Part shown: positions 1-64,000 of the stretch, piece by piece | Layout: the number at the start of each line of letters is the position of its first letter | How positions within the stretch are numbered: position 1 is the stretch's first letter | NCBI GenBank assembly: GCA_027623675.1 | Contig: JAQBVF010000015.1 | Coordinates: 1-64,000, forward strand | From: Chloroflexota bacterium | GTDB lineage: Bacteria > Chloroflexota > Dehalococcoidia > Lucifugimonadales > UBA3495 | Reading direction: 5' to 3' | Length of the DNA: 64,000 nucleotides | Notes under the pieces: model-generated | What the model was told of the DNA's origin: nothing | Database searches by the model: none | What the model saw: only the letters and a program-made list of their open reading frames with translations | Translations under genes and position numbers: made by a program

Positions 1-214
1 GCTGGTTTTTCCTCCATGAGTCATCCTCCCCACCCCTAAGATGACTCTTATCCTACCATCGCCACCTAGCCTCCATTCAGATGCGATTGCCCTGCCGGCG
101 CGGCCCGTTCTTATTGCCCACTTACTGTCGACAGTCTAGAATAGTCCGCAACCTCTGTTGTCCGGTCTTCAAACGCTGGCAAGCATCTCCGGTTCCTAGC
201 CGGATGGAGTTGTA

Positions 215-1468
215 TTGACGGTTTCCGCCCCTATCGGCGAAAGCTGGCGCCTCCCCGATGCCGGTTCGCCAATCCCGACACTTGATCACGTCATCGCCAA
301 GGCGATGTCGGGTATGGCCTTGGATGGGTCTGACGCGTTGGCGCTGCTGGCTGCCGGCCCCGAGGACACGCCGGGGTTGTGCGAGGCAGCCGCGATGCTG
401 CGGGACCGCGGCAAGGGGAAGATCATCACGTTCTCTCCCAAGGTGTTCATACCCCTGACCCACATGTGCCGCGACTTCTGCGGTTATTGCACCTTCCGCA
501 AAGACCCGAAACAGGCCGGTAAAGACCTGTTCATGACTCCGGAGCAAGTGCTGGCGGTTGCCGGCGCGGGGGCATCCATGGGCTGCACCGAGGCCCTGTT
601 CACGTTGGGAGAACGCCCCGAGCAGCGCTACCCCGAAGCCAAGGAATGGCTGGAACACCGCGGATTCAAGACCACTCTGGAGTACCTGACCCATTGTTGC
701 CAGTTGGTTCTGGTCGAAACGGCCATGCTTCCTCACGCCAACCCAGGCACCATGGCCCGACGGGAGATCGCGGCCCTGCAGCCTTTCAACCCATCGATGG
801 GCCTGATGCTGGAAAGCACCAGCGATGCACTGTACGCCGAGGGCGGACCGCACGAATTCGCTCCCAGCAAGCGGCCCAGGGTGCGGCTGCGCACATTGGA
901 GTTAGCTGGAGAGTTGCGGGTGCCTTTCACGACTGGTATCCTCATCGGCATAGGCGAGGACCGGCGCGACCGTGCCGAGTCTCTACTGGCCATCGCCGGG
1001 CTCCATGCCCAGCACGGTCACGTCCAGGAAGTGATTATCCAGAATTTCAGGGCCAAACCCGACACCGCTATGGAAGGGGCGCCCGACGCCGAAACCACCG
1101 AGTTGCTTTGGACGGTGTCGGTGGCCCGTTTGATCCTGGGCGCGAACGCCAACCTGCAAGTGCCGCCCAATCTTAGCGCCGACAACTACCAGATATACCT
1201 GGAGGCTGGCATCAACGACTGGGGCGGTGTTTCCCCGCTGACCATCGACTTCGTTAACCCGGAGGCCCCTTGGCCGGCGCTGAATGACCTGAAGAACAAG
1301 ACCGAGGCAGCCGGCTTTCAGCTTCAACCCAGGCTGCCGGTTTACCCTGAGTATTTCCTAGACACGAAAGAATTTCTACCCGACGCTCTCCGCAGCAAAG
1401 TCCTGGCTATGGCCGGGCCGGAGGGCTACGTTCAAGGGGGAATGGAAAGATATGCCGGCAGAACCTAA
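215..1468 (+). CDS. cofG: FO synthase subunit CofG (radical SAM)
   Basis: ITFSPKVFIPLTHMCRDFCGYC (CxxxCxxC), PFTTGILIGIGE, EVIIQNF, GINDWGGVSPLT motifs; first gene of the cof cluster; TTG start uncertain. Confidence 0.93.
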   Translation: MTVSAPIGESWRLPDAGSPIPTLDHVIAKAMSGMALDGSDALALLAAGPEDTPGLCEAAAMLRDRGKGKIITFSPKVFIPLTHMCRDFCGYCTFRKDPKQAGKDLFMTPEQVLAVAGAGASMGCTEALFTLGERPEQRYPEAKEWLEHRGFKTTLEYLTHCCQLVLVETAMLPHANPGTMARREIAALQPFNPSMGLMLESTSDALYAEGGPHEFAPSKRPRVRLRTLELAGELRVPFTTGILIGIGEDRRDRAESLLAIAGLHAQHGHVQEVIIQNFRAKPDTAMEGAPDAETTELLWTVSVARLILGANANLQVPPNLSADNYQIYLEAGINDWGGVSPLTIDFVNPEAPWPALNDLKNKTEAAGFQLQPRLPVYPEYFLDTKEFLPDALRSKVLAMAGPEGYVQGGMERYAGRT

Positions 1469-2807
1469 TGGCGATATTCCCAGAGGCGGTATGCCCAACG
1501 GCGGTATTCCCATGCAAGCCCGGGAACCAGCAGGCAACCTAGATACGCTGATCAGCGCAGTCAAACCGGATACGGCGGCGGTGTTGGACCGCGCCCTTTC
1601 CGGTGAGGACATCACGCCGGACGAAGCGGTGGTGCTGTTCGGCGCCGACGGACTGGAGTACAACGCTCTGGTCTTGGCGGCCGATGAACTGCGGCGGCGC
1701 GCCGTGGGCGACATAGTCACCTACGTGGTCAACCGCAACATCAACTTCACCAACGTGTGCATCAAGCGTTGCGGCTTCTGCGCTTTCAGCCGGGATTTCC
1801 GTCAGGAAGAGGGCTATCTGCTCCCCACCGAGGAGATCATCCGCCGAGCCAAGGAAGCCTGGGACTACGGAGCAACCGAAGTCTGCGTCCAGGCCGGACT
1901 GCCCCCCAAGATGGAGGGCGACCTTTACATACGTCTGTGCGAGGCACTGCACAAAGAGCTGCCCGGCATGCACATCCATGGGTTCTCGCCAGAGGAAGTC
2001 CTCTACGGTTCCATCCGTTCCGAGCGGTCCATCCGGGACTACCTGACCGACCTCAAGGCTGCTGGCGTTGGCAGCCTGCCTGGCACGTCTGCCGAGGTGT
2101 TGGACCAAGAACTGCGCGACAAGATTTCTCCCGGCCGCATCAGCGTTAAGCAGTGGACCGAGGTCATAACCACCGCCCATGAGTTGGGTATCCCAACCAC
2201 CTCCACGGTGATGTTTGGGTATCTGGAGACTTCCGCCCAACTTGCCAAGCACATCGACTTGATCAGGAGCATTCAGCAGCAAACCGGCGGCATCACCGAG
2301 TTTGTGCCGCTGAGTTTCGTCCACACCGAAGCTCCCATGTACATGAAGGGCCTCGTGAACGATGTGCGGCCCGGCCCCTCCGGCATGGACGTGATTAAGG
2401 TGCACGCCATCGCCAGAATCATGCTGAACAACTGGATACCCAACATCCAGGCGTCCTGGGTGAAAGAGGGCCCGCGCATGTCCCAACTCCTGCTCACCGC
2501 CGGAGTGAACGACTTGGGCGGCACCCTGATCAACGAAAGCATCTCCACCGCGGCCGGGGCGCAGCACGGGCAGTTGATGCGCCCTTCCGAGTTCCGCCAG
2601 ATGATCCGCCTGGCGGGCCGGATTCCCGCCGAGAGGTACACGACTTATAAAACCCGCAAGGTGTTCAGCGACACCGACGCGGAATTGGACCCACTGGACC
2701 TGGTCGGCGATAACGTGGAGGAGTTGTTCGGCTCCTATGCCCGCCTGGTCAAACTGGACAACTACCGCTTCGAGCACCCCAGCCAAAGCAGAAGTGCCAA
2801 AGTTTAG
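1452..2807 (+). CDS. cofH: FO synthase subunit CofH (radical SAM)
   Basis: VTYVVNRNINFTNVCIKRCGFCAF, PGTSAEVL, NIQASWVKEG, NDLGGTLINESI; alternative start ATG at 1512. Confidence 0.92.
   Translation: MPAEPNGDIPRGGMPNGGIPMQAREPAGNLDTLISAVKPDTAAVLDRALSGEDITPDEAVVLFGADGLEYNALVLAADELRRRAVGDIVTYVVNRNINFTNVCIKRCGFCAFSRDFRQEEGYLLPTEEIIRRAKEAWDYGATEVCVQAGLPPKMEGDLYIRLCEALHKELPGMHIHGFSPEEVLYGSIRSERSIRDYLTDLKAAGVGSLPGTSAEVLDQELRDKISPGRISVKQWTEVITTAHELGIPTTSTVMFGYLETSAQLAKHIDLIRSIQQQTGGITEFVPLSFVHTEAPMYMKGLVNDVRPGPSGMDVIKVHAIARIMLNNWIPNIQASWVKEGPRMSQLLLTAGVNDLGGTLINESISTAAGAQHGQLMRPSEFRQMIRLAGRIPAERYTTYKTRKVFSDTDAELDPLDLVGDNVEELFGSYARLVKLDNYRFEHPSQSRSAKV
1470..1514. repeat. 3 x 15-bp degenerate tandem repeat at the cofG/cofH junction
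   Basis: GGCGATATTCCCAGA / GGCGGTATGCCCAAC / GGCGGTATTCCCATG. Confidence 0.7.
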
Positions 2808-2849
2808 CCCCATCGCTCCACCATTGGCTCCCCGGTCCGGCGGCCGCGG

Positions 2850-3806
2850 TTGGTGACTCGGCAGAGGTTCTCCGGTTCACCCGCTGTCCTGGCTCTTGCC
2901 GGGGGGGTCGGCGGAGCGAAATTGGCCCTTGGTCTAGCCCGATGCCTGCCGCCCGGCGACCTGGTCGTCTGCGTCAACACTGGCGATGACGACACGTTCC
3001 ACGGCCTGCACGTTTCCCCCGACTTGGACACCATGATGTACACTCTGTCGGGCCTCGCCAATCAGGAAACCGGCTGGGGCGTGGCTGGGGACACCTTCAC
3101 CGCCCTGGAGATGCTGGGTAAACTTGGCGTGGATACCTGGTTCAACCTGGGAGACCGGGACCTGGCCATCCATATCAGGCGGACTCAGTTATTGGCCGAA
3201 GGCAGGACCCTGTCCGAGGTGACTGAGGAACTGAACCGCAACCTGGGCGTCCAGCACCAAATTGTCCCCATGAGCGACCATCCGGTCAAGACGGTGGTTT
3301 CCACTGACGAAGGCGACCTGGCGATGCAGCGTTACTTCGTGGGACGCCGGGCTGAGCCAAAGGCCACGGGTGTGCGCTATGATGGCGTTGAGAGCGCGGC
3401 CATTTCGCCGGGCCTGGAGTGGGCCATCGCCAACGCCAAGGCACTGGTGTTGTGCCCATCCAACCCTTACCTCAGTCTTGGGCCGATATTGGCCCTGCCG
3501 GGTGTACGCCAAAAACTGCGTGCGTTCCCCGGCAAGAAGGTCTGCGTCAGTCCGATCGTTGGCGGCGACGCCGTAAAGGGTCCGGCTGGCAAGATCATGG
3601 CCGAGCTTGGCAAAGAGGTGTCCTGCGTCGAGGTTGCCCGCGAGTACCGGGACATCTGCGATGTGTTTGTGATGGACACTCAAGACCAGCACCTGGCGGG
3701 GGATATAGAGGAAATGGGCATAACTCCGCTGGTAACTTCTACTATCATGCAGAGCGAAGAAGATAAGATTGCCCTGGCCAAAGAGATATTGGCCCTCCCG
3801 GAATGA
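2850..3806 (+). CDS. cofD: 2-phospho-L-lactate transferase CofD/FbiA
   Basis: LAGGVGGAKL, VNTGDD, HVSPDLDT, WFNLGDRDLA, PSNPYLSLGPIL, VKGPA. Confidence 0.95.
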   Translation: MVTRQRFSGSPAVLALAGGVGGAKLALGLARCLPPGDLVVCVNTGDDDTFHGLHVSPDLDTMMYTLSGLANQETGWGVAGDTFTALEMLGKLGVDTWFNLGDRDLAIHIRRTQLLAEGRTLSEVTEELNRNLGVQHQIVPMSDHPVKTVVSTDEGDLAMQRYFVGRRAEPKATGVRYDGVESAAISPGLEWAIANAKALVLCPSNPYLSLGPILALPGVRQKLRAFPGKKVCVSPIVGGDAVKGPAGKIMAELGKEVSCVEVAREYRDICDVFVMDTQDQHLAGDIEEMGITPLVTSTIMQSEEDKIALAKEILALPE

Positions 3807-3833
3807 TCCCGTAAATCGGAATAAGCGTGTCAA

Positions 3834-4502
3834 GTGGCAACCGTAAACGAATCTGACAATATCATCGCCATCGTGCCGATGAAACCCCTCTCCCAGGGAA
3901 AGACGCGGCTGGCCCAAAGCCTGTCCGCGGAGAAGCGGGCCGACCTGGCTCTGGGCATGCTCCGCCGGGTGCTGATAGCGATCAAGGCTGCTTCGGTAGA
4001 CCGGATCTGGGTGGTTGGCGGCGACGAACGTGTCTGCAAAGTGGCCAGAGATCTCGGCGGCGTATGCCTGGAAGAGCTCGGCTCAGACCTGAACGACACC
4101 CTCAAAAAGGCCTTCGAGAAAGCGTTCAACCAGGGCAGGTCCGCCCTTTACGTTGCCGGCGATCTGCCGTTCTTGAAGCCCGGTGACATCCACAGCATGA
4201 TCCAGAGTTCGCGGCGCAAGGGCAACGTGACGTTAGCCCCCGCCCGCCGCGACGGTGGCACCAACGCCATCCTGGCCCCCTATGGAGTGCCGTTCCAGCC
4301 CGAATTGGGCCAGGGCAGCTTCATGAAGCATCTGATCCAGGCGGCGCGTCTTGAGACATCCGTGGCTATCAACTCCAGCTCTGGACTGGGCTTTGACCTG
4401 GACGTTATCGACGACCTGGAGACCTTTCGGCATATGGAACCCGGCCTTTTGGACCATCTATCGGCCGAACCGTATGCAGGCGAGCCTGAAAACGGCGATT
4501 AG
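3834..4502 (+). CDS. cofC: 2-phospho-L-lactate/PEP guanylyltransferase CofC/FbiD
   Basis: IVPMKPLSQGKTRL, GDLP, DGGTNA, G.GSF..H, FDLD...DL; cof operon context. Confidence 0.92.
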   Translation: MATVNESDNIIAIVPMKPLSQGKTRLAQSLSAEKRADLALGMLRRVLIAIKAASVDRIWVVGGDERVCKVARDLGGVCLEELGSDLNDTLKKAFEKAFNQGRSALYVAGDLPFLKPGDIHSMIQSSRRKGNVTLAPARRDGGTNAILAPYGVPFQPELGQGSFMKHLIQAARLETSVAINSSSGLGFDLDVIDDLETFRHMEPGLLDHLSAEPYAGEPENGD

Positions 4503-4529
4503 TTTCATCCCCGGACCGGATACCGCGAA

Positions 4530-5495
4530 TTGACCGATACCAAGACAAAGATAGGCATCCTGCTCCCCACCCGGGGCCTCTTATTGCGCGGCGATCAGCC
4601 GCCCAATCTGGAGCGAATATTTGGTCTGGCAGAGACGGTGGAGCAGTCTGGCTTGGACTCGGTATGGGTTGGAGACAGCCTCGTTGCCAAGCCCCGCATG
4701 GAGCCTCTGGCGGTGTTGAGCGCTCTGGCGGCCCGCACCAACCGGGTTAGGCTGGGAACGGCGGTCCTGCTGCCGGCCCTGCGTCATCCGGTGCTGCTGG
4801 CCCAGACATTGGCCACGGTGGACCTGATCTCGGGCGGCCGGTTGGTGATCGGCGCCGGCGTCGGTGGGGCCTTCAACGACGACCAGCAGCGCGAATGGGT
4901 CGCCGCCGGAGTACCTGCCAAAGGCCGGGGACGCCGCTTTGAAGAGATCGTTGAGATCGTCCAAGGACTCGGTTCGGGCGAACCGTTCGATTTTCATGGC
5001 CGCGACTTCGACCTGGACCAGACTTTGATGCGGCCGGCGCCGGCGAGGCCGGGAGGGATCCCATTCCTCCTGGGCAGCCACTACCGGGCACAGAGTCAGG
5101 CCCAGATCAGGCGTGCCGCCCGTCTCGGCGCAGGGATAATCTCCATCTCGGACACGCCCGATGAATTCGCCCAGGTCCGCCGGCAGGTGGCGGAAAAGGC
5201 GATCGAATATGGGCGGAACCCGGACGATTTGGAAAATACTTTCTACCTGACGGTGAATATGCACCCGGATCTGGCGAAAGCCGAGGCCGACGCGGTGGAA
5301 TGGTTGACCGGGTATTACGGCTCGGACATCTGGGGCACCCGCTGGGGTCCCTTCGGCGGCCCGGAGCGGGTGGCTGACCGCATCCAGGAATATGTGAACG
5401 CCGGCGCCGGGACCATCGTGGTCCGGTTCGCCAGCTTTGAACCGGAGAAACAGCTCGAGCTGTTCCTGGAGAAAGTCGCACCGGCCTACGTTTAA
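4530..5495 (+). CDS. Luciferase-like (LLM) flavin/F420-dependent oxidoreductase
   Basis: DSVWVGDS, LAARTNRVRLGTAVLLPALRHPVLLAQ...DLISGGRLVIGAG; directly downstream of cofC. Confidence 0.88.
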   Translation: MTDTKTKIGILLPTRGLLLRGDQPPNLERIFGLAETVEQSGLDSVWVGDSLVAKPRMEPLAVLSALAARTNRVRLGTAVLLPALRHPVLLAQTLATVDLISGGRLVIGAGVGGAFNDDQQREWVAAGVPAKGRGRRFEEIVEIVQGLGSGEPFDFHGRDFDLDQTLMRPAPARPGGIPFLLGSHYRAQSQAQIRRAARLGAGIISISDTPDEFAQVRRQVAEKAIEYGRNPDDLENTFYLTVNMHPDLAKAEADAVEWLTGYYGSDIWGTRWGPFGGPERVADRIQEYVNAGAGTIVVRFASFEPEKQLELFLEKVAPAYV

Positions 5496-5525
5496 TCTCA
5501 ATGGGTAATCTCAATGGGTAATCTC
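5493..5525. repeat. 13-bp tandem repeat (2.5 copies) beginning at the LLM stop codon
   Basis: TAATCTCAATGGG TAATCTCAATGGG TAATCTC. Confidence 0.8.
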
Positions 5526-5661
5526 GATAAGTGATCCCGATAGGCTGGCCGAGTGCCGCTGTGCCACGGTCTCTCGGACTAGAACTCGGACCTGCGATTT
5601 GGCACGATAGATAGATGGATACACAGCAATGCTGTAGTGAAGTGTTAGGGAGGTTGCCCAG

Positions 5662-6435
5662 GTGTTTCCCATAGACCTGTCCGGCAAGAAAGGCGTAATT
5701 TTTGGCGTGGCCAACGACCGGAGCATCGCTTGGGGCATCACCCAGGCCCTCTCCCAGGCCGGCGCCCGCATCGCGTTGACCTACCAGGGCGACCGGCTGA
5801 AAGAACGGGTTGATGACCTGGCGGCCACCATGCCAGATTCCCTAACCCTGCCCTGCGACGCCACGGACGACGACCAGATCTCCGCGGTGTTCGAGTCGCT
5901 GAAAGAAGAATTCGGCGAAATTTCCTTCCTGGTGCATAGCATCGCGTTCGCCAACCGGGAGGATCTTTCCGGACGGTACGCCGACACCGGACGCGAGGGA
6001 TACCGTCTAGCCCTGGAGGTGAGCGCCTATTCCCTCCTGCCTCTGGTGCGCCACGCCGCGCCGCTGATGACCTCCGGCGGTAGCGTGGTGGCCATGACCT
6101 TCGACGCTTCCCAACGGGTCTACCCCGGCTACAACGTGATGGGAACGGCTAAAGCGGCGTTGGAGCACGGCGTTAGGCAATTGGCCTACGAGTTCGGGGA
6201 ACAAGACATCAGGGTCAATGCCATCTCGGCAGGGCCACTGGAGACGCTGGCCGCCAGAGGGATCAGTGGTTTCAGGGACATGCGCCATGCGGCCGCGGAG
6301 AAGGCGCCATTGAAACGGAATATCACGGTGGATGAGGTGGCCCAGACGGCGTTGTTCCTGTGCAGCGGCCTTTCCAGCGGAATCACCGGGGCAATCATTC
6401 CCGTGGACGCGGGCTACCACATAATGGCGGTTTAA
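5662..6435 (+). CDS. fabI: Enoyl-ACP reductase FabI
   Basis: GVANDRSIAWGI, VHSIAFA, SAYSL, YNVMGTAKAALE, VNAISAGP; GGAGG RBS before the GTG. Confidence 0.93.
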   Translation: MFPIDLSGKKGVIFGVANDRSIAWGITQALSQAGARIALTYQGDRLKERVDDLAATMPDSLTLPCDATDDDQISAVFESLKEEFGEISFLVHSIAFANREDLSGRYADTGREGYRLALEVSAYSLLPLVRHAAPLMTSGGSVVAMTFDASQRVYPGYNVMGTAKAALEHGVRQLAYEFGEQDIRVNAISAGPLETLAARGISGFRDMRHAAAEKAPLKRNITVDEVAQTALFLCSGLSSGITGAIIPVDAGYHIMAV

Positions 6436-6517
6436 GACCCTGTTGAAACGGGGATGTCCCGGCGGGGACGTGCCGGAGGGGACGTGCCCGGGAAAGACGG
6501 GGCCTGCCTAAAAAGCT

Positions 6518-7339
6518 CTAGCCCGGGGTGGAACTGGGGTCCAAGCCCTGCAGGTGCCGCCGGTCCTGGTCAGCCTGTTCCGACCGGCCCATCTGGGAGT
6601 AAGCCTCCGCCCGCCGCTCCCAGGCCTCCGCATAGTTGGGATCAAGCGCGATGGCCTTGGTGAACTGATCGATCGCCTCTTGGTACTTGCCCGCGCTGAA
6701 ACGCTCGATGCCCCGTCCCACCATCACCGCCGCGGTGGGCGCTATCCCGGGCGCGTAGGTTCCCCAGGGGACATATTCTTTTTCAGGCTCAGAATCTGCT
6801 TCGGGAGCCTCTTGGGTGGTAGGCGCTTCACCGGGTTGATTCGGTTCTTCCGCCGAAGCCTGATGAGATTCAACGCCAGGCGATTCCTCCGCCACGGCTG
6901 CCGCGCTTTCCTGCGTGGCTTGTTCGGTTTCCGCAACCGGGCCGGTGGCTTCAACCGCGTCAGGCGGGGTTTGGACGGCGGTGGCACGAACCGTGGTTTG
7001 GGGTTGGGCGGGTGAAGCCTCCCCTTGTTCCCGTTCCTCCGGGGAGTAGGCGGAACTCAGGTCCCACCCGCAGCCGGTGCAGAAATGCTGGCCGTTGGAG
7101 TACGACTTGGCGCACCGGGGGCAGGCCTGCCGGTCAGGTCGAGTCTCAGAGGAAGGGGCTGGATTATTGATGAACAACAGTGCCAGCGCCGGCAGCACTC
7201 CGAAAAGATGCCAGGGCAGCATGCCCAACAGCAACGCCGCGCCGCCCCAGGTCCAAGCATTTCGGCCCTTGGTTATCGCCAAACGGGCGGTCCAGATTGA
7301 GACCAGAAGAAGCACCAAGTAGATGAAAACGTCGGCCAC
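6518..7339 (-). CDS. Membrane protein with zinc ribbon, acidic linker and C-terminal TPRs
   Basis: Two N-terminal hydrophobic segments, CPRC...CTGC, A/E/P-rich linker, YQEAIDQFTKAIALDPNYAEAW TPR. Confidence 0.8.
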   Translation of the reverse strand: MADVFIYLVLLLVSIWTARLAITKGRNAWTWGGAALLLGMLPWHLFGVLPALALLFINNPAPSSETRPDRQACPRCAKSYSNGQHFCTGCGWDLSSAYSPEEREQGEASPAQPQTTVRATAVQTPPDAVEATGPVAETEQATQESAAAVAEESPGVESHQASAEEPNQPGEAPTTQEAPEADSEPEKEYVPWGTYAPGIAPTAAVMVGRGIERFSAGKYQEAIDQFTKAIALDPNYAEAWERRAEAYSQMGRSEQADQDRRHLQGLDPSSTPG

Positions 7340-7657
7340 GGGTCTTGTCCTCGATACCGTTGGAATCGATAGGCTAGATCGGTAAGGCTACATGCGGCGA
7401 GGTTACGTCTTCTGAAGCAAGCTTCAGAACTTCGGATAGTCTGGAATCCGGAGGAATCCCGATTGTTATCCTATAGATGAATATACACCTGTGGCGGGCG
7501 AGCGACAACGACGTAGGCAACAGCCCCAGTCTGGAACCGGTGGACCCGAGTAACTTGCAGCAAGGCTGGGCGGCTGCGTCGCGGTCCTGTGCTGGCGATT
7601 AGATCGCGTTATGCGGTAACTATTTTCGTATCCGCAACCGGTGAAATCCTACGGAAA

Positions 7658-7687
7658 TTGACAGGGCAAATTTCGTACTGCTAGAAT
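7658..7687 (+). promoter_or_regulatory. Putative sigma70 promoter for fbp-aldolase
   Basis: TTGACA-18 nt-TAGAAT with TGn extension. Confidence 0.55.
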
Positions 7688-7917
7688 TGGGCGCGGCTGG
7701 TTGCCGGAACCTGAATCACGCCTGCCGCGAGCCTGGCGGATTAAGCCGCAATGGCGCTGGTTTAACTATGAATCCAGTGGAATAATTACGGAATTTGTCT
7801 AAGGAAACGCCGGGTTAGGCTGACAAGCTTTACATACCATCCAATCGTTATCGGCCGGGACTCGCCCGGCCCGTGCCAGAGCTGGCCATTTGAGGCTAAT
7901 TAGTGCAGAGGTGACGC

Positions 7918-8895
7918 GTGGCGGTAGCACAACATCGGACCACTCTTCAAGAATACATAACCTCGGAATGGCGTGCCAACGGTCTGAATCGCGGCCTAGA
8001 CGCCGTGATAATGGCCATCGCCGAAGGTTCCAGGCGAGTTCAGCTGCAAGTGCAACAGGCCGCCCTGGCCGACGCATTGGGCGCCACCGGGGAGACCAAC
8101 GTACAGGGCGAGATCGTCCAACGGTTGGATGCGGCAAGTTCGGAGATCTTTGTTGAGACTCTCACCGGGTCGGGCCACGTGGCGGCCATCGGTTGTGAAG
8201 AGATCGAGGATCCGGTCATCATCGATGCCGATGCCGCGGACGGCTATATCGTGTTGATGGACCCTCTGGACGGCTCCTCAAACATCGACGTCGCGGTGAG
8301 CATCGGCTCAATCTTTGGCATCTGGCGGAAGGACCCAGGCGAGGTAGTCACCGACGAATCATTGCTCCGGCCGGGCAACCAGCAGGTTGCGGCGGCATAC
8401 GTGGTCTACGGTTCGAGCACCGTGTTGGTACTGGCAACCGAAGACAGCGTCTGCGGGTTCACCCTTGACCCCGAAACCGGGACCTTCGCGGTGACCCATC
8501 CCAACATCCGCATCCCTGACGATTGCCCTTACTACAGTACCAATGAGGGAAACAACAAGGTCCTAGACGAGGCCACCCGAAAAGCCATCGGCCTGCTGCG
8601 GGACCAGTATTCCCAACGGTACGTGGGCTCCTTGGTGGCTGACTTCCACCGAAACCTCCTAAAAGGCGGCATTTTCGCGTACCCGGCAGACCTGAACCGG
8701 AAGGAAGGACGACTCCGCCTGATGTACGAGGCCAACCCATTGGGCTATGTGGCCGAACAGGCCGGCGGGGCCGCCTCGACCGGCTACGGGAGAATCATGG
8801 ACGTTGTTCCAGAGAAATTGCACCAGCGAACTCCGTTAATTTTGGGCAATAAAGACGTCGTTGAAGCGACAGTGTCGGTGATTAACGGCGGCTAG
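7918..8895 (+). CDS. fbp: Fructose-1,6-bisphosphatase class 1
   Basis: NVQGE, DPLDGSSNID, YVGSLVADFHRNLLKGGIF, RLRLMYEANP. Confidence 0.96.
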   Translation: MAVAQHRTTLQEYITSEWRANGLNRGLDAVIMAIAEGSRRVQLQVQQAALADALGATGETNVQGEIVQRLDAASSEIFVETLTGSGHVAAIGCEEIEDPVIIDADAADGYIVLMDPLDGSSNIDVAVSIGSIFGIWRKDPGEVVTDESLLRPGNQQVAAAYVVYGSSTVLVLATEDSVCGFTLDPETGTFAVTHPNIRIPDDCPYYSTNEGNNKVLDEATRKAIGLLRDQYSQRYVGSLVADFHRNLLKGGIFAYPADLNRKEGRLRLMYEANPLGYVAEQAGGAASTGYGRIMDVVPEKLHQRTPLILGNKDVVEATVSVINGG

Positions 8896-8950
8896 AAATA
8901 TTGCTTGGCGCCAAACACAACCAGGATAATACGGGGAGTAGAGGTGATTC

Positions 8951-9973
8951 ATGGATAAACAACGGCTAGTACAGACTGCGCAGGCGTTGGTTGCCGCGAA
9001 GAAGGGTATCCTGGCGGCCGACGAGAGCAGCGGCACCATCAAGCGGCGCTTCGACAGCATCAACGTGGAGTCCACCGAAGAGAAACGCCGCGACTACCGT
9101 GAGATGCTTTTCCGCACGGCGGGGGTCAATGAGTTTCTCAGTGGTGTGATTCTGTTCGATGAGACCATCAGGCAGAACGGCGCCGACGGCACCCCGTTGG
9201 TCAAGGTGTTGACGGACCAGGGAATCATCCCCGGGATCAAAGTCGACAAGGGCACCGTGCCCCTACCCGAAGCCCCAGATGAGTTGGTGACCGAAGGTCT
9301 GGATGGGCTGCGGGACCGCTTGGCGGAATACGAACAACTGGGAGCCGGCTTTACCAAGTGGCGGGCGGTTATTAGCATCGGCAAGCACACCCCCACCTCT
9401 TACGCGCTGAGCGCCAACGCCCACGCATTGGCCCGGTTCGCGGCCATGAGCCAAGAGGCAGGCCTGGTGCCCATCGTCGAGCCGGAGGTATTGCGGGACG
9501 GCGGCCACAGCATCGAGCAGTGCTTCGAAGTCACCGAGGAAACGCTCAGGGAAGTATTCGACCAACTGGCCCAGCAGAAGGTCTTTTTAGAGGGGATGCT
9601 GCTGAAGCCCAGCATGGTCATATCCGGCGGGGATTACCCCGACCGGGCCGACCCGGATGAAGTGGCCGAGAGGACCATCGACTGCTTCAAGCGGGTGCTG
9701 CCGGCCTCAGTTCCCGGAGTGGTGTTCTTGTCCGGCGGTGAGCCTGACGGCTCGGTGACTGCCAACCTGAACGCCATCAACCAGCGTGCTCCAAAAGCTG
9801 ACGCCCCGTGGGAGCTCAGCTTCTCATTCGGCAGAAGCCTCCAGGGCGCGCCACTGGCCGCTTGGGCAGGCAAGGTGGAGAACACGGAGGCCGCCGCCTT
9901 GGCCTTCTACAACCGGGCGCGGTTGACCAGCGCCGCCCGGCAGGGAACCTACGTCCCCGAGTCCCACGCTTAA
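8951..9973 (+). CDS. fba: Fructose-bisphosphate aldolase class I (glycolytic/eukaryote-type family)
   Basis: KGILAADES, GIKVDKG, FTKWRAV, VPIVEPEV, LLKPSMV (Schiff-base Lys), FLSGG, SFSFGRSLQ. Confidence 0.95.
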   Translation: MDKQRLVQTAQALVAAKKGILAADESSGTIKRRFDSINVESTEEKRRDYREMLFRTAGVNEFLSGVILFDETIRQNGADGTPLVKVLTDQGIIPGIKVDKGTVPLPEAPDELVTEGLDGLRDRLAEYEQLGAGFTKWRAVISIGKHTPTSYALSANAHALARFAAMSQEAGLVPIVEPEVLRDGGHSIEQCFEVTEETLREVFDQLAQQKVFLEGMLLKPSMVISGGDYPDRADPDEVAERTIDCFKRVLPASVPGVVFLSGGEPDGSVTANLNAINQRAPKADAPWELSFSFGRSLQGAPLAAWAGKVENTEAAALAFYNRARLTSAARQGTYVPESHA

Positions 9974-10001
9974 TCAGGGCAACCGCGCATCAGGGAAAAG
10001 C

Positions 10002-10035
10002 AAAGGCCCGCGGACCATATCCGCGGGCCTTTTTT
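10002..10035. terminator. Intrinsic terminator between convergent aldolase and aspS, probably bidirectional
   Basis: AAAGGCCCGCGGA-CCATA-TCCGCGGGCCTTTTTT. Confidence 0.85.
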
Positions 10036-10072
10036 ATGGTCTGGTACCGCAGGCAAGTCCAGTCGCGTCCGG

Positions 10073-11872
10073 TTATTCTGGTTGCTGCACTACCCGTAGG
10101 CCCAACTCGTCTAGTTGGGCCTGAGCCACCGGCGTGGGCGCGTTAAACAGCAGGTCCGCCCCGCTCTGGGTCTTGGGGAAGGCAATCACATCCCGTATGG
10201 ACGCGCTGCCGCAGAGGATGGCGACCAAACGGTCGATCCCGGGGGCGATGCCACCGTGAGGCGGCGCGCCGTACTCGAATGCCTCCAATATCTGGCCGAA
10301 CCGCGATTCGACCTCTTCCTTGGAGTGCCCGAGTATCTCAAATATCTTCTCTTGAAGCTGCCGGTTGTGGATCCGGATGCTGCCGCTGGCCAACTCCGAC
10401 CCGTTGCAGACCAGGTCATAGGCCTTGGATCTGATCGCGCTCAGGTCTTCGCCATCCAGGTCCTTTTCCTCGCCGTCGTCCGGTGAGGTGAAAGGATGAT
10501 GGGATGAGTCCCACCGCTTGCCATCTTCATTCCACTCGAACAACGGGAACTTGGTTACAAATGCAAAGGCCAGTTCGTTGGGGTCCGGCAGTTCCAGCAG
10601 GTCTCCCACGTAGGTCCGTAACGCCGTCAGCCAGGTGTTCAACCGGGGCTGGCGGCCGGCCATGATCAACACCAGGTCTCCGGGACCTGCTCCCATCTTG
10701 TCGGCCAGCCGCTGGTGCCACTCGGCGGGCATGCGCAGCCCGGCGGACTGCACTATCTCTTCTTCGCTCAACTGGCCCACCGGGTTGGTTCCCCGGTAAC
10801 GCACGTGGACCAGGCCGCCGGCCCCGGCAACCTTCGCGGTCTCCTCTAGTTCCCTCACCTGTGAGGTGGTGAAATGGGCCTGGCCGGGCGCGACGAAGCC
10901 CTTGATGCGGCCGCCGCCGTCGATGGTGGAGAGGAACACCCTGAACTCAGATTCGCTGGCCAGGCTGGTAACGTCGGTCATCTCCAGGCCGAAGCGCAGG
11001 TCGGGCTTGTCCGAGGCGTAGCGGTCCATCGCCTCGTCATAGGTGATCCTGGGGAATGGCTTGGTCAGCTTCTTCCCGGGGGCCACCGACTCGATCATCC
11101 CGATGTACAGTTCCTCGGTCAGGTCCAGTATGTCGTCTTCCTCGACGAAGCTCATCTCCAGGTCCAGTTGGGTGAACTCCAATTGCCGGTCGGCGCGCAG
11201 GTCTTCGTCCCGGAAGCAACGGGCGATCTGGAAGTAGCGCTCCACGCCGGAGACCATCAGCAGTTGTTTCATCTGCTGGGGCGATTGGGGAAGAGCGTAG
11301 AAATTCCCCGGCTGCATCCGGCTGGGCACGAGGAAATCCCGGGCGCCTTCCGGGGTGCTCTTGATCAAGATGGGCGTTTCAATCTCCAGAAAATTCCGAT
11401 CGGAGAGGAAATCCCGGATGTATCTGACAACGTTGTGGCGCAGCGTCAGGTTGCGCAACATGGGCGGACGGCGCAGGTCCAGGTAACGGTAGCGCAGGCG
11501 CAGGCTCTCGTCGGCCTCGGCGTCCTCTTCGATGTAAAATGGCGGGGTCAACGACCGGTTGAGGACCGTCAATTCGGTGGCCATCACCTCGATCTCACCG
11601 GTGGGTATCGCCGGGTTGTCCGAACCCTCGGGGCGGCGGTTAACCGTGCCTTTTACCTGGACGACCCATTCCGGCCGGACCTCCTCGGCGATCCGCGCGG
11701 CATCCGCGGCGGTCTCCGGGTTGAAAACCACCTGAGCGATCCCGGACCGGTCACGCAGGTCCAGGAAGATTATTCCGCCGTGGTCACGCCGCCGGCCAAC
11801 CCAGCCGGCCAGGGTAACTTGATCGCCGTCGTTTTCGCGCCTAAGGGAGCCGCAGTCCGCGCTACGCAGCAC
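10073..11872 (-). CDS. aspS: Aspartate--tRNA ligase
   Basis: GWVGRRRDHGG, LRYRYLDLRR, STPEGARDF, YFQIARCFRDEDLRADRQ, GAPPHGGIAPGIDR; start placed at GTG 11872 after GGAGG (ORF track over-extends to 12097). Confidence 0.97.
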   Translation of the reverse strand: MLRSADCGSLRRENDGDQVTLAGWVGRRRDHGGIIFLDLRDRSGIAQVVFNPETAADAARIAEEVRPEWVVQVKGTVNRRPEGSDNPAIPTGEIEVMATELTVLNRSLTPPFYIEEDAEADESLRLRYRYLDLRRPPMLRNLTLRHNVVRYIRDFLSDRNFLEIETPILIKSTPEGARDFLVPSRMQPGNFYALPQSPQQMKQLLMVSGVERYFQIARCFRDEDLRADRQLEFTQLDLEMSFVEEDDILDLTEELYIGMIESVAPGKKLTKPFPRITYDEAMDRYASDKPDLRFGLEMTDVTSLASESEFRVFLSTIDGGGRIKGFVAPGQAHFTTSQVRELEETAKVAGAGGLVHVRYRGTNPVGQLSEEEIVQSAGLRMPAEWHQRLADKMGAGPGDLVLIMAGRQPRLNTWLTALRTYVGDLLELPDPNELAFAFVTKFPLFEWNEDGKRWDSSHHPFTSPDDGEEKDLDGEDLSAIRSKAYDLVCNGSELASGSIRIHNRQLQEKIFEILGHSKEEVESRFGQILEAFEYGAPPHGGIAPGIDRLVAILCGSASIRDVIAFPKTQSGADLLFNAPTPVAQAQLDELGLRVVQQPE

Positions 11873-11985
11873 GCATTTCCTCCGTTGATTCTCATGTTGT
11901 TTGTGATTGCCTTGGTCCCGCCGATGTGATGATACGCTCATCGGCTGCCCGAGTCGAAACGGCCCCGTCTTATCGCACTCCCCGG

Positions 11986-13899
11986 CTAGGCGCCGGGAAA
12001 GACCTGGAATATGTCTTGGAAGGGGCTTTGTTGCGGGGCGGTCAGGCTGTTGACCGCTTGGGCCAGGTCCTGGGGCGAGTCCACCGGCGGCAGGCACACG
12101 GTGTCCAGACAGACGTGGGCCCTGGCGACCGTGTCACCGTCAGCGGCGAGCACCGTCTTGATGTCCAAGTTGGGTTGGGACAGCCGAAAGGCGGCGGCGA
12201 TGAGTTCCTGGCAGCCGGGGTCTTCCGGGCGGCCCTCGACGGTCACTTCGACCATCGCGTTCTTCAGGATATGGACCGCCTGACCGTACTCGGCGGAAAA
12301 CTCTCCGAGTTCCCGGAAAGTTTCGGAGAAAGCGCTCAACGTGGCCTCCGCGAGCTGCCGGTAGTCCTCGTTGCGGGTGGACTGGTACAGCCGAAGCAGG
12401 GCCTGGGCGGCGGTCATGTTGTCGCCCACGTTCTTCTCTCTCACCTGGAGGTGGCCGATGGCGTCAGGGTCGTCTTGGATGTCGAAGAAACCGCCGCCCT
12501 CGTGGTCGAAGAACCGATCGATCAATTCCTGTGCCACGGCAACCGCCCTCTCCAGATAGGCCTCCGAAGCAGTGTTGCCGTGCGCCTGCATCAGAGCGGT
12601 CAGCAGCCAGGCCCAGTCGGTGCACAAAGCCGGCGCGCCGGAGGGGCCGTCCGCCGAGTAGACATGGCTGAAAGAGCCGTCTTGGGCCATCGACTTCAAT
12701 CCGGACAATATCTGGATGGCGGTGGTCTGCAGTGACGGGTCGCCCAGCTTCCACGCGGCCTCCAGGAGCACCGTCACCGCCAACCCATTGCTGTTGGCGT
12801 AGCAGGAGGGGTCTGGAGAGGGCCGGTTCTCTTTGGTCCGCTGGGCCGCAGGCAAGGAGAAATAATCCGAGTGGGCGCCCTGGCTGCCTCTGAACCCGGG
12901 CGCGGCGGGGTCGTAGAGGTGTTCCATCAGGTAGCCCAGGGTCTGTTTGCCCGTTTCCCGGTATCCGGGGTTATCGAGCAGGATGCCGGCATCCAGGAAC
13001 TCGCGGGCCAGGCTAAGATTGTCCTCGAGGATCTTTTCGTGTTGCGGCTGGCTCCAATCGGCCTGAGCGCAATGCCGGAAAAACCCGCCGTCGTGGCTGT
13101 CTTTAACCTGGCCGGCGGACATGCCGTCCAGTGTCCTGACCAGCATAGCCCGGTAGAAGTCTTCGCCGCTGGTGCGGAATAGGTGGTTCACGAAACGCAG
13201 CATGGTGGCGTTGGGGAATTTTGGCTCGCTGCCGAACCCGCCATTTACGGCGTCGTAGGCGCCGGCGACGATTCGGGAGACCCGGTCAACCACGATCTCG
13301 TCCACCTCCGGCCCTGCCGCGGTGCGGCGGGCGTGGTCACTGCGCCGGTTGAGCAGGTCTCTAGCCTGGGTGTATAGAGTGGGCCGGTTGTTCTTATAGG
13401 CGTCGATTAATTCGGCGATCATGGAGACAAACTGGTCCGGCGGCAGATATGTCGCCCCGCCGATGAGACCGCCGTGCCCCGTGAGGAAGGCCGTGGTGGG
13501 CCAGCCGCCAACGTTATATCGGGAATTGATGTCGGGCCGGTGGTCATTGTCCACGCGGACCAGGACGAAGTTCTCGTTGAGGAGGGCGTGGATCTCAGGG
13601 TCGGAGTAGCTGGTCTCGTCCATCACGTGGCACCAGTAGCACCAAACGGCGGAAACGGCCATCAATACGGGCTTATCCTCTTCTTGGGCTTTGGCGAAAG
13701 CGGCGGGTCCCCAGGGCTGCCAGTGGAGCAGGTGAGCCTGGTTGGGGTTGGGCGAGAAACGGAAGTCGGACAATCGGGCCGCCTTTGTGGAGATGCCTTC
13801 CGCAGTGTCTCCGGCCGGAGAGTTGGAAGGCTTGGAGAACGCTGGATAGGGTATCGGAACCGGCGGGATTTTGGAGCCAATCACTGGCTGGTCCGCCAA
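11986..13899 (-). CDS. YyaL/SPATA20-like protein (thioredoxin-like DUF255 plus alpha/alpha barrel)
   Basis: WQPWGPAAFAKAQEEDKPV, WCYWCHVM, GGWPTT.FL, GGFG..PKFP, GGFFD; start uncertain. Confidence 0.88.
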   Translation of the reverse strand: MADQPVIGSKIPPVPIPYPAFSKPSNSPAGDTAEGISTKAARLSDFRFSPNPNQAHLLHWQPWGPAAFAKAQEEDKPVLMAVSAVWCYWCHVMDETSYSDPEIHALLNENFVLVRVDNDHRPDINSRYNVGGWPTTAFLTGHGGLIGGATYLPPDQFVSMIAELIDAYKNNRPTLYTQARDLLNRRSDHARRTAAGPEVDEIVVDRVSRIVAGAYDAVNGGFGSEPKFPNATMLRFVNHLFRTSGEDFYRAMLVRTLDGMSAGQVKDSHDGGFFRHCAQADWSQPQHEKILEDNLSLAREFLDAGILLDNPGYRETGKQTLGYLMEHLYDPAAPGFRGSQGAHSDYFSLPAAQRTKENRPSPDPSCYANSNGLAVTVLLEAAWKLGDPSLQTTAIQILSGLKSMAQDGSFSHVYSADGPSGAPALCTDWAWLLTALMQAHGNTASEAYLERAVAVAQELIDRFFDHEGGGFFDIQDDPDAIGHLQVREKNVGDNMTAAQALLRLYQSTRNEDYRQLAEATLSAFSETFRELGEFSAEYGQAVHILKNAMVEVTVEGRPEDPGCQELIAAAFRLSQPNLDIKTVLAADGDTVARAHVCLDTVCLPPVDSPQDLAQAVNSLTAPQQSPFQDIFQVFPGA

Positions 13900-13999
13900 G
13901 GGAATTCAGTCAATAACGTTAGCATAGCCCTAGTGGATTTTCAATCGAGGCGGACGGCCACCTTGTGCCTTGCCATTATTGAGGACGGTTATTGAGTGA

Positions 14000-14096
14000 C
14001 CGCTCATGGTGAACCTGTCGAACCACTGCTTCGGGGCGGCGATGCAGAGATTCGAGTATGACTGTGCATGCTCCTTCGGCAGGCTAAAACTAGCGG
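14000..14096. repeat. Degenerate REP-like palindromic element (copy 1)
   Basis: Left arm CCGCTCATGGTGAACCTGTCGAACC; right arm CCTTCGGCAGGCTAAAACTAGCGG is an imperfect reverse complement. Confidence 0.6.
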
Positions 14097-14187
14097 CGAA
14101 ATCGGCGCTAGATCGATATTTGAAAGACCCTGTCGGGCCACTTTGAGTCAGGCCGAGGAACCGGCGGTCCGATGCAACGACGCGGGG

Positions 14188-17100
14188 TTAGACCGTCACC
14201 AGGTCCGGCTGGTCCACGGCGTAGAGAGAGTGGGAGATGGGCACGCTGAGAACAACTTTGGCCTGCTCCAATATCTTGGGGCTGACGTTGGTCAAAGCGG
14301 TGAACGCGCCGTTTTCCATCGAACCGATGGCCACACCATCTCGGTACACCAGCCGGTTCCGAACAACGGACGGCACCCGTGGACCGGGCGACAATATACC
14401 GGCCAGATTCAGAGGGTCGCAGGCCGACACGGCGATGAAACGGCCATCCGGCTCGGCATTCTTGGTCTTGCGGAGTTGTTCGACCGCTTCCGGCAGGGCG
14501 AATTGCTCGCCGATGAAACCAGACACGAAACGGCCACCTCTGATCTCGCCCCGGGCCTCCAGGCGGCGCAGCACCCGGACCAGATCCCTCCAGCGGTAAC
14601 TGAGGGCGTCCCGGGCCAATAGCTCCGGGAAGATGATGCCGTAGCGGTCCAACAGTTGGCGGGCGATGGGTTCGCTGCGGTCCTCGACCGGGTCAATCGG
14701 CTCGAGCAATGACCAGCGACTGTAACCGCGTCGGCGGCGCACGTCGGTTGGCCGGTTTCGGCCGCGATGGCTGGAACCGGGGCGCTGAGGACGGCGAGGC
14801 GTGCCTCCCAGGCGCTGACGCAAGGCCTCCACTCCGTCGACGGTCACCCTGCCTGATGCCGCAAGCGTCCAGAGAGCTTCCTCCACGTCCGAGGGCAGGC
14901 GCTGGGTTGCAGTGACGATGTCGGAAAGGAACGAAGCGCCCCGGCTGGCCAACATCTCAACGACCTCTTTGGCCGCCCCGGTTAGACTTTCTGAGTCCGG
15001 GCCGGTGGGTCCAAGGACCCAATCCAGGGAATCGCGCAAGGCCATGGTGATGGGTGTGGCTCTGGTGAAAGAAGAGCGGACCCATGAAGGGCGGACCAAT
15101 GATGAATGAGACCCGCCTGGTAGCCCCGGTCCCGGCGCCGAGGTCGAAACGGAGCTTTGCATAGAGACGCGGCCCCAAACGACCTCGCCGCCCAGACACA
15201 GGCGGTCCAGCATCTGAGGGCTGTAGTCGGAGACGCGGGAAAGCAGGACCTCATCTTCTATGGCGCCCGAAGCCGACTCGAACCCTTGTAGCTGCTCGAT
15301 GGCCGCCAGCAGCCCGCCTTCGCCGTTCAGCCGGACCACCGGATCAACATGCTGCCAGCGCAACAGGAACCGCATGAACGCCGCTGGCGGCACCGGCTCA
15401 ACCTCCCGCCGCAGCGTGTCGATGGTGGAGCGGTGGATCCGAGACAGGATGCGCCGGTCGCAGAACTCGTCTTCGGTTTTATCATCTGCGGTTGATCTAA
15501 ATCTGCCCCGCAGGACCACCCCTTCATTCTCCAGACGCCCGAAGGCGTAGACGATGTCGTCGTGGGGAACGCCCAATGTTTGGGCCATTTCGGTTGCCGT
15601 CAACGGGCCAGAGCATTCGACCCAGCCTCGCATCACTGAGTGGATGCTGTCTTCACGTGGGTTGCCATCGGTCGAGCCATTGGCATCGGCCAGCAGATTA
15701 TCGGGTGGAGTAGGCGAAAATTCGGCCTCCGGGTAGATGGGCCGCAGCAGCGCTAGACGTTCGGCGGCAGACCAAAACGTTTGGCCGTCCGACTCCATTC
15801 GGTAGGCCCGGTTGGCCGCAACCAGGGTTTCAAACCAGGACTGGACGCCGCTCAAGCCATCCTCAACCATCATTTGTTGCGCCGTTGATTCCGGCAGCAC
15901 GCCCAGCACCAGAAGGGCGTCGTGCAACTCATCGGCGTCCCGCATCCTGGGCCAGGCGTTGGCGGTTTCACGTTCGATGGCCACGGGGTCCAGGGCGCTA
16001 AGGTCACGCGAGTCCTCGGGCAGTGCGCGCCTGAGGGACACGGCCCTGGCACGGCGCTCCTCCAGTGGTGCGTCGTCCAAGAAGGCGTAGGGCATGGCGT
16101 TCAATATCTGGTGGGAGAAGGCGGAGGGTTGCTCGGTATCCCGGCCAAAAATCTCGATGGACCCGTCGTGTATCCCGCTCAACAGTTCCTTGCAGCCCTC
16201 TACATCCATGGCCTCGGTGAGGCAATCCCGCATGGTCTCGAATACCAGGGGATGGTCCGGCACCTCGATATCGCCGGGCATGGCGTTGTCTTGGCAAGCC
16301 ACCTGGGCCGGGAAGACCGCGGCCAGGAGGTCGTCAGAGCGCATGCGAATCAGCGGGGCCGGCACTTTGCGGCCGCCGGCGTGCCGCAAGATCGCCAAAG
16401 CCCGGGTAGCGTTCCACCGCCAACGGGTTCCGAAGAGGGGAGCCTGCAGGACCGCCTGCTCAAGCACGTTTTGAATGGTCTTTTCGGTCAGATAGGAGAA
16501 TACCTCGTCCACGGGCATGGAGAGTCCGGGTCCCAGGGCAAAATTGAGGCCGTCATCGGTGGCGCTGGCCTGCAGTTCGAAATCGAAGGAGCGGCAGATC
16601 TTTTTGCGGAGGGCCATGCCCCAGGCACGGTTGACCCTGGCGCCAAACGGGGCGTGAATGACCAACTGCATGCCGCCGCTCTCGTCGAAGAACCGCTCGG
16701 CGACCACCCTTTTCTTGGACGGGACAACCCCCAGCACTCGTTTACCCTCTTCCAGGTAGGCGACCAACTGCCGGCTGGATTCCTCGTCCACCCCCGACTC
16801 GGCGATAACCCATGCTTGGGCCTCGGCTTGGTCGTGAAGGCGGTCGTCGATGCCGTCGCGAAGCTCGGAGACCTCCTGGGACAATTCCCAGGTGCGGCCG
16901 GGCGCCTCCCCCAACCAGAACGGGACCGAGGGCGGCTGGCCTTGGGCATCCTCGACCCTAACCTTGCCGCTCTCCACCCGGCGGACCTTCCAGGGTGTGT
17001 TGCCCAGTAAGAACACGTCACCGGCCAGACTCTCGATGGCGAAGTCCTCGTTGACCGTGCCGACGAACGTCTCCTCGGGTTCCAGGATCACGTCATAGTC

Positions 17101-18627
17101 GGCGTTGTCCGGGATGGCGCCGCCGCTGGTCATCGCCGCGATCGGAGCGCCGCGCCGTCCCTTCACCTTAAGGTTTATGCCGTCGCGGTGGAGATAGGCC
17201 CCGCCACGGCCCAGACGCAACGTGAACCCGTTGGACAATACGTCAACGACCTGGTCGAACTTCTCCCTGGGCAAATCTCGGTACGGGTAGGCCCTCTTAC
17301 AGAGGGCGAATAACTGGTCTTCCGGCCATTCTTCCTGCGCGCAGGTGGCCACGATCTGCTGGGCCAGCACGTCCACCGGCCACGGTGGGATGATGAGGGT
17401 ATCCAGGTTGCCGTGTTTGACCGCTCTGGCCAGGGCAACGCACTCGGCCAATTCGTCCCTGGTGAGAGGAAACATGCGGCCTTTAGGAGTGCCGCCCACT
17501 TGGTGCCCGGAACGCCCAACCCGCTGCAGCAGCACCCCAATGGAGCGGGGGGAGCCGATCTGGCAGACCAGGTCGACCACCCCGATGTCGATGCCCAGCT
17601 CCAGTGATGCGGTAGCCACGCAGACCTTGACCAGGCCGCCCTTGAGTTTCTGCTCGGCGGCCAACCGGGTGGCGCGGGAGAGGCTGCCGTGGTGGGCGAC
17701 CACTGCTTCGTCGCCCAGCCGTTCAGCAAGCTGATGGGAAACCCTTTCCACCAACCGCCGGGTGTTTACAAAGACCAGGGTTGTGCCGTGGGCGCGGACC
17801 AGACCGGTCACCGCATCCAGGGCTTCGGCCCACATCTCATGGGAGGCGATGGGCCCCAGCTCCCGCGGCGGCAGTTCCATGGCCAGGTCGATGACCCGCG
17901 CGCGCCCGGTGTCGACGATCAGGCAATCGGGAGTGCCGTCTGGGGCGATGCCGTCGTTGCCGACCAGCAACCGCCCAACCTCGTCGATGGGCCGCTGGGT
18001 GGCCGACAGCCCGATGCGGACGATCGGCTGCTTTGCCAAGGCACAGAGCCTTTCGACTGACAGGGAAAGATGGGAGCCGCGTTTGCTGCCGGCCACGGCG
18101 TGAATCTCGTCCAAGATGAGGGTATGAACACCGGTCATTCCCTGGCGGCCGCTCTTGGAAGTGAGCAGGATATAGAGGGACTCGGGCGTGGTTATCAGGA
18201 TATGCGGGGGCCGTTTGGCCATCTTGGCCCGCTCGGAAGCCTTGGTGTCCCCGGTGCGGACCGCCGCCCGAATCTCGGGGAGCGGGGTGCCTGCGGCTTC
18301 CGCCAGAACGGCGATCTCCTCCAACGGAGTGGCCAGGTTCTTCTGGATGTCGTTGGAAAGGGCCTTTAACGGCGAGACATAGACCACTTGAGTGGAGTCG
18401 GGTATGTCTCCGGAAAGACCTTGACGGACCAGACTGTCGATGCAGGTGAGAAATGCCGCCAGGGTCTTGCCCGAGCCCGTGGGAGCGGCGATCAGTGTGT
18501 GACGGCCCTGGGAGATGGCCGGCCATCCCTGTATCTGGGCGTCGGTAGGCCCGGTGAACCTACTTCGGAACCACTCTTGGACCAGGGGATGAAATCTTGA
18601 CAGTGACTGAGATTCTAAGAGAGGCAT
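14188..18627 (-). CDS. lhr: ATP-dependent helicase Lhr (full length, with C-terminal extension)
   Basis: APTGSGKT, SPLKALSND, RTGDT, TTPESL, DEIH, SAT, HHGSLS, SLELGID, QRVGRSGH; C-terminal RYG...LEARGEIRGGRF; 1479 aa. Confidence 0.92.
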   Translation of the reverse strand: MPLLESQSLSRFHPLVQEWFRSRFTGPTDAQIQGWPAISQGRHTLIAAPTGSGKTLAAFLTCIDSLVRQGLSGDIPDSTQVVYVSPLKALSNDIQKNLATPLEEIAVLAEAAGTPLPEIRAAVRTGDTKASERAKMAKRPPHILITTPESLYILLTSKSGRQGMTGVHTLILDEIHAVAGSKRGSHLSLSVERLCALAKQPIVRIGLSATQRPIDEVGRLLVGNDGIAPDGTPDCLIVDTGRARVIDLAMELPPRELGPIASHEMWAEALDAVTGLVRAHGTTLVFVNTRRLVERVSHQLAERLGDEAVVAHHGSLSRATRLAAEQKLKGGLVKVCVATASLELGIDIGVVDLVCQIGSPRSIGVLLQRVGRSGHQVGGTPKGRMFPLTRDELAECVALARAVKHGNLDTLIIPPWPVDVLAQQIVATCAQEEWPEDQLFALCKRAYPYRDLPREKFDQVVDVLSNGFTLRLGRGGAYLHRDGINLKVKGRRGAPIAAMTSGGAIPDNADYDVILEPEETFVGTVNEDFAIESLAGDVFLLGNTPWKVRRVESGKVRVEDAQGQPPSVPFWLGEAPGRTWELSQEVSELRDGIDDRLHDQAEAQAWVIAESGVDEESSRQLVAYLEEGKRVLGVVPSKKRVVAERFFDESGGMQLVIHAPFGARVNRAWGMALRKKICRSFDFELQASATDDGLNFALGPGLSMPVDEVFSYLTEKTIQNVLEQAVLQAPLFGTRWRWNATRALAILRHAGGRKVPAPLIRMRSDDLLAAVFPAQVACQDNAMPGDIEVPDHPLVFETMRDCLTEAMDVEGCKELLSGIHDGSIEIFGRDTEQPSAFSHQILNAMPYAFLDDAPLEERRARAVSLRRALPEDSRDLSALDPVAIERETANAWPRMRDADELHDALLVLGVLPESTAQQMMVEDGLSGVQSWFETLVAANRAYRMESDGQTFWSAAERLALLRPIYPEAEFSPTPPDNLLADANGSTDGNPREDSIHSVMRGWVECSGPLTATEMAQTLGVPHDDIVYAFGRLENEGVVLRGRFRSTADDKTEDEFCDRRILSRIHRSTIDTLRREVEPVPPAAFMRFLLRWQHVDPVVRLNGEGGLLAAIEQLQGFESASGAIEDEVLLSRVSDYSPQMLDRLCLGGEVVWGRVSMQSSVSTSAPGPGLPGGSHSSLVRPSWVRSSFTRATPITMALRDSLDWVLGPTGPDSESLTGAAKEVVEMLASRGASFLSDIVTATQRLPSDVEEALWTLAASGRVTVDGVEALRQRLGGTPRRPQRPGSSHRGRNRPTDVRRRRGYSRWSLLEPIDPVEDRSEPIARQLLDRYGIIFPELLARDALSYRWRDLVRVLRRLEARGEIRGGRFVSGFIGEQFALPEAVEQLRKTKNAEPDGRFIAVSACDPLNLAGILSPGPRVPSVVRNRLVYRDGVAIGSMENGAFTALTNVSPKILEQAKVVLSVPISHSLYAVDQPDLVTV

Positions 18628-18802
18628 GACGAGATTTTAGCATAGCAACAGGCTCGGAAACCTTTACATAATGCCGGTCGATCGTCCGTTAAGCCAGAAC
18701 TGCCAGTCAGTGATTTGACCAAGAACCACTTGTTTCCATCTCTAGGGATTGGGGTATGCTATTGTTCGGCGGAAATATGCGTGGCCGAGGTTGATTGCAT
18801 TC

Positions 18803-19615
18803 ATGGCTGAGATACTGGAATCCAAGCCCAACCCATTCAACGGCATGGTGATTTCCTCACTGGATTTGCCCAGCGACGCGGAGGAGTTTGATGCCCGACT
18901 GGCCACTTCGATGGAGCAGTGGTCTTCGGAAGGATTCTTGACCGTCTGGGTGGAGATTCCCAAGGCCAAGTCGGCGCTGATACCCAAAGCCATCGACCGT
19001 GGGTTCGATTTCCACCACACGGGCGACGACTACATCCTGTTGACCTGCCGCCTGGTGGCCGGGGCGCACATACCGCCCTTCGCCTCCCATTACATCGGCA
19101 TCGGCGGCGTGGTGCTGACGCCGGAGAATGACCTGCTGGTGGTGCGCGAGAAGTATGGAGTCGGCGGGCGTGAACCGACACTCAAGCTGCCCGGCGGCGC
19201 GCTGGTGGCCGGTGAACACCTGGGGCGGGCTGTCGAACGGGAAGTGCTGGAAGAAACGGGGGTTAGGGCCGAGTTCGAGTCCATAGCCTGTTTCCGGCAG
19301 TGGCACGGCTACCGCTACGGAAAGTCCGACATCTATTTCGTGGGCAAGCTGCGGCCGTTGAGCAAAGAAATCACCATGCAGGCGGAGGAGATTCAGGAGT
19401 GCCTCTGGATGCCGGTTAATGATTTCATCGGGTCCGACTCCATCAGCAACTTCAACAAGCAGATCGTCCGCGCCGCTCTGGAATCAGATGGTGTCATCCA
19501 GTCATTCATCGAAGGTTTTGGCGGGCCAGATTCCCGCGAATATTTCATGCCCCGGCACCTGATCGACGGCGAGAGCGTGGTGCCGTTCCCATCGGACCCA
19601 AGGTCGTTCTTCTAA
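18803..19615 (+). CDS. Nudix hydrolase, NUDT6-like, with N-terminal pre-Nudix domain
   Basis: GFDFHH, ASHYIGIGGVV, Nudix box LPGG...GE.L..AVEREVLEETG, GKSDIYF; start placed at ATG 18803. Confidence 0.85.
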   Translation: MAEILESKPNPFNGMVISSLDLPSDAEEFDARLATSMEQWSSEGFLTVWVEIPKAKSALIPKAIDRGFDFHHTGDDYILLTCRLVAGAHIPPFASHYIGIGGVVLTPENDLLVVREKYGVGGREPTLKLPGGALVAGEHLGRAVEREVLEETGVRAEFESIACFRQWHGYRYGKSDIYFVGKLRPLSKEITMQAEEIQECLWMPVNDFIGSDSISNFNKQIVRAALESDGVIQSFIEGFGGPDSREYFMPRHLIDGESVVPFPSDPRSFF

Positions 19616-20104
19616 CCGGTCCCGCGAATAGCCAGCGGGTGGCCCGAATCGGCCAATGAGACGGCCGATTTCGCCAACTTCGAGCGGCACCAGACGTACT
19701 CTGCCCCTTGGTGCGTCCCGGACATAATTGCCCCATGGAAGCGCCCAAACCACCCGAAGATTCAAGAGACGGAAATCTGGCCGCGTTCGCCTTTCTTGGC
19801 ACTTACCTTGGTCTGTTCCCGGTGTTTGCCGCACTGGTGATAAACCGGCTGGGCTAACGAGTCGGAGGTTCCGTGGGCTGTTTTGTTAATCAACCGCATC
19901 GAAAAGGCCCCAGCGTATTTCCTCGGAGCCTTGCTCGGTCCCACTCCCTAGAGTAAAGCCAGGTTGGACCGGCCTCACTGATCAATCCCAAGTCAATCTT
20001 AAGCCCGCCAGCCCGCCGCGACGAAACCGAGTTAACCCAAGCCAACGTAGACTAGGTTGCGAGCAGGTGAGATTGGGACTCTAGGCCCTGGATTCAGTTA
20101 CCGG

Positions 20105-20144
20105 AAACACAAAAGAGGCTCCCAGAATCAACTGAGAGCCTCTT
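20105..20144 (-). terminator. Terminator of the tRNA pair
   Basis: AAGAGGCTC...GAGCCTCTT stem followed by a T-rich run on the minus strand, just downstream of tRNA-Arg. Confidence 0.75.
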
Positions 20145-20158
20145 GTCGTGACTGAAAG

Positions 20159-20234
20159 TGGTGCGCCTGGCGAGACTCGAACTCACAACCCCTGGGTTCG
20201 AAGCCCAGTACTCTATCCATTGAGCTACAGGCGC
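20159..20234 (-). tRNA. tRNA-Arg(TCG)
   Basis: GCGCCTG acceptor stem, TAGCTCAATGGATAGAG D arm, CTGGG-CTTCGAA-CCCAG anticodon arm, GTTCGAG T loop, encoded CCA. Confidence 0.96.
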
Positions 20235-20266
20235 ATCATACGGGGAGAATCAGACAGAATTTCGGG

Positions 20267-20344
20267 TGGGGCGAGCGACGGGATTCGAACCCGTGATCTC
20301 CTGTGCCACAGACAGGCGCCTTAGGCCTCTTGGCTACGCTCGCC
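20267..20344 (-). tRNA. tRNA-His(GTG)
   Basis: G-1 plus GCGAGCG acceptor stem, CCTGT-CTGTGGC-ACAGG anticodon arm, GTTCGAATC T loop, C73 discriminator and CCA. Confidence 0.96.
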
Positions 20345-20450
20345 GCGGTGCGGGTTCGGTAGCTACCGGCCACGGCTCGCGATCGGAGCAAGGCAGGCGG
20401 GACCCGGATGGGAGACCCAGTACAGAACACCAGTGCCGATAGGCTTAAGT

Positions 20451-20479
20451 ATGTTAGCAAATGGGCGTGCCTGTTACAA
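20451..20479 (-). promoter_or_regulatory. Putative promoter of the tRNA-His/tRNA-Arg pair
   Basis: Minus strand TTGTAA-17 nt-TAACAT with TGn extension. Confidence 0.5.
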
Positions 20480-20713
20480 GGTGGCGCGGCTAGCGCCGAA
20501 GGTCCCAGGGGCCTGAGATTTTACTTAGGCCACTGACAGGTTTTCGGCGGCTGCCGGACTCCTTCAGATAGTTGGTCCAGAGGGTCTCCCATTGTAATAG
20601 GGTCGCCGGGCTATCTAGAATAGGTTTCAGGTCGAGTCCGGCGGCCAGGCGATGAGCTGCAACTGCCAGTTCTTATCAAATCCGACATCCAGTCACGGAT
20701 CACGAGGAACAAC

Positions 20714-22390
20714 ATGGGTTGGAAACCACTTCTATTGGTTCTTGGCGTGCTTTTACTGGCGGCCGGTTGCTCTGGGTCTTCGGGCAGCAACGGCGCCGAA
20801 GCAACCAGATCCCCGGAGGCCACCGCAGCCCCCAGCGTCTCAGGGTCCAGCGATCCGGCCGTCAGTGACGGTAGTCCGCTGGAGGGCGGCCGCTTCGTGC
20901 GTCTATTTGTGGACCCGCCAACCCTGGACCCGCACCTGACCACCGACGCGACATCGGCGCAGATCATCGTTGAGGTGTTCGGCGGACTGGTGACCATCGA
21001 CAAAGACCTGAATGTGGTTGCGGACCTGGCAGAGAACTGGGAGGTCACCGGCGACGGACGCATCTATACCTTCCGCATCCGGCCGGATGCCAAGTTCCAC
21101 GACGGCAAACCGGTGACCGCGGAGGATGTCCGCTGGTCCTTGGAGCGCGCCACCGACCCACTGACCGAAGCGCCCAACGCGGACCAATACCTGGGTGACA
21201 TCGTCGGAGTGGACGAGAAATTGTCCGGTGACGCCCTGGAGATATCCGGCGTGCGCGTGGTCGATGAACGCACCATTGAGATCACCATCGACCAGCCCAA
21301 GTCCTATTTCCTGGCTAAACTCACCTATCCGACCGCTTTCGTCCTGGACCGGGTGACCGTCGAGGCCAACCCCAAGACTTGGTTCCGCAAGCCCAATGGC
21401 ACCGGCCCTTTCCGCTTGAGTGAATACAAAGTGGGTGAAACATTGGTCCTGACCCGGAATGAAAACTACCACCTGGGACCGCCCAAGCTGGCCGAGGTGG
21501 AGATGATTCTGAGCGGCGGAACGTCGATGCTGATGTACGAGAACGACGAGATTGATATCGCCGGCGTGGGGCTTGCGGACCTTGACCGCCTGCTCGACAC
21601 GAGCCACAGCCTCAATTCTCAGTTGATGCGGGCCGCCCCGTCATTCAGCGTCCAATATATAGGGCTCAACGTTAACGAACCGCCATTGGACGACGTCAAA
21701 GTGCGCCAGGCTCTGAACCTGTCCATCGACAAGCGGGAGATCGCCACCATCGTATTGGGCGACCAGGTAGTGCCTGCCAAAGGCATACTGCCGCCGGGCT
21801 TCCCCGGGTTCAACCCCTCGGTTACCGGCTACAGCTTCGATCCGGACCGCGCCAGGCAGCTCTTAAGCGAGTCCAAGTACGGCGGCGACCTGGATAACTT
21901 GCCGCCCATCACCATCACCACGCCGGGCAGCTTCGGCGCCAACGTCAGCCTGGACATGGAAGTGGTGCTGTCCATGTGGGAGCAGAACCTCGGTATCAAG
22001 ACCGAGTTCCAGCAGACCGAATTCGCCACATTCTTGAAGGACCTGAACAAGCGGCGATTCCAGATGTTCGACATCGGCTGGATCGCCGACTATCCGGACC
22101 CCGAGAATTTCCTGGACATACTATTCTACAGCGACAGCAGCAACAACCACACGAATTACAGCAACCCGGAGGTTGATTCCCTGCTGGAAGACGCCCGCGT
22201 GGAGACCGACGAGTTCCGGCGCTACGCCATCTACAATCAGGTCGAGCAGATGATATTGGACGACGCGCCATGGATACCCCTGTGGTACAGCGGTGAGCGT
22301 TACCTGCTGGTCAAGCCCAACGTGCGTGATTATCTGCAGACGCCGCTGATCATACCCAAGCTTCGGTACGTTTACCTGACCAATCAATAG
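20714..22390 (+). CDS. oppA: Peptide ABC transporter substrate-binding lipoprotein (SBP family 5)
   Basis: Lipobox LLAAGC, PTLDP, DLAE.W...YTF.IR....FHDG.PVTAEDV, GTGPF, GWIADYPDP. Confidence 0.9.
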   Translation: MGWKPLLLVLGVLLLAAGCSGSSGSNGAEATRSPEATAAPSVSGSSDPAVSDGSPLEGGRFVRLFVDPPTLDPHLTTDATSAQIIVEVFGGLVTIDKDLNVVADLAENWEVTGDGRIYTFRIRPDAKFHDGKPVTAEDVRWSLERATDPLTEAPNADQYLGDIVGVDEKLSGDALEISGVRVVDERTIEITIDQPKSYFLAKLTYPTAFVLDRVTVEANPKTWFRKPNGTGPFRLSEYKVGETLVLTRNENYHLGPPKLAEVEMILSGGTSMLMYENDEIDIAGVGLADLDRLLDTSHSLNSQLMRAAPSFSVQYIGLNVNEPPLDDVKVRQALNLSIDKREIATIVLGDQVVPAKGILPPGFPGFNPSVTGYSFDPDRARQLLSESKYGGDLDNLPPITITTPGSFGANVSLDMEVVLSMWEQNLGIKTEFQQTEFATFLKDLNKRRFQMFDIGWIADYPDPENFLDILFYSDSSNNHTNYSNPEVDSLLEDARVETDEFRRYAIYNQVEQMILDDAPWIPLWYSGERYLLVKPNVRDYLQTPLIIPKLRYVYLTNQ

Positions 22391-22405
22391 GACTGGAACG
22401 CAAGC

Positions 22406-23350
22406 GTGGGCACTTACATAGCACGCCGGTTGCTCTGGCTGCCGATCATTTTGCTGATCGTATCGTTCATCACTTTCGCATTGGGACGCTTTGGACCGGG
22501 CGACCCGGTTGAAGTGCTCATGGGGCAGTATGCCGACAAGGAGGTTGTTGAGCGAATCCGCGAGCAACGCGGCTTCAACGACAACATCTTCGTCCAGTAC
22601 GGCCGCTATCTGAAGAACGTGACCCGAGGCGATTTCGGCGAGAGCTTCAAGTACCGGGGCCGCACGGTGAGCGAACTGCTCAAGAAGAAGATGTGGGTAT
22701 CGGCCCAACTCAACATCGCCGCCTTGTTCCTTTCGGTGTCCATCGGCATTCCGCTGGGACTCTTCGCCGCCTTCAAGCAGGGGACGTTCTGGGATACCGG
22801 CACGGTGGCCATGACGCTGCTGGGCCAGTCTATTCCGGTGTTCCTCACCGCGCCCATGTTATTGCTTATTTTCGCCCTCAAGCTGGACATACTGCCAACC
22901 CACGGCTGGGGAGGCCTGTTCGACACCCGCACCATACTTCCCGCCATCGCCATGGGCGTGCCGGGGATCGCGATCATCACCAGGCTGACCCGCGCCAGCA
23001 CCATGGAGGTGATCAGCCAGGACTATGTGCGGACGGCACGGGCCAAGGGGCTGTCGGAATCCATGGTACAGCGGCGTCACGTGCTCAGAAATTCCATGAT
23101 CCCGGTGATAACCACCCTGGGATTCTCACTGGCTGGGCTGGCCTTCACATCGTTCATCGTGGAGCGGTTCTTCGGCATTCCCGGCATCGGAAACCTGTTC
23201 ATCGAGTCCATCTTCGCCAGGGACTTTCCGGTGATCAACGCCGTGATCATCATCGGGACCACGCTATTCGTGGCCGCCAACCTGATCGTTGACCTGATCT
23301 ATCCGTGGCTCGACCCCAGGATCAGACTGGGAGGCGCGTATGCAACCTGA
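22406..23350 (+). CDS. oppB: Peptide ABC transporter permease, OppB-type
   Basis: PGDP, GDFGES, DYVRTARAKGL, H.LRN, VE.FF.IPGIG, DPRIR. Confidence 0.9.
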   Translation: MGTYIARRLLWLPIILLIVSFITFALGRFGPGDPVEVLMGQYADKEVVERIREQRGFNDNIFVQYGRYLKNVTRGDFGESFKYRGRTVSELLKKKMWVSAQLNIAALFLSVSIGIPLGLFAAFKQGTFWDTGTVAMTLLGQSIPVFLTAPMLLLIFALKLDILPTHGWGGLFDTRTILPAIAMGVPGIAIITRLTRASTMEVISQDYVRTARAKGLSESMVQRRHVLRNSMIPVITTLGFSLAGLAFTSFIVERFFGIPGIGNLFIESIFARDFPVINAVIIIGTTLFVAANLIVDLIYPWLDPRIRLGGAYAT

Positions 23351-24305
23351 GCGAACCGCGCCTACGCTGGAACTTCCCGGTCAACGGAACCGCAGCTATT
23401 GGGTCATATCCCTGCGCCGACTGCTCCGCAAGAAGATCGGCGTCGGCTGCCTGACCATCATCTTGATTATGTACGGCTCGGGGATACTCGCCCCCTTGGT
23501 CACACCCTACGGCTTCAACGACCAGGACCTGTCGATCACCAAGCAGGGACCCAGCCTGGCCCACCCGTTCGGCACCGACCGACTGGGCCGGGATGAACTT
23601 ACGCGGATCATCTATGGGCTCCGCACCACCGTAATCATCACAATAGTTACGCTGGTCACGGGCAGTCTTGCGTTGGGAATCACCCTGGGGTTGGTCGCCG
23701 GCTATTTCGGAAGATCCATCGACACCTTGATCATGCGGGTGGGCGAGGTGACTTCGGCTTTCCCCGAGATATTCCTTGTCTTGATAATCGTGTCGACCCT
23801 CAAGGCCCCGATCACCGATTGGGTCCGAGGCGTGGAAGACGTGGTCGGCTTCGACATCGTAAGCCTGGGCGTGGTGGACTACCTGGTGCTGTCGCTGGCC
23901 CTGGCCATCTTCTCCTGGTTCGGCATGGCCAGGTTGGTGCGGGGACAGGTGCTCCAAGCCCGTGAGAACCAATACGTGGAGGCAGCCAGGGCCATCGGCG
24001 CGACAACGCCGCGGATACTGGCCCGGCACGTGCTGCCAAACGTGATGGGCCCGGTGATAGTGATGGTGTCGGCGGGGCTGGCCGGGGTGGCCGGCTCGGA
24101 GATATTCCTCAGCTTTCTGGGCATCGGGATCCAGCCGCCAACGCCGAGTCTGGGTCTCATGATCTTCGAGAACGGCAGCATCTCGGTGTTGCGGTCCAAC
24201 CCACACTTGCTGCTATTCCCCGTGCTCACGCTTTCGCTGCTGCTGTTCACCTTCAACCTGTTGGGTGACGCGGTCAACGACGCCTTCAACCCCAGAGCCC
24301 GCTAA
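23340..24305 (+). CDS. oppC: Peptide ABC transporter permease, OppC-type
   Basis: HPFGTDRLGRD, YVEAARAIGA (EAA loop), RHVLPN, SFLGIG, FNLLGD. Confidence 0.9.
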   Translation: MQPERTAPTLELPGQRNRSYWVISLRRLLRKKIGVGCLTIILIMYGSGILAPLVTPYGFNDQDLSITKQGPSLAHPFGTDRLGRDELTRIIYGLRTTVIITIVTLVTGSLALGITLGLVAGYFGRSIDTLIMRVGEVTSAFPEIFLVLIIVSTLKAPITDWVRGVEDVVGFDIVSLGVVDYLVLSLALAIFSWFGMARLVRGQVLQARENQYVEAARAIGATTPRILARHVLPNVMGPVIVMVSAGLAGVAGSEIFLSFLGIGIQPPTPSLGLMIFENGSISVLRSNPHLLLFPVLTLSLLLFTFNLLGDAVNDAFNPRAR

Positions 24306-24410
24306 CCCCGAAGGGGCGCTTCCGCTCGCACTCTCGCCGGCGATCTCTACTCCCGTGTGCATTCAAACGCGCCGCGCTTAAAGCCTACGGGTCAGCGGTT
24401 GGGGTTTTGC

Positions 24411-25820
24411 CTAGATGACCGGGCGGCGGCGCAGCCGGGGCAGCGCCATTAGACCCAACGGAGCGCCTAGAAGCATCAGCATGCCAACCCCAGTGGCGCC
24501 ACCGGCTGGGGCGCTGCAACCCGGCGAGGTGGAACCGTCCTCGGACCCCTCAACGCCAGCGACACCGGCGCCTGATCGAGGTCCGGGGGGTTCGGAAGCG
24601 GACTCGGGCACGCCCGTTGGTTCAGCCGTTGGTTCGGCAGCCTGTGGCGCGCCATCCCCTCCGGCCTTCCGCTCTTGGTCGAGTCGGGACTTCAGTTCAT
24701 TGGGCGAGGGCAGAGGTTCCAGACCCATGGTTGCGCGCCAGGCGGAGTCGAGACCATATTGGTCCATGCCGTAGACTTCCTGCAATGCCAGGTCGATGTC
24801 CAGCGTGCGCTGTAGCACCGGGAACAGGGCGGCCATCCGGGATTCGCCGTAGGTGCCTATCATGTAATTGACGACCGAGCGGCCTTGCCCGTAGGCAATA
24901 ATGATGTCCTCCGGTGTGCCGCCGAAGGAATCTAGATACCAAAGCGGCTTGATACGGCGGGTGAAGATGCCGTAGCGCAGGGCAGCGTCGTAGTCGTCGG
25001 TGGGGTCGATGTTTCCGTACTCGGCCAGTCCTTCGTTGAGCCAGGCTGGCACCTGGCTGATGGCCGTGCCCGCCGCCTCCGCGACCAACAGGTGGGTGAA
25101 CTCGTGAGAGACGGTACCGGTTACCGTGGGATCGAACCCATGGACCAGCAACACCCGTTCGTCGCTGAAGGCCATGCCCTGAGTCTGCAGGCCCTCGCTC
25201 ACCGCTTGGGAGCGGAACGGGAGGGCCGACGACATATGCCGGTAATTGTTGTAGGAGACGATCCGCAGCGGTTCTGTGGGGGCGATGCCAAGGACGGGCA
25301 GCATCTTTTCCAGGTTCTGTTGGGCGGCGTCTAGCACCAGCTCGGCCCGGTCACGGACGTACTCTCCGTAATAGTAGACAGTGATCAGGCCCTCAACGAC
25401 GGTCTCCCAATCGAAGCGGTTGTCCTCGTAGACGAATATCTTGGGGTCGGTGCGCACCACCCCGCCGGCTTTGTCGCGTACCTCAAAGGAATATTCGATC
25501 TTGGTGCCCGGAGGGAAATACTCGCCGCCGCTGCCGCTCTTCAAAAGGGACTCACCGGTCACACTGTCACCGGGGTCAAATTCGACGGACCGGTAGGTGC
25601 TGCGGCCGTTCTGTTCCACCTTGCTGAAGAAGACACGGATATCGTCGATGCCGTCCACGCTGTTGGCGGAGACGGAAAACTTGATGCCGTCGGGGAACTG
25701 GCTAACGGCGGTGGCTTCGACCACCTTGATATTCCCCTCATCGGCCAGGGTGACCGGCGGCGTAGAGAGCGCCAGTCCGGCAACCAGTAGGAAAGCTGAA
25801 ACGAATACGAAAGAGCGCAA
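24411..25820 (-). CDS. Secreted peptidase MA-like zinc metallopeptidase with Cys-TM-Arg C-terminal tail
   Basis: Signal peptide, HEFTH plus PAWLNEGLAEY gluzincin motifs, Pro/Ser/Gly linker, PGCS-hydrophobic-RLRRR tail; start placed at TTG 25820. Confidence 0.82.
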   Translation of the reverse strand: MRSFVFVSAFLLVAGLALSTPPVTLADEGNIKVVEATAVSQFPDGIKFSVSANSVDGIDDIRVFFSKVEQNGRSTYRSVEFDPGDSVTGESLLKSGSGGEYFPPGTKIEYSFEVRDKAGGVVRTDPKIFVYEDNRFDWETVVEGLITVYYYGEYVRDRAELVLDAAQQNLEKMLPVLGIAPTEPLRIVSYNNYRHMSSALPFRSQAVSEGLQTQGMAFSDERVLLVHGFDPTVTGTVSHEFTHLLVAEAAGTAISQVPAWLNEGLAEYGNIDPTDDYDAALRYGIFTRRIKPLWYLDSFGGTPEDIIIAYGQGRSVVNYMIGTYGESRMAALFPVLQRTLDIDLALQEVYGMDQYGLDSAWRATMGLEPLPSPNELKSRLDQERKAGGDGAPQAAEPTAEPTGVPESASEPPGPRSGAGVAGVEGSEDGSTSPGCSAPAGGATGVGMLMLLGAPLGLMALPRLRRRPVI

Positions 25821-26061
25821 AGGAACCTCTGGGGCCAAGTTTACGTTAGTGCTACGCCAATGTCGACAAACCAGACTTCTTGCCAGACCGCGACGCTCGT
25901 GACCGGAGCCTGTGTTAACTGTCTTGACGGTGATTTTCAATACGCATAGAATCAGACCCTAGCCCGCTTAACCACACCTTTCCGGCGCGTCCCAACGGCT
26001 CTACGGTGTGGAACGTTTCGGCGTGTTCAAAGAATCTCCAATTCATATTTGGTGCAGATAG

Positions 26062-26811
26062 ATGGCGATCAACGTTGGCCGGGTCATAGACCTGAATTTC
26101 GAGCCCTTTTACATCGACATGGAGCGGCGGGGAATCGCCCTCCATGAAGTGAGTCTTAAAGACATCCCCCAGGCGTTGCGCGACGGCGAGATCGACGCCG
26201 GGCCGGTGAGTTTGGTTGATAGTTTCGCATTGGACGACACCTGCTTGCCCGTGGCCGGGTTCTGCCTGTCGGCGTCCAACCGGGCTGGGAGCAACCTGCT
26301 GTATTCCAAGAAACCGATGGAAGAACTCTCCGGAGCAACCATCGCCGCCGCCACCCAAGACTCGACCACCCAAAAATTATTTCAGGTGCTTCTGGCCCAG
26401 AAACACCAAGGCAACGCCGACTCTTTCGTCACCATGACTGAAGAGCACGACGCTTTCTTGATCTCCGGCGACGCCGCCCTGCGCCGCCGCCGTGGGGCAA
26501 GGGGTTACAGCCACCGGTACGACCTGGGCGAGGTTTGGCATGATATGACCAGCCTGCCCTTCGTCTTCGCCCGCTGGATGGGCCGCAAAGAGCTTTCGCC
26601 GGAAGAGATCCTGCTGATCGAGGACACTCTCTACGTGGGCCTGGAAGACGGTGTCGACAGCCTGTTTCATCTGTCCGACCCCAAGGACCATCTCTTGATG
26701 ATGGCCCGCGATATCGTGGACTACATCATCGGCTACCGGTATTACGTTGGTCTCTCCGAGCGCAAATCCATCGAACTCTTTCAGAAATACCTGGCCGAAC
26801 TTCCGTCCTAG
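26062..26811 (+). CDS. mqnA: Chorismate dehydratase MqnA-like (futalosine pathway)
   Basis: LN..PF, GEIDAGPVS, ISGDAAL, YDLGEVW...TSLPFVFARW; somewhat divergent. Confidence 0.72.
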   Translation: MAINVGRVIDLNFEPFYIDMERRGIALHEVSLKDIPQALRDGEIDAGPVSLVDSFALDDTCLPVAGFCLSASNRAGSNLLYSKKPMEELSGATIAAATQDSTTQKLFQVLLAQKHQGNADSFVTMTEEHDAFLISGDAALRRRRGARGYSHRYDLGEVWHDMTSLPFVFARWMGRKELSPEEILLIEDTLYVGLEDGVDSLFHLSDPKDHLLMMARDIVDYIIGYRYYVGLSERKSIELFQKYLAELPS

Positions 26812-26890
26812 CCCACCGTGTTGTCCCGAGTGCCCGATGCAGCGATGAAACGTTTCGACTTGCCTGGCGTTCCGACCATAAGGAGATACC

Positions 26891-27754
26891 TTGGCGAAGG
26901 TGATTGAACGTTCGTTCGAAGCCACCGGACACACTTCCATCATGTGCGACTTTTCGCCGCCTCGGTCCGGCGACGCCGCGGTGGTTGACCAGGCCCAGTT
27001 GGATGTCGATTTCATATCCGTGTCCTACAACCCCGGAAGGGCCGTCAGGACCGATTCGGCCATGCTGGCGGCGGCGGTCCAGCGGTCGGGCAGAGATGCC
27101 CTCTTCACCCTGGCGACCCGCGACATGAACAAGCTGGCGCTCCAGTCCCAGCTATTGGGCGCTCAGATGCTTGGGTTGAACAACGTGATCGTGGTGCAGG
27201 GCGACCCTTTCAGCGAGCAGGACCGCACCCGGGTCGCATCGGTGGCCGATTACTCAACCACCGGGTTGATCGCGGCCATCTCCCAGATGAACCAGGGCAA
27301 GGATTTCCGGGATGGCAACCTGCGGACCGCCACCGATCTGTGCGTCGGGGCGGCGGTGGACCTAGGCCGCGGCATCGAGGAAGAAGCCCAACTGGCGGTG
27401 CGCAAGGTGCGGGCCGGAGCGGAGTTTCTGATCACCCAGCCGGTCTTCGACGTGGACCAAGTGGCCCGCTACCGGGAATCCTACGCCTACCACGCCGGCA
27501 AGGCTGGAACGCTGCCCATCTACTTCGGCCTGCAGATATTGGAGCAGGACGGTGTTCTGTTCAGCTCGGTCCCGGACTCGGTGCGGAACGAATTGGAGGG
27601 TGGCCGGCCCGGCATCGACATGGCACTGGAGTTGTACCAAAGATTCCAAGACGCCCGCCTGAACAACATCTACCTGATGCCACCGATCAAACGTGGCGGC
27701 GCCCGGGACTACGCCGCCGCCAAAGAACTCCTGGCCAAGATAAACCGTCTCTAG
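26891..27754 (+). CDS. metF: Methylenetetrahydrofolate reductase family protein
   Basis: DFSPP, RDMNKLALQS.LLGA..LG..N...V.GD, RKVRAGAEFLITQPVFD. Confidence 0.8.
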   Translation: MAKVIERSFEATGHTSIMCDFSPPRSGDAAVVDQAQLDVDFISVSYNPGRAVRTDSAMLAAAVQRSGRDALFTLATRDMNKLALQSQLLGAQMLGLNNVIVVQGDPFSEQDRTRVASVADYSTTGLIAAISQMNQGKDFRDGNLRTATDLCVGAAVDLGRGIEEEAQLAVRKVRAGAEFLITQPVFDVDQVARYRESYAYHAGKAGTLPIYFGLQILEQDGVLFSSVPDSVRNELEGGRPGIDMALELYQRFQDARLNNIYLMPPIKRGGARDYAAAKELLAKINRL

Positions 27755-27867
27755 GCCGGGCGACTTGATTCGTAAGATAACCAACTAACGGACAACGGCT
27801 CCCCGGCAACACCTCCGAGCCTAGTGCTTGACCCCAAGAACCAGGTAAATCGCCTAACGAGGCTACG

Positions 27868-28557
27868 ATGCCCTTTTGCTCGAATTGCGGGAACGAGGTT
27901 TCCGAAACCCATAATTACTGTGACGTCTGCGGAACCTTAATTACGGTTGTGGCCGCCGCCAGCCCCACGGCTGTGGCGACGGCTCCCACGGGTTACTTCA
28001 TCTCGGCCAATCGAATCATATCGCTGATGGTCCTGACCTTCGGGCTATATCTGGTCTATTGGTTGTACTTGACCTGGCGGCATTACCGAGACCACACCGG
28101 AGAAAACGTCTTCCCGGTCTGGCATTCTTTGACGCTGATAATTCCGATCTACGGCTTGTTCCGGATCCATGCTCACATGCGCATCTATAAAGAAATGATG
28201 ACCAACCCCGGACTGGCCAGCACTATCAGCCCCGGGTGGGCCGTCGCGGTGGTGGCGGTCTCCATGCTGCTGGAGAACCTTTCGCTGGAGGTCACCGGTG
28301 GTTGGACGACCACCAGCTACAGCTTTGGTGCGGCGGTGGTGTCGGCGTTGATCACCGTGGTCTCGATCACGTTGGTCACTGGCTTATTAGTCCGTGTACA
28401 GGGAAACATGAACCATTATTGGTCAAGCCTGACCAATGTTCAGATCGTGCCCTCAAAACTTCGTGTCGGTGAGGTCATATTCTCCGTAGTCGGATTGATG
28501 GCCTGGGCGGAAACGCTAACTAGCCTGCTGAGCGCATCGTACCGCGGCGCCGGATGA
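27868..28557 (+). CDS. Zinc-ribbon membrane protein (DUF4234-like)
   Basis: MPFCSNCG...YCDVCG; LTFGLYLVYWLY; several TM segments. Confidence 0.72.
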   Translation: MPFCSNCGNEVSETHNYCDVCGTLITVVAAASPTAVATAPTGYFISANRIISLMVLTFGLYLVYWLYLTWRHYRDHTGENVFPVWHSLTLIIPIYGLFRIHAHMRIYKEMMTNPGLASTISPGWAVAVVAVSMLLENLSLEVTGGWTTTSYSFGAAVVSALITVVSITLVTGLLVRVQGNMNHYWSSLTNVQIVPSKLRVGEVIFSVVGLMAWAETLTSLLSASYRGAG

Positions 28558-28576
28558 TCCGACTGGCTCGCCGTGC

Positions 28577-28613
28577 AAAAAAATGACCGCCAGCAGAACC
28601 GGCGGTCTTTTTT
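28577..28613. terminator. Bidirectional intrinsic terminator
   Basis: A7-T-GACCGCC...GGCGGTC-T6 between convergent genes. Confidence 0.8.
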
Positions 28614-28633
28614 ATCCTAAAGGTTTCAGCCCC

Positions 28634-30310
28634 CTACGGCGCCCAGGGGACCGGCGCTTCGCTGTTGAACTGGTCCGTGACCACGTCCACCACGGTGGGC
28701 CGGCCCGATGACACGGCCTGGTCCAGTGCGCTCTGGATGTCCCCTGGTTTCTCGACCCGGATTCCGAGACAGCCCATGGCCTCCGCCACCTTGGACAGGT
28801 CAACGTCGCTGAACTGCCAGAGGTCCCCCGGAGAGCCGCCTTCCAAGCCTTGGTAGGCCCGTTCGTCGCCGCGCCGGTCCTGGGAAAGGGCGTGGTTGTT
28901 GTTGACCACGAACACCACGGGGATGTTGTTGCGGACCGCCGTTTCCAGCTCACCGATGTGATACCAGAACCCGCCGTCGCCGCTGAAACAGACCACCGGC
29001 CGGTCGGGTACGGCGCACTTGGCGCCCATGGCCGCGGACAGTCCCCAGCCGAGAGAACCGGCGCAGCGGAGATAACTCTGTCCCGGCTCGTTCAGGTCAA
29101 CCATGGACCCGGTCCAGATCCCGGCGTGTCCCGTGTCGGCCACCAGCACGCCGTCTGAAGGCATGAACTTGGTGAGTTCGGTGCAGAGGCGTTGGGGGAT
29201 GATCGGCACGGCTTCTGAGTTGGCCAGAGGAGCAACTTCGTCCCGCCATTCCTTGACCAGTTCCTGGGCCCGGCCGACCCATTCGGACCGGTCGCCGGCC
29301 GGTTCCGATGCCTCGATCAAGCGCCGGGTGCTGGCCTTGGCGTCGCCCTGCAGCGCCACCTGGGCCGAGTAGGTGCGGCCCAGTTCCGATGGGTCGATGT
29401 CGATCTGTATCACCGGGGTGCCAATGGCTGGGACGCGCCATTCGTTGGTCACCTGACTGCCGGTGTGGCTGCCGATGTAGAGAACCAGGTCGGCTTCATG
29501 GACCACGCGGTTGGCGCACCAGCGGGAATAGGAACCGACCACGCCCACCGCCAGAGGGTGGTTGTCGGGGATGGTGCCCTTGGCGTTGAGGGAGGTGGCA
29601 ACGGGGATGTTCAGCAGTTCGGCCAGCTCAACCACCTCCCGCTGCCCACCGGAAGACGTGACCCCGCCTCCGGCCACGATGACCGGGCGCTTGGCGTTGG
29701 CCAGCACCTGCGCCGCTTCGCGCACACGTTCCGGTTCAGGCTCGGGACGGAACGCCGGCCGGTGGGTGAACGCCGCTTCCAGAATCACTTCCAGGTCGGC
29801 TTCTCCGTCTTCCACCACGTTGCCGCTGATGCCCTCGAAATCCAGGTGTACGGGGGCGGGAGCGCCGGTGGTGGCTTCCCGGAATGCCTGGCGCAGAAGG
29901 CCGGGTAGCTCGTTCACCGAGTCGACCACGGCGCTGAACTTGGTGGTCGAGGCGAATGGTTTGGAGTGCTCGACCTCTTGGTAGGCGTTCCGGTTCTGCT
30001 GCAAGTTGGACTTGTGACCGGTCAGGGCGACCACGGGGGACAGGCCCAGGAATGCGTCCTGCAGCCCCGCGGCCAGGTTGACCGCGCCCACCGACTGTGC
30101 CATGCAGACCCCGGGACGGTTGGAGGCACGGGCGTAGCCGTCGGCCATGTAGGCGGCCGCTTTCTCGCCGTGAGTCACCACGCGCTTGATGCCGACCATG
30201 TCCATCTCGGCCAACGACTTGCGGAGCACGGCGGGCACGAAGAACACGTGTGTAACACCGTAGGCTTTCAGCGCTTGGGCCAGATATCTGGCCCCGGTCA
30301 TCTTAGGCAT
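28634..30310 (-). CDS. Thiamine-pyrophosphate-dependent enzyme (acetolactate synthase-like superfamily)
   Basis: GEKAAAYMADGYARAS, GDGG...NN TPP motif, central FAD-type domain; GGGAGG RBS before ATG 30310. Confidence 0.88.
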   Translation of the reverse strand: MPKMTGARYLAQALKAYGVTHVFFVPAVLRKSLAEMDMVGIKRVVTHGEKAAAYMADGYARASNRPGVCMAQSVGAVNLAAGLQDAFLGLSPVVALTGHKSNLQQNRNAYQEVEHSKPFASTTKFSAVVDSVNELPGLLRQAFREATTGAPAPVHLDFEGISGNVVEDGEADLEVILEAAFTHRPAFRPEPEPERVREAAQVLANAKRPVIVAGGGVTSSGGQREVVELAELLNIPVATSLNAKGTIPDNHPLAVGVVGSYSRWCANRVVHEADLVLYIGSHTGSQVTNEWRVPAIGTPVIQIDIDPSELGRTYSAQVALQGDAKASTRRLIEASEPAGDRSEWVGRAQELVKEWRDEVAPLANSEAVPIIPQRLCTELTKFMPSDGVLVADTGHAGIWTGSMVDLNEPGQSYLRCAGSLGWGLSAAMGAKCAVPDRPVVCFSGDGGFWYHIGELETAVRNNIPVVFVVNNNHALSQDRRGDERAYQGLEGGSPGDLWQFSDVDLSKVAEAMGCLGIRVEKPGDIQSALDQAVSSGRPTVVDVVTDQFNSEAPVPWAP

Positions 30311-30392
30311 GCCTGTACCTCCCAAACGTCCGATCGGTTATTTCCCGGTTGTTTTCCAGTTGTTTCCCCGTGTTTGATTATCGGCGGGCTGG

Positions 30393-30707
30393 TTAGATAC
30401 CCCGCTCGTCAAAGACCTCTTTGGCGACCCTGACGGCGTTTGCGCCCACCGGCCATCCGGCGTAGAAAGTGGTGTGCAGGATGACTTCACTGATCTCGGC
30501 TTTGGTCACTCCGTTGTCCAACGCACGGCCGATATGGCCCTTGAGCTGGTCGGTGCGGTAGAGGGCAACCAGGTTGGCGACGGTGATCAAGCTCCGGTCC
30601 CGCTTGGACAGTTCAGGGCGCTCCCAGATGTCGCCGAACAATACGTCGGCGGTCATTTCACCCAGCTTGGGTGAGACTTCTTGCATGATGCTTCGTGATG
30701 TAGTCAT
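30393..30707 (-). CDS. Carboxymuconolactone decarboxylase family protein
   Basis: LFGDIWERPELSKRDRSLIT, QL..H...ALDNGVT..EI.E, FYAGWP. Confidence 0.9.
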   Translation of the reverse strand: MTTSRSIMQEVSPKLGEMTADVLFGDIWERPELSKRDRSLITVANLVALYRTDQLKGHIGRALDNGVTKAEISEVILHTTFYAGWPVGANAVRVAKEVFDERGI

Positions 30708-30737
30708 TGTGGTCTCCTATTAAGTGGTTGATTTTGT

Positions 30738-31550
30738 CTAGGCTGTAGGCATTGGGATGCCCGGTCCCCAAGTGATGCCGAAATCGGCCCTTTCTACCCT
30801 TTGCCCCGTGAAGGTTGACGCCTTTTGAGCGGCAAGCCACACGGCGGCGGCGTCGATCGAACCGGGTTGTTCCATGGGGATGTGCGCGGTGCCGGGCCAG
30901 TCGCCGTTGCGGTTCATCCAGGTATCGACGCGGCCGGGACTGAGCACGTTTACGGCTATGTTGTGTTCCCGGACCTCTTCCGCCAGGCTCAGGTAAGCCC
31001 GGTCCAAGGCGGCCTTGCTCATGGAGTAGCCCACCCGGCCTTCCCGGTAGCCCAGGGAAGCGCCCGAGGTGATGCAGAAGATAGACCCGCCGCCCTTCTG
31101 CTCGAACATGGCCGGCAAAACATATTTGCAGAGCAGTATCGGCCCCCGGATGTTGACGTTGATCGCGCGGTCCAATAATGCTTCATCCAACTCGGCAACC
31201 GGTGATTCGCAGTCCACGCCGGCGTTGGAAACGACGATGTCGATGCGGCCGAAATGCTTGATGGTACGCTCGACCAGGTTCCGGAGGTCTTCGGTCTTGG
31301 TGACATCGCAGGGGACGGGCAGCGCTTCTCCACCGGCCTCAGCTATCTGGCGGGCGGTGTCGTTTATCGTTCCCGAGCCGTACTTGATGAAGGGAGAGTC
31401 CGGGGGAGGCTCGTTCTCGGTCCGGGAGGCCACCACCACCTGGGCGCCGGCGGCGGCTATCGCCAGAGACATGGACCGCCCGATGCCACGGCTGCCCCCT
31501 GTGATGATGGCTACTTTACCGTTCAGTTCACCGCCGGCAGGCATGGTCAC
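30738..31550 (-). CDS. Short-chain dehydrogenase/reductase
   Basis: TGGSRGIG, SNAG, YSMSK catalytic motif, VNVLSPG. Confidence 0.9.
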   Translation of the reverse strand: MTMPAGGELNGKVAIITGGSRGIGRSMSLAIAAAGAQVVVASRTENEPPPDSPFIKYGSGTINDTARQIAEAGGEALPVPCDVTKTEDLRNLVERTIKHFGRIDIVVSNAGVDCESPVAELDEALLDRAINVNIRGPILLCKYVLPAMFEQKGGGSIFCITSGASLGYREGRVGYSMSKAALDRAYLSLAEEVREHNIAVNVLSPGRVDTWMNRNGDWPGTAHIPMEQPGSIDAAAVWLAAQKASTFTGQRVERADFGITWGPGIPMPTA

Positions 31551-31554
31551 CCGA

Positions 31555-31983
31555 TCAAACCAGGCGGAACTTGGGCAGGGTGATAGTGTCGTCCAATGGT
31601 TCGAACACGACTTCCACCGCCATGCCGATCTTGATGTTGGCAGGGTCGGGATCGGCTATGACCAGATTGCTGGGCATGCGCGGCCCTTCTTCCAACTCAA
31701 CGATCACCGGCACGTAGGGCGCCTTGTCACGGAAGGGCGGAGTGGGTCCCCGGTGGACGATGGCGAAGGTATGGATGATCCCCTTGCCGCTGCTCTTGAT
31801 CCAGTCGGTATCCCGGGAGAAACAGCCAGGACAGATGTCGCGAGGGTAGAAGTAAGAGGAATCGCAGGCATTGCAGTGGCGCAGCCACAGTTCTTCTTCC
31901 TTGCATTTTTCCCAATAGAAGTCCGATTCCGGTTGGGGTGTGGGAGATGGAATTGGGGGCGAAGATTGTTGTTGCTGGGTCAT
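31555..31983 (-). CDS. Zn-ribbon/OB-fold protein (DUF35/ChsH2-like)
   Basis: CNAC...YPR..CPGC, SSGKG.I.TF, PY..IVELEEGPRM, IGMAVEV.F; start ATG 31983 after AGGAG. Confidence 0.88.
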   Translation of the reverse strand: MTQQQQSSPPIPSPTPQPESDFYWEKCKEEELWLRHCNACDSSYFYPRDICPGCFSRDTDWIKSSGKGIIHTFAIVHRGPTPPFRDKAPYVPVIVELEEGPRMPSNLVIADPDPANIKIGMAVEVVFEPLDDTITLPKFRLV

Positions 31984-32504
31984 CTGCCGCTCCTGTCGTC
32001 TGGCTGTCGGTTGGCTCTCGGTCCGCTCGGGGCCGATGCCTCCAAAAGAATAGGGACAAATGCCACACGCGTCAAGAACGTGGCGCACACCTAAGCCCCG
32101 ATCGATCATGGCTTTAGCGCCGATCTCGCCGCCGATCGTGAGGCTCCCGGAGGACTCCGTGCCAGTCAACCTCCTATTCAAGAAAACTTAGGTCGTTCTA
32201 CGCAAGGGTCCGCCTATCGGACCACGATCGGCCCCCCTCTTTAATATCCCTGTTGAAAGAAAGGGTCTGCCCGCACTAATCGGTGCCTCTCAACGACTTA
32301 GACCTACTCCTCTGTGGGAATGATCTCGGCGTTGCATCGACTTGCCGTTTGCATCTGGCGGGATTCCATTGCACCCTGCCGGTGCTTCGAGTAACGTTGG
32401 AGACGACAGGATATTACGCTCAGCGTTTGGGCATTTGGTGGAGATATGAGTCAATCCCTGATTCGTGGAAGCGGGTCGTCGACAAAACTTGGAGGCATCC
32501 CAGC

Positions 32505-33536
32505 GTGCGTATAGCAGTCATGGGGGCCGGAAGCACCGGCGGTTTCTTTGGCGGCATGCTGGCTCGCGCCGGAAATGATGTGTTCCTGATAGCGCGGGGG
32601 GCCAATCTGGAAGCCTTGAGGGCCAATGGCCTGAAGGTCATTCGGGACGATGAGGAGTTCACGGTGCAGTGCAATGCCACCGATGACCCGTCCGAGGTCG
32701 GCCCGGTGGACCTGGTCCTGCTCTGCGTCAAGACCTACCAGAGCGAATCGGCTCTGCCATCCATGAAGCCGCTGGTGGGACCCGGCACCACGGTCCTGTG
32801 CCTCCAGAACGGCATCGACAGCTATCTGCCGGTTGCGGCCGCCCTGGGGAAGTCGACGACTTTGCCGGGCGCCGCCTTTATCGAAGCCAACCTGATCGGA
32901 CCCGGAGTTGTTCGTCAATCGGGCAGTCTGGTGCGCATCATCCTGGGAGAACCCTTCCTGGCTGAGCCCGAACCGGCCCCTGCTAATAGTGAAGCCAACC
33001 CTGATGGCGTCCCCGCCGAAGGCATGGAATCCGGCGGCCATGGATCCGAGCGTTGCCAGGCCATCCGAGACGTGTTCATGGAAGCTGGTATTCCCGCCGA
33101 GGTTTTGCCCGATATCAGTGCCGGCCTGTGGGGGAAATTCCTCTTCATCGCCACCATGGCCGGCATCACCTCGATGGCGAGGGCCCCTCTCTCTGCCCTG
33201 ATTCCTCAACCGGCTTGGCGCAAGGTGGTTGAGGAATGCCTCACCGAGGTCTATGACGTCGGCCGAGGCTGCGGGGTCGATCTGCCCAATGAGACCGTGC
33301 CCAACACCGTCAAGTACATCGAAGAACATCTGGCCGACCTCCAGGCATCGATGCACACGGATATCATGGGCGGACGCCCGCTGGAGCTTGAGGCATTGAC
33401 CTGCGCGGTGATCCGGTCGGGCATACAAGCTGGTGTGCCGACACCGGTGAATGACGTGATATACGCCATGCTAAAGGACTACGAACACGGAAGTTCGACC
33501 GGGGCCGGGGCGCATGGCGTTTCTGGTGCTCCGTGA
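32505..33536 (+). CDS. panE: 2-dehydropantoate 2-reductase (ApbA/PanE family)
   Basis: RIAVMGAGSTG, LCVKTY, LQNG, W.KF, SMHTD..GRPLE, GVPTP.N; GTG start at 32505 after GGAGG. Confidence 0.85.
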   Translation: MRIAVMGAGSTGGFFGGMLARAGNDVFLIARGANLEALRANGLKVIRDDEEFTVQCNATDDPSEVGPVDLVLLCVKTYQSESALPSMKPLVGPGTTVLCLQNGIDSYLPVAAALGKSTTLPGAAFIEANLIGPGVVRQSGSLVRIILGEPFLAEPEPAPANSEANPDGVPAEGMESGGHGSERCQAIRDVFMEAGIPAEVLPDISAGLWGKFLFIATMAGITSMARAPLSALIPQPAWRKVVEECLTEVYDVGRGCGVDLPNETVPNTVKYIEEHLADLQASMHTDIMGGRPLELEALTCAVIRSGIQAGVPTPVNDVIYAMLKDYEHGSSTGAGAHGVSGAP

Positions 33537-33582
33537 TACCCGACGCAAAGTCCGCTACCGCGAAAGTTAATGAATCGACGGG

Positions 33583-34140
33583 ATGGGAGAACGGCTGATG
33601 GCAGCAACACCGGACAGCCACGATCTGGACAAACTGAACCGGTGGCATGAAGGCCTTAACTCGGATTCCGGGAAGTCCGAGTCCAGCTTCCCCGTCTGCG
33701 CGGTCTTCCTGGTCTCGAGTAATGATGGGCGTGCTCACGACATCTTCCGCCGCTACCGGACCGTTTTCGAAGAGTTGGGCGCCGGTTTCCACGATCTGGT
33801 AATCTTCGGGCAGCACGGCGCCTCCACCACCTGCGCCGCGGTGTTATCCGACTTTGGACTAGGTGGACTGAAGATCTCTTCGCTCGCACTCATCACGAGC
33901 GGAGACTCCTTGACAAGCCACGCCACATCCCTGCCGGCCGGTGTTTTGGCGGGTGGGGAATTGGAAACCGAAGGGGATGCCGTTCCTTGGAGTGCGGCCC
34001 TGGAAGTTATCAGAGAGGCCGTGGAGGCCGGGAAGACGCCGGAGTTGGGATCGGTGAACGGCTTGGAGCGGGTTCACCTCCCCAGCGGCGCACTCGCCAG
34101 CTTGGTGGGGCGGGTTAAAGAGCAGATTGAGGGGTTATAG
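33583..34140 (+). CDS. Hypothetical protein
   Basis: 185-aa ORF filling the gap, protein-like composition; no family recognised. Confidence 0.6.
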   Translation: MGERLMAATPDSHDLDKLNRWHEGLNSDSGKSESSFPVCAVFLVSSNDGRAHDIFRRYRTVFEELGAGFHDLVIFGQHGASTTCAAVLSDFGLGGLKISSLALITSGDSLTSHATSLPAGVLAGGELETEGDAVPWSAALEVIREAVEAGKTPELGSVNGLERVHLPSGALASLVGRVKEQIEGL

Positions 34141-34926
34141 GGCGGCGGTCAGCAGCACCCAAGCGCCCCATCCGACCAGCAGCGCTCCCGTCGCCCGGCT
34201 GAGCTTTTCCCCGGCCGGAGCGACCTTCTCGGCCAGCACAAAGGCGGCCAGTGCGGCGATCCAAACCAGGTTCATCACACCCAGCACGAACAACAGGGCC
34301 ATCAAGACCCAGCAGCAACCCAGACAATAGCGGCCATGATGCAGCCCCATCTTGAACGCCCCGGATGTTCCCTCTCTCCAATCGGCCATCAGGAAACTTA
34401 GCGGGCTGCGGCATTGGGTCAGGCAAACGTACTTCAGGCGGCTCCACTGGAAGACGCCGGCCAGGAGCAGCAGCCCTCCGCCCAGATACCCGCTGGAACT
34501 GCCGCCCGCCATGGATGAGAGCAGGGAAGCCTGATGCAGGCCCCAATTCCCCAGTGTCGCGCCGGCGGCGAACACCGACCAGATGACCAGATAACCGGCC
34601 AGGAAAACGCCGGTGGAAACGTAGGGCCGCGACTGTTCTTGGCGGCGGCGGTTGACGGTGGCGAACAGCAATATCATCGGTGCGGCGCTGGGCACCATCA
34701 TCGCGACCATCATCACGGCCCACATGACGAACATGAGCGCGAAGTCGACTCCGCTCCATGAGCGGGTGTTTCCCATGGCAATGCCCATGGAGGAGCCCAT
34801 GTCGGCATTGATCTGGGCCAGGTAGATGGTATAGGCCCAAGCGATGGCCGAGACTGCCACCACGCCGGCGATAACGACGGCGCGGTCGCGCTTGATGATT
34901 GATTCTATGGGTGTGGAAGTCTGCAT
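34135..34926 (-). CDS. DUF2182 predicted metal-binding integral membrane protein
   Basis: MWAVMMVAMMVPSAAP, F..GYL..W, K..CL..CRSP, YCLGCCW.LM.LLF..GVMN..W, EK. Confidence 0.88.
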   Translation of the reverse strand: MQTSTPIESIIKRDRAVVIAGVVAVSAIAWAYTIYLAQINADMGSSMGIAMGNTRSWSGVDFALMFVMWAVMMVAMMVPSAAPMILLFATVNRRRQEQSRPYVSTGVFLAGYLVIWSVFAAGATLGNWGLHQASLLSSMAGGSSSGYLGGGLLLLAGVFQWSRLKYVCLTQCRSPLSFLMADWREGTSGAFKMGLHHGRYCLGCCWVLMALLFVLGVMNLVWIAALAAFVLAEKVAPAGEKLSRATGALLVGWGAWVLLTAAL

Positions 34927-35040
34927 GTGGTGGGGGGACCTTCAACGGGTCGGGAAAAACCAGTGAATGTGAGCCTCTGAACTTGAGGAGACTCACACTC
35001 ACTTATCTATGCGTTACTTGGCCATCGGGCCAAACCGGGC

Positions 35041-35664
35041 TTACTGGTTGGTCCATTCCACCGGCGCGAAGAACGCGCTCTGGCCGGTGTGGTCAAACTT
35101 CATGCCGCCAAAGTCGACCTTCATGGTCGAAGTGCTGGCAGAGTCGCCGTCGTTCCAGATCAGTCCGCCGTTGGGGAACACGATATGGACCTCGTTCTCC
35201 TCGCCGGTGACCGGGTTAACCAGAGGAGTAAGCTTGGCCTCTAGGATTCCGTCGATGCTGAACCCGCTGTTGCGGCCGTCCACGTTCATCTTGATCGACT
35301 TCATGTGGGGGCCGTCCAGGGAGGTTAGAGTGGTCGCCAGGAGTTCCCAAGGCATTCCGCCGGCCTGGCCGGTCAGGATGGTCGCGATGCCGCCGACCTG
35401 TTCTTCCGTGGCCGATTCGTCGATGAAGATTGCCGCTGCGCCTTCGCCCTCGTGGATGGCCTTGGGCCATTTGACGGCCAAAACGACCTTCATGCCCGAC
35501 AGGTCAACATCTCCAATCTTGCCGTCATCGATTTGGATGCCGATCAAAGCCTCACAAGGGCCGTGGTCGGGGAATCCGCCGAAGTTGCAGTTGCAACCGG
35601 CGTCGCAGTTGCAGGTCTCCAAGAAAGTCGCCTTGACTCGGTAGGGAGTCTGTGTTTGAACCAT
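35041..35664 (-). CDS. DUF1326 family protein
   Basis: ETCNCDAGCNC, GPCE, G..GDVDLSG, IDE.A...Q, GQAGG. Confidence 0.85.
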   Translation of the reverse strand: MVQTQTPYRVKATFLETCNCDAGCNCNFGGFPDHGPCEALIGIQIDDGKIGDVDLSGMKVVLAVKWPKAIHEGEGAAAIFIDESATEEQVGGIATILTGQAGGMPWELLATTLTSLDGPHMKSIKMNVDGRNSGFSIDGILEAKLTPLVNPVTGEENEVHIVFPNGGLIWNDGDSASTSTMKVDFGGMKFDHTGQSAFFAPVEWTNQ

Positions 35665-35798
35665 AGAATGGTCATCCTATCTTAATCTGGGTCCGGGACC
35701 TATTGCAGAACCATACGAAACGAGTTTCCTAGAACGAATTTCGCAGGCGCGGAGGCCTACTGGAAAAACAATAAGTATTCGCGATTGTATTTTACTGC

Positions 35799-35826
35799 TT
35801 GACCGCGTGTCTAGTGATGCTATAAT
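35799..35826 (+). promoter_or_regulatory. Putative sigma70 promoter of the Mo-hydroxylase operon
   Basis: TTGACC-16 nt-TATAAT with TGn extension, followed by an AGGAGG RBS. Confidence 0.65.
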
Positions 35827-35848
35827 TCCCCGCGCAGGAGGTGCCTAA

Positions 35849-36724
35849 TTGGAACCGTTTGAATTTGTATCACCTAGTAGCATCGAGGAAGCCGTGAAAG
35901 TTTTGGCTTCCAACGGAAACAAGGCCCGGATAATGGCCGGCGGCACCGATATGTTGGTGCAGATGCGGGCCGGACGCCGGACCGCGCCCTTAGTGGTCGA
36001 CATTAAGGGGATACCCGAATTGAACGCTGTTTCCTATGATGCCTCCAAAGGGCTGACATTGGGAGCTGCGGTACCCCTTTACAAGATTTACCAGGACAAA
36101 ACCTTGGCCGCGGCTTACCCCGGACTGATGGATGCCGCCTCGCTGATCGGCGGGATCCAGATCCAGGGCCGGGCAACCATCGGCGGAAACATCTGCAACG
36201 CAGCCCCCAGTGGAGACGCGATTCCGGTGGTGATCGCGCTGGGTGGCACATGCACCATCGCCGGGCCCAACGGCACCCGGGAACTGGCGGCGGAAGATGT
36301 ATGTACCGCTCCCGGCCGGAACGCCCTGGAAGACGGGGAGATCATGGTCTCAATCTCCTTCCCCGCTCCCAAGGACAAATCTGGAGCCAGTTACCTTCGC
36401 TTCATCCCGAGAAACGAGATGGACATCGCCGTGGCCGGAGTTGGCTCCAGCGTCCAATTGGACGCCTCGGGTCAGAACTTCGTGTCGGCCCGTATCTCAC
36501 TGGCTTCCGTTGCTCCCACGCCGGTGTTCGCCAAAGAAGCCGGTGACAGCCTGGCCGGGAAGCCCGTCTCTGAGGAGTCGATTCAACAGGCCTCCGAACT
36601 GGCCCAAGCCGCCGCCAAACCCATCAGCGACATGCGCGGGACCATCCGCCAGCGGACACACCTTATCGGTGTGCTGACCCGCCGCACCCTTAACAACGCC
36701 ATCGAACGAGCCAGGGGAGGTTAA
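35849..36724 (+). CDS. Molybdenum hydroxylase FAD-binding subunit (CoxM/XdhB-like)
   Basis: AGGTDM, IGGIQIQGRATIGGNICNAAPSGD, PISDMRG. Confidence 0.92.
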   Translation: MEPFEFVSPSSIEEAVKVLASNGNKARIMAGGTDMLVQMRAGRRTAPLVVDIKGIPELNAVSYDASKGLTLGAAVPLYKIYQDKTLAAAYPGLMDAASLIGGIQIQGRATIGGNICNAAPSGDAIPVVIALGGTCTIAGPNGTRELAAEDVCTAPGRNALEDGEIMVSISFPAPKDKSGASYLRFIPRNEMDIAVAGVGSSVQLDASGQNFVSARISLASVAPTPVFAKEAGDSLAGKPVSEESIQQASELAQAAAKPISDMRGTIRQRTHLIGVLTRRTLNNAIERARGG

Positions 36725-36725
36725 T

Positions 36726-37196
36726 ATGGCTGGAGTAACCCACGTACAGACAACACTGAACGGCGAGTCGATCGATTTCCTATGTGAGCCTCGCCAGAGC
36801 CTGCTGGAGGTCCTCCGGGATGTCCTGGGCATGACCGGCACCAAAGAAGGGTGCAACGACGGCAACTGCGGGGCCTGCACCATCATCTTGGACGGCCGGA
36901 TCGTTGACTCGTGTTTGGTCTTGGGTGTTGAAGCCCAGGGCAAAGACATCACGACGATCGAAGGCATGGCCAATCCCGAGGGCTTGCATCCGTTGCAGCA
37001 GTCTTTCTTGGAGAACGCCGCGCTGCAATGCGGCATCTGCACCCCCGGATTCCTGTTGGCCTCCAAGTCGCTGTTGGACCAAGAGCCCGACGCCGATGAG
37101 GGCCGCATCCGGCACTGGCTGGCCGGGAACCTCTGCCGCTGCACCGGCTACGACAAGATCGTCCGCGCCGTGTTGCAGGTGAGCAAAGCCAAATAA
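36726..37196 (+). CDS. Molybdenum hydroxylase 2Fe-2S subunit (CoxS-like)
   Basis: GCNDGNCGACT, SCL, QCGICTPG, NLCRCTGY. Confidence 0.94.
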   Translation: MAGVTHVQTTLNGESIDFLCEPRQSLLEVLRDVLGMTGTKEGCNDGNCGACTIILDGRIVDSCLVLGVEAQGKDITTIEGMANPEGLHPLQQSFLENAALQCGICTPGFLLASKSLLDQEPDADEGRIRHWLAGNLCRCTGYDKIVRAVLQVSKAK

Positions 37197-37219
37197 CCAT
37201 CCACCCGCTATGGGCAATC

Positions 37220-37245
37220 AACCGGAGCCGTACGGCTCCGGTTTT
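37220..37245 (+). terminator. Intra-operon hairpin (terminator-like) between small and large subunit genes
   Basis: AACCGGAGCCG-TA-CGGCTCCGGTT-TT. Confidence 0.55.
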
Positions 37246-37269
37246 ATTATATGAAGAGGTAAACAAACC

Positions 37270-39546
37270 ATGACCTCAAATCAAGTTCTCTCGGATGTTG
37301 AATACAACGTTGTTGGCAAGCGCCCGGTGCGCCCCGATGGCGTGGATAAAGTTACCGGCCGGGCTCAATATGGCGCCGACACCCAGTTGACCGGCACGCT
37401 GTGGGCCAAGGTACTCCGCAGCCCCCATCCCCACGCCCGGATCAAGTCAATCAACACTAGCAAAGCCGAGGCGCTGACTGGGGTCAGGGCCGTGCTCACC
37501 GCCAAGGACCTGCCCTTCGCCTCCCTTTCCAAAGAGGCGTTGGGCGGCGAGTACGCCAGCCTCAAGTTCGCTTCCGACCACATGTTGGCCAGCGACAAAG
37601 TGTTGTTCAAAGGCCATCCAGTCGCCGCGGTTGCCGCGGTGAACGGCCACGTGGCCGAGTCGGCCTTGGCGTTGATCGAGGTCGAATACGAAGTCTTGGA
37701 GTCCGTCATTGACGTCCGAGAGGCCATGAAAGACGGCGCTGTCTTGGTCCATGAGGACCTGCGGACCAACGACATGGGCGAGATGTCCAGCAAACCCAGC
37801 AACATCGCCACCCACATGAGCTACTCCCTTGGCGACATCGCCAAAGGATTCGCCGAAGCCGACCTGGTGCTGGAGCGGGAGTACACCACGGCCACCGTCC
37901 ACCAGGGCTACATCGAACCCCATAACTCCACCTCGTTCTGGAACTCGGACGGGCAGGTAAATATCTGGACCAGCACCCAGGGTTCCTTCCAGGTGCGGGC
38001 CACCACGGCCAACGTGCTACGCCTGCCGGTTTCCAAGGTCAAGGTGACCCCCATGGAGATCGGTGGCGGGTTCGGCGGCAAGATCACGGCCTATCTGGAC
38101 GCCATCACCGCGCTGCTATCGAAGAAGACCGGCCACCCGGTGAAAGCCGCCATGTCGCGGACCGAGGTTTTCGAAGCGTCCGGTCCGGCGCCCGCCTCTT
38201 GGATGCGGGTCAAGATTGGCGTCAAGAATAACGGCAAGATGACGGCTGTTGAGACCGAGATGGCCATGGACGCCGGGGCCTATCCCGGATCGCCGGTGAT
38301 GCAGGCCATCGTCTGCGCTTTCGCCTGCTACGACGTGGAGAACGGCAAGGTCGACGGCTACGACGTGGTCGTGAACAAACCCAAGACCGCCGCCTACCGC
38401 GCGCCCGGATCGCCGCAGGCCGCATTCGCGGTGGAATCGCTCATCGACGAGATCTGCCTGCAGTTGAAACTCGACCCCATCGAATTCCGGTTGCTCAACG
38501 CCGCCAAAGAGGGCACACGCCGCATCGAGGGCTTGGTGGCCCGGCGCATCGGACTGATCGAGTGTCTGGAAGCCGCCCGCGACCACGACCATTACAAGTC
38601 CAAGACCAACGGCGGCAACACCGGCCGGGGCGTCGCCTGCGGTTATTGGCCCAACCGAGGGTTCCAGTCCAGCGTGGTGATGACCGTCAACTTCGACGGC
38701 ACCATCGGCCTGCTGATGGGCTCGGTTGACATCGGCGGAACCAGGGCCTCCATCGCCCAGCAGACCGCCGAGACGTTGGGCATCGCCTATGAAGACGTTA
38801 AACCCACGGTGGTGGATACCGATTCCATCGGTTACACCTTCATCACCGGGGGCAGCCGGACCTCCTTCGCCACCGGAATCGCGGCCATCAACGCCGCCGA
38901 GGATGTGATGGCGCAGATGGTCAGCAGGGCCGCCAAGATTTGGGACACCGAGGAAGACAACGTTGAGTATGTGAACGGCATGATCAGCCACAAGTCCGAC
39001 GAGGAGCTAAAGTTCTCCTTCAAGGACCTGGCCCGACAACTGGCCACCACCGGCGGCACCATCTCTGGCCGGTCCAACGTCGACCCCACCGGAGAGGGCA
39101 ACGGTTACGCCGTGCACGTGGTGGATGTCGTGGTCGACCCGGAAACCGGCAAGACCGATGTCACCCGGTACACCGCGGTACAGGACGCCGGCAAAGCGGT
39201 GCACCCCAGCTATGTCGAAGGACAGATGCAGGGCGGCGCGGTGCAGGGGATCGGCTGGGCCTTGAACGAAGAATATTTCTTCGACCAAACGGGCAAGATG
39301 ATGAACCCCACGTTCCTGGACTATCGCATGCCCACAACACTGGACCTACCGATGATCGACACCGTGATCGTCGAAGTCGCCAACCCCGGCCATCCCTACG
39401 GGGTGCGCGGCGTGGGTGAGGCAGCCATCGTCCCGCCCATGGCTGCCATTGCCAACGCCGTAAGCCGGGCGACCGGCAACCGGATGCACAGCCTGCCCAT
39501 GACCCCCGGCAAGATATTGGAAGCTGGCTGGGAGAACGGGAAGTAG
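37270..39546 (+). CDS. Molybdenum hydroxylase Mo-binding subunit (xanthine dehydrogenase family, not CODH)
   Basis: KVTGRA.Y, HQGYIEP, TSTQG, IGGGFGGK, AYRAPG, VEGQMQGG, GVRGVGE. Confidence 0.92.
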   Translation: MTSNQVLSDVEYNVVGKRPVRPDGVDKVTGRAQYGADTQLTGTLWAKVLRSPHPHARIKSINTSKAEALTGVRAVLTAKDLPFASLSKEALGGEYASLKFASDHMLASDKVLFKGHPVAAVAAVNGHVAESALALIEVEYEVLESVIDVREAMKDGAVLVHEDLRTNDMGEMSSKPSNIATHMSYSLGDIAKGFAEADLVLEREYTTATVHQGYIEPHNSTSFWNSDGQVNIWTSTQGSFQVRATTANVLRLPVSKVKVTPMEIGGGFGGKITAYLDAITALLSKKTGHPVKAAMSRTEVFEASGPAPASWMRVKIGVKNNGKMTAVETEMAMDAGAYPGSPVMQAIVCAFACYDVENGKVDGYDVVVNKPKTAAYRAPGSPQAAFAVESLIDEICLQLKLDPIEFRLLNAAKEGTRRIEGLVARRIGLIECLEAARDHDHYKSKTNGGNTGRGVACGYWPNRGFQSSVVMTVNFDGTIGLLMGSVDIGGTRASIAQQTAETLGIAYEDVKPTVVDTDSIGYTFITGGSRTSFATGIAAINAAEDVMAQMVSRAAKIWDTEEDNVEYVNGMISHKSDEELKFSFKDLARQLATTGGTISGRSNVDPTGEGNGYAVHVVDVVVDPETGKTDVTRYTAVQDAGKAVHPSYVEGQMQGGAVQGIGWALNEEYFFDQTGKMMNPTFLDYRMPTTLDLPMIDTVIVEVANPGHPYGVRGVGEAAIVPPMAAIANAVSRATGNRMHSLPMTPGKILEAGWENGK

Positions 39547-39586
39547 GACTTCCGGTAACGCCCACCGTTGGGTACTCATGACAACA

Positions 39587-39626
39587 AAGCCGACCTTTCG
39601 GGCAGACATGTCCGAAAGGTCGGCTT
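39587..39626. terminator. 15-bp perfect stem after the large-subunit gene
   Basis: AAGCCGACCTTTCGG...CCGAAAGGTCGGCTT; weak U tract. Confidence 0.6.
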
Positions 39627-39733
39627 CGCGTTTGTCTGGGTCTCCATTGGGGTTGACAAGGACAAGGCCCATACGGGAACCTGGATATAGCAACATACGG
39701 CATTACCGAAACCCTGAGCTAGGAGACTGGGCG

Positions 39734-40000
39734 ATGGCCACGATTTTCATTCCATCCATGTTGCGGCCCCTCACTGGTGGTGTGCGGCAGGTGGAATGTG
39801 AAGCGCGGAACGTCCGCCAGGTGATCGAATTCCTGGACGAGTTGTACCCGGGCATCAAGGACCGGCTGGTAGAGGACGGCGAGATTCGGGAGAATCTAGC
39901 CGTCGCCATCGACGGCGACGTGGCGATCATGGGCATGCTGGAAAAGGTCGGCGAGAACAGCGAAGTCCACTTTGTCCCGGCCATCGGCGGCGGACGCTAG
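39734..40000 (+). CDS. MoaD/ThiS/CysO-like ubiquitin-fold protein
   Basis: IP..LR.LTGG, L...YPGIK.RL, V.IDG, PAIGGGR; AGGAG RBS before ATG 39734. Confidence 0.85.
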   Translation: MATIFIPSMLRPLTGGVRQVECEARNVRQVIEFLDELYPGIKDRLVEDGEIRENLAVAIDGDVAIMGMLEKVGENSEVHFVPAIGGGR

Positions 40001-40040
40001 TCCGCTTTTCAGGAGTGATGGTGAAGATGGACCGAAATAT

Positions 40041-40508
40041 ATGAGCGCCAAACCCAGGGTTGAAAAGCCGGTTTCTGCCGGCGGGGTCGTTTATCAGCGG
40101 GTCGGCGGGGTATTGGAAACGGTGCTCTGTGGCCGCAGCCAACCGGTACGCTGGAGTCTGGCCAAGGGCACTCCCGACGCTGGAGAGACGCTGAAACAGA
40201 CCGCACTTCGAGAGGTCCGCGAGGAAACCGGACTGGAAGTCGAGATTGAAGGGTCGTTGGGCAGTATCGATTACTGGTTCGCCGACCGCAGTCAGGACGT
40301 CCGGTACCACAAGACGGTGCACTTCTATCTGATGGCTTCGGTGGGCGGAGACACCGACCAGCATGACCCTGAATTTGATATAGTCCAGTGGTTCGAAGCA
40401 GAAGAAGCTTTGAAAGCCTTGGCCTACGCCAACGAGGTGAGTGTCCTGCAACGGGCGCTGACCTTGATCGCCGATAGAGAAGGCGCCGGGCCAAAGGAGA
40501 AAGCCTAA
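40041..40508 (+). CDS. Nudix hydrolase
   Basis: SAGGVV, LAKG...GE....ALREVREETG, HKTVHFYLM. Confidence 0.88.
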   Translation: MSAKPRVEKPVSAGGVVYQRVGGVLETVLCGRSQPVRWSLAKGTPDAGETLKQTALREVREETGLEVEIEGSLGSIDYWFADRSQDVRYHKTVHFYLMASVGGDTDQHDPEFDIVQWFEAEEALKALAYANEVSVLQRALTLIADREGAGPKEKA

Positions 40509-40511
40509 GCG

Positions 40512-41129
40512 ATGACCGAGTTAAGGGGCGCGAGAATCATCTTGCGCGATAAGCAATTCACCGACGCCGAGAATGACTACCGGTGGCGCAGCGACCCCGA
40601 GTTGGCCCGCTTGGATGCCGCCATCCCACTTACCATGTCATTCGAGCGCTACCTGAAGCTGTTTGAAGACCAGTTGAAGTACCCCACACCCGGCTCCCAC
40701 CATTACTCCATTGAGACCCTGGACCAGCGGTTCATTGGCAACTGCATGTATTACGACCTGGATACCGTTAACCGGGAAGCGGAACTGGGCATCGTCATCG
40801 GCGACCGGGATTATTGGAGTGACGGCTACGGGTACGATGCGGTGACGACACTGTTGGACCACCTGTTCACCACCCGTGAGTTGAAGCGGGTCTACCTGCA
40901 CACGCTGGAGTGGAACAAGCGCGCCCAACGTAGTTTCTCCAAGAGCGGGTTCGAACCGCTCAAGCCCATCCGGAGGATGGCGCACGATTTCCTGTTGATG
41001 GAAGTATTGCGGGACGATTGGTTCGCCAAGGCCGAAGAACGCTTGGCCGCCCGGTTCAAAGACTCGGATGCGGACCAAGAAGACGCGGGCGCCTCAACCG
41101 AGCCGTCCAGGCAGACCACCGCCGACTAG
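40512..41129 (+). CDS. GNAT N-acetyltransferase (RimJ/RimL-like)
   Basis: FIGNC, AELGIVIGDRDYWSDGYG, N.RA.R.F.K.GF. Confidence 0.85.
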   Translation: MTELRGARIILRDKQFTDAENDYRWRSDPELARLDAAIPLTMSFERYLKLFEDQLKYPTPGSHHYSIETLDQRFIGNCMYYDLDTVNREAELGIVIGDRDYWSDGYGYDAVTTLLDHLFTTRELKRVYLHTLEWNKRAQRSFSKSGFEPLKPIRRMAHDFLLMEVLRDDWFAKAEERLAARFKDSDADQEDAGASTEPSRQTTAD

Positions 41130-41842
41130 GCTACGGCAGCCACCGCCTCAGCCAGATCGACCGCCCCGGTGTACAGCGCCCGGCCCACAATCACTCCCTC
41201 AGCCCCGGTCGGCGCCAACTCTTTGATGTGCGCCACGGACGCTACACCGCCCGACGCCAACACCGCCAGGCCTGTTTCCCGGACTAATCGGGCGTTGGTC
41301 AGATAGTCGGGTCCGGTCAGAGCGCCGTCTCGGGATATGTCGGTATAAAGCAGCCGGACAACGCCTATCTGGCCCATCCGGTGGGCCAGTTCAAGCACGG
41401 TCACCGTGCTGGCCTCGGTCCAGCCCTGCAGCGCCACCAGGCCGTCTTTGGCGTCGATCGACACCACCACCCGCTCGCCGCCGTGCTTTCGGCAGGCTTC
41501 TTGGACCATGTCCGGATCGCGCACCGCCGCCGTGCCGATCACCACCCGGTCAGCGCCGGCATCCAGCCAGGCTTCCGCCGCGGCCAGATCGCGTATGCCT
41601 CCGCCCACCTGAACCGGTATATCCAGGGCTTTCACGATGGCCGAGATCACTTCAAGATGGGCCGGCCGTCCCTGTACCGCGCCGTCAAGGTCAACCAGAT
41701 GCAGCCGGTGGCCACCCTGCTCCTGCCAGGACAGGGCCATGGCCAGCGGGTCATCGGAGAAGACCGTCTCCTGATTGAAGTCGCCCTGAAACAGGCGCAC
41801 GCAGCGGCCGTCTTTCAGGTCAATGGCGGGGATGATTTCCAT
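41126..41842 (-). CDS. hisA: ProFAR isomerase HisA
   Basis: [44 protein letters not shown]. Confidence 0.96.
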
Positions 41843-41889
41843 GGTTGATTCCTGTTCCGGGCGGGATTCGGGCCGGCGCGCGGCCGTTG

Positions 41890-42495
41890 CTAAGACGCCA
41901 AGCCGATAAAATTCTTATAGAGCCGCAGTCCGGCCGGGCCGCTCTTCTCCGGATGAAATTGGGTGGCGATCAGATTGTCCCTGGCGTAGATGCTGCAGAA
42001 GGGTATCCCGTACTCGGTGGTGCCGGCGACGCTGGCCGGGTCGTTGGGCGCGGCGTAGTAGCTGTGGACGAAGTAGAAGTAGCTGTCCTGGGGGATCCCC
42101 GCCAGGACCGGGTGCTTTTTATTGAACTTGACGTTATTCCAGCCCATGTGGGGTACCTTCTGTCCCGGGGGCAACAGCTTGGCGTCGCCTTGTACCACTC
42201 CCAGACAGGGCTTGTCGCCCTCTTCGGTCCGGTCCATCAGCAGTTGCAGGCCCAGGCAGACGCCCAAGAAGGGGCGGCCGGAGGCGATGTAGTCCCGGAT
42301 GGGGCCAACCAGACCGCGCTGGTCCAGGGCAGCCATGGCCGCCGGTCCCGAGCCAACACCCGGCAGCACCACGGCGTCGGCGGCGGCCAAGTCCGCCAGG
42401 CCGCTGGAGACCAATGGCGTTACGCCTTGGGACTCCAAGGCCCGCGAGACGCTACGCAGGTTGCCCGATTCGTAATCAATGACCACCAGTTTCAT
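41890..42495 (-). CDS. hisH: Imidazole glycerol phosphate synthase glutaminase subunit
   Basis: IDYESGNL, LPGVG, GVCLGLQ, PHMGWN, YFVHSY, QFHPEKSG. Confidence 0.96.
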   Translation of the reverse strand: MKLVVIDYESGNLRSVSRALESQGVTPLVSSGLADLAAADAVVLPGVGSGPAAMAALDQRGLVGPIRDYIASGRPFLGVCLGLQLLMDRTEEGDKPCLGVVQGDAKLLPPGQKVPHMGWNNVKFNKKHPVLAGIPQDSYFYFVHSYYAAPNDPASVAGTTEYGIPFCSIYARDNLIATQFHPEKSGPAGLRLYKNFIGLAS

Positions 42496-42566
42496 ATAAC
42501 CCTAGTCTCGGTATTCTTGAAGTGTTCTACCTTTAGCCCCAGCCCTAGATCGCTTGAAACACGGAC

Positions 42567-42668
42567 CCGCTCATGGTGAGATGCTGTCGAACCGCCATCA
42601 CGCCTGAACCAAGCCCCACCGTCCAGAACCACGACTAAACATGGCCCTTCAACAGACCCGGGGACAGC
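42567..42668. repeat. Degenerate REP-like palindromic element (copy 2)
   Basis: CCGCTCATGGTGAGATGCTGTCGAACC ... CCCTTCAACAGACCCGGGGACAGC; left arm closely matches 14000-14024. Confidence 0.6.
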
Positions 42669-42704
42669 AGAACCGTCACCCGGCCGATGCCTGCTTGGAG
42701 AAGG

Positions 42705-43307
42705 TTAGGACTGCCCCGTGGCCCGCTCGAAGGGCAGTTCCCGGTCCTCATACCGGGCCAGGACGAATAGCAGGTCGCCCAGCCGGTTCAGGTAGGTCAT
42801 GATCAGGCCATTGGTCAGCAGGTCCTGTTCGGCCATTGCCACCACCCGTCGCTCGGCGGTGCGGATCACGCAGCGGGCCAGGTCGATCGCCGCCGACGCC
42901 GGGGAGCCGCCGGGCAGGATGAACACCTTGGGCATCTCGAATTCCAGCTCCAAGGAGTCGATGGCCTTTTCCAGGTTGGTCACCATGTCAGCGGTGACCG
43001 GCTGGAAATGCTGCTTGAACAGCTCGTATTTATCGGGGTCGGTGGCCAATTCGGCGGCGATGGTGAACAGCTCTCTTTGCAGATCGCGGAGCAGGTCGTT
43101 CACCCGCTCGTTGCTCGTCATGGCGCGCGCCAACCCCATCGCCGACACTGCCTCATCGGTGATGCCGTAGGCCTCGGTGTTCGGGCTGTTCTTGGAGATT
43201 CGCCCGCCGTAGAGCAGGCTGGTCTCGCCGGCGTCGCCGAATTTGGTATAGACCTTTTTCCTGTAGTCGCCTGAAGTTTCTGATGTTGAAGAAGACACGC
43301 GCGGCAC
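42705..43307 (-). CDS. pduO: ATP:cob(I)alamin adenosyltransferase, PduO type
   Basis: KVYTKFGDAGETSL, EAYG..DE, FILPGG, AR...R.AER, YLNRL.DLLFVLAR. Confidence 0.9.
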   Translation of the reverse strand: MPRVSSSTSETSGDYRKKVYTKFGDAGETSLLYGGRISKNSPNTEAYGITDEAVSAMGLARAMTSNERVNDLLRDLQRELFTIAAELATDPDKYELFKQHFQPVTADMVTNLEKAIDSLELEFEMPKVFILPGGSPASAAIDLARCVIRTAERRVVAMAEQDLLTNGLIMTYLNRLGDLLFVLARYEDRELPFERATGQS

Positions 43308-43493
43308 CTTCGAAGTAACGGTTTATGGAAGCTGCCAACGCCCAATATCCAGGCACGGATCGGCCCAGGAGGCGAGGCTGTCGGCAAGTCAGATTGTAGC
43401 ATAGGGGTTTATCTCATGACACTAGGTAATTGACCGGCCCTATGGAGGCGGTTGGTAAAATTTGAAACAACAAAATAGGAATTTGTAGGTGAG

Positions 43494-43832
43494 GTGTGCG
43501 TCGTGGTTGCTACCGAAGTTCGGGAGATTTACTGGCCAGGAAAGTCAGGGCAGAAGTATAAATATCGGATTTATCCGATTGGCCAATCGTTTAAAGGCCA
43601 GCCAGGGAACTACATCTTCGCGAAGGAAACCAAGCCAGGCAGATTCGCGCCGATATATATTGGCGAAACAGGTGACTTGAGTGACCGGTTCGACAACCAT
43701 CACAAAATGCTTTGTATTCAAAAGCAGGGAGCCACTCATATTCACGTTCATGGGAGCAGCGCGAACAGAAATGCGAGGCTCGCCGAGGAGTCCGACTTGA
43801 ATGATCGATGGAATCCGATATGTAAAGGCTGA
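43494..43832 (+). CDS. Small stand-alone GIY-YIG nuclease-like protein
   Basis: GNYIF...IYIGET.DL..RF..H, conserved Glu in AEESDL; AT-richer than neighbours; start may be GTG 43503. Confidence 0.65.
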   Translation: MCVVVATEVREIYWPGKSGQKYKYRIYPIGQSFKGQPGNYIFAKETKPGRFAPIYIGETGDLSDRFDNHHKMLCIQKQGATHIHVHGSSANRNARLAEESDLNDRWNPICKG

Positions 43833-43899
43833 TTAGTGAGCCAAATATTTCGTCCGCAGCCTGTATACTAACCACCACTCCAGTAGAGGTGCTGAATTT

Positions 43900-44658
43900 A
43901 TGCCGCCGGAAGTGCGCGTTATCGGTGTTGAGGGCATGCCCGAGTTCAAGGACGGCGATGATCTGGCCGGCGCGATCATCGACGCCGCCCTGGCCCAGGG
44001 AACGGGCATCGAGTCAGGGGACGTCTTGATCGTGACCCAGAAGGTGGTCTCCAAGGTCGAAGGCAAAGTGGTCAAGCTCAGCGACGTCGAGGCTTCTCCC
44101 CTGGCCATCTCGATCACCGAGGGACACCGGCGCGACCCGCGGCACACCGAGTGGGTCCTCCGCGAGTCCAAGCGCATCGTGCGCATGGACCGGGGGGTGA
44201 TAATCTCCGAGACCAAGCACGGCTTCTACTGTGCCAACGCCGGCATCGACGCCTCCAACATCCCCGGCAATGACACCCTGGCCCTGCTGCCCGACGACTC
44301 CGACGCCTCAGCCCGGGGCATCCGGCAGGCGGTGAAGGACCGGCTGGGCGTGGTCGTGGCGGTGATCGTTTCCGACACCTTTGGCCGTCCCTGGCGCAAC
44401 GCCGCCGCCGACGTGGCCATCGGCATCGCCGGCATGGACCCGGTGCACAGTTACGTAGGCCAGATGGACAGCCACGGGCACGAGATGTTCACCACCGAGA
44501 TCGCCGTGGCCGACGAGCTAGCCGCTGCGGGGGAGTTGGTCGGCGGCAAGGTGGCCGGGGTGCCCGTCAGCATCATCCGGGGCTACGACTACACCCCCAT
44601 GGAGGATGCCAGCATCCAGCGAATCATACGCGGGTCGGACAAGGACCTGTTCCGCTAG
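43900..44658 (+). CDS. cofE: F420-0:L-glutamate ligase CofE
   Basis: GDDL, TQKVVSKVEG, CANAGIDASN, SDTFGRPWR, A.ADELAAA. Confidence 0.94.
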   Translation: MPPEVRVIGVEGMPEFKDGDDLAGAIIDAALAQGTGIESGDVLIVTQKVVSKVEGKVVKLSDVEASPLAISITEGHRRDPRHTEWVLRESKRIVRMDRGVIISETKHGFYCANAGIDASNIPGNDTLALLPDDSDASARGIRQAVKDRLGVVVAVIVSDTFGRPWRNAAADVAIGIAGMDPVHSYVGQMDSHGHEMFTTEIAVADELAAAGELVGGKVAGVPVSIIRGYDYTPMEDASIQRIIRGSDKDLFR

Positions 44659-44685
44659 GTTGGCGTATTGGCTGGTGGCAAGCGG

Positions 44686-44711
44686 TCCTCCGACAGGCTA
44701 AGGACGAGCGG
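44686..44711. repeat. Solo right arm of the REP-like family (copy 3)
   Basis: TCCTCCGACAGGCTAAGGACGAGCGG. Confidence 0.55.
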
Positions 44712-44780
44712 GATTGCTGCGAAACTGGGGGCCGCTTGTGGTGAAGGTTGGCTAGTCTTCGGTGATTCCCTAAGAAGCGC

Positions 44781-45902
44781 TTAGTTTTCAGCCATTCTCT
44801 CGGCAGAAACGTCCCCATCGCTGAACAGGGGGAGCTGCCGGACCTGCTGGGAGTTTTCTTCCCCGTATTCCAAGTCATCGCCAAAGTTGGTTACGCCGAC
44901 GCCGAGGAGCCGGAAGGTTCGGCCGGGCGCCAGTTCGGCGGACAGCAACGACCAGGCCGTCTCTTTGATCGGTTCTTCCGCGTTGGTGTGAAAGGGCAGG
45001 GTGGACTGGCGGGTGAAGGTGGTAAAGTCAGACAGTCGCAGCTTCACCGTCACCGTGCGCCCCTTTAGACCGTTGCGCTCCAACTGATGGGCCACGCTGA
45101 CGGCCTGGCGTTCCACCACGCTCTTTAACTCGGTCTCGCTGCCCAGGTCGCTGGCGAAGGTGGTCTCCGAGGACAGCGACTTGGCGGCGCGCTCGGTCTG
45201 GACCGGCTCGTCGTCGCGGCCCAGGGCTTTGTCCCGCACACCGGCCGACCGCACGCCAAAAACCTTGGCGAACCACTCCAGAGGTTGGGCCGCCAGCTGT
45301 CCGATGGTCTCGATGCCGTCGCGCCGAAGCCGTTCCGCGGTCTTGGGTCCGATGCCCCACAGCTTGTTCACCGCCAGCGGGGCCAGAAACTCAGCTTCGT
45401 CCCCCGGCTGGACCACCACCAGGCCGTCGGGCTTGTCCAGGTCGGACCCGATCTTGGCTACCGACTTGCAGGTCCCCACACCCACCGACAGGACCAGTCC
45501 GGTCTCTTCCACCACTCTTTGTTTGAGGTCCAGGGCCACGGCCAGGGGTTTTTTGCCGGCTTCGACCACGGCGGTGATGTCCAAGTAGGCCTCGTCCAGA
45601 GATAGGGGTTCAACCAGGTCCGTTAGGTCTCGAAAGATCTGCTGTACCTGGCGTGACATCTCCCGGTAGCGGGTGAATCTTGGCGAGACGATGATCCCTT
45701 GGGGACAGCGGTGCACGGCAGTCCTCATGGGCATGGCCGAATGCACGCCGAACTGTCTGGCTTCGTAGGAAGCCGTGGCGACCACTCCCCGGTTCTCCGG
45801 CTTTCCGCCGACCAGGACCGGCTTGCCGGCCAACTCGGGGTTGTCCAGCTGCTCCACGGTGGCGTAGAACGCGTCCAGGTCGGCGTGAATGATGTGCCGC
45901 AC
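44781..45902 (-). CDS. dinB: DNA polymerase IV (Y family)
   Basis: HADLDAFYA.VE, ASYEAR.FGV.SAM, LSLDEAYLD, AKIGSD..KPDG, LWGIG; GTG start at 45902. Confidence 0.95.
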   Translation of the reverse strand: MRHIIHADLDAFYATVEQLDNPELAGKPVLVGGKPENRGVVATASYEARQFGVHSAMPMRTAVHRCPQGIIVSPRFTRYREMSRQVQQIFRDLTDLVEPLSLDEAYLDITAVVEAGKKPLAVALDLKQRVVEETGLVLSVGVGTCKSVAKIGSDLDKPDGLVVVQPGDEAEFLAPLAVNKLWGIGPKTAERLRRDGIETIGQLAAQPLEWFAKVFGVRSAGVRDKALGRDDEPVQTERAAKSLSSETTFASDLGSETELKSVVERQAVSVAHQLERNGLKGRTVTVKLRLSDFTTFTRQSTLPFHTNAEEPIKETAWSLLSAELAPGRTFRLLGVGVTNFGDDLEYGEENSQQVRQLPLFSDGDVSAERMAEN

Positions 45903-46092
45903 GGCCGGTTCCTCGTATTCCCGATTTCCCGAAACTGGGCCCAGGCCAAAGGCAGGATACTCTATTTTACTGCGCCCAGCTCCGCCGGTCAGCCGACGGT
46001 TTTCAGAATGACGATTTAGGCCACGCAAGATTAATACGGGGCTCTCACAGTAATCTGTAGCTCCCCGCCAAGCGATGGGGTTACCGTGTCCA

Positions 46093-46164
46093 TTGACATC
46101 CTAGTTTGGCGCGTGTATAAACGATCAATCGTTCGCGGATAAAAAACGAATCATCGTTTTTTAT
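46093..46164 (+). promoter_or_regulatory. Promoter plus two palindromic operators of the tetR-mmpL unit
   Basis: TTGACA-17-TATAAA; AACGAT-CA-ATCGTT (46120-46133) and ATAAAAAACGA-ATCA-TCGTTTTTTAT (46139-46164). Confidence 0.75.
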
Positions 46165-46173
46165 AGGTGCCTG

Positions 46174-46809
46174 ATGCCAAAAGTAAGCGATGCCCACATC
46201 GAAGCCCGCCGCCAACAGATATTGGAGGCGGCACAGGCGTGCTTCGCGCGCCAGGGATTCCATCAGACCAGCATCCAAGACATCTGCCGGGAGGCCAAAC
46301 TCAGCCCCGGCGCGGTGTACAAGTACTTTCCCAGCAAGGGACACATCATCGCCGCCTCTTGTTTGGGCTGCCAGGAAGGCATAGCCGACTTCATCAGCGG
46401 GGTCATGTCCCAGGGCAGTACCCCGCTAGAGGCATTGGATTCCATATTGGAACACGGCTTGGCCATGCTGGAAGGCGAGGAGCACCGTGAACCGACCATG
46501 ATGAACATTCAGGTGTGGTCGGAAGCGGTGCGCAGCGCCGAGGTCAGAAAAGCCTTAATGGAAGTGACGTTCAACACTTTGGGGAAGGCGTTCACGGAGA
46601 TCTTTCGGCAGGCGCAAGAACGAGGCGAGGTCGATGCCCATCTCGACCCGGAGGCTTTGGGCATCACGGTGATGGGCATGTTTCACGGTCTGGTGCTCCA
46701 CCGAACATTGGACCCACAGATCGACACAGCCGCCTGCGGGAAGGCTATGCGGGCTTTGTATCAAGGCACGGTCCGGACCGAATCGGGCGTTGATATCACC
46801 GCCATTTAA
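46174..46809 (+). CDS. TetR/AcrR family regulator
   Basis: RRQQILEAA..CF...GF..TS..DI..EA.LS.GAVY.YF.SK HTH. Confidence 0.93.
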   Translation: MPKVSDAHIEARRQQILEAAQACFARQGFHQTSIQDICREAKLSPGAVYKYFPSKGHIIAASCLGCQEGIADFISGVMSQGSTPLEALDSILEHGLAMLEGEEHREPTMMNIQVWSEAVRSAEVRKALMEVTFNTLGKAFTEIFRQAQERGEVDAHLDPEALGITVMGMFHGLVLHRTLDPQIDTAACGKAMRALYQGTVRTESGVDITAI

Positions 46810-46847
46810 TCAGACTGGGCAACGGGTATTTTGGAGGAGTCGGAACG

Positions 46848-49235
46848 ATGGCACTTAATCTCTCGACGGAGCACTTGGCGCGGGCGAGCGCTCGCCACCC
46901 ATGGCGGGTGATCGGCATCTGGCTGATCATCATCGTCGCCTCTATGGTGATGGTCAGCGGTTTCCTGCAAGACGGGTTGACTACCAAGTTCGTCTTTGTC
47001 AACGACGCCGAGGTCAAAGTAGGGATCGACATCTTGGAAGCCGAGATTCGAGGACCCACCGGCACCAACGAAGTCGTCGTATTCGATTCGACCAAGTATA
47101 CGGTCGACGACCCGGAATACCAGCACGCGGTCGAATCGCTGACCGCCGATATCGGGGCGTTGGGTCCAGACAAAGTCCGCCTGGAAACACTGGGTAATTT
47201 CTACAACACCGGAGTGCCTGCCCTGGTGTCCGACGACCGGGCCACCACCCTGATCACCTTTGTGATGGCTGGTGACTTCGACCAGAACTCCAAGAACATC
47301 GAATCAGTGGTGGACGTCGTTCATGAAGCAGCGGCCGCCGAAAAAGATGCGTTCGACATCAAGATAACCGGCCAGGCCACCATCGGCCTGGACAACCGGG
47401 AGATAGGCCAGAGGGACCTGGAAAAGGGTGAATCATTCGGCGTGCCCATCGCTTTGATCATCTTGATGGTGGTGCTGGGCGCCCTGGCGATCGCGGCCGT
47501 GCCCTTGGTGATGGCAATAGTATCGATCGCCTTAGCCCTGGGAATCTCGGCCGCGGTGGGCACCTTCTTCGAGTTGGCATTCTTCGTGACCAACATCATC
47601 ACGATGATTGGGCTGGCCGTGGGTATCGACTACTCATTGTTCGTCCAGTCTCGCTACCGGGAGGAACGCAGCCTAGGCGCAGAAAGGATAGATGCCGTCG
47701 CCCGCGCCGGGGCCACCGCGGGCCGGGCCGTCGTCTTCAGCGGAATGACCGTGGTGCTGGCCTTGGTCGGCATGTTGCTCATCCCGTTCAACATCTTCAT
47801 ATCCATAGGTTTAGGCGCCATCTTCGTGGTGTTGGCCGCCATGTTGGCCTCAATGACTCTGCTCCCTTCGATGCTGATGCTCTTCGACCGGCTATCGAGT
47901 TGGTATCTCAGGCAGACCACGGGACAAGGCCTGTGGAGATCGATCGTACTGGCCGTCTCCATAGTATTCTTCGGCGGGCCGTACTTGCTGTCCTTGGTTT
48001 ATCGTCTATTGGTCCGGAGGCAGCTGGGAAACCTGAACTTCTTCATCTGGATGTCAAAGATCGGCATCGGAAGCTTCGACACGGCGCCCACCTATTTCGA
48101 GAGCAAGGGCTTCTGGGATAAGTGGGTCCGCACCGTGATGGCCTGGCCGGTGGTTAGTCTGATCGTCACCAGCGGGCTGCTGATCGCGGCCATCGTGCCC
48201 TTCTTCAGTATCAACACCGGGTTCGCGGGCATATCCACGTTCCCGGATGAACTGGAATCCAAGCAGGCGTTCCTGACCATGGACGAAAAGTTCTCCTTCG
48301 GCGAGGTGACGCCGGCTGAGGTCGTGATTGTGGCCGACGACGTCCGGGCCCCCGCCGTCCAAGCGGGGATCGCGCGCCTCATCGAATTGTTGGCGGCGGA
48401 CGACGCGTTCAGCGCACCTCGCGAACTGATTATCTCTGACAGCGGTACGGTTGCGTTGTTAGCGGTCCCGGTGGCGGGCGACACCTCCGGGGAACAGTCC
48501 ATCGGGGCCGTCACCCGGCTGGACGACATCTACGTGGAAGAGGCGTTCGCCGGCACCGGCGCCAAGATCTACGTCACCGGGGAGACTGCTTTCAACAGAG
48601 AGTTCTTCAATGTATCGTCGAACTCGGCGAAGATCGTGTTCCCCTTCGTTTTGGGCGTCAGTTTCCTGCTGTTGCTGGTGGTGTTCCGGTCGATCGTGCT
48701 TCCGATCAAAGCCATCATCCTCAACCTGATGGCGGTTGGCGCGGCCTACGGCATATTGGTTCTGGTGTTCCAGAAAGGGTTCTTGGCCGGCACCTTCGGA
48801 TTTCAAGAATCGTCGACCATCGAATCATGGATACCGTTATTCCTGTTCAGCATCCTATTCGGGTTGTCCATGGACTACCACGTATTCCTGCTGTCCCGGA
48901 TCCGGGAGCGGTACGACGAGACCCTCGATAACGTCGACGCCGTGGCGTTCGGCATCCGTTCCACCGGCCGGTTGATCACCGGTGCGGCCCTCATCATGGT
49001 TGCCGTATTCTGGGGCTTCGCCACCGGGTCTTTGGTGGGTATGCAGCAGATGGGCTTCGGCCTTGGGATGGCGATTCTGGTGGACGCCACCATCGTCCGG
49101 ACCGTGATGGTGCCCGCCTCGATGAAGATTCTGGGCAAGTGGAATTGGTACCTACCCTCCTGGCTGGAGTGGGTGCCCAACGTGCGGTTTGAGCCGACAG
49201 CCCCGGCGCAGGTCGCGGCCCACGCGGACGACTAA
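46848..49235 (+). CDS. MMPL family (RND superfamily) transporter
   Basis: GLAVGIDYSLF..SRYREE, GRAVVFSG.TV, LFGLSMDYHVFLLSRIRE, TGRLITGAALIM, DAT.VR...VPA. Confidence 0.92.
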   Translation: MALNLSTEHLARASARHPWRVIGIWLIIIVASMVMVSGFLQDGLTTKFVFVNDAEVKVGIDILEAEIRGPTGTNEVVVFDSTKYTVDDPEYQHAVESLTADIGALGPDKVRLETLGNFYNTGVPALVSDDRATTLITFVMAGDFDQNSKNIESVVDVVHEAAAAEKDAFDIKITGQATIGLDNREIGQRDLEKGESFGVPIALIILMVVLGALAIAAVPLVMAIVSIALALGISAAVGTFFELAFFVTNIITMIGLAVGIDYSLFVQSRYREERSLGAERIDAVARAGATAGRAVVFSGMTVVLALVGMLLIPFNIFISIGLGAIFVVLAAMLASMTLLPSMLMLFDRLSSWYLRQTTGQGLWRSIVLAVSIVFFGGPYLLSLVYRLLVRRQLGNLNFFIWMSKIGIGSFDTAPTYFESKGFWDKWVRTVMAWPVVSLIVTSGLLIAAIVPFFSINTGFAGISTFPDELESKQAFLTMDEKFSFGEVTPAEVVIVADDVRAPAVQAGIARLIELLAADDAFSAPRELIISDSGTVALLAVPVAGDTSGEQSIGAVTRLDDIYVEEAFAGTGAKIYVTGETAFNREFFNVSSNSAKIVFPFVLGVSFLLLLVVFRSIVLPIKAIILNLMAVGAAYGILVLVFQKGFLAGTFGFQESSTIESWIPLFLFSILFGLSMDYHVFLLSRIRERYDETLDNVDAVAFGIRSTGRLITGAALIMVAVFWGFATGSLVGMQQMGFGLGMAILVDATIVRTVMVPASMKILGKWNWYLPSWLEWVPNVRFEPTAPAQVAAHADD

Positions 49236-49258
49236 GGTCAGCGGAATTTCTAGCAATC

Positions 49259-49288
49259 AAAGGGGCGGACCCCAGTCCGCCCCTTTTT
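49259..49288 (+). terminator. Intrinsic terminator after mmpL
   Basis: AAAGGGGCGGAC-CCCA-GTCCGCCCCTTTTT. Confidence 0.85.
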
Positions 49289-49427
49289 GCATCTTCCGGT
49301 TATGGCCCAATCTACATGCCGCAACCTGCATGGCGCAACCTGGCGGCAAACGGTACAATACGCCTCGATCGATAAGCCCTTCGCGGCGAACGCCGGCTGT
49401 GGCGAACCGCGGATATGTGGAGGCCAG

Positions 49428-50762
49428 ATGGCAACGATACTTGAGGATTACATCGCCAAGCACCCCGGCTCGGCCCAACGGTACGTGGAGGCTTCCAAGT
49501 TGTTCCCCGGCGGCGTGACCCATGACACCCGTTACGCCCAACCGTTCCCCCTCTACATGACCCATGGGGAAGGTCCGCGCAAATGGGACGTCGACGGAAA
49601 CGAATACGTGGACTACGTCTCCGGACACGGCGCGCTGTTGCTGGGCCATTCCAACCCGGCCATCGCCGCCGCCGTCGCCAGGCAGATCTCGCGGGGCACC
49701 CACCTGGGCGCATCCACCGACGAGGAGATCCGCTGGGCCAACGCCATCCGTGCCTTGATACCGTCCATCGAGAAGCTCCGCTTCCACAGTTCCGGCACGG
49801 AAGCCACCCTGATGGCGATGCGCCTAGCCCGAGCCTACACCGGCAAGGACAAGATCATCAAGCTGCAGGACCACTTCCACGGCTGGCACGATTACGCCAT
49901 GGCCGGTTCCGATCAATCGACCCCCGGCATACCAGAAGCCAACACGGGCACCATGGTGGTCGTTCCATCCGGGGACCTGGGGGCGGTGGAAGACGTCATC
50001 AAACGAGACCCCAACATCGCCGCCATCATCCTGGAACCCACCGGAGCCCATTTCGGCCAGTTGCCCTTCGATACCGCCAACTACCTGAAGGGACTCCGTG
50101 ATCTGACCGCCCAGAATGGGGTCATACTCATCTTCGACGAAGTTGTTACCGGGTTCCGGGTGTCTCCCGGCGGCAGTCAGGTCCGCTTCGGGGTCAGCCC
50201 CGACCTCACGACCATGGCCAAGATCGTTGCCGGCGGACTCCCCGGCGGCGCCGTGGGCGGCAAGGCCGACATCATAGACATGATCGCCCATCGTAACGAC
50301 CCCGACTGGGACAACCACCACCGGGTATACCATCCGGGTACGTTCAACGGGAACCCACTCTCCGCGGTCGCTGGCGCCACCGCTCTTGAGATGATTGCCA
50401 GCGAGCCCATCAACGCCAATGCCGACGCCATGGCGGCAAGGCTAAAGTCGGGCCTGAACGACGTGCTTGGCCGGCTGGAGATTCCTGGTCACGCCCACGG
50501 CATCGCTTCCATCATCCACGTGGTGCTGGCCGACTGCGATTGCGACCGCGAGACCTGCACCATGAGCCACGCCAAGATCGCCGCGACCAACGGGTCCGCC
50601 GCGACGACAGCCATGAAGCGGGGCCTGCAGAACCGGGGAGTGGACATAATGAGCCGCGAATGCTTCCTGGTGTCCAGCACTCACACCGAGAAAGAGATCG
50701 ATCACACCATCAGCGCCTTCCAAGAAGCTATGACCGCCGTCCGCGCCGACGGCCTCATCTAG
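49428..50762 (+). CDS. Class III aminotransferase, glutamate-1-semialdehyde aminomutase-like
   Basis: WDVDGNEYVDY, SSGTEAT, FHGWHD, LIFDEVVTGFR, MAKIVAGGLP, GTFNGNP; ATG 49428 after GGAGG; may be a HemL paralog rather than true HemL. Confidence 0.85.
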   Translation: MATILEDYIAKHPGSAQRYVEASKLFPGGVTHDTRYAQPFPLYMTHGEGPRKWDVDGNEYVDYVSGHGALLLGHSNPAIAAAVARQISRGTHLGASTDEEIRWANAIRALIPSIEKLRFHSSGTEATLMAMRLARAYTGKDKIIKLQDHFHGWHDYAMAGSDQSTPGIPEANTGTMVVVPSGDLGAVEDVIKRDPNIAAIILEPTGAHFGQLPFDTANYLKGLRDLTAQNGVILIFDEVVTGFRVSPGGSQVRFGVSPDLTTMAKIVAGGLPGGAVGGKADIIDMIAHRNDPDWDNHHRVYHPGTFNGNPLSAVAGATALEMIASEPINANADAMAARLKSGLNDVLGRLEIPGHAHGIASIIHVVLADCDCDRETCTMSHAKIAATNGSAATTAMKRGLQNRGVDIMSRECFLVSSTHTEKEIDHTISAFQEAMTAVRADGLI

Positions 50763-50870
50763 GCAAGACAGATAAGCGATACGGCACATAAAGCCATGGC
50801 CCGATAGCCTCGAGCCGTACCGTTATCGACCTTTAGGTTACGACCTCACTCGGAATTACTCGGTGGCCCG

Positions 50871-52580
50871 CTAGATACCGTCTTGACCGGGCGCGGTTTG
50901 GGTTTCTTTCTCCCTCAAGAACAGATACCCCACGACTACTACCCCGATGACAGCGAGCGCGATCAACGCGATCACGGCCATCGATATAGGCCCATCTGCT
51001 GTACCGGAATCAGCTGCCTGCTCCGCCGGGGTCCCTGAGTCGCCGGCCGAGCTTGAGCCAGATACCGGTGGCGCGGCTTCCGGTCCATTCTGGTCCAGTG
51101 AGGAATCAGAAGGTGCGGCTGTCCCCTGTTGTTGGAAGGTCAGTCCGAAAACACTGAATCTGTCCGTCCGCGCCGATGCAGGCAGGTTAGACGTGTCAAC
51201 CGTGGTATCCAGCGGCAGCCAGCGGCCCAGTACCGGCTCATAGCGTTGGATCGAGATGCCATTCGGTCCGGATATTTCTAGATCTGCACTGCTGAATCCC
51301 ATCCTGAGGACCGCTTGTTCCAATAGGTATACATCGGTAAGAAGGGTGCCCTGGGCATCTAGAAGATTCACCTCGACGACGTTTCCAAGGTCACGGCTCG
51401 GCGGCGCCGTGGAACCCATGCCGCCGCCGGATTCACGCATGGCGACGAATCCCACCTCTTTGACCGCTCCGGGTGGAATAGTTAGGGTAACGTTATTTTT
51501 CGGCAGGGAGATCACCGTGCCGCCCGTCGGGGTAACGTCTGACACCACCGCGCCATCCAACGCCGACCGTCCGTCCATGGCAAGCGAAATGGCATTGGGG
51601 GTTAGAGCTGGGGCCGAAGAGCCGCCGGGCGACTCTGCAACCACCCGCACTGATCCGCTCGAGGCTGTGGCCGGCCAGCTTGTTGCGTCCATGGCGTTGA
51701 CCAGGTCTTTGATCGTGACGTCCAATGGACTGGCCCCTTTGGTCATTCCGGTGACCTGAATGTTCAGGACAACAGTGCGCCCAACTGGTCCCGGCCTTTC
51801 ACCGTGGAATCCCACGATGTTTACGAAGCCCTGCTCTTGGGTCACGCTGAATATGGGCGACCCGCTGAAGGGAGCTTCTCCCGGCAATATGCCGTCGATC
51901 CTGATGACAGCCGGGTTGTAGCCGACCGATATGTTATATCCCGCCAATCCTCCCTTGGGAGTAAATACAACGGTCACCGGGACCGTTGTCGATTGGCCCA
52001 GGGCTACCGATGAGGTGCCAATCATCACCGCGGCGTTGGACACCTCGGCGCGGCCGTGCTGCGCGGACCCGACCGCGATGGCCTGGTCCAGACTGCCCTT
52101 GAGTTCCACGCCGGAGAACCTCAGGGCGGTTGACGCATCCAACTCCCCAACCGCCGAGACGCTGATCCTTGCCAGGAGTGCGTCCTCGGCGGCCCCGCCC
52201 CGCGTCCGGTTCGGGCTGATGGTGACACGGCCCGAACCGTTGTCAATGGATGAGGTCGGTATCTGGTCGAAGGGGGCATTTCCTCCGCTCACGCCGTCAA
52301 CCGTGATCACTGCCGGGTCATAGTCCAAGGTCACGGAATACCCGGTTAACCGGTCGGTATCGTCCAGCCCGAATACCCACAGATCCAAGACGTCCTGGTC
52401 GCCTGGACCCATCAGCAACGGCGCCGGCAGCACGGCCAGCGTGGTGTGACCGGCCAGCGCTGGCCGCGCCGGGATCGACAGCGTAATCACCCCCGCAGCC
52501 GATACCCCGACCGCTAGCAGGAACAACCGATTGACCGGCAACGACCTAAATACGTTTTTTACGATTTTGATTATGGACAT
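50871..52580 (-). CDS. Membrane-anchored scaffold: signal peptide, two cohesin-like domains, ZU5-like domain, C-terminal TM
   Basis: PARPALA signal; two repeats LTGYSVTLDYDPAVI / LAGYNISVGYNPAVI...G.APF; TPTGG...LTIPPGAV...RFSVFGL; TM followed by REK. Confidence 0.75.
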   Translation of the reverse strand: MSIIKIVKNVFRSLPVNRLFLLAVGVSAAGVITLSIPARPALAGHTTLAVLPAPLLMGPGDQDVLDLWVFGLDDTDRLTGYSVTLDYDPAVITVDGVSGGNAPFDQIPTSSIDNGSGRVTISPNRTRGGAAEDALLARISVSAVGELDASTALRFSGVELKGSLDQAIAVGSAQHGRAEVSNAAVMIGTSSVALGQSTTVPVTVVFTPKGGLAGYNISVGYNPAVIRIDGILPGEAPFSGSPIFSVTQEQGFVNIVGFHGERPGPVGRTVVLNIQVTGMTKGASPLDVTIKDLVNAMDATSWPATASSGSVRVVAESPGGSSAPALTPNAISLAMDGRSALDGAVVSDVTPTGGTVISLPKNNVTLTIPPGAVKEVGFVAMRESGGGMGSTAPPSRDLGNVVEVNLLDAQGTLLTDVYLLEQAVLRMGFSSADLEISGPNGISIQRYEPVLGRWLPLDTTVDTSNLPASARTDRFSVFGLTFQQQGTAAPSDSSLDQNGPEAAPPVSGSSSAGDSGTPAEQAADSGTADGPISMAVIALIALAVIGVVVVGYLFLREKETQTAPGQDGI

Positions 52581-52588
52581 CCTTCCCT

Positions 52589-54340
52589 CTACGGGATCGG
52601 CTCGTAGAACTCATCCACGTTGCCGACCAAGAACTGGGCGATGAGTATGGCGTCGGCTAAACTGATCACATCATTTGGCCCATCGTGGTTCACGCTCCCC
52701 GCATTTACCGGATGGACCTGGCCAGGGCCCTCGCCCACCGGCCTGGAGGCAGGCGACACCAGGTACTGGCCAATGAACAGCGCATCGCTGATGCCGACAC
52801 TTCCGTTGGCCGATGCGTCACCCCGTAGGAAAGTCCTGGAATCGGGCGGCGGTTCCTGTTCGATCGGATTCCCAGCGCCGTCCAATATCTCTACGAAAGT
52901 CAGGCTTACGGTCGTCAGACCCGACACCGGATCATTGGACCCCAACAACCGGAGAGCAACGAAGGCCAGTGGGTCGATCGGGGCCACGACGCCGGTTCCC
53001 GTTGTGACAGCGGTCGCCTGCATGTGGACCGACCCTGCCAGGATCGAGCAGTCGGTGACACCGGAAGTAAATGGCGACTTCAACCGGCAGTCCGTGCCGA
53101 CCGCCTGGGCTGCAGGGAATGTGATATTAGCTTCGTAGCTTGCTATTTCCCGGGTTGGCAACGGTGTTCCGGTGGCGGTGTTTTTGATCAGGTCGATGGT
53201 GGACTTGACGCCAGTGGGCAAGGCCGGGTCATCCACATCTTGGACCGCCACCAGGCCGGTTTCAGCCGTGGCAGTGATCGAAACCAGACAGATCTGTCCA
53301 TCTTGGTGCGTGTTCGTCAGGGCCGCGCCTGCGTTGTCCACGATCTCCACCACCGTCAGGTCAACAACGCTGCATTGCCCTGCAGTTCCCACAGCCTCGA
53401 ACACTACGTTCGCGACGGTGATTGCCGCCGGCACGGACTGTGAGCCACATTGGAAATGGTTCCAGGCTACAACACCGGCCCCGGAAGTGGGACTGGTGAT
53501 ATTTGAGGCGGTGATGCCGTTGAATGGCGAGTCACCGCCCAATACCGCAGTGGCGGTGATAACGGTGGAATCGTAGGCAATCTCGAATTGGTAGGCGCCC
53601 AAGTCCCCGGATGGCGCGTTGAGCACGTCCACCGGAATCGTTGTCGACGTGCCGGAAACACCCAGCGTGACGTCAGTAGAGAGCGGCACCGTTACTGACA
53701 GTACCGGCGGAGGTGGTGGCGGAGCCAAGACGGTTACGGTCGCCGTGAACGAACCACTGTTGTCGCCCACTCCGCCGGTGTCCAATCCGCTTCGGTCGCA
53801 TTTAACGAACCCATCGTTGAATCCCAGGAATAGGGTTCCGGCAGCGTCCGTTGTATTGGCTATCGGAACTGTACCGTCAAAACTGGACCCGATGAAGAAG
53901 CCTTTCCCGTCTAAGCTGGACGCCGCTGCTATGTTTCCAACCAGCGACTGTCCTTGGACACTGGGATCGGTGACCAGGTTGGAGCAGCTCCCACCCGGGT
54001 CGACGCCGTCCGGTCCGGCAGTTCGACCGGCCGAGTCGAAGATTATGACTCCGGTCCCGGTCACCGATATGGTGTAGCCGGAGCCGACCGTAAGCCCGGT
54101 ATTGGTCCATGCCTGTGTGGAAGGCACGTTGATCGTGACAGTCGTCGCCAGAGGCCCTGAGAGACCGGCGGCGGATTCCTTGGGCCAGTACCGGCCGGTT
54201 ATATCTTCCACGCTCCCTGTTCCAAAATTGGCCAGCACGTTGTTGAACAGTATCAAGAACAAGGTGATACTGGACGCCAAACAAAATGCTGCGATGAACA
54301 CCATCGGGTCGAGACCTAATGCCACTCTCGTGCGATTCAT
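52589..54340 (-). CDS. Exported modular protein: LecA/PA-IL-like domain, cohesin(s), C-terminal dockerin
   Basis: N-terminal hydrophobic segment; WTNTG...GPDG...LGFND...DNSGSF; P6 linker; LGAYQFEIAYDSTVI; RGDASANGSVGISDALFIGQYL and VNHDG...ISLADAILIAQFL. Confidence 0.75.
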   Translation of the reverse strand: MNRTRVALGLDPMVFIAAFCLASSITLFLILFNNVLANFGTGSVEDITGRYWPKESAAGLSGPLATTVTINVPSTQAWTNTGLTVGSGYTISVTGTGVIIFDSAGRTAGPDGVDPGGSCSNLVTDPSVQGQSLVGNIAAASSLDGKGFFIGSSFDGTVPIANTTDAAGTLFLGFNDGFVKCDRSGLDTGGVGDNSGSFTATVTVLAPPPPPPVLSVTVPLSTDVTLGVSGTSTTIPVDVLNAPSGDLGAYQFEIAYDSTVITATAVLGGDSPFNGITASNITSPTSGAGVVAWNHFQCGSQSVPAAITVANVVFEAVGTAGQCSVVDLTVVEIVDNAGAALTNTHQDGQICLVSITATAETGLVAVQDVDDPALPTGVKSTIDLIKNTATGTPLPTREIASYEANITFPAAQAVGTDCRLKSPFTSGVTDCSILAGSVHMQATAVTTGTGVVAPIDPLAFVALRLLGSNDPVSGLTTVSLTFVEILDGAGNPIEQEPPPDSRTFLRGDASANGSVGISDALFIGQYLVSPASRPVGEGPGQVHPVNAGSVNHDGPNDVISLADAILIAQFLVGNVDEFYEPIP

Positions 54341-54763
54341 ACGCGCCTCCCTCGATGAATAACGGGCTGGATATTGAGACAGACCATCTATTACCAGAGC
54401 CTGGCCCGTTAGAATCGGCTAGGAAATCCGGTAACAGACCCTTCGACGCAGGCCCGGGAGTTCGCCATCAGACCTGTGTTTCCGGCATACAAGGCATCAC
54501 TGATTAGGTCATAACCATATCAGTGATATTAGAGATTATGCATCCTAAAATACCGGGCGCCTAAATGTCAAATCCGGCGGGTAACGGGTTTTCTCTCCGG
54601 AAGCACCTGTCCATTTACGTAGATAATGAATGCGCGACAGCCCCTTTGCGGTTTGGGTTGGAGCCCCTGATGCCCGCCGCTCCGGATTCTGGTAGAATTC
54701 GCCAATCCGAATCCCGAATGACCCACAGACAAAACCCCGGACAAGATAATGAGGTGATCCACC

Positions 54764-55474
54764 GTGCCTAGTTTTACTGACAAGTTGACTGTCGGCGGCA
54801 GCCAGATGGACATGTATGCGGCGTTGCCGGAGGGCTCCGGACCTCATCCCGCCGTGGTGATCGCCTTTCATGTCGGCGGGCTGGATGACTTTGACCGTAA
54901 GATGGCCGACCACTTGGCCGAGGCCGGGTATGTGGCCGTGGTGCCGGACCTGTTCCACCGGTTTCCAAAGGAAGTTATGGATGGCCCCCGTTTGGACCGC
55001 CTGGGCCACCTGAAAGATGCGGACATCATCGCCGACATGAACGCCGCCGTTGATTTCCTCACGGCCAACCCGTCCATCGACAGTGGCCGGTTGGGCGTGA
55101 CCGGATTCTGCATGGGCGGGCGGATCGCCTGGTTGATGGCCGCCACCAACCCCGTCTTCAAGTGCACCGTGCCCTTCTACGGCGGCAACATCATGGGCAA
55201 TTGGGGGCCAGGAGACACTCCGTTCTCCATGGCCAGCAACATCAACTGCCCCATGCTGTTCCATTTCGGGTCGTTGGACGGCAACCCATCGGTTGACGAC
55301 CGGGACAAGTTTGACGCCGAGCTAACGCGCCTGGGCAAGGACCACGTGTTCCATACCTACGAGGGCGCGAACCACGCCTTCATGGACTTCACGAACCCCG
55401 ACCGGTTCCACGAAGAATCGGGCAAAGTGGCCTGGACCCGGACGATCGAGTTCTTTGACCAGCACCTGAAGTAG
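54764..55474 (+). CDS. Dienelactone hydrolase family protein (copy 1)
   Basis: GY.AV.PDLF, GVTGFCMGG nucleophile, FYG, YEGANHAF. Confidence 0.92.
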   Translation: MPSFTDKLTVGGSQMDMYAALPEGSGPHPAVVIAFHVGGLDDFDRKMADHLAEAGYVAVVPDLFHRFPKEVMDGPRLDRLGHLKDADIIADMNAAVDFLTANPSIDSGRLGVTGFCMGGRIAWLMAATNPVFKCTVPFYGGNIMGNWGPGDTPFSMASNINCPMLFHFGSLDGNPSVDDRDKFDAELTRLGKDHVFHTYEGANHAFMDFTNPDRFHEESGKVAWTRTIEFFDQHLK

Positions 55475-55551
55475 GCTGTCGGGAAGTAGCTGCCGTGAAG
55501 TAGGTGGGGCGAAATTTGGGGATGATTCGTATCTGAGTTGGGAGGGGCTGT

Positions 55552-56304
55552 ATGCCGTCGTTCTGGGAAAAGTTGCAGGTTAACGGGTCTGAGATGGATG
55601 TCTACGCCAGCGTGCCCGAAGGCACCGGTCCCTTTCCGGCCGTGGTGGTCGCCCAGCACGCATCGGGCGTGGACAAGTTCATTCAAGACATGGCCGATAA
55701 ACTCGCCGGCGCTGGCTACGCGGCAGTGGCCCCGGACCTGTTCCACCGGATCACCGACGAAATGGTTGAGAGCACCGGCAAGACCAAGCGGGACCAACTG
55801 GACGACCCGCTGATCATTGACGACATCAACGCCACCGTGGATTTTCTCAACGGTCATTCTTCCATCGACTCGGACCGTATCGGCATCACCGGGTTCTGCA
55901 TGGGTGGGCGGGTTACCTGGCTGGCCGCCGCGACTAATCCGGTCTTCAAAGCCGCCGTGCCCTACTACGGCGGGAACATAATGGTCCCGTGGGGGAGCGC
56001 CACCCAGGCGCCGTTCGCGGCGACATGCAACATCAGATGCCCGGTGTTGTTCCACTTCGGGGAGGTTGACGAAAACCCTTCCCAAGATGACATGGTCGTG
56101 TTGGACGCCGAGTTGAACAAGTTCGCCGTTCCCCATCAGTTCTACACCTACCCCGGCGCCAATCATGCCTTCATGAACCCGGCCAACCCGCCCCGCTACC
56201 AGAGAGCGGCGGCAGAGATGTCGTGGCCGCGGACCTTGGACTTCTTTGGCCGGCACCTGAGCGGCGCCCGGCCTTCGGGCTACGACGGACCGCCCTGCGA
56301 ATAA
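55552..56304 (+). CDS. Dienelactone hydrolase family protein (copy 2)
   Basis: GITGFCMGG, YYG, YPGANHAF; collinear paralog of the preceding gene. Confidence 0.92.
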   Translation: MPSFWEKLQVNGSEMDVYASVPEGTGPFPAVVVAQHASGVDKFIQDMADKLAGAGYAAVAPDLFHRITDEMVESTGKTKRDQLDDPLIIDDINATVDFLNGHSSIDSDRIGITGFCMGGRVTWLAAATNPVFKAAVPYYGGNIMVPWGSATQAPFAATCNIRCPVLFHFGEVDENPSQDDMVVLDAELNKFAVPHQFYTYPGANHAFMNPANPPRYQRAAAEMSWPRTLDFFGRHLSGARPSGYDGPPCE

Positions 56305-56329
56305 ACGACACACCGATCTAGGAGTAAAC

Positions 56330-56854
56330 ATGCCCCGAGTATCATTGGACCTAGAACTGCCCGGCGACCGGGCGGTGGTTGATTCAGACGGCTGGAGGAT
56401 CGCCCCCGGCCTGGTTCCCGGCGAGCCCAACCAGGGCTTGGTGGCCGAGATGCGAGAGAGCCCAGCCCGCCTTCCGGACTACGACGACTCCTGGTGGCCG
56501 CAGAACGCCGACATCCAAGAGCGGCATTCGGTTGGCTTCACCTTTGCTTGGTACCGGATCAAGATCACCATCCCCGCCCAGGTGAAGGGCGAGAACGTGG
56601 CCGGCGGCCGGGTCTGGTTCGAGACCAACGTGGACAACTACGGCGAGGTCTACGTTGATGGGAACATCGACCGCGACAAGTGGGTGGTAACCGGCAACAA
56701 CACCCCCAAACGCATCCTCATCGAAGACCCGGCGGTCCCGGGGACCGAGCATGTCATCGCCGTTCTGGTGGCCAACGCGCCGCTGGGCGTGCCGGTGGGC
56801 GCGATCTTCATGCGCTACGCCACCTTGGCATTCGAGCCTGCGCCGGGAGCTTAA
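56330..56854 (+). CDS. Hypothetical protein with galactose-binding-like jelly-roll features
   Basis: YDDS.W, AWYR..I.IP, VDNYGEVYVDG, IAVLVAN resemble the sugar-binding domains of GH2-type enzymes; no signal peptide. Confidence 0.65.
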   Translation: MPRVSLDLELPGDRAVVDSDGWRIAPGLVPGEPNQGLVAEMRESPARLPDYDDSWWPQNADIQERHSVGFTFAWYRIKITIPAQVKGENVAGGRVWFETNVDNYGEVYVDGNIDRDKWVVTGNNTPKRILIEDPAVPGTEHVIAVLVANAPLGVPVGAIFMRYATLAFEPAPGA

Positions 56855-56942
56855 GAGCGCCGTCTGCACACCATCAATCTGGACATACCGGCCGGCAGCC
56901 CCGCGAAGGGGCCGCCGGCCGATCTGACATATGGGGGACGCC

Positions 56943-58427
56943 ATGAGCAGCGGATCATTCGCCGGCAAGCTGGCCGCGCCCGAATTTCCGGAAAGGCTGG
57001 AGTGGATCAATTCTGACCGGCCCGTGACCCTGCGGGGACTCAAGGGAAAGATCGTGGTCCTGGACTTCTGGACCTACTGTTGAATCAACTGCGCCCACAT
57101 CTTTCCGCAGTTGCGGAAACTGGAAAATAAGTACGCCAATGAACTGGCGGTGATCGGTGTCCACACGGCCAAATTCCCCAACGAAAAGGACACCGGCAAT
57201 CTGGCCAGCGCGGTGCGCCGGTACGAACTGGAGCACCCGGTGATCAACGACTCTGAATTCCAGGTTTGGCAGCAGTATTCCTGCCGGGCCTGGCCGACGT
57301 TGATGTTCATCGACCCCCAGGGAAATGTGATTGGCAAACACGAAGGCGAGATGAGTTATGACGCCTTCGATGGACTACTCGGCAAGATGTTGGCCGAGTT
57401 TGACGCCCAGGGTCTTTTAAATCACGAACCGTTGCCGTCCAAGTTTCGATCGGCGCCGGAGACGCTGCTCAGTTTTCCCGGAAAGGTGCTGGCCGACGGG
57501 CCGAGCGGCCGCCTTTTCATCGCCGACACCAACCATAACCGTGTCGTGGTAACTTCACTGGACGGCGCTGTGCGGGACGTCATCGGCAGCGGCCAAGAGG
57601 GTCTGACTGATGGCGATCTCGCCGGCTGCGCCTTCAACCATCCGCAGGGCATGGCGCTGGATGGCGAGACGCTGTATGTGGCCGATACGGAGAACCACGC
57701 GATACGCAAGATTGACTTGGGGACGGGGAAGCTGGCGACCATCGCCGGCACCGGCGAGCAGGGACATACCAGGGAAGGCACCCGCCCGGGCCGGACCATG
57801 GAACTTAGCTCCCCGTTCGACCTGGTGCACCATAACGGAATCCTGTATATCGCCATGGCCGGGATCCATCAACTATGGTCCATGGATCTGGATTCGGGCA
57901 TGGCCGGACCCTTCGCTGGAAACGGCAAAGAGGCGATCACCGACGGGCCGTTGGCGAACGCGGAGCTGGCCCAGCCGTGCGGCATCGCCACCGACGGGGT
58001 CAAGCTCTACTTCGCCGACAGTGAGACCAGCTCGGTGCGGTCGGCAGATATCAACCCGGCGGGCAAAGTGCAGACCATCGTGGGCCTGGACCTGTTCGTC
58101 TTTGGCGACGTGGACGGTTCGGACCACCGGGTCAGGCTGCAACACCCCATCGGCATCGCCCACCACGACGGCGTGATCTATATCGCCGACACCTACAACC
58201 ACAAGATCAAGCGGGTGCTGCCCGCCACCAGGAGCGCCTTCACCGTCTTGGGAACCGGGGCCTTCGGCCATACTGACGGGGCGGCCGAGGTAGCCCAGTT
58301 CTCCGAGCCCAGCGGCATCAGCTTCGCCAACGGCAAGATGTACATCGCCGACACCAACAACCACGCCATCCGGGTAGCGGACGTGGATTCGGGAGAGGTT
58401 TCCACCTTTGAGATAACCGGCCTGTGA
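56943..58427 (+). CDS. Thioredoxin-like plus NHL-repeat protein (NHLRC2/SOQ1-like), probable selenoprotein
   Basis: ATG 56943 reads APEF...WIN...[20 protein letters not shown] in frame into GVHTAKF.NE, AWPT..IDP.G, FPGK and IADT.NH repeats; TGA at 57081-57083. Confidence 0.88.
57095..57123 (+). promoter_or_regulatory. Candidate bacterial SECIS hairpin
   Basis: TTTCCGC-AGTT-GCGGAAA (57102-57119) starting 18 nt after the in-frame TGA; G at the second loop position. Confidence 0.55.
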
Positions 58428-58981
58428 ATCGGAGCTAAAAGGCTGATCTTGGGCGTGGGGCGGGCCACACGGCCCGGGCAAAAGGTACCATTCGTCTCTG
58501 TTGCCCTCATACCGGCGGATATACAGTATTGATGTCAGGGGAAATGAGCGGACAGGACCGGACCGACGCACCCATCATGGCAGGCGAAACCCGGACTGGT
58601 CCGAGACCCTAGTACGGCACAACAACGTGGAAAGCCTCATTCACACGGCAAATCGGGATTGTCCAGCCCGTGTCAGGGCGGCATCCATCAGGAGGTGAAA
58701 ACGGTCCGAAAATACATATTGGATCATGCTTGGAAGTTCCCGTCTGCGGCCCCTACGGCCGTAAAAGTAGAGGAACTAGAAGCTATACCTGCCAGGTGGG
58801 GGCGGCAAGCCCATCGGCTCTTAAATTGACATAATTAAAACCCAATAACCGTCAGCTTCGCCTGCCCAACAGCGATTTAGCGAATCAGCAGGAGGAAAAG
58901 GTTAAGCGAACACGGTGGGTTCATCCGGTAGTGCATGCCGGCGAGACAAAAGGGGCTGTGTTATACCATCTGGTAACTAAG

Positions 58982-59017
58982 AGGCCAGGGGATCAATCAA
59001 GATAGCCTGGCCTTTTT
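58982..59017 (+). terminator. Intrinsic terminator within the long intergenic region
   Basis: AGGCCAGG...CCTGGCC-TTTTT. Confidence 0.6.
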
Positions 59018-59386
59018 CGTTGTTTGATTCCAGTCCGCGGATACGCGAATCGCCCCCTGGGGGTTGGCCGGGCTATCTTAGCCGGTTGCCCGGATATCCA
59101 AGCCGGCTTTGTCCGAGTGCCGCACTAGGCGGTGGTCAATGGCCAGGACCCCTTGCCAAGTTGGGTCCCCTTTGACTTATACCAGTACCGCATCGCCTGG
59201 GCGTCGGCCTCCTTGGCTCAGAATGGGTCAATATCAAACTGAGATTCCCGAATCATGAGAATTTGCCATGATTGGGATTACCTCGGTATGACCCAGGCAT
59301 CCAAGTCCGGGCGTTTCTGGGAGGAAAAGCGGGGGCATCAGTGGTCTCGGGGCATACTCACCGCAGGTGCGGACGGGTCCCGGCAT

Positions 59387-60250
59387 CTACTCCGGAGACT
59401 GGCTGTGGATGACCAAGACGCGGTCCAGGTGGGCCAGGTCTTGTTCGACGCTGGTGGCGCCCTCGGGGAAATGCTGCAACGCCAATCCTTGGACCACCGG
59501 GACCTGTTCCGGGTCCAGTTCCAAGAGGATGATGCCGTGGTCCTTGAGCTTGTCTTCAGACTGGATCAGCAGACGGCGGACCAAGTCCAGGCCATCCGGT
59601 CCACCGTCCAGGGCCAACAGCGGTTCTTTCTGGACCTCTGGCTGCAGGGTCGGTATCCGGCCGGTGGGGATGTAGGGCAGGTTGGCCACGATGAGGTCTA
59701 CCGGCTCCGGCACTGCGTCCAACAGGTCACCGATGGCCAGGGTCACCCGGTCGGCCACGCCGTGTCCCCTGATGTTGTAAGCGGCCACATCCAGCGCCGC
59801 GTCGGATACGTCGACGGCGAAGATCCTGGCGGCGGGCAGGTGAATGGCCAGGTTGATGGCTATCGCGCCGGTGCCGGTGCCAACATCGGCGATCACCAAG
59901 TCCCGGGATTCCATGCCCATCATGGCCATGAATAGGGCATGCTCCACCAGGCCCTCGGTTTCCGGGCGGGGTATCAGGACCGACGGGTTTACAACCACAC
60001 TGATGCCGTAGAACTCGCGCTGCCCCAGGATATAGGCCAGTGGCTCCCGCTCGAGCCGGCGCGCCAGCAGTTGTTCCAGGCCGGCTTGCTGTTGCCCGGA
60101 AACCTCGGACTCCTGTTCGGCGAACAGGCTCTGCCTCGGCATGCGCATCACGGTCATCACCATCACTTCGGCCTCAAGGCGGGCGTCGGGGATCCCAGCC
60201 GATTCCAGTCTCTGGTGGGTGTCTTGAATCACGTTGCGGAGGATCGCCAT
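59387..60250 (-). CDS. prmC: Release factor glutamine methyltransferase PrmC/HemK
   Basis: EPLAYILG.REFYG, VLIPRPETE, DVGTGTG, ANLPY, ALDGG.DGL; follows prfA. Confidence 0.95.
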   Translation of the reverse strand: MAILRNVIQDTHQRLESAGIPDARLEAEVMVMTVMRMPRQSLFAEQESEVSGQQQAGLEQLLARRLEREPLAYILGQREFYGISVVVNPSVLIPRPETEGLVEHALFMAMMGMESRDLVIADVGTGTGAIAINLAIHLPAARIFAVDVSDAALDVAAYNIRGHGVADRVTLAIGDLLDAVPEPVDLIVANLPYIPTGRIPTLQPEVQKEPLLALDGGPDGLDLVRRLLIQSEDKLKDHGIILLELDPEQVPVVQGLALQHFPEGATSVEQDLAHLDRVLVIHSQSPE

Positions 60251-60377
60251 TGGCGGCTTTATATCCTAAGTCGTCGAATCGAATGGGTTGCGCTCGAAAG
60301 GTAAAACGGGGCCAAACGCCGCGCCGAACGATATCGCCGTGTCAAGGATCAACGCCCTGCTGGGCTTGTGCTGGGAG

Positions 60378-61457
60378 TTAGGCGGTGGCATCGGCCAGGA
60401 GTCGTTCCTCTTCCCAGGCGCTTAGCTTGTCGAACATGTCTTCCAGACCGCCCGCCATCAGCCGGGGAATGTCGTGGAAGTTCTCGTTGCTGCGGTGGTC
60501 GGTCACCCGGTCTTGCGGGTAGTTGTAGGTGCGAATCTTCTCCGACCGCTCGGCCCCGGCAACCTGGGAACGCCGTGTCTCGCTCAACTCGGCATCCTTC
60601 CGGATCTGCTCCGCCTCGTACAACCTGGACCTGAGCATCGACATGGCCCGCTGCTTGTTCTTGTGCTGGGAACGCTCGTCCTGGCAGACTACCGTCAGGC
60701 CGGAAGGTTCGTGGACGATGCGCACGGCCGTGGCCACTTTGTTGACGTTCTGACCGCCGTGGCCGCCGGCATGGAAGATATCGATGCGGAGGTCGTTGGG
60801 GTCGACCTTCACTTCAACTTCGTCGACCACTGGTAGCACAACCACCGTGGCGGTTGATGTGTGGATGCGGCCCTGAGTTTCGGTGTTGGGGATGCGCTGA
60901 ACGCGGTGAACGCCGCTTTCAAACTTCATCCGGCTGAAAACGCCTTTGCCTTCGATCTGGAAGACAATCTTGTTGAACCCACCCACCTCAGTGGAGTTGG
61001 AGTCCATCACATCCACGGACCAACCCTGGTTCACCGCGTAGCGGGAATAGGCCCGGTAGAGATCGGCCGCGAATATCCCGGCCTCAGCCCCACCGGTGCC
61101 GGCGCGAATCTCCACGATCACGTCCCGCTCGTCATTGGGGTTCTTGGGGAGCAGGGCCAGCCGCAGCGTCTGGGACAGCTGTTCCAGCTTGGCCTGGGCC
61201 TCTTCCAGTTCTTCCTTGGCCATCAGGACCAGCTCAGGGTCGGAACCGTCGCGGACGAGCGACTGCAGGTCCTCGATCTCCTCTACTAAACCTCGGTAGC
61301 GGCCGCCGATATCGACCAGGTTCTCCAGAGAAGCCCGTTCTTTGGCCAACTCTTGGACACGTTCGAAATCGGCCGCGACCTCAGGGTCTCCCATGGATTC
61401 TTCAATCTCATGGTAGCGGCGAATAACGGGGTCGAGTTTGTCCAGCATGGTGACCAT
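60378..61457 (-). CDS. prfA: Peptide chain release factor 1
   Basis: EIRAGTGG, ESGVHRVQRIPNTE (PxT motif of RF1), GGQNVNK, RTYNYPQ.RVTDHR. Confidence 0.96.
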   Translation of the reverse strand: MVTMLDKLDPVIRRYHEIEESMGDPEVAADFERVQELAKERASLENLVDIGGRYRGLVEEIEDLQSLVRDGSDPELVLMAKEELEEAQAKLEQLSQTLRLALLPKNPNDERDVIVEIRAGTGGAEAGIFAADLYRAYSRYAVNQGWSVDVMDSNSTEVGGFNKIVFQIEGKGVFSRMKFESGVHRVQRIPNTETQGRIHTSTATVVVLPVVDEVEVKVDPNDLRIDIFHAGGHGGQNVNKVATAVRIVHEPSGLTVVCQDERSQHKNKQRAMSMLRSRLYEAEQIRKDAELSETRRSQVAGAERSEKIRTYNYPQDRVTDHRSNENFHDIPRLMAGGLEDMFDKLSAWEEERLLADATA

Positions 61458-61637
61458 CGTTGATACTCATGAGCGGTAAATATAGCCCGAACCGGTGTGT
61501 CGAATACCGCCAACTTGACCCTAGTCTACCCCACGGGTAAAGGAGAAACAAGCTCGATAGCGTGTTAGACCAGGCGGAATCGACGCGCGATTCCGGTAAA
61601 ACTTGGGGCCTTGATAATGGATGTCCCCTCGACAGAA

Positions 61638-62357
61638 CTAGCCCCGTTTCACGCCCCAATGCAAGGCCACCGTGCCGAAACCAAGACGCCGGTACCCGAC
61701 TTCGTCGAGGCCCGATACGGAGAGCAATTCGGCCAGGCGGTCGGCATCCAAGAAATGGTCCACCGACTTGGGGAGATAGGAATAGGCGGCCCGCTCCCCC
61801 GCAACCAACCGTCCGATGAACGGCACCAGACCGTGGAACAAGGGCCGGAACATGGTGGAACGAAGACCCTTGGGCATCGGCGACAACTCCAAGATGGCCA
61901 CCCGCCCCCCGGGTTGGACCACGCGGACCATTTCCGCCAATGCCGCCCCCACGTCGGGCATGTTTCTAAGGCTGAACCCGGCGGTGGCGCAGGCAAAGCT
62001 GCCCGAGGCGAAGGGTAGGGAGAGGGCGTCACCGGTCATCATGGTAACCGAGCCTGACAAGCCTTGGGCCTTTGCCTTGGCGGCGGCCCGCGAGACCATG
62101 CTCTGCAGTAGGTCCAAGCCCACGGTCCGGTCAACCTCCGGTCGGCGGGCCAGGGCCAAAGCCAGGTCGCCGGTCCCGCTGGAGACATCGATGGCCGGGC
62201 CGCTCAGGCCACGGGCCGCCAGCGCCGCGGTCCGGCGTTTCCAGCGCCGGTGCATGCCCAGCGTCATCAGGTCGTTCATCAGGTCATAGCGGCCCGATAT
62301 ACGGGAGAAAAGATCGGCTACGTACTTCTGCTTCTCAGCGCCCTGTAGTTCAGCCAT
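61638..62357 (-). CDS. menG: Demethylmenaquinone methyltransferase MenG/UbiE
   Basis: F..I..RYDLMNDLMT.G.H..W, GTGDLA, GDAL.LPF, LRN, AY.YLP.S. Confidence 0.9.
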   Translation of the reverse strand: MAELQGAEKQKYVADLFSRISGRYDLMNDLMTLGMHRRWKRRTAALAARGLSGPAIDVSSGTGDLALALARRPEVDRTVGLDLLQSMVSRAAAKAKAQGLSGSVTMMTGDALSLPFASGSFACATAGFSLRNMPDVGAALAEMVRVVQPGGRVAILELSPMPKGLRSTMFRPLFHGLVPFIGRLVAGERAAYSYLPKSVDHFLDADRLAELLSVSGLDEVGYRRLGFGTVALHWGVKRG

Positions 62358-62387
62358 GCCGAGTCGACCAGTTGCTCAAGCCGGTGG

Positions 62388-62990
62388 TCACGTGGCCGGG
62401 CCGGTGTATCGCATATCTTCGGGCATCTCCGGCTGCAGGCCCAGAGACACGAAGATACGGGCGACCACGAAATCGACTATGTCGTCGATGCCCTTGGGCT
62501 GCAGATAAAAGGCCGGTTCAGGCGGAACGATAACAGCGCCCATCTGGCTGAGGGTAAGCATGTTCTGTAGATGGATGCTGTGCAGCGGTGTCTCCCTGGG
62601 GACCAGAACTAGAGAGCGCCGTTCCTTCAGACAAACGTCGGCGGCGCGTAGGAGCAGGTTGCCGGACATGCCATTGGCCAGGGAGGCGATGCTGTTCATG
62701 CTGGCGGGCACGATGACCATCCCTGCCGTGGGGTAGGTGCCGCTGGCAACAGGCGCTCTAAGGTCGTTGATGGCGTAATGGGTAAAGCTCGGGTGCTCCT
62801 GCCATTCGATCAGTTTGTCGTTGAAGTTCTCCCCGATCTCTTCCTGCCAGACCAGCCGGGCGGCGTTGGAGCACAGCGCCACGGTCGGAATGTCCTGCCG
62901 CAGCAGGGCATCCACCGTCGCCCTGGCCATCACCGCTCCGCTGGCGCCGGTGATTCCCACGATAACCGGCCTGGACGCCGAGCCACTCAC
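62388..62990 (-). CDS. ubiX: Flavin prenyltransferase UbiX
   Basis: VGITGASG, ASGT, P.SM, RAADV.LKERR, PRETP, PAFY. Confidence 0.93.
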   Translation of the reverse strand: MSGSASRPVIVGITGASGAVMARATVDALLRQDIPTVALCSNAARLVWQEEIGENFNDKLIEWQEHPSFTHYAINDLRAPVASGTYPTAGMVIVPASMNSIASLANGMSGNLLLRAADVCLKERRSLVLVPRETPLHSIHLQNMLTLSQMGAVIVPPEPAFYLQPKGIDDIVDFVVARIFVSLGLQPEMPEDMRYTGPAT

Positions 62991-63877
62991 AGCGCTATCG
63001 CCAGGATGGTGAATAACAACAATACCAATGAGATGACGCTGTTGTACTGGAACAATGGCGACCTAAGTTTGGAGAGATCGTCGGCCCGGACCAGGCTGTT
63101 TTCCAGGGCCAATAGGCCGACGGCGATGGCCCAGCCGATGAAGTAATAGAAGGAAAGGTCCATCCAGATTCCCAGCGCCAGCAGGGCGGCGGCGGCCCCA
63201 ATGTGCATCACTTTGGTGGTCCACAGGGCCGCGGAGATGCCAAACCGCTTGGGCAGGGAATAGATGCCGTACGAGCGGTCGAACTCGATATCGGCGCAGC
63301 CGTAGATCACGTCGAAACCTCCCGCCCACAGGGCAACAGCCAGCGACAATAACACCGGTTCCGGGTCGAGCCTGCCGTTGACCGCGATCCACGCCGCCGA
63401 GGGCGATATGGCCAGGGCCGAGCCCAAGACGAAATGGCAGGCCCAGGTGTGATACTTGGCTAAGGAGTAAAGCACCACGTAGGCGGCGGCTACCGGCGCC
63501 AGGGCCAGGGCCAAGCCGTTCAACTGGAAGGCGGCGTAGAAGAACACCCCCGTGCCAATCACCATCAGGCCAAACACTTCCCACGCTTTCAAAAGGCCCG
63601 CGGGCAGGTGGCGGCTGGCGGTGCGGGGATTGGCTACATCTTCCTTGCGGTGGAGAAACCGGTTGGCAGACATTCCCAGCGTCCTGACCCCGCTGAGGGC
63701 CACGGTGATCCAGATGAAGACGCTCCAGCCAGGCCAACCGTCGGCGGCCAGCACCATGCCCATGAAGCAGAAGGGCAGGGCGTAGAGCGACTCCCAGATG
63801 CGGATGGTCACCAGGTACCGGGGCACTCTGGTGGCAATGACCGAGGCGGGGGTTTTTATGGCGTTGACGGCCGACAT
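62987..63877 (-). CDS. ubiA: UbiA-family prenyltransferase (MqnP-like)
   Basis: ALPF, M..NR...D..NPRT..R.LP.G, YS..K, W..GFD.IY...D..FD, SLP..FG. Confidence 0.88.
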   Translation of the reverse strand: MSAVNAIKTPASVIATRVPRYLVTIRIWESLYALPFCFMGMVLAADGWPGWSVFIWITVALSGVRTLGMSANRFLHRKEDVANPRTASRHLPAGLLKAWEVFGLMVIGTGVFFYAAFQLNGLALALAPVAAAYVVLYSLAKYHTWACHFVLGSALAISPSAAWIAVNGRLDPEPVLLSLAVALWAGGFDVIYGCADIEFDRSYGIYSLPKRFGISAALWTTKVMHIGAAAALLALGIWMDLSFYYFIGWAIAVGLLALENSLVRADDLSKLRSPLFQYNSVISLVLLLFTILAIAL

Positions 63878-64000
63878 GTTCAATATCTTCTCACAGCCGG
63901 GCGTCCGGTGGCGCCTGAATGGGCGGTATCTTGGGGATTGGCATGGTGCGGGGTGGCGTCATGGCGAACAGTTACGGCGAACAGGTTCATAGAGGATCAG

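Follow-up and report, generated by a model that had tools for sequence, protein, structure and literature searches.

In this study, we describe a two-gene cassette of a Dehalococcoidia bacterium that probably provides a two-tier, enzyme-free surface display. A membrane-anchored protein with two cohesins (gene B, P0001) would catch the X module and dockerin tail (X-dockerin) of its partner (gene A, P0002), and the partner would present a lectin-fold tip and a spare socket. The domain folds, the membrane anchor and the occurrence, movement and decay of the two genes as a pair were observed directly; the binding we infer.

Results

Layout of the cassette

The window, i.e. the whole stretch of 64,000 nucleotides analysed, comes from a member of the Chloroflexota, as a preceding sequence-only reading had supposed. 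Both co-oriented genes of that reading were recovered on the - strand; the stop of gene A and the ATG of gene B are 8 bp apart (Table 1). The motifs it quoted are found as well, except that the second cohesin reads YNPAVI and that three residues (PND), not two, follow HDG in the second dockerin loop. A candidate sigma-70-type promoter is a lead only, because the search of the region returned 2 sites vs 1.6 expected by chance. No flanking repeat pair was present when terminal repeats or a target duplication were looked for around the cassette, the RNA-run search listed no RNA holder, and the NCBIfam search gave nothing useful.

Table 1. Features of the cassette, with positions in the window
Feature	Residues	Position	Strand	Remarks
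Cassette, approximate extent		50763..54670		Between the aminotransferase stop and the conserved region upstream of the dienelactone hydrolase gene; based on empty sites in 12 same-genus genomes
Candidate sigma-70-type promoter		54542..54571	-	10/12 matches, ~200 bp before gene A
Gene A (P0002)	583 aa	52589..54340	-	Secreted LecA-like + cohesin + X + dockerin protein
Signal peptide of gene A, predicted	1-37	54230..54340	-	Hydropathy 2.62 at 14-32; putative cleavage after VLA
LecA/PA-IL-like module	~64-205	53726..54151	-	Swappable insert; Atlas TM 0.73-0.75
cohB, cohesin of gene A	214-354	53279..53701	-	Pfam and fold
X module	357-504	52829..53272	-	Cohesin-derived beta-sandwich, joined directly to the dockerin
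Atypical dockerin	505-583	52592..52828	-	Three helices; profile match 5m2s_B
Gene B (P0001)	569 aa	50871..52580	-	Membrane-anchored two-cohesin scaffoldin-like protein
Signal peptide of gene B, predicted	1-43	52452..52580	-	Hydropathy 2.12 at 19-37; putative cleavage after ALA
Cohesin 1	45-181	52038..52448	-	Z 17.4; presumed binding face poorly conserved
Cohesin 2	182-314	51639..52037	-	Z 17.0; presumed binding face conserved
ZU5/GAIN-B (MAIN-like) domain	342-484	51129..51557	-	Fold matches and secondary structure
R-F-S in last beta-turn of ZU5/GAIN-B domain, replacing H-x-S/T		51153-51161	-	Motif table
C-terminal transmembrane anchor	~532-555	50916..50987	-	Low-complexity linker before, short tail after

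The membrane-anchored protein

Gene B had been read as encoding a signal peptide, two tandem cohesin repeats, a further beta domain and a transmembrane anchor, and this layout is borne out, the signal peptide as a prediction from hydropathy. The A-x-A of the signal peptide is retained among relatives. In the proposed HMM search with Pfam Cohesin (PF00963), P0001 reaches 40.1 bits in two stretches (E 5e-10; cut-off 24.1). The models of cohesin 1 and cohesin 2 superpose on type I cohesins with rmsd 2.1 over 134 residues and 2.0 over 129 residues, respectively; over all three cassette cohesins (Z 17.4, 17.0, 16.6) the rmsd spans 2.0-2.3. Generic Ig or CBM folds are ruled out for the repeats, since Z is 16-17 to cohesins vs 10-11 to the best other sandwiches, which are the best non-cohesin rows of these searches. 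The further beta domain has a ZU5/GAIN fold, an identity that had been missed: it matches the ankyrin ZU5 domain 3ud1_A (Z 12.2, rmsd 2.8, 130 residues) and the BAI3 GAIN domain 4dlo_B (Z 10.2, rmsd 3.2, 127 residues). The hydrophobic C-terminal segment (residues 532-550, mean hydropathy 3.09) is retained in full-length relatives; searches of gene B gave no SLH match and no conserved sorting motif ahead of the transmembrane helix. Uniting cohesins and a cell-surface anchor in one predicted exported protein, P0001 has the make-up of an anchoring scaffoldin.

Dockerins bind the 8-3-6-5 sheet of cohesins. Mean identity is 49% for cohesin 1 and 64% for cohesin 2, and the binding-face analysis, which covered 15-19 related sequences, gives conservation values of 0.65 and 0.46 for strands 3 and 6 of cohesin 1. 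In cohesin 2 the same strands (0.87 and 0.88) exceed strands 4 and 7 (0.64 and 0.68). Within the anchor, a conserved presumed binding face thus appears to be limited to cohesin 2, which is likely the working socket, and cohesin 1 is likely a spacer.

The partner protein

The sequence-only reading regarded the two genes as a minimal anchoring scaffoldin with its cargo. The scaffoldin-like anchor stands; the partner as plain cargo does not, given its own cohesin (Z 16.6), its X module and the lack of a cargo domain in 14 of the 18 N-terminally complete close relatives of gene A. Because so many complete relatives do without cargo, we consider gene A more adaptor than cargo. It resembles the adaptor scaffoldins ScaC, ScaH and ScaB of Ruminococcus flavefaciens and Acetivibrio cellulolyticus, described as tier-linking secreted proteins with cohesin and dockerin in one chain (PMC12484212). 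Gene A likewise combines a cohesin and a dockerin in one secreted protein, and the faces of cohB and cohesin 2 differ in sequence. Unlike these adaptors, it has a swappable N-terminal binding module, and no dockerin-bearing enzymes were found in this genome. Three parts of P0002 had gone unnoticed in the first reading: the cohesin, the cohesin-like X module and the LecA-like module.

The N-terminal layout of gene A is shared with relatives. The LecA-like module is missing from all 22 close relatives; the N-terminal slot of relatives holds a propeller, another domain or nothing. Its predicted fold resembles the LecA / PA-IL family (Atlas TM 0.73-0.75 to PA-IL clusters, one row named), and its homolog P0036 (E 2e-31) scores 28.1 bits with Pfam PA-IL (PF07828; cut-off 22.5). 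Unlike LecA, it is a fused module; it has no Pfam PA-IL match itself, and a direct PDB sequence search returned no LecA, just one unrelated weak match. To judge from the fold and the transitive Pfam hit, the module may bind sugar.

With Pfam Cohesin (cut-off 24.1), cohB scores 22.1 bits in one search and 26 in another; its fold matches 4uyp_A (Z 16.6) and 2xdh_A (Z 15.6), and cohB filled the fold-search rows for the gene A model. Near-invariant residues lie on its strands 3 and 6 (A249 in 17/18 sequences, Q251 in 18/18, and W293, N294 and Q297 in 19/19). On its presumed face, cohB has A-Q on strand 3 and N-H-F-Q on strand 6 where cohesin 2 has G-N-S and G-F-H, a difference suggesting that the two have different partners.

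The X module aligns with a cohesin profile (hhalign 98.2%, E 4.7e-14) and is modelled as an all-beta sandwich; it has no Pfam match and contains conserved Arg residues. A role as third socket is disfavoured, since conservation in the wide family falls on strands 4 and 7.

The claim of a duplicated dockerin-like C-terminus holds as to type: the model has helices at residues 517-528, 544-548 and 561-571 (pLDDT about 97) after two Asp-rich loops, and the profile of the tail matches the solved dockerin 5m2s_B (E 1.3e-6). A duplicated loop-helix with a linking helix, the arrangement of a dockerin, is thereby predicted. The claim fails as to Pfam: the proposed HMM search with Dockerin_1 (PF00404) gave 15.1 and 16.4 bits, below the cut-off of 22.9. 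Canonical dockerins bind calcium through Asp/Asn at loop positions 1, 3, 5, 9 and 12 of both repeats. Among 151 dockerins of the present kind, loop 1 starts with D in 94%, has Asn at position 3 in 16% (mostly Arg/Lys), D/N at position 5 in 90% and D at position 12 in 99%; loop 2 starts with Ser in 85%, with D553 kept in 89% and D563 in 99%. On this sequence evidence both loops appear to depart from the canonical pattern, with some canonical ligands missing. A symmetric D-A-L-x-I-A-Q pattern is kept in both helices of these 151 sequences, and no other part of gene A is as well conserved as the dockerin (76% mean identity). The X-dockerin tail family comprises 226 clusters of patchy distribution, borne by Ig-like proteins, propellers and peptidases; no X-dockerin besides P0002 was found in its own genome. 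Complex prediction of cohesins 1 and 2 with the X-dockerin gave 0.26 and 0.24 (mark 0.32, controls not folded), values which speak neither for nor against binding.

Pairing, mobility and genome context

The pair is an accessory cassette whose genes occur, move and decay together. Pair conservation, a check that had been proposed, shows the two genes side by side in relatives: a gene B homolog lies directly downstream of the gene A homolog in G005, G008, G016 and L059, and the anchor gene adjoins in eight of nine close metagenome loci, several of them near-duplicates, the ninth being without downstream DNA. The cassette occurs in 3/19 same-genus genomes. Its site is empty in 12 of the 13 that have both flanks on one contig and filled in G016; in G005 the pair is located elsewhere in the genome. 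Frameshifts interrupt the anchor gene at one point in L053/L065/L066 and at another in L067/L068, and L067, L069 and L071 have a disrupted X region, so the cassette is dispensable in some lineages. A programmed frameshift in the anchor gene is unlikely, since the gene is intact in the window and the two break points do not coincide.

The absence of a cellulase context was upheld genome-wide: GH5, GH9 and CBM3 had no match in the 91%-complete genome, where controls matched (a GH48 search matched in no control and is uninformative). Only two dockerin matches were found in the genome, neither on a hydrolase. Dockerin-bearing glycoside hydrolases and a CBM3 scaffoldin, which define a cellulosome, are thus not found. 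The cassette is neither isolated nor unique, since the genome has a second, more widely kept cohesin-dockerin pair.

Discussion

We propose that both proteins would be exported by Sec and that the C-terminal helix would hold the gene B product in the membrane; cohesin 1 and the ZU5/MAIN-like domain would form an uncut stalk. The dockerin, stiffened by an X module that would not itself be a socket, would bind cohesin 2, and calcium would probably take part. What is bound outside would depend on the exchangeable N-terminal module, which is LecA-like in this cassette, and cohB, with its different face, would recruit a further dockerin. The display may serve adhesion or capture. This proposal is supported by the conservation of cohesin 2 on strands 3 and 6 and of X on strands 4 and 7 in the wide family, by P0002 being the only X-dockerin found in the genome and by the pairing and movement of the genes as a unit. 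Against it count the non-canonical calcium loops, the decayed copies and the 14/18 cargo-free relatives, which are unexplained without a third partner.

A precedent also supports the display: Archaeoglobus fulgidus ORF2375, with a C-terminal dockerin, and ORF2376, a cohesin, are consecutively numbered and reported to bind strongly (PMC9705933). As in that system (PDB 2xdh, the match of cohB at Z 15.6), dockerin and cohesin genes are non-cellulosomal neighbours here. ORF2375 also has a cohesin. Unlike the A. fulgidus pair, the cassette has a bacterial host, its anchor comprises two cohesins, a ZU5/MAIN-like domain and a transmembrane helix, and its dockerin, with non-canonical loops, is preceded by an X module derived from a cohesin. 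Enzyme-free proteins with a dockerin and several cohesins have been reported from ANME archaea, with surface attachment proposed (PMC9012536, PMC5244752); there the genomes hold tens of such domains, whereas here a compact mobile two-gene cassette is found in Dehalococcoidia. The C-terminus of Clostridium thermocellum CipA (4fl4/3kcp) ranked first when the cohesin-X-dockerin model was searched with Foldseek (E 2e-10), and in CipA with its anchoring cohesin, too, a tail of X and dockerin plugs into an anchor at the cell surface, as predicted here. Global TM is low, however (0.35-0.40), and the cassette X module is homologous to cohesins, whereas that of CipA is Ig-like. Unlike the CipA system, the cassette has cohesins that look type I, a transmembrane helix as anchor, and no CBM3 or cellulase.

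A self-extending fibre, in which cohB binds the dockerin of the next copy, so that copies would line up head to tail, starting at the anchor and bearing many lectin-like tips, is the first competitor of the display and in our judgement unlikely. Gene A does have one socket and one plug, the strand 3 and 6 residues of cohB are near-invariant, the sole X-dockerin of the genome is its own, the cassette moves without other genes, and cargo is lacking in most relatives; moreover, a rod of two domains set end to end superposes on the modelled cohesin and X (rmsd 5.1-5.8 over ~250 residues). The differing faces of cohB and cohesin 2 nevertheless suggest different partners, and known adaptors with one cohesin and one dockerin connect different partners (PMC12484212). 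Rather improbable, too, is a further-reaching version in which a Dehalococcoidia cell without a wall would form a pilus through cohesin-dockerin contacts, head-to-tail, started at the anchor and with a swappable lectin-like tip on every subunit, and in which the X-dockerin would act as a surface-sorting tag so far undescribed, one that scores below the Pfam cut-off and is spread over hundreds of clusters.

There is little probability that the cassette is an add-on to a core system, with one of its cohesins binding the dockerin of the second pair (G000:C44, a 966 aa PPC-repeat protein with a more canonical dockerin) and re-displaying or cross-linking that protein. Most members of the genus seem to have the second pair: a Pfam cohesin occurs in 18/19 same-genus genomes, mostly in an open frame of about 970 aa with a neighbour of about 220 aa. 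The one further dockerin found in the genome also belongs to this pair. However, the G000:C44 protein has its own adjacent membrane-anchored cohesin; the cohesin of the G000:C44 protein scores 17 bits on the cassette cohesin profile, the dockerin of that protein is not matched by the X-dockerin profile, and G005 carries the cassette with no 970-aa cohesin frame among its three matches.

MAIN (microbial GAIN) proteins are described as cleaved via H-x-S/T, and the set studied includes a cellulosome-anchoring cohesin protein; the part of the preprint considered here makes no mention of Chloroflexota (bioRxiv 10.64898/2026.05.12.724683). Gene B shares with them the fold, matching ZU5 and GAIN, and the order of signal peptide, adhesion domains, MAIN and anchor. 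It would be surprising, all the same, if its domain cut itself at F-S and the whole assembly were shed under shear: Ser is kept in the 16/16 distinct anchor copies that reach the motif, yet these have R-F/L-S, with Arg at the His position of the H-x-S/T which the described mechanism uses. Since only 2/10 distant matches have His, its loss is common, and we reject His-to-Arg as a special lock. That the modules are rigid stalks of two separately exported adhesins, or that the cassette is a decaying relic, would fit the non-canonical calcium loops, the repeated frameshifts and the presence in just 3/19 genomes, and is very improbable in view of the conserved dockerin with its symmetric helices, the nearly invariant presumed face of cohesin 2 and the continued adjacency of the genes.

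The two-tier display is the reading we favour. The cassette is a real, moderately new version of the plug-and-socket principle of cellulosomes, a principle itself known. Among the matches listed for dockerins in Dehalococcoidia/SAR202 and for X-dockerins, the portions considered of the literature (including PMC5244752 and PMC10284905) do not point to this system, and the roles of cohesins and dockerins outside cellulosomes are an acknowledged open question (PMC5244752, PMC9012536). The cassette is a small test case for it: a single type of plug faces three candidate sockets, the domains can be produced individually, and empty sites within one genus offer a natural comparison. The X-dockerin tail is a usable marker of surface proteins missed by Pfam, and designer scaffolds could gain an orthogonal pair from it. 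No Mur ligase was found in this bacterium, and the cassette might be its way to hang binding proteins on the membrane.

Results

Organization and host of the gene pair

Features located in this analysis (G, genome; C, contig; G000, own genome)
Feature	Location	Strand
Gene A (P0002, 583 aa)	window 52589-54340	-
Gene B (P0001, 569 aa)	window 50871-52580	-
Inverted repeat	window 54496-54527	
Second cohesin-dockerin pair (L001, L002; also L147)	G000:C44:17630-21236	
Sortase-family gene	G000:C2:4613-5023	
Gene for a ZU5/MAIN-like domain protein	G000:C36:63162-65540	
Operon-like run, L044	G044:C5:216000-235999	

Genes A and B are separated by 8 bp and flanked by a class III aminotransferase on one side and two plus-strand dienelactone hydrolases on the other. 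They contain the motifs quoted in the sequence-only reading, and their GC3 is 0.67-0.75 as compared to 0.80-0.83 in five neighbours. An inverted repeat of 14 bp, its arms 4 bp apart, lies immediately downstream of the gene A candidate promoter and is a possible operator. From gene content we infer a SAR202-type host. Searches of the 91%-complete genome detected no Mur ligase (controls positive in 10/14), in line with the peptidoglycan loss reported for these lineages in the available text of PMC10284905. A sortase-family gene (48.8 bits) is present in this same genome.

Gene B encodes a membrane-anchored two-cohesin protein

Two stretches of gene B match Pfam Cohesin (40.1 bits, cut-off 24.1), confirming the repeats as cohesins. 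Residues 44-490 were modelled as three domains (25 rows, pLDDT 83). Type I cohesins are the structural counterparts of the first (Z 17.4) and the second (Z 17.0), at an rmsd near 2. Domain 3 resembles the ZU5 domain of ankyrin (Z 12.2) and, at Z 10.2, GAIN domains, a fold already hinted at by the Atlas structure-cluster comparison; it is followed by a linker and a hydrophobic helix. Mean identity is 64% in cohesin 2 versus 49% in cohesin 1, and the lead of cohesin 2 is greatest on strands 3 and 6 (0.87 and 0.88 versus 0.65 and 0.46). Cohesins bind dockerins through the 8-3-6-5 sheet; cohesin 2 is therefore the likely socket of gene B.

Domain 3 occupies the position of microbial GAIN (MAIN) domains, whose cleavage uses an H-x-S/T motif (bioRxiv 10.64898/2026.05.12.724683); the comparison covers part of the main text of that preprint, whose supplementary tables may list such proteins. 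Unlike MAIN domains, the domain fails the motif test: R-F/L-S stands at the motif in 16/16 distinct anchor copies reaching it, and the His position among 10 distant matches holds His (2), Ser (4), Thr (2), Gly (1) or Arg (1; one of the ten read by eye). We treat the domain as an uncut stalk. Other Dehalococcoidia proteins with ZU5/MAIN-like domains (contig C36 of the own genome; L054, L055, L154-L163) look kinase-, TPR- and propeller-like by eye; there the Ser is kept and the His position is variable.

Gene A joins a cohesin to an atypical dockerin

Residues 213-583 of gene A were modelled as two beta-sandwiches and three helices (86 rows, pLDDT 92.9, pTM 0.81). The first sandwich, cohB, is a cohesin by model (Z 16.6; Z 15.6 to Archaeoglobus cohesin 2xdh). 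The second, X, gave no match in a Pfam search, aligned to the cohesin profile at 98.2% in profile alignment, and continues directly into the dockerin. The tail, previously read as a duplicated dockerin-like Ca-loop/helix, scored under the Pfam dockerin cut-off. Its profile retrieves solved dockerins (E 1.3e-6), and two near-identical helices are retained. Across 151 sequences the closing Asp of both loops is kept (99%), but Arg or Lys predominates at position 3 of loop 1, and loop 2 starts with Ser.

Predicted fold and a homolog passing the Pfam cut-off suggest a LecA/PA-IL-like module at residues 64-205. It is absent from the 22 close relatives compared, 18 with a complete N-terminus: 14 of the 18 have no extra domain and four a propeller-type domain. 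The homolog at L059 bears yet another type of N-terminal domain. Gene A thus provides an adaptor-like chassis whose tip can be swapped.

The pair is an accessory unit

Only three of 60 relatives (G005, G008, G016; 3/19 in the genus) match both genes over their full length, and in each the two are adjacent; L059 belongs to a fourth such genome. In metagenomes the anchor gene lies next to a gene A homolog in 8 of 9 close loci, several of them near-duplicates, and the ninth ends too soon. Among 13 same-genus genomes with both flanking genes on one contig, the site is empty in 12; eleven of these empty sites measure 79-111 bp and one 568 bp. G016 has the pair at this very site; in G005 the site is empty and the pair is located elsewhere. 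Genes A and B form a unit. Five loci carry anchor-gene frameshifts, located at two distinct positions, and the gene is also frameshifted in L059; together with an X broken in three loci, this counts against a vital role. The shared frameshifts, in L053, L065 and L066 and in L067 and L068, fall in the cohesin 1 region, one of the two places at a run of G; these copies are likely real pseudogenes, with phase variation a possible alternative at the G run.

P0002 is the sole X-dockerin found in its own genome. The second pair there, on contig C44, encodes a 966-aa protein with PPC-like repeats, a cohesin and a dockerin more canonical than that of gene A, followed by a 216-aa membrane-anchored cohesin with an N-terminal anchor. 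Pfam cohesins in 18/19 same-genus genomes, mostly as this type of pair, and cohesin matches in 30/36 same-family genomes suggest that it is the core system. The 91%-complete genome gave no match to GH5, GH9 or CBM3; the cassette is not a cellulosome.

X-dockerins form a wider family

An X-dockerin profile search retrieved 226 clusters with E values of 1e-30 or lower, rising to 564 at 1e-10. In the 150 best hits and P0002 together, 128/151 dockerins are C-terminal, and 137 of the 139 that have enough sequence before them come after an X or cohesin module, a partly circular count as the query contained X. For metagenome loci seeded with dockerin words, the same count was 65/66, confirmation again using X. 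Domain scans of 112/149 new hits, those of at least 300 aa (E 1e-6 for 65, 1e-8 for 47), gave Peptidase_S8 in 9, PKD in 21, CBM96 in two and DUF4185 in one, besides propellers, beta-helices, a C1 peptidase and a multiheme cytochrome; Dockerin_1 and named glycoside hydrolase families were absent from these 112. Class-wide the X-dockerin is rare (7/401 genomes including the own, up to 7 scored copies). In L044, L075, L091 and L104, X-dockerin genes precede a cohesin gene. The L044 run, which adjoins transposase-like ORFs, contains a gene for a secreted peptidase-like protein, split into several pieces, together with genes for three X-dockerin proteins and one cohesin protein; more X-dockerin and cohesin genes lie elsewhere in G044. 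P0053 (2059 aa, 14 cohesin-like repeats related to the family) is a candidate large scaffoldin. P0145, an X-dockerin fused N-terminally to MtrC/MtrF-like multiheme cytochrome domains, may be a surface-docked electron-transfer protein. Methanomicrobiales proteins (L062-L064) have a C-terminal dockerin whose last helix and tail are X-dockerin-like (weak matches, E 8e-5 to 3e-4), hinting at kinship with archaeal dockerins.

Discussion

We somewhat favour an arrangement in which both proteins would be exported and cohesin 2 of gene B would grip the X-dockerin of gene A, probably in a calcium-dependent manner, leaving gene A to offer a presumably sugar-binding lectin-fold tip and a spare cohesin socket. 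The demonstrated parts of this arrangement are the domain folds, the anchor and the genetic linkage of the pair. The main rival, a head-to-tail fibre of the gene A product, would account for most relatives lacking cargo and for no third gene travelling with the pair, but the faces of cohB and cohesin 2 differ, and we consider it rather improbable. Cross-talk between the cassette and the C44 pair is less likely, as is a non-assembling relic; shedding through autoproteolysis, a separate add-on, is unlikely.

The cassette would function much as an anchoring scaffoldin plus adaptor does. The Archaeoglobus ORF2375/2376 pair (PMC9705933) and ANME cohesin-dockerin proteins (PMC9012536, PMC5244752) are its closest counterparts. 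The portions of the literature searched showed no description of such a system in Dehalococcoidia. What the present cassette adds to these precedents is evidence from empty sites, a tip that can be swapped, a cohesin-derived X-dockerin family and a ZU5/MAIN-like stalk.
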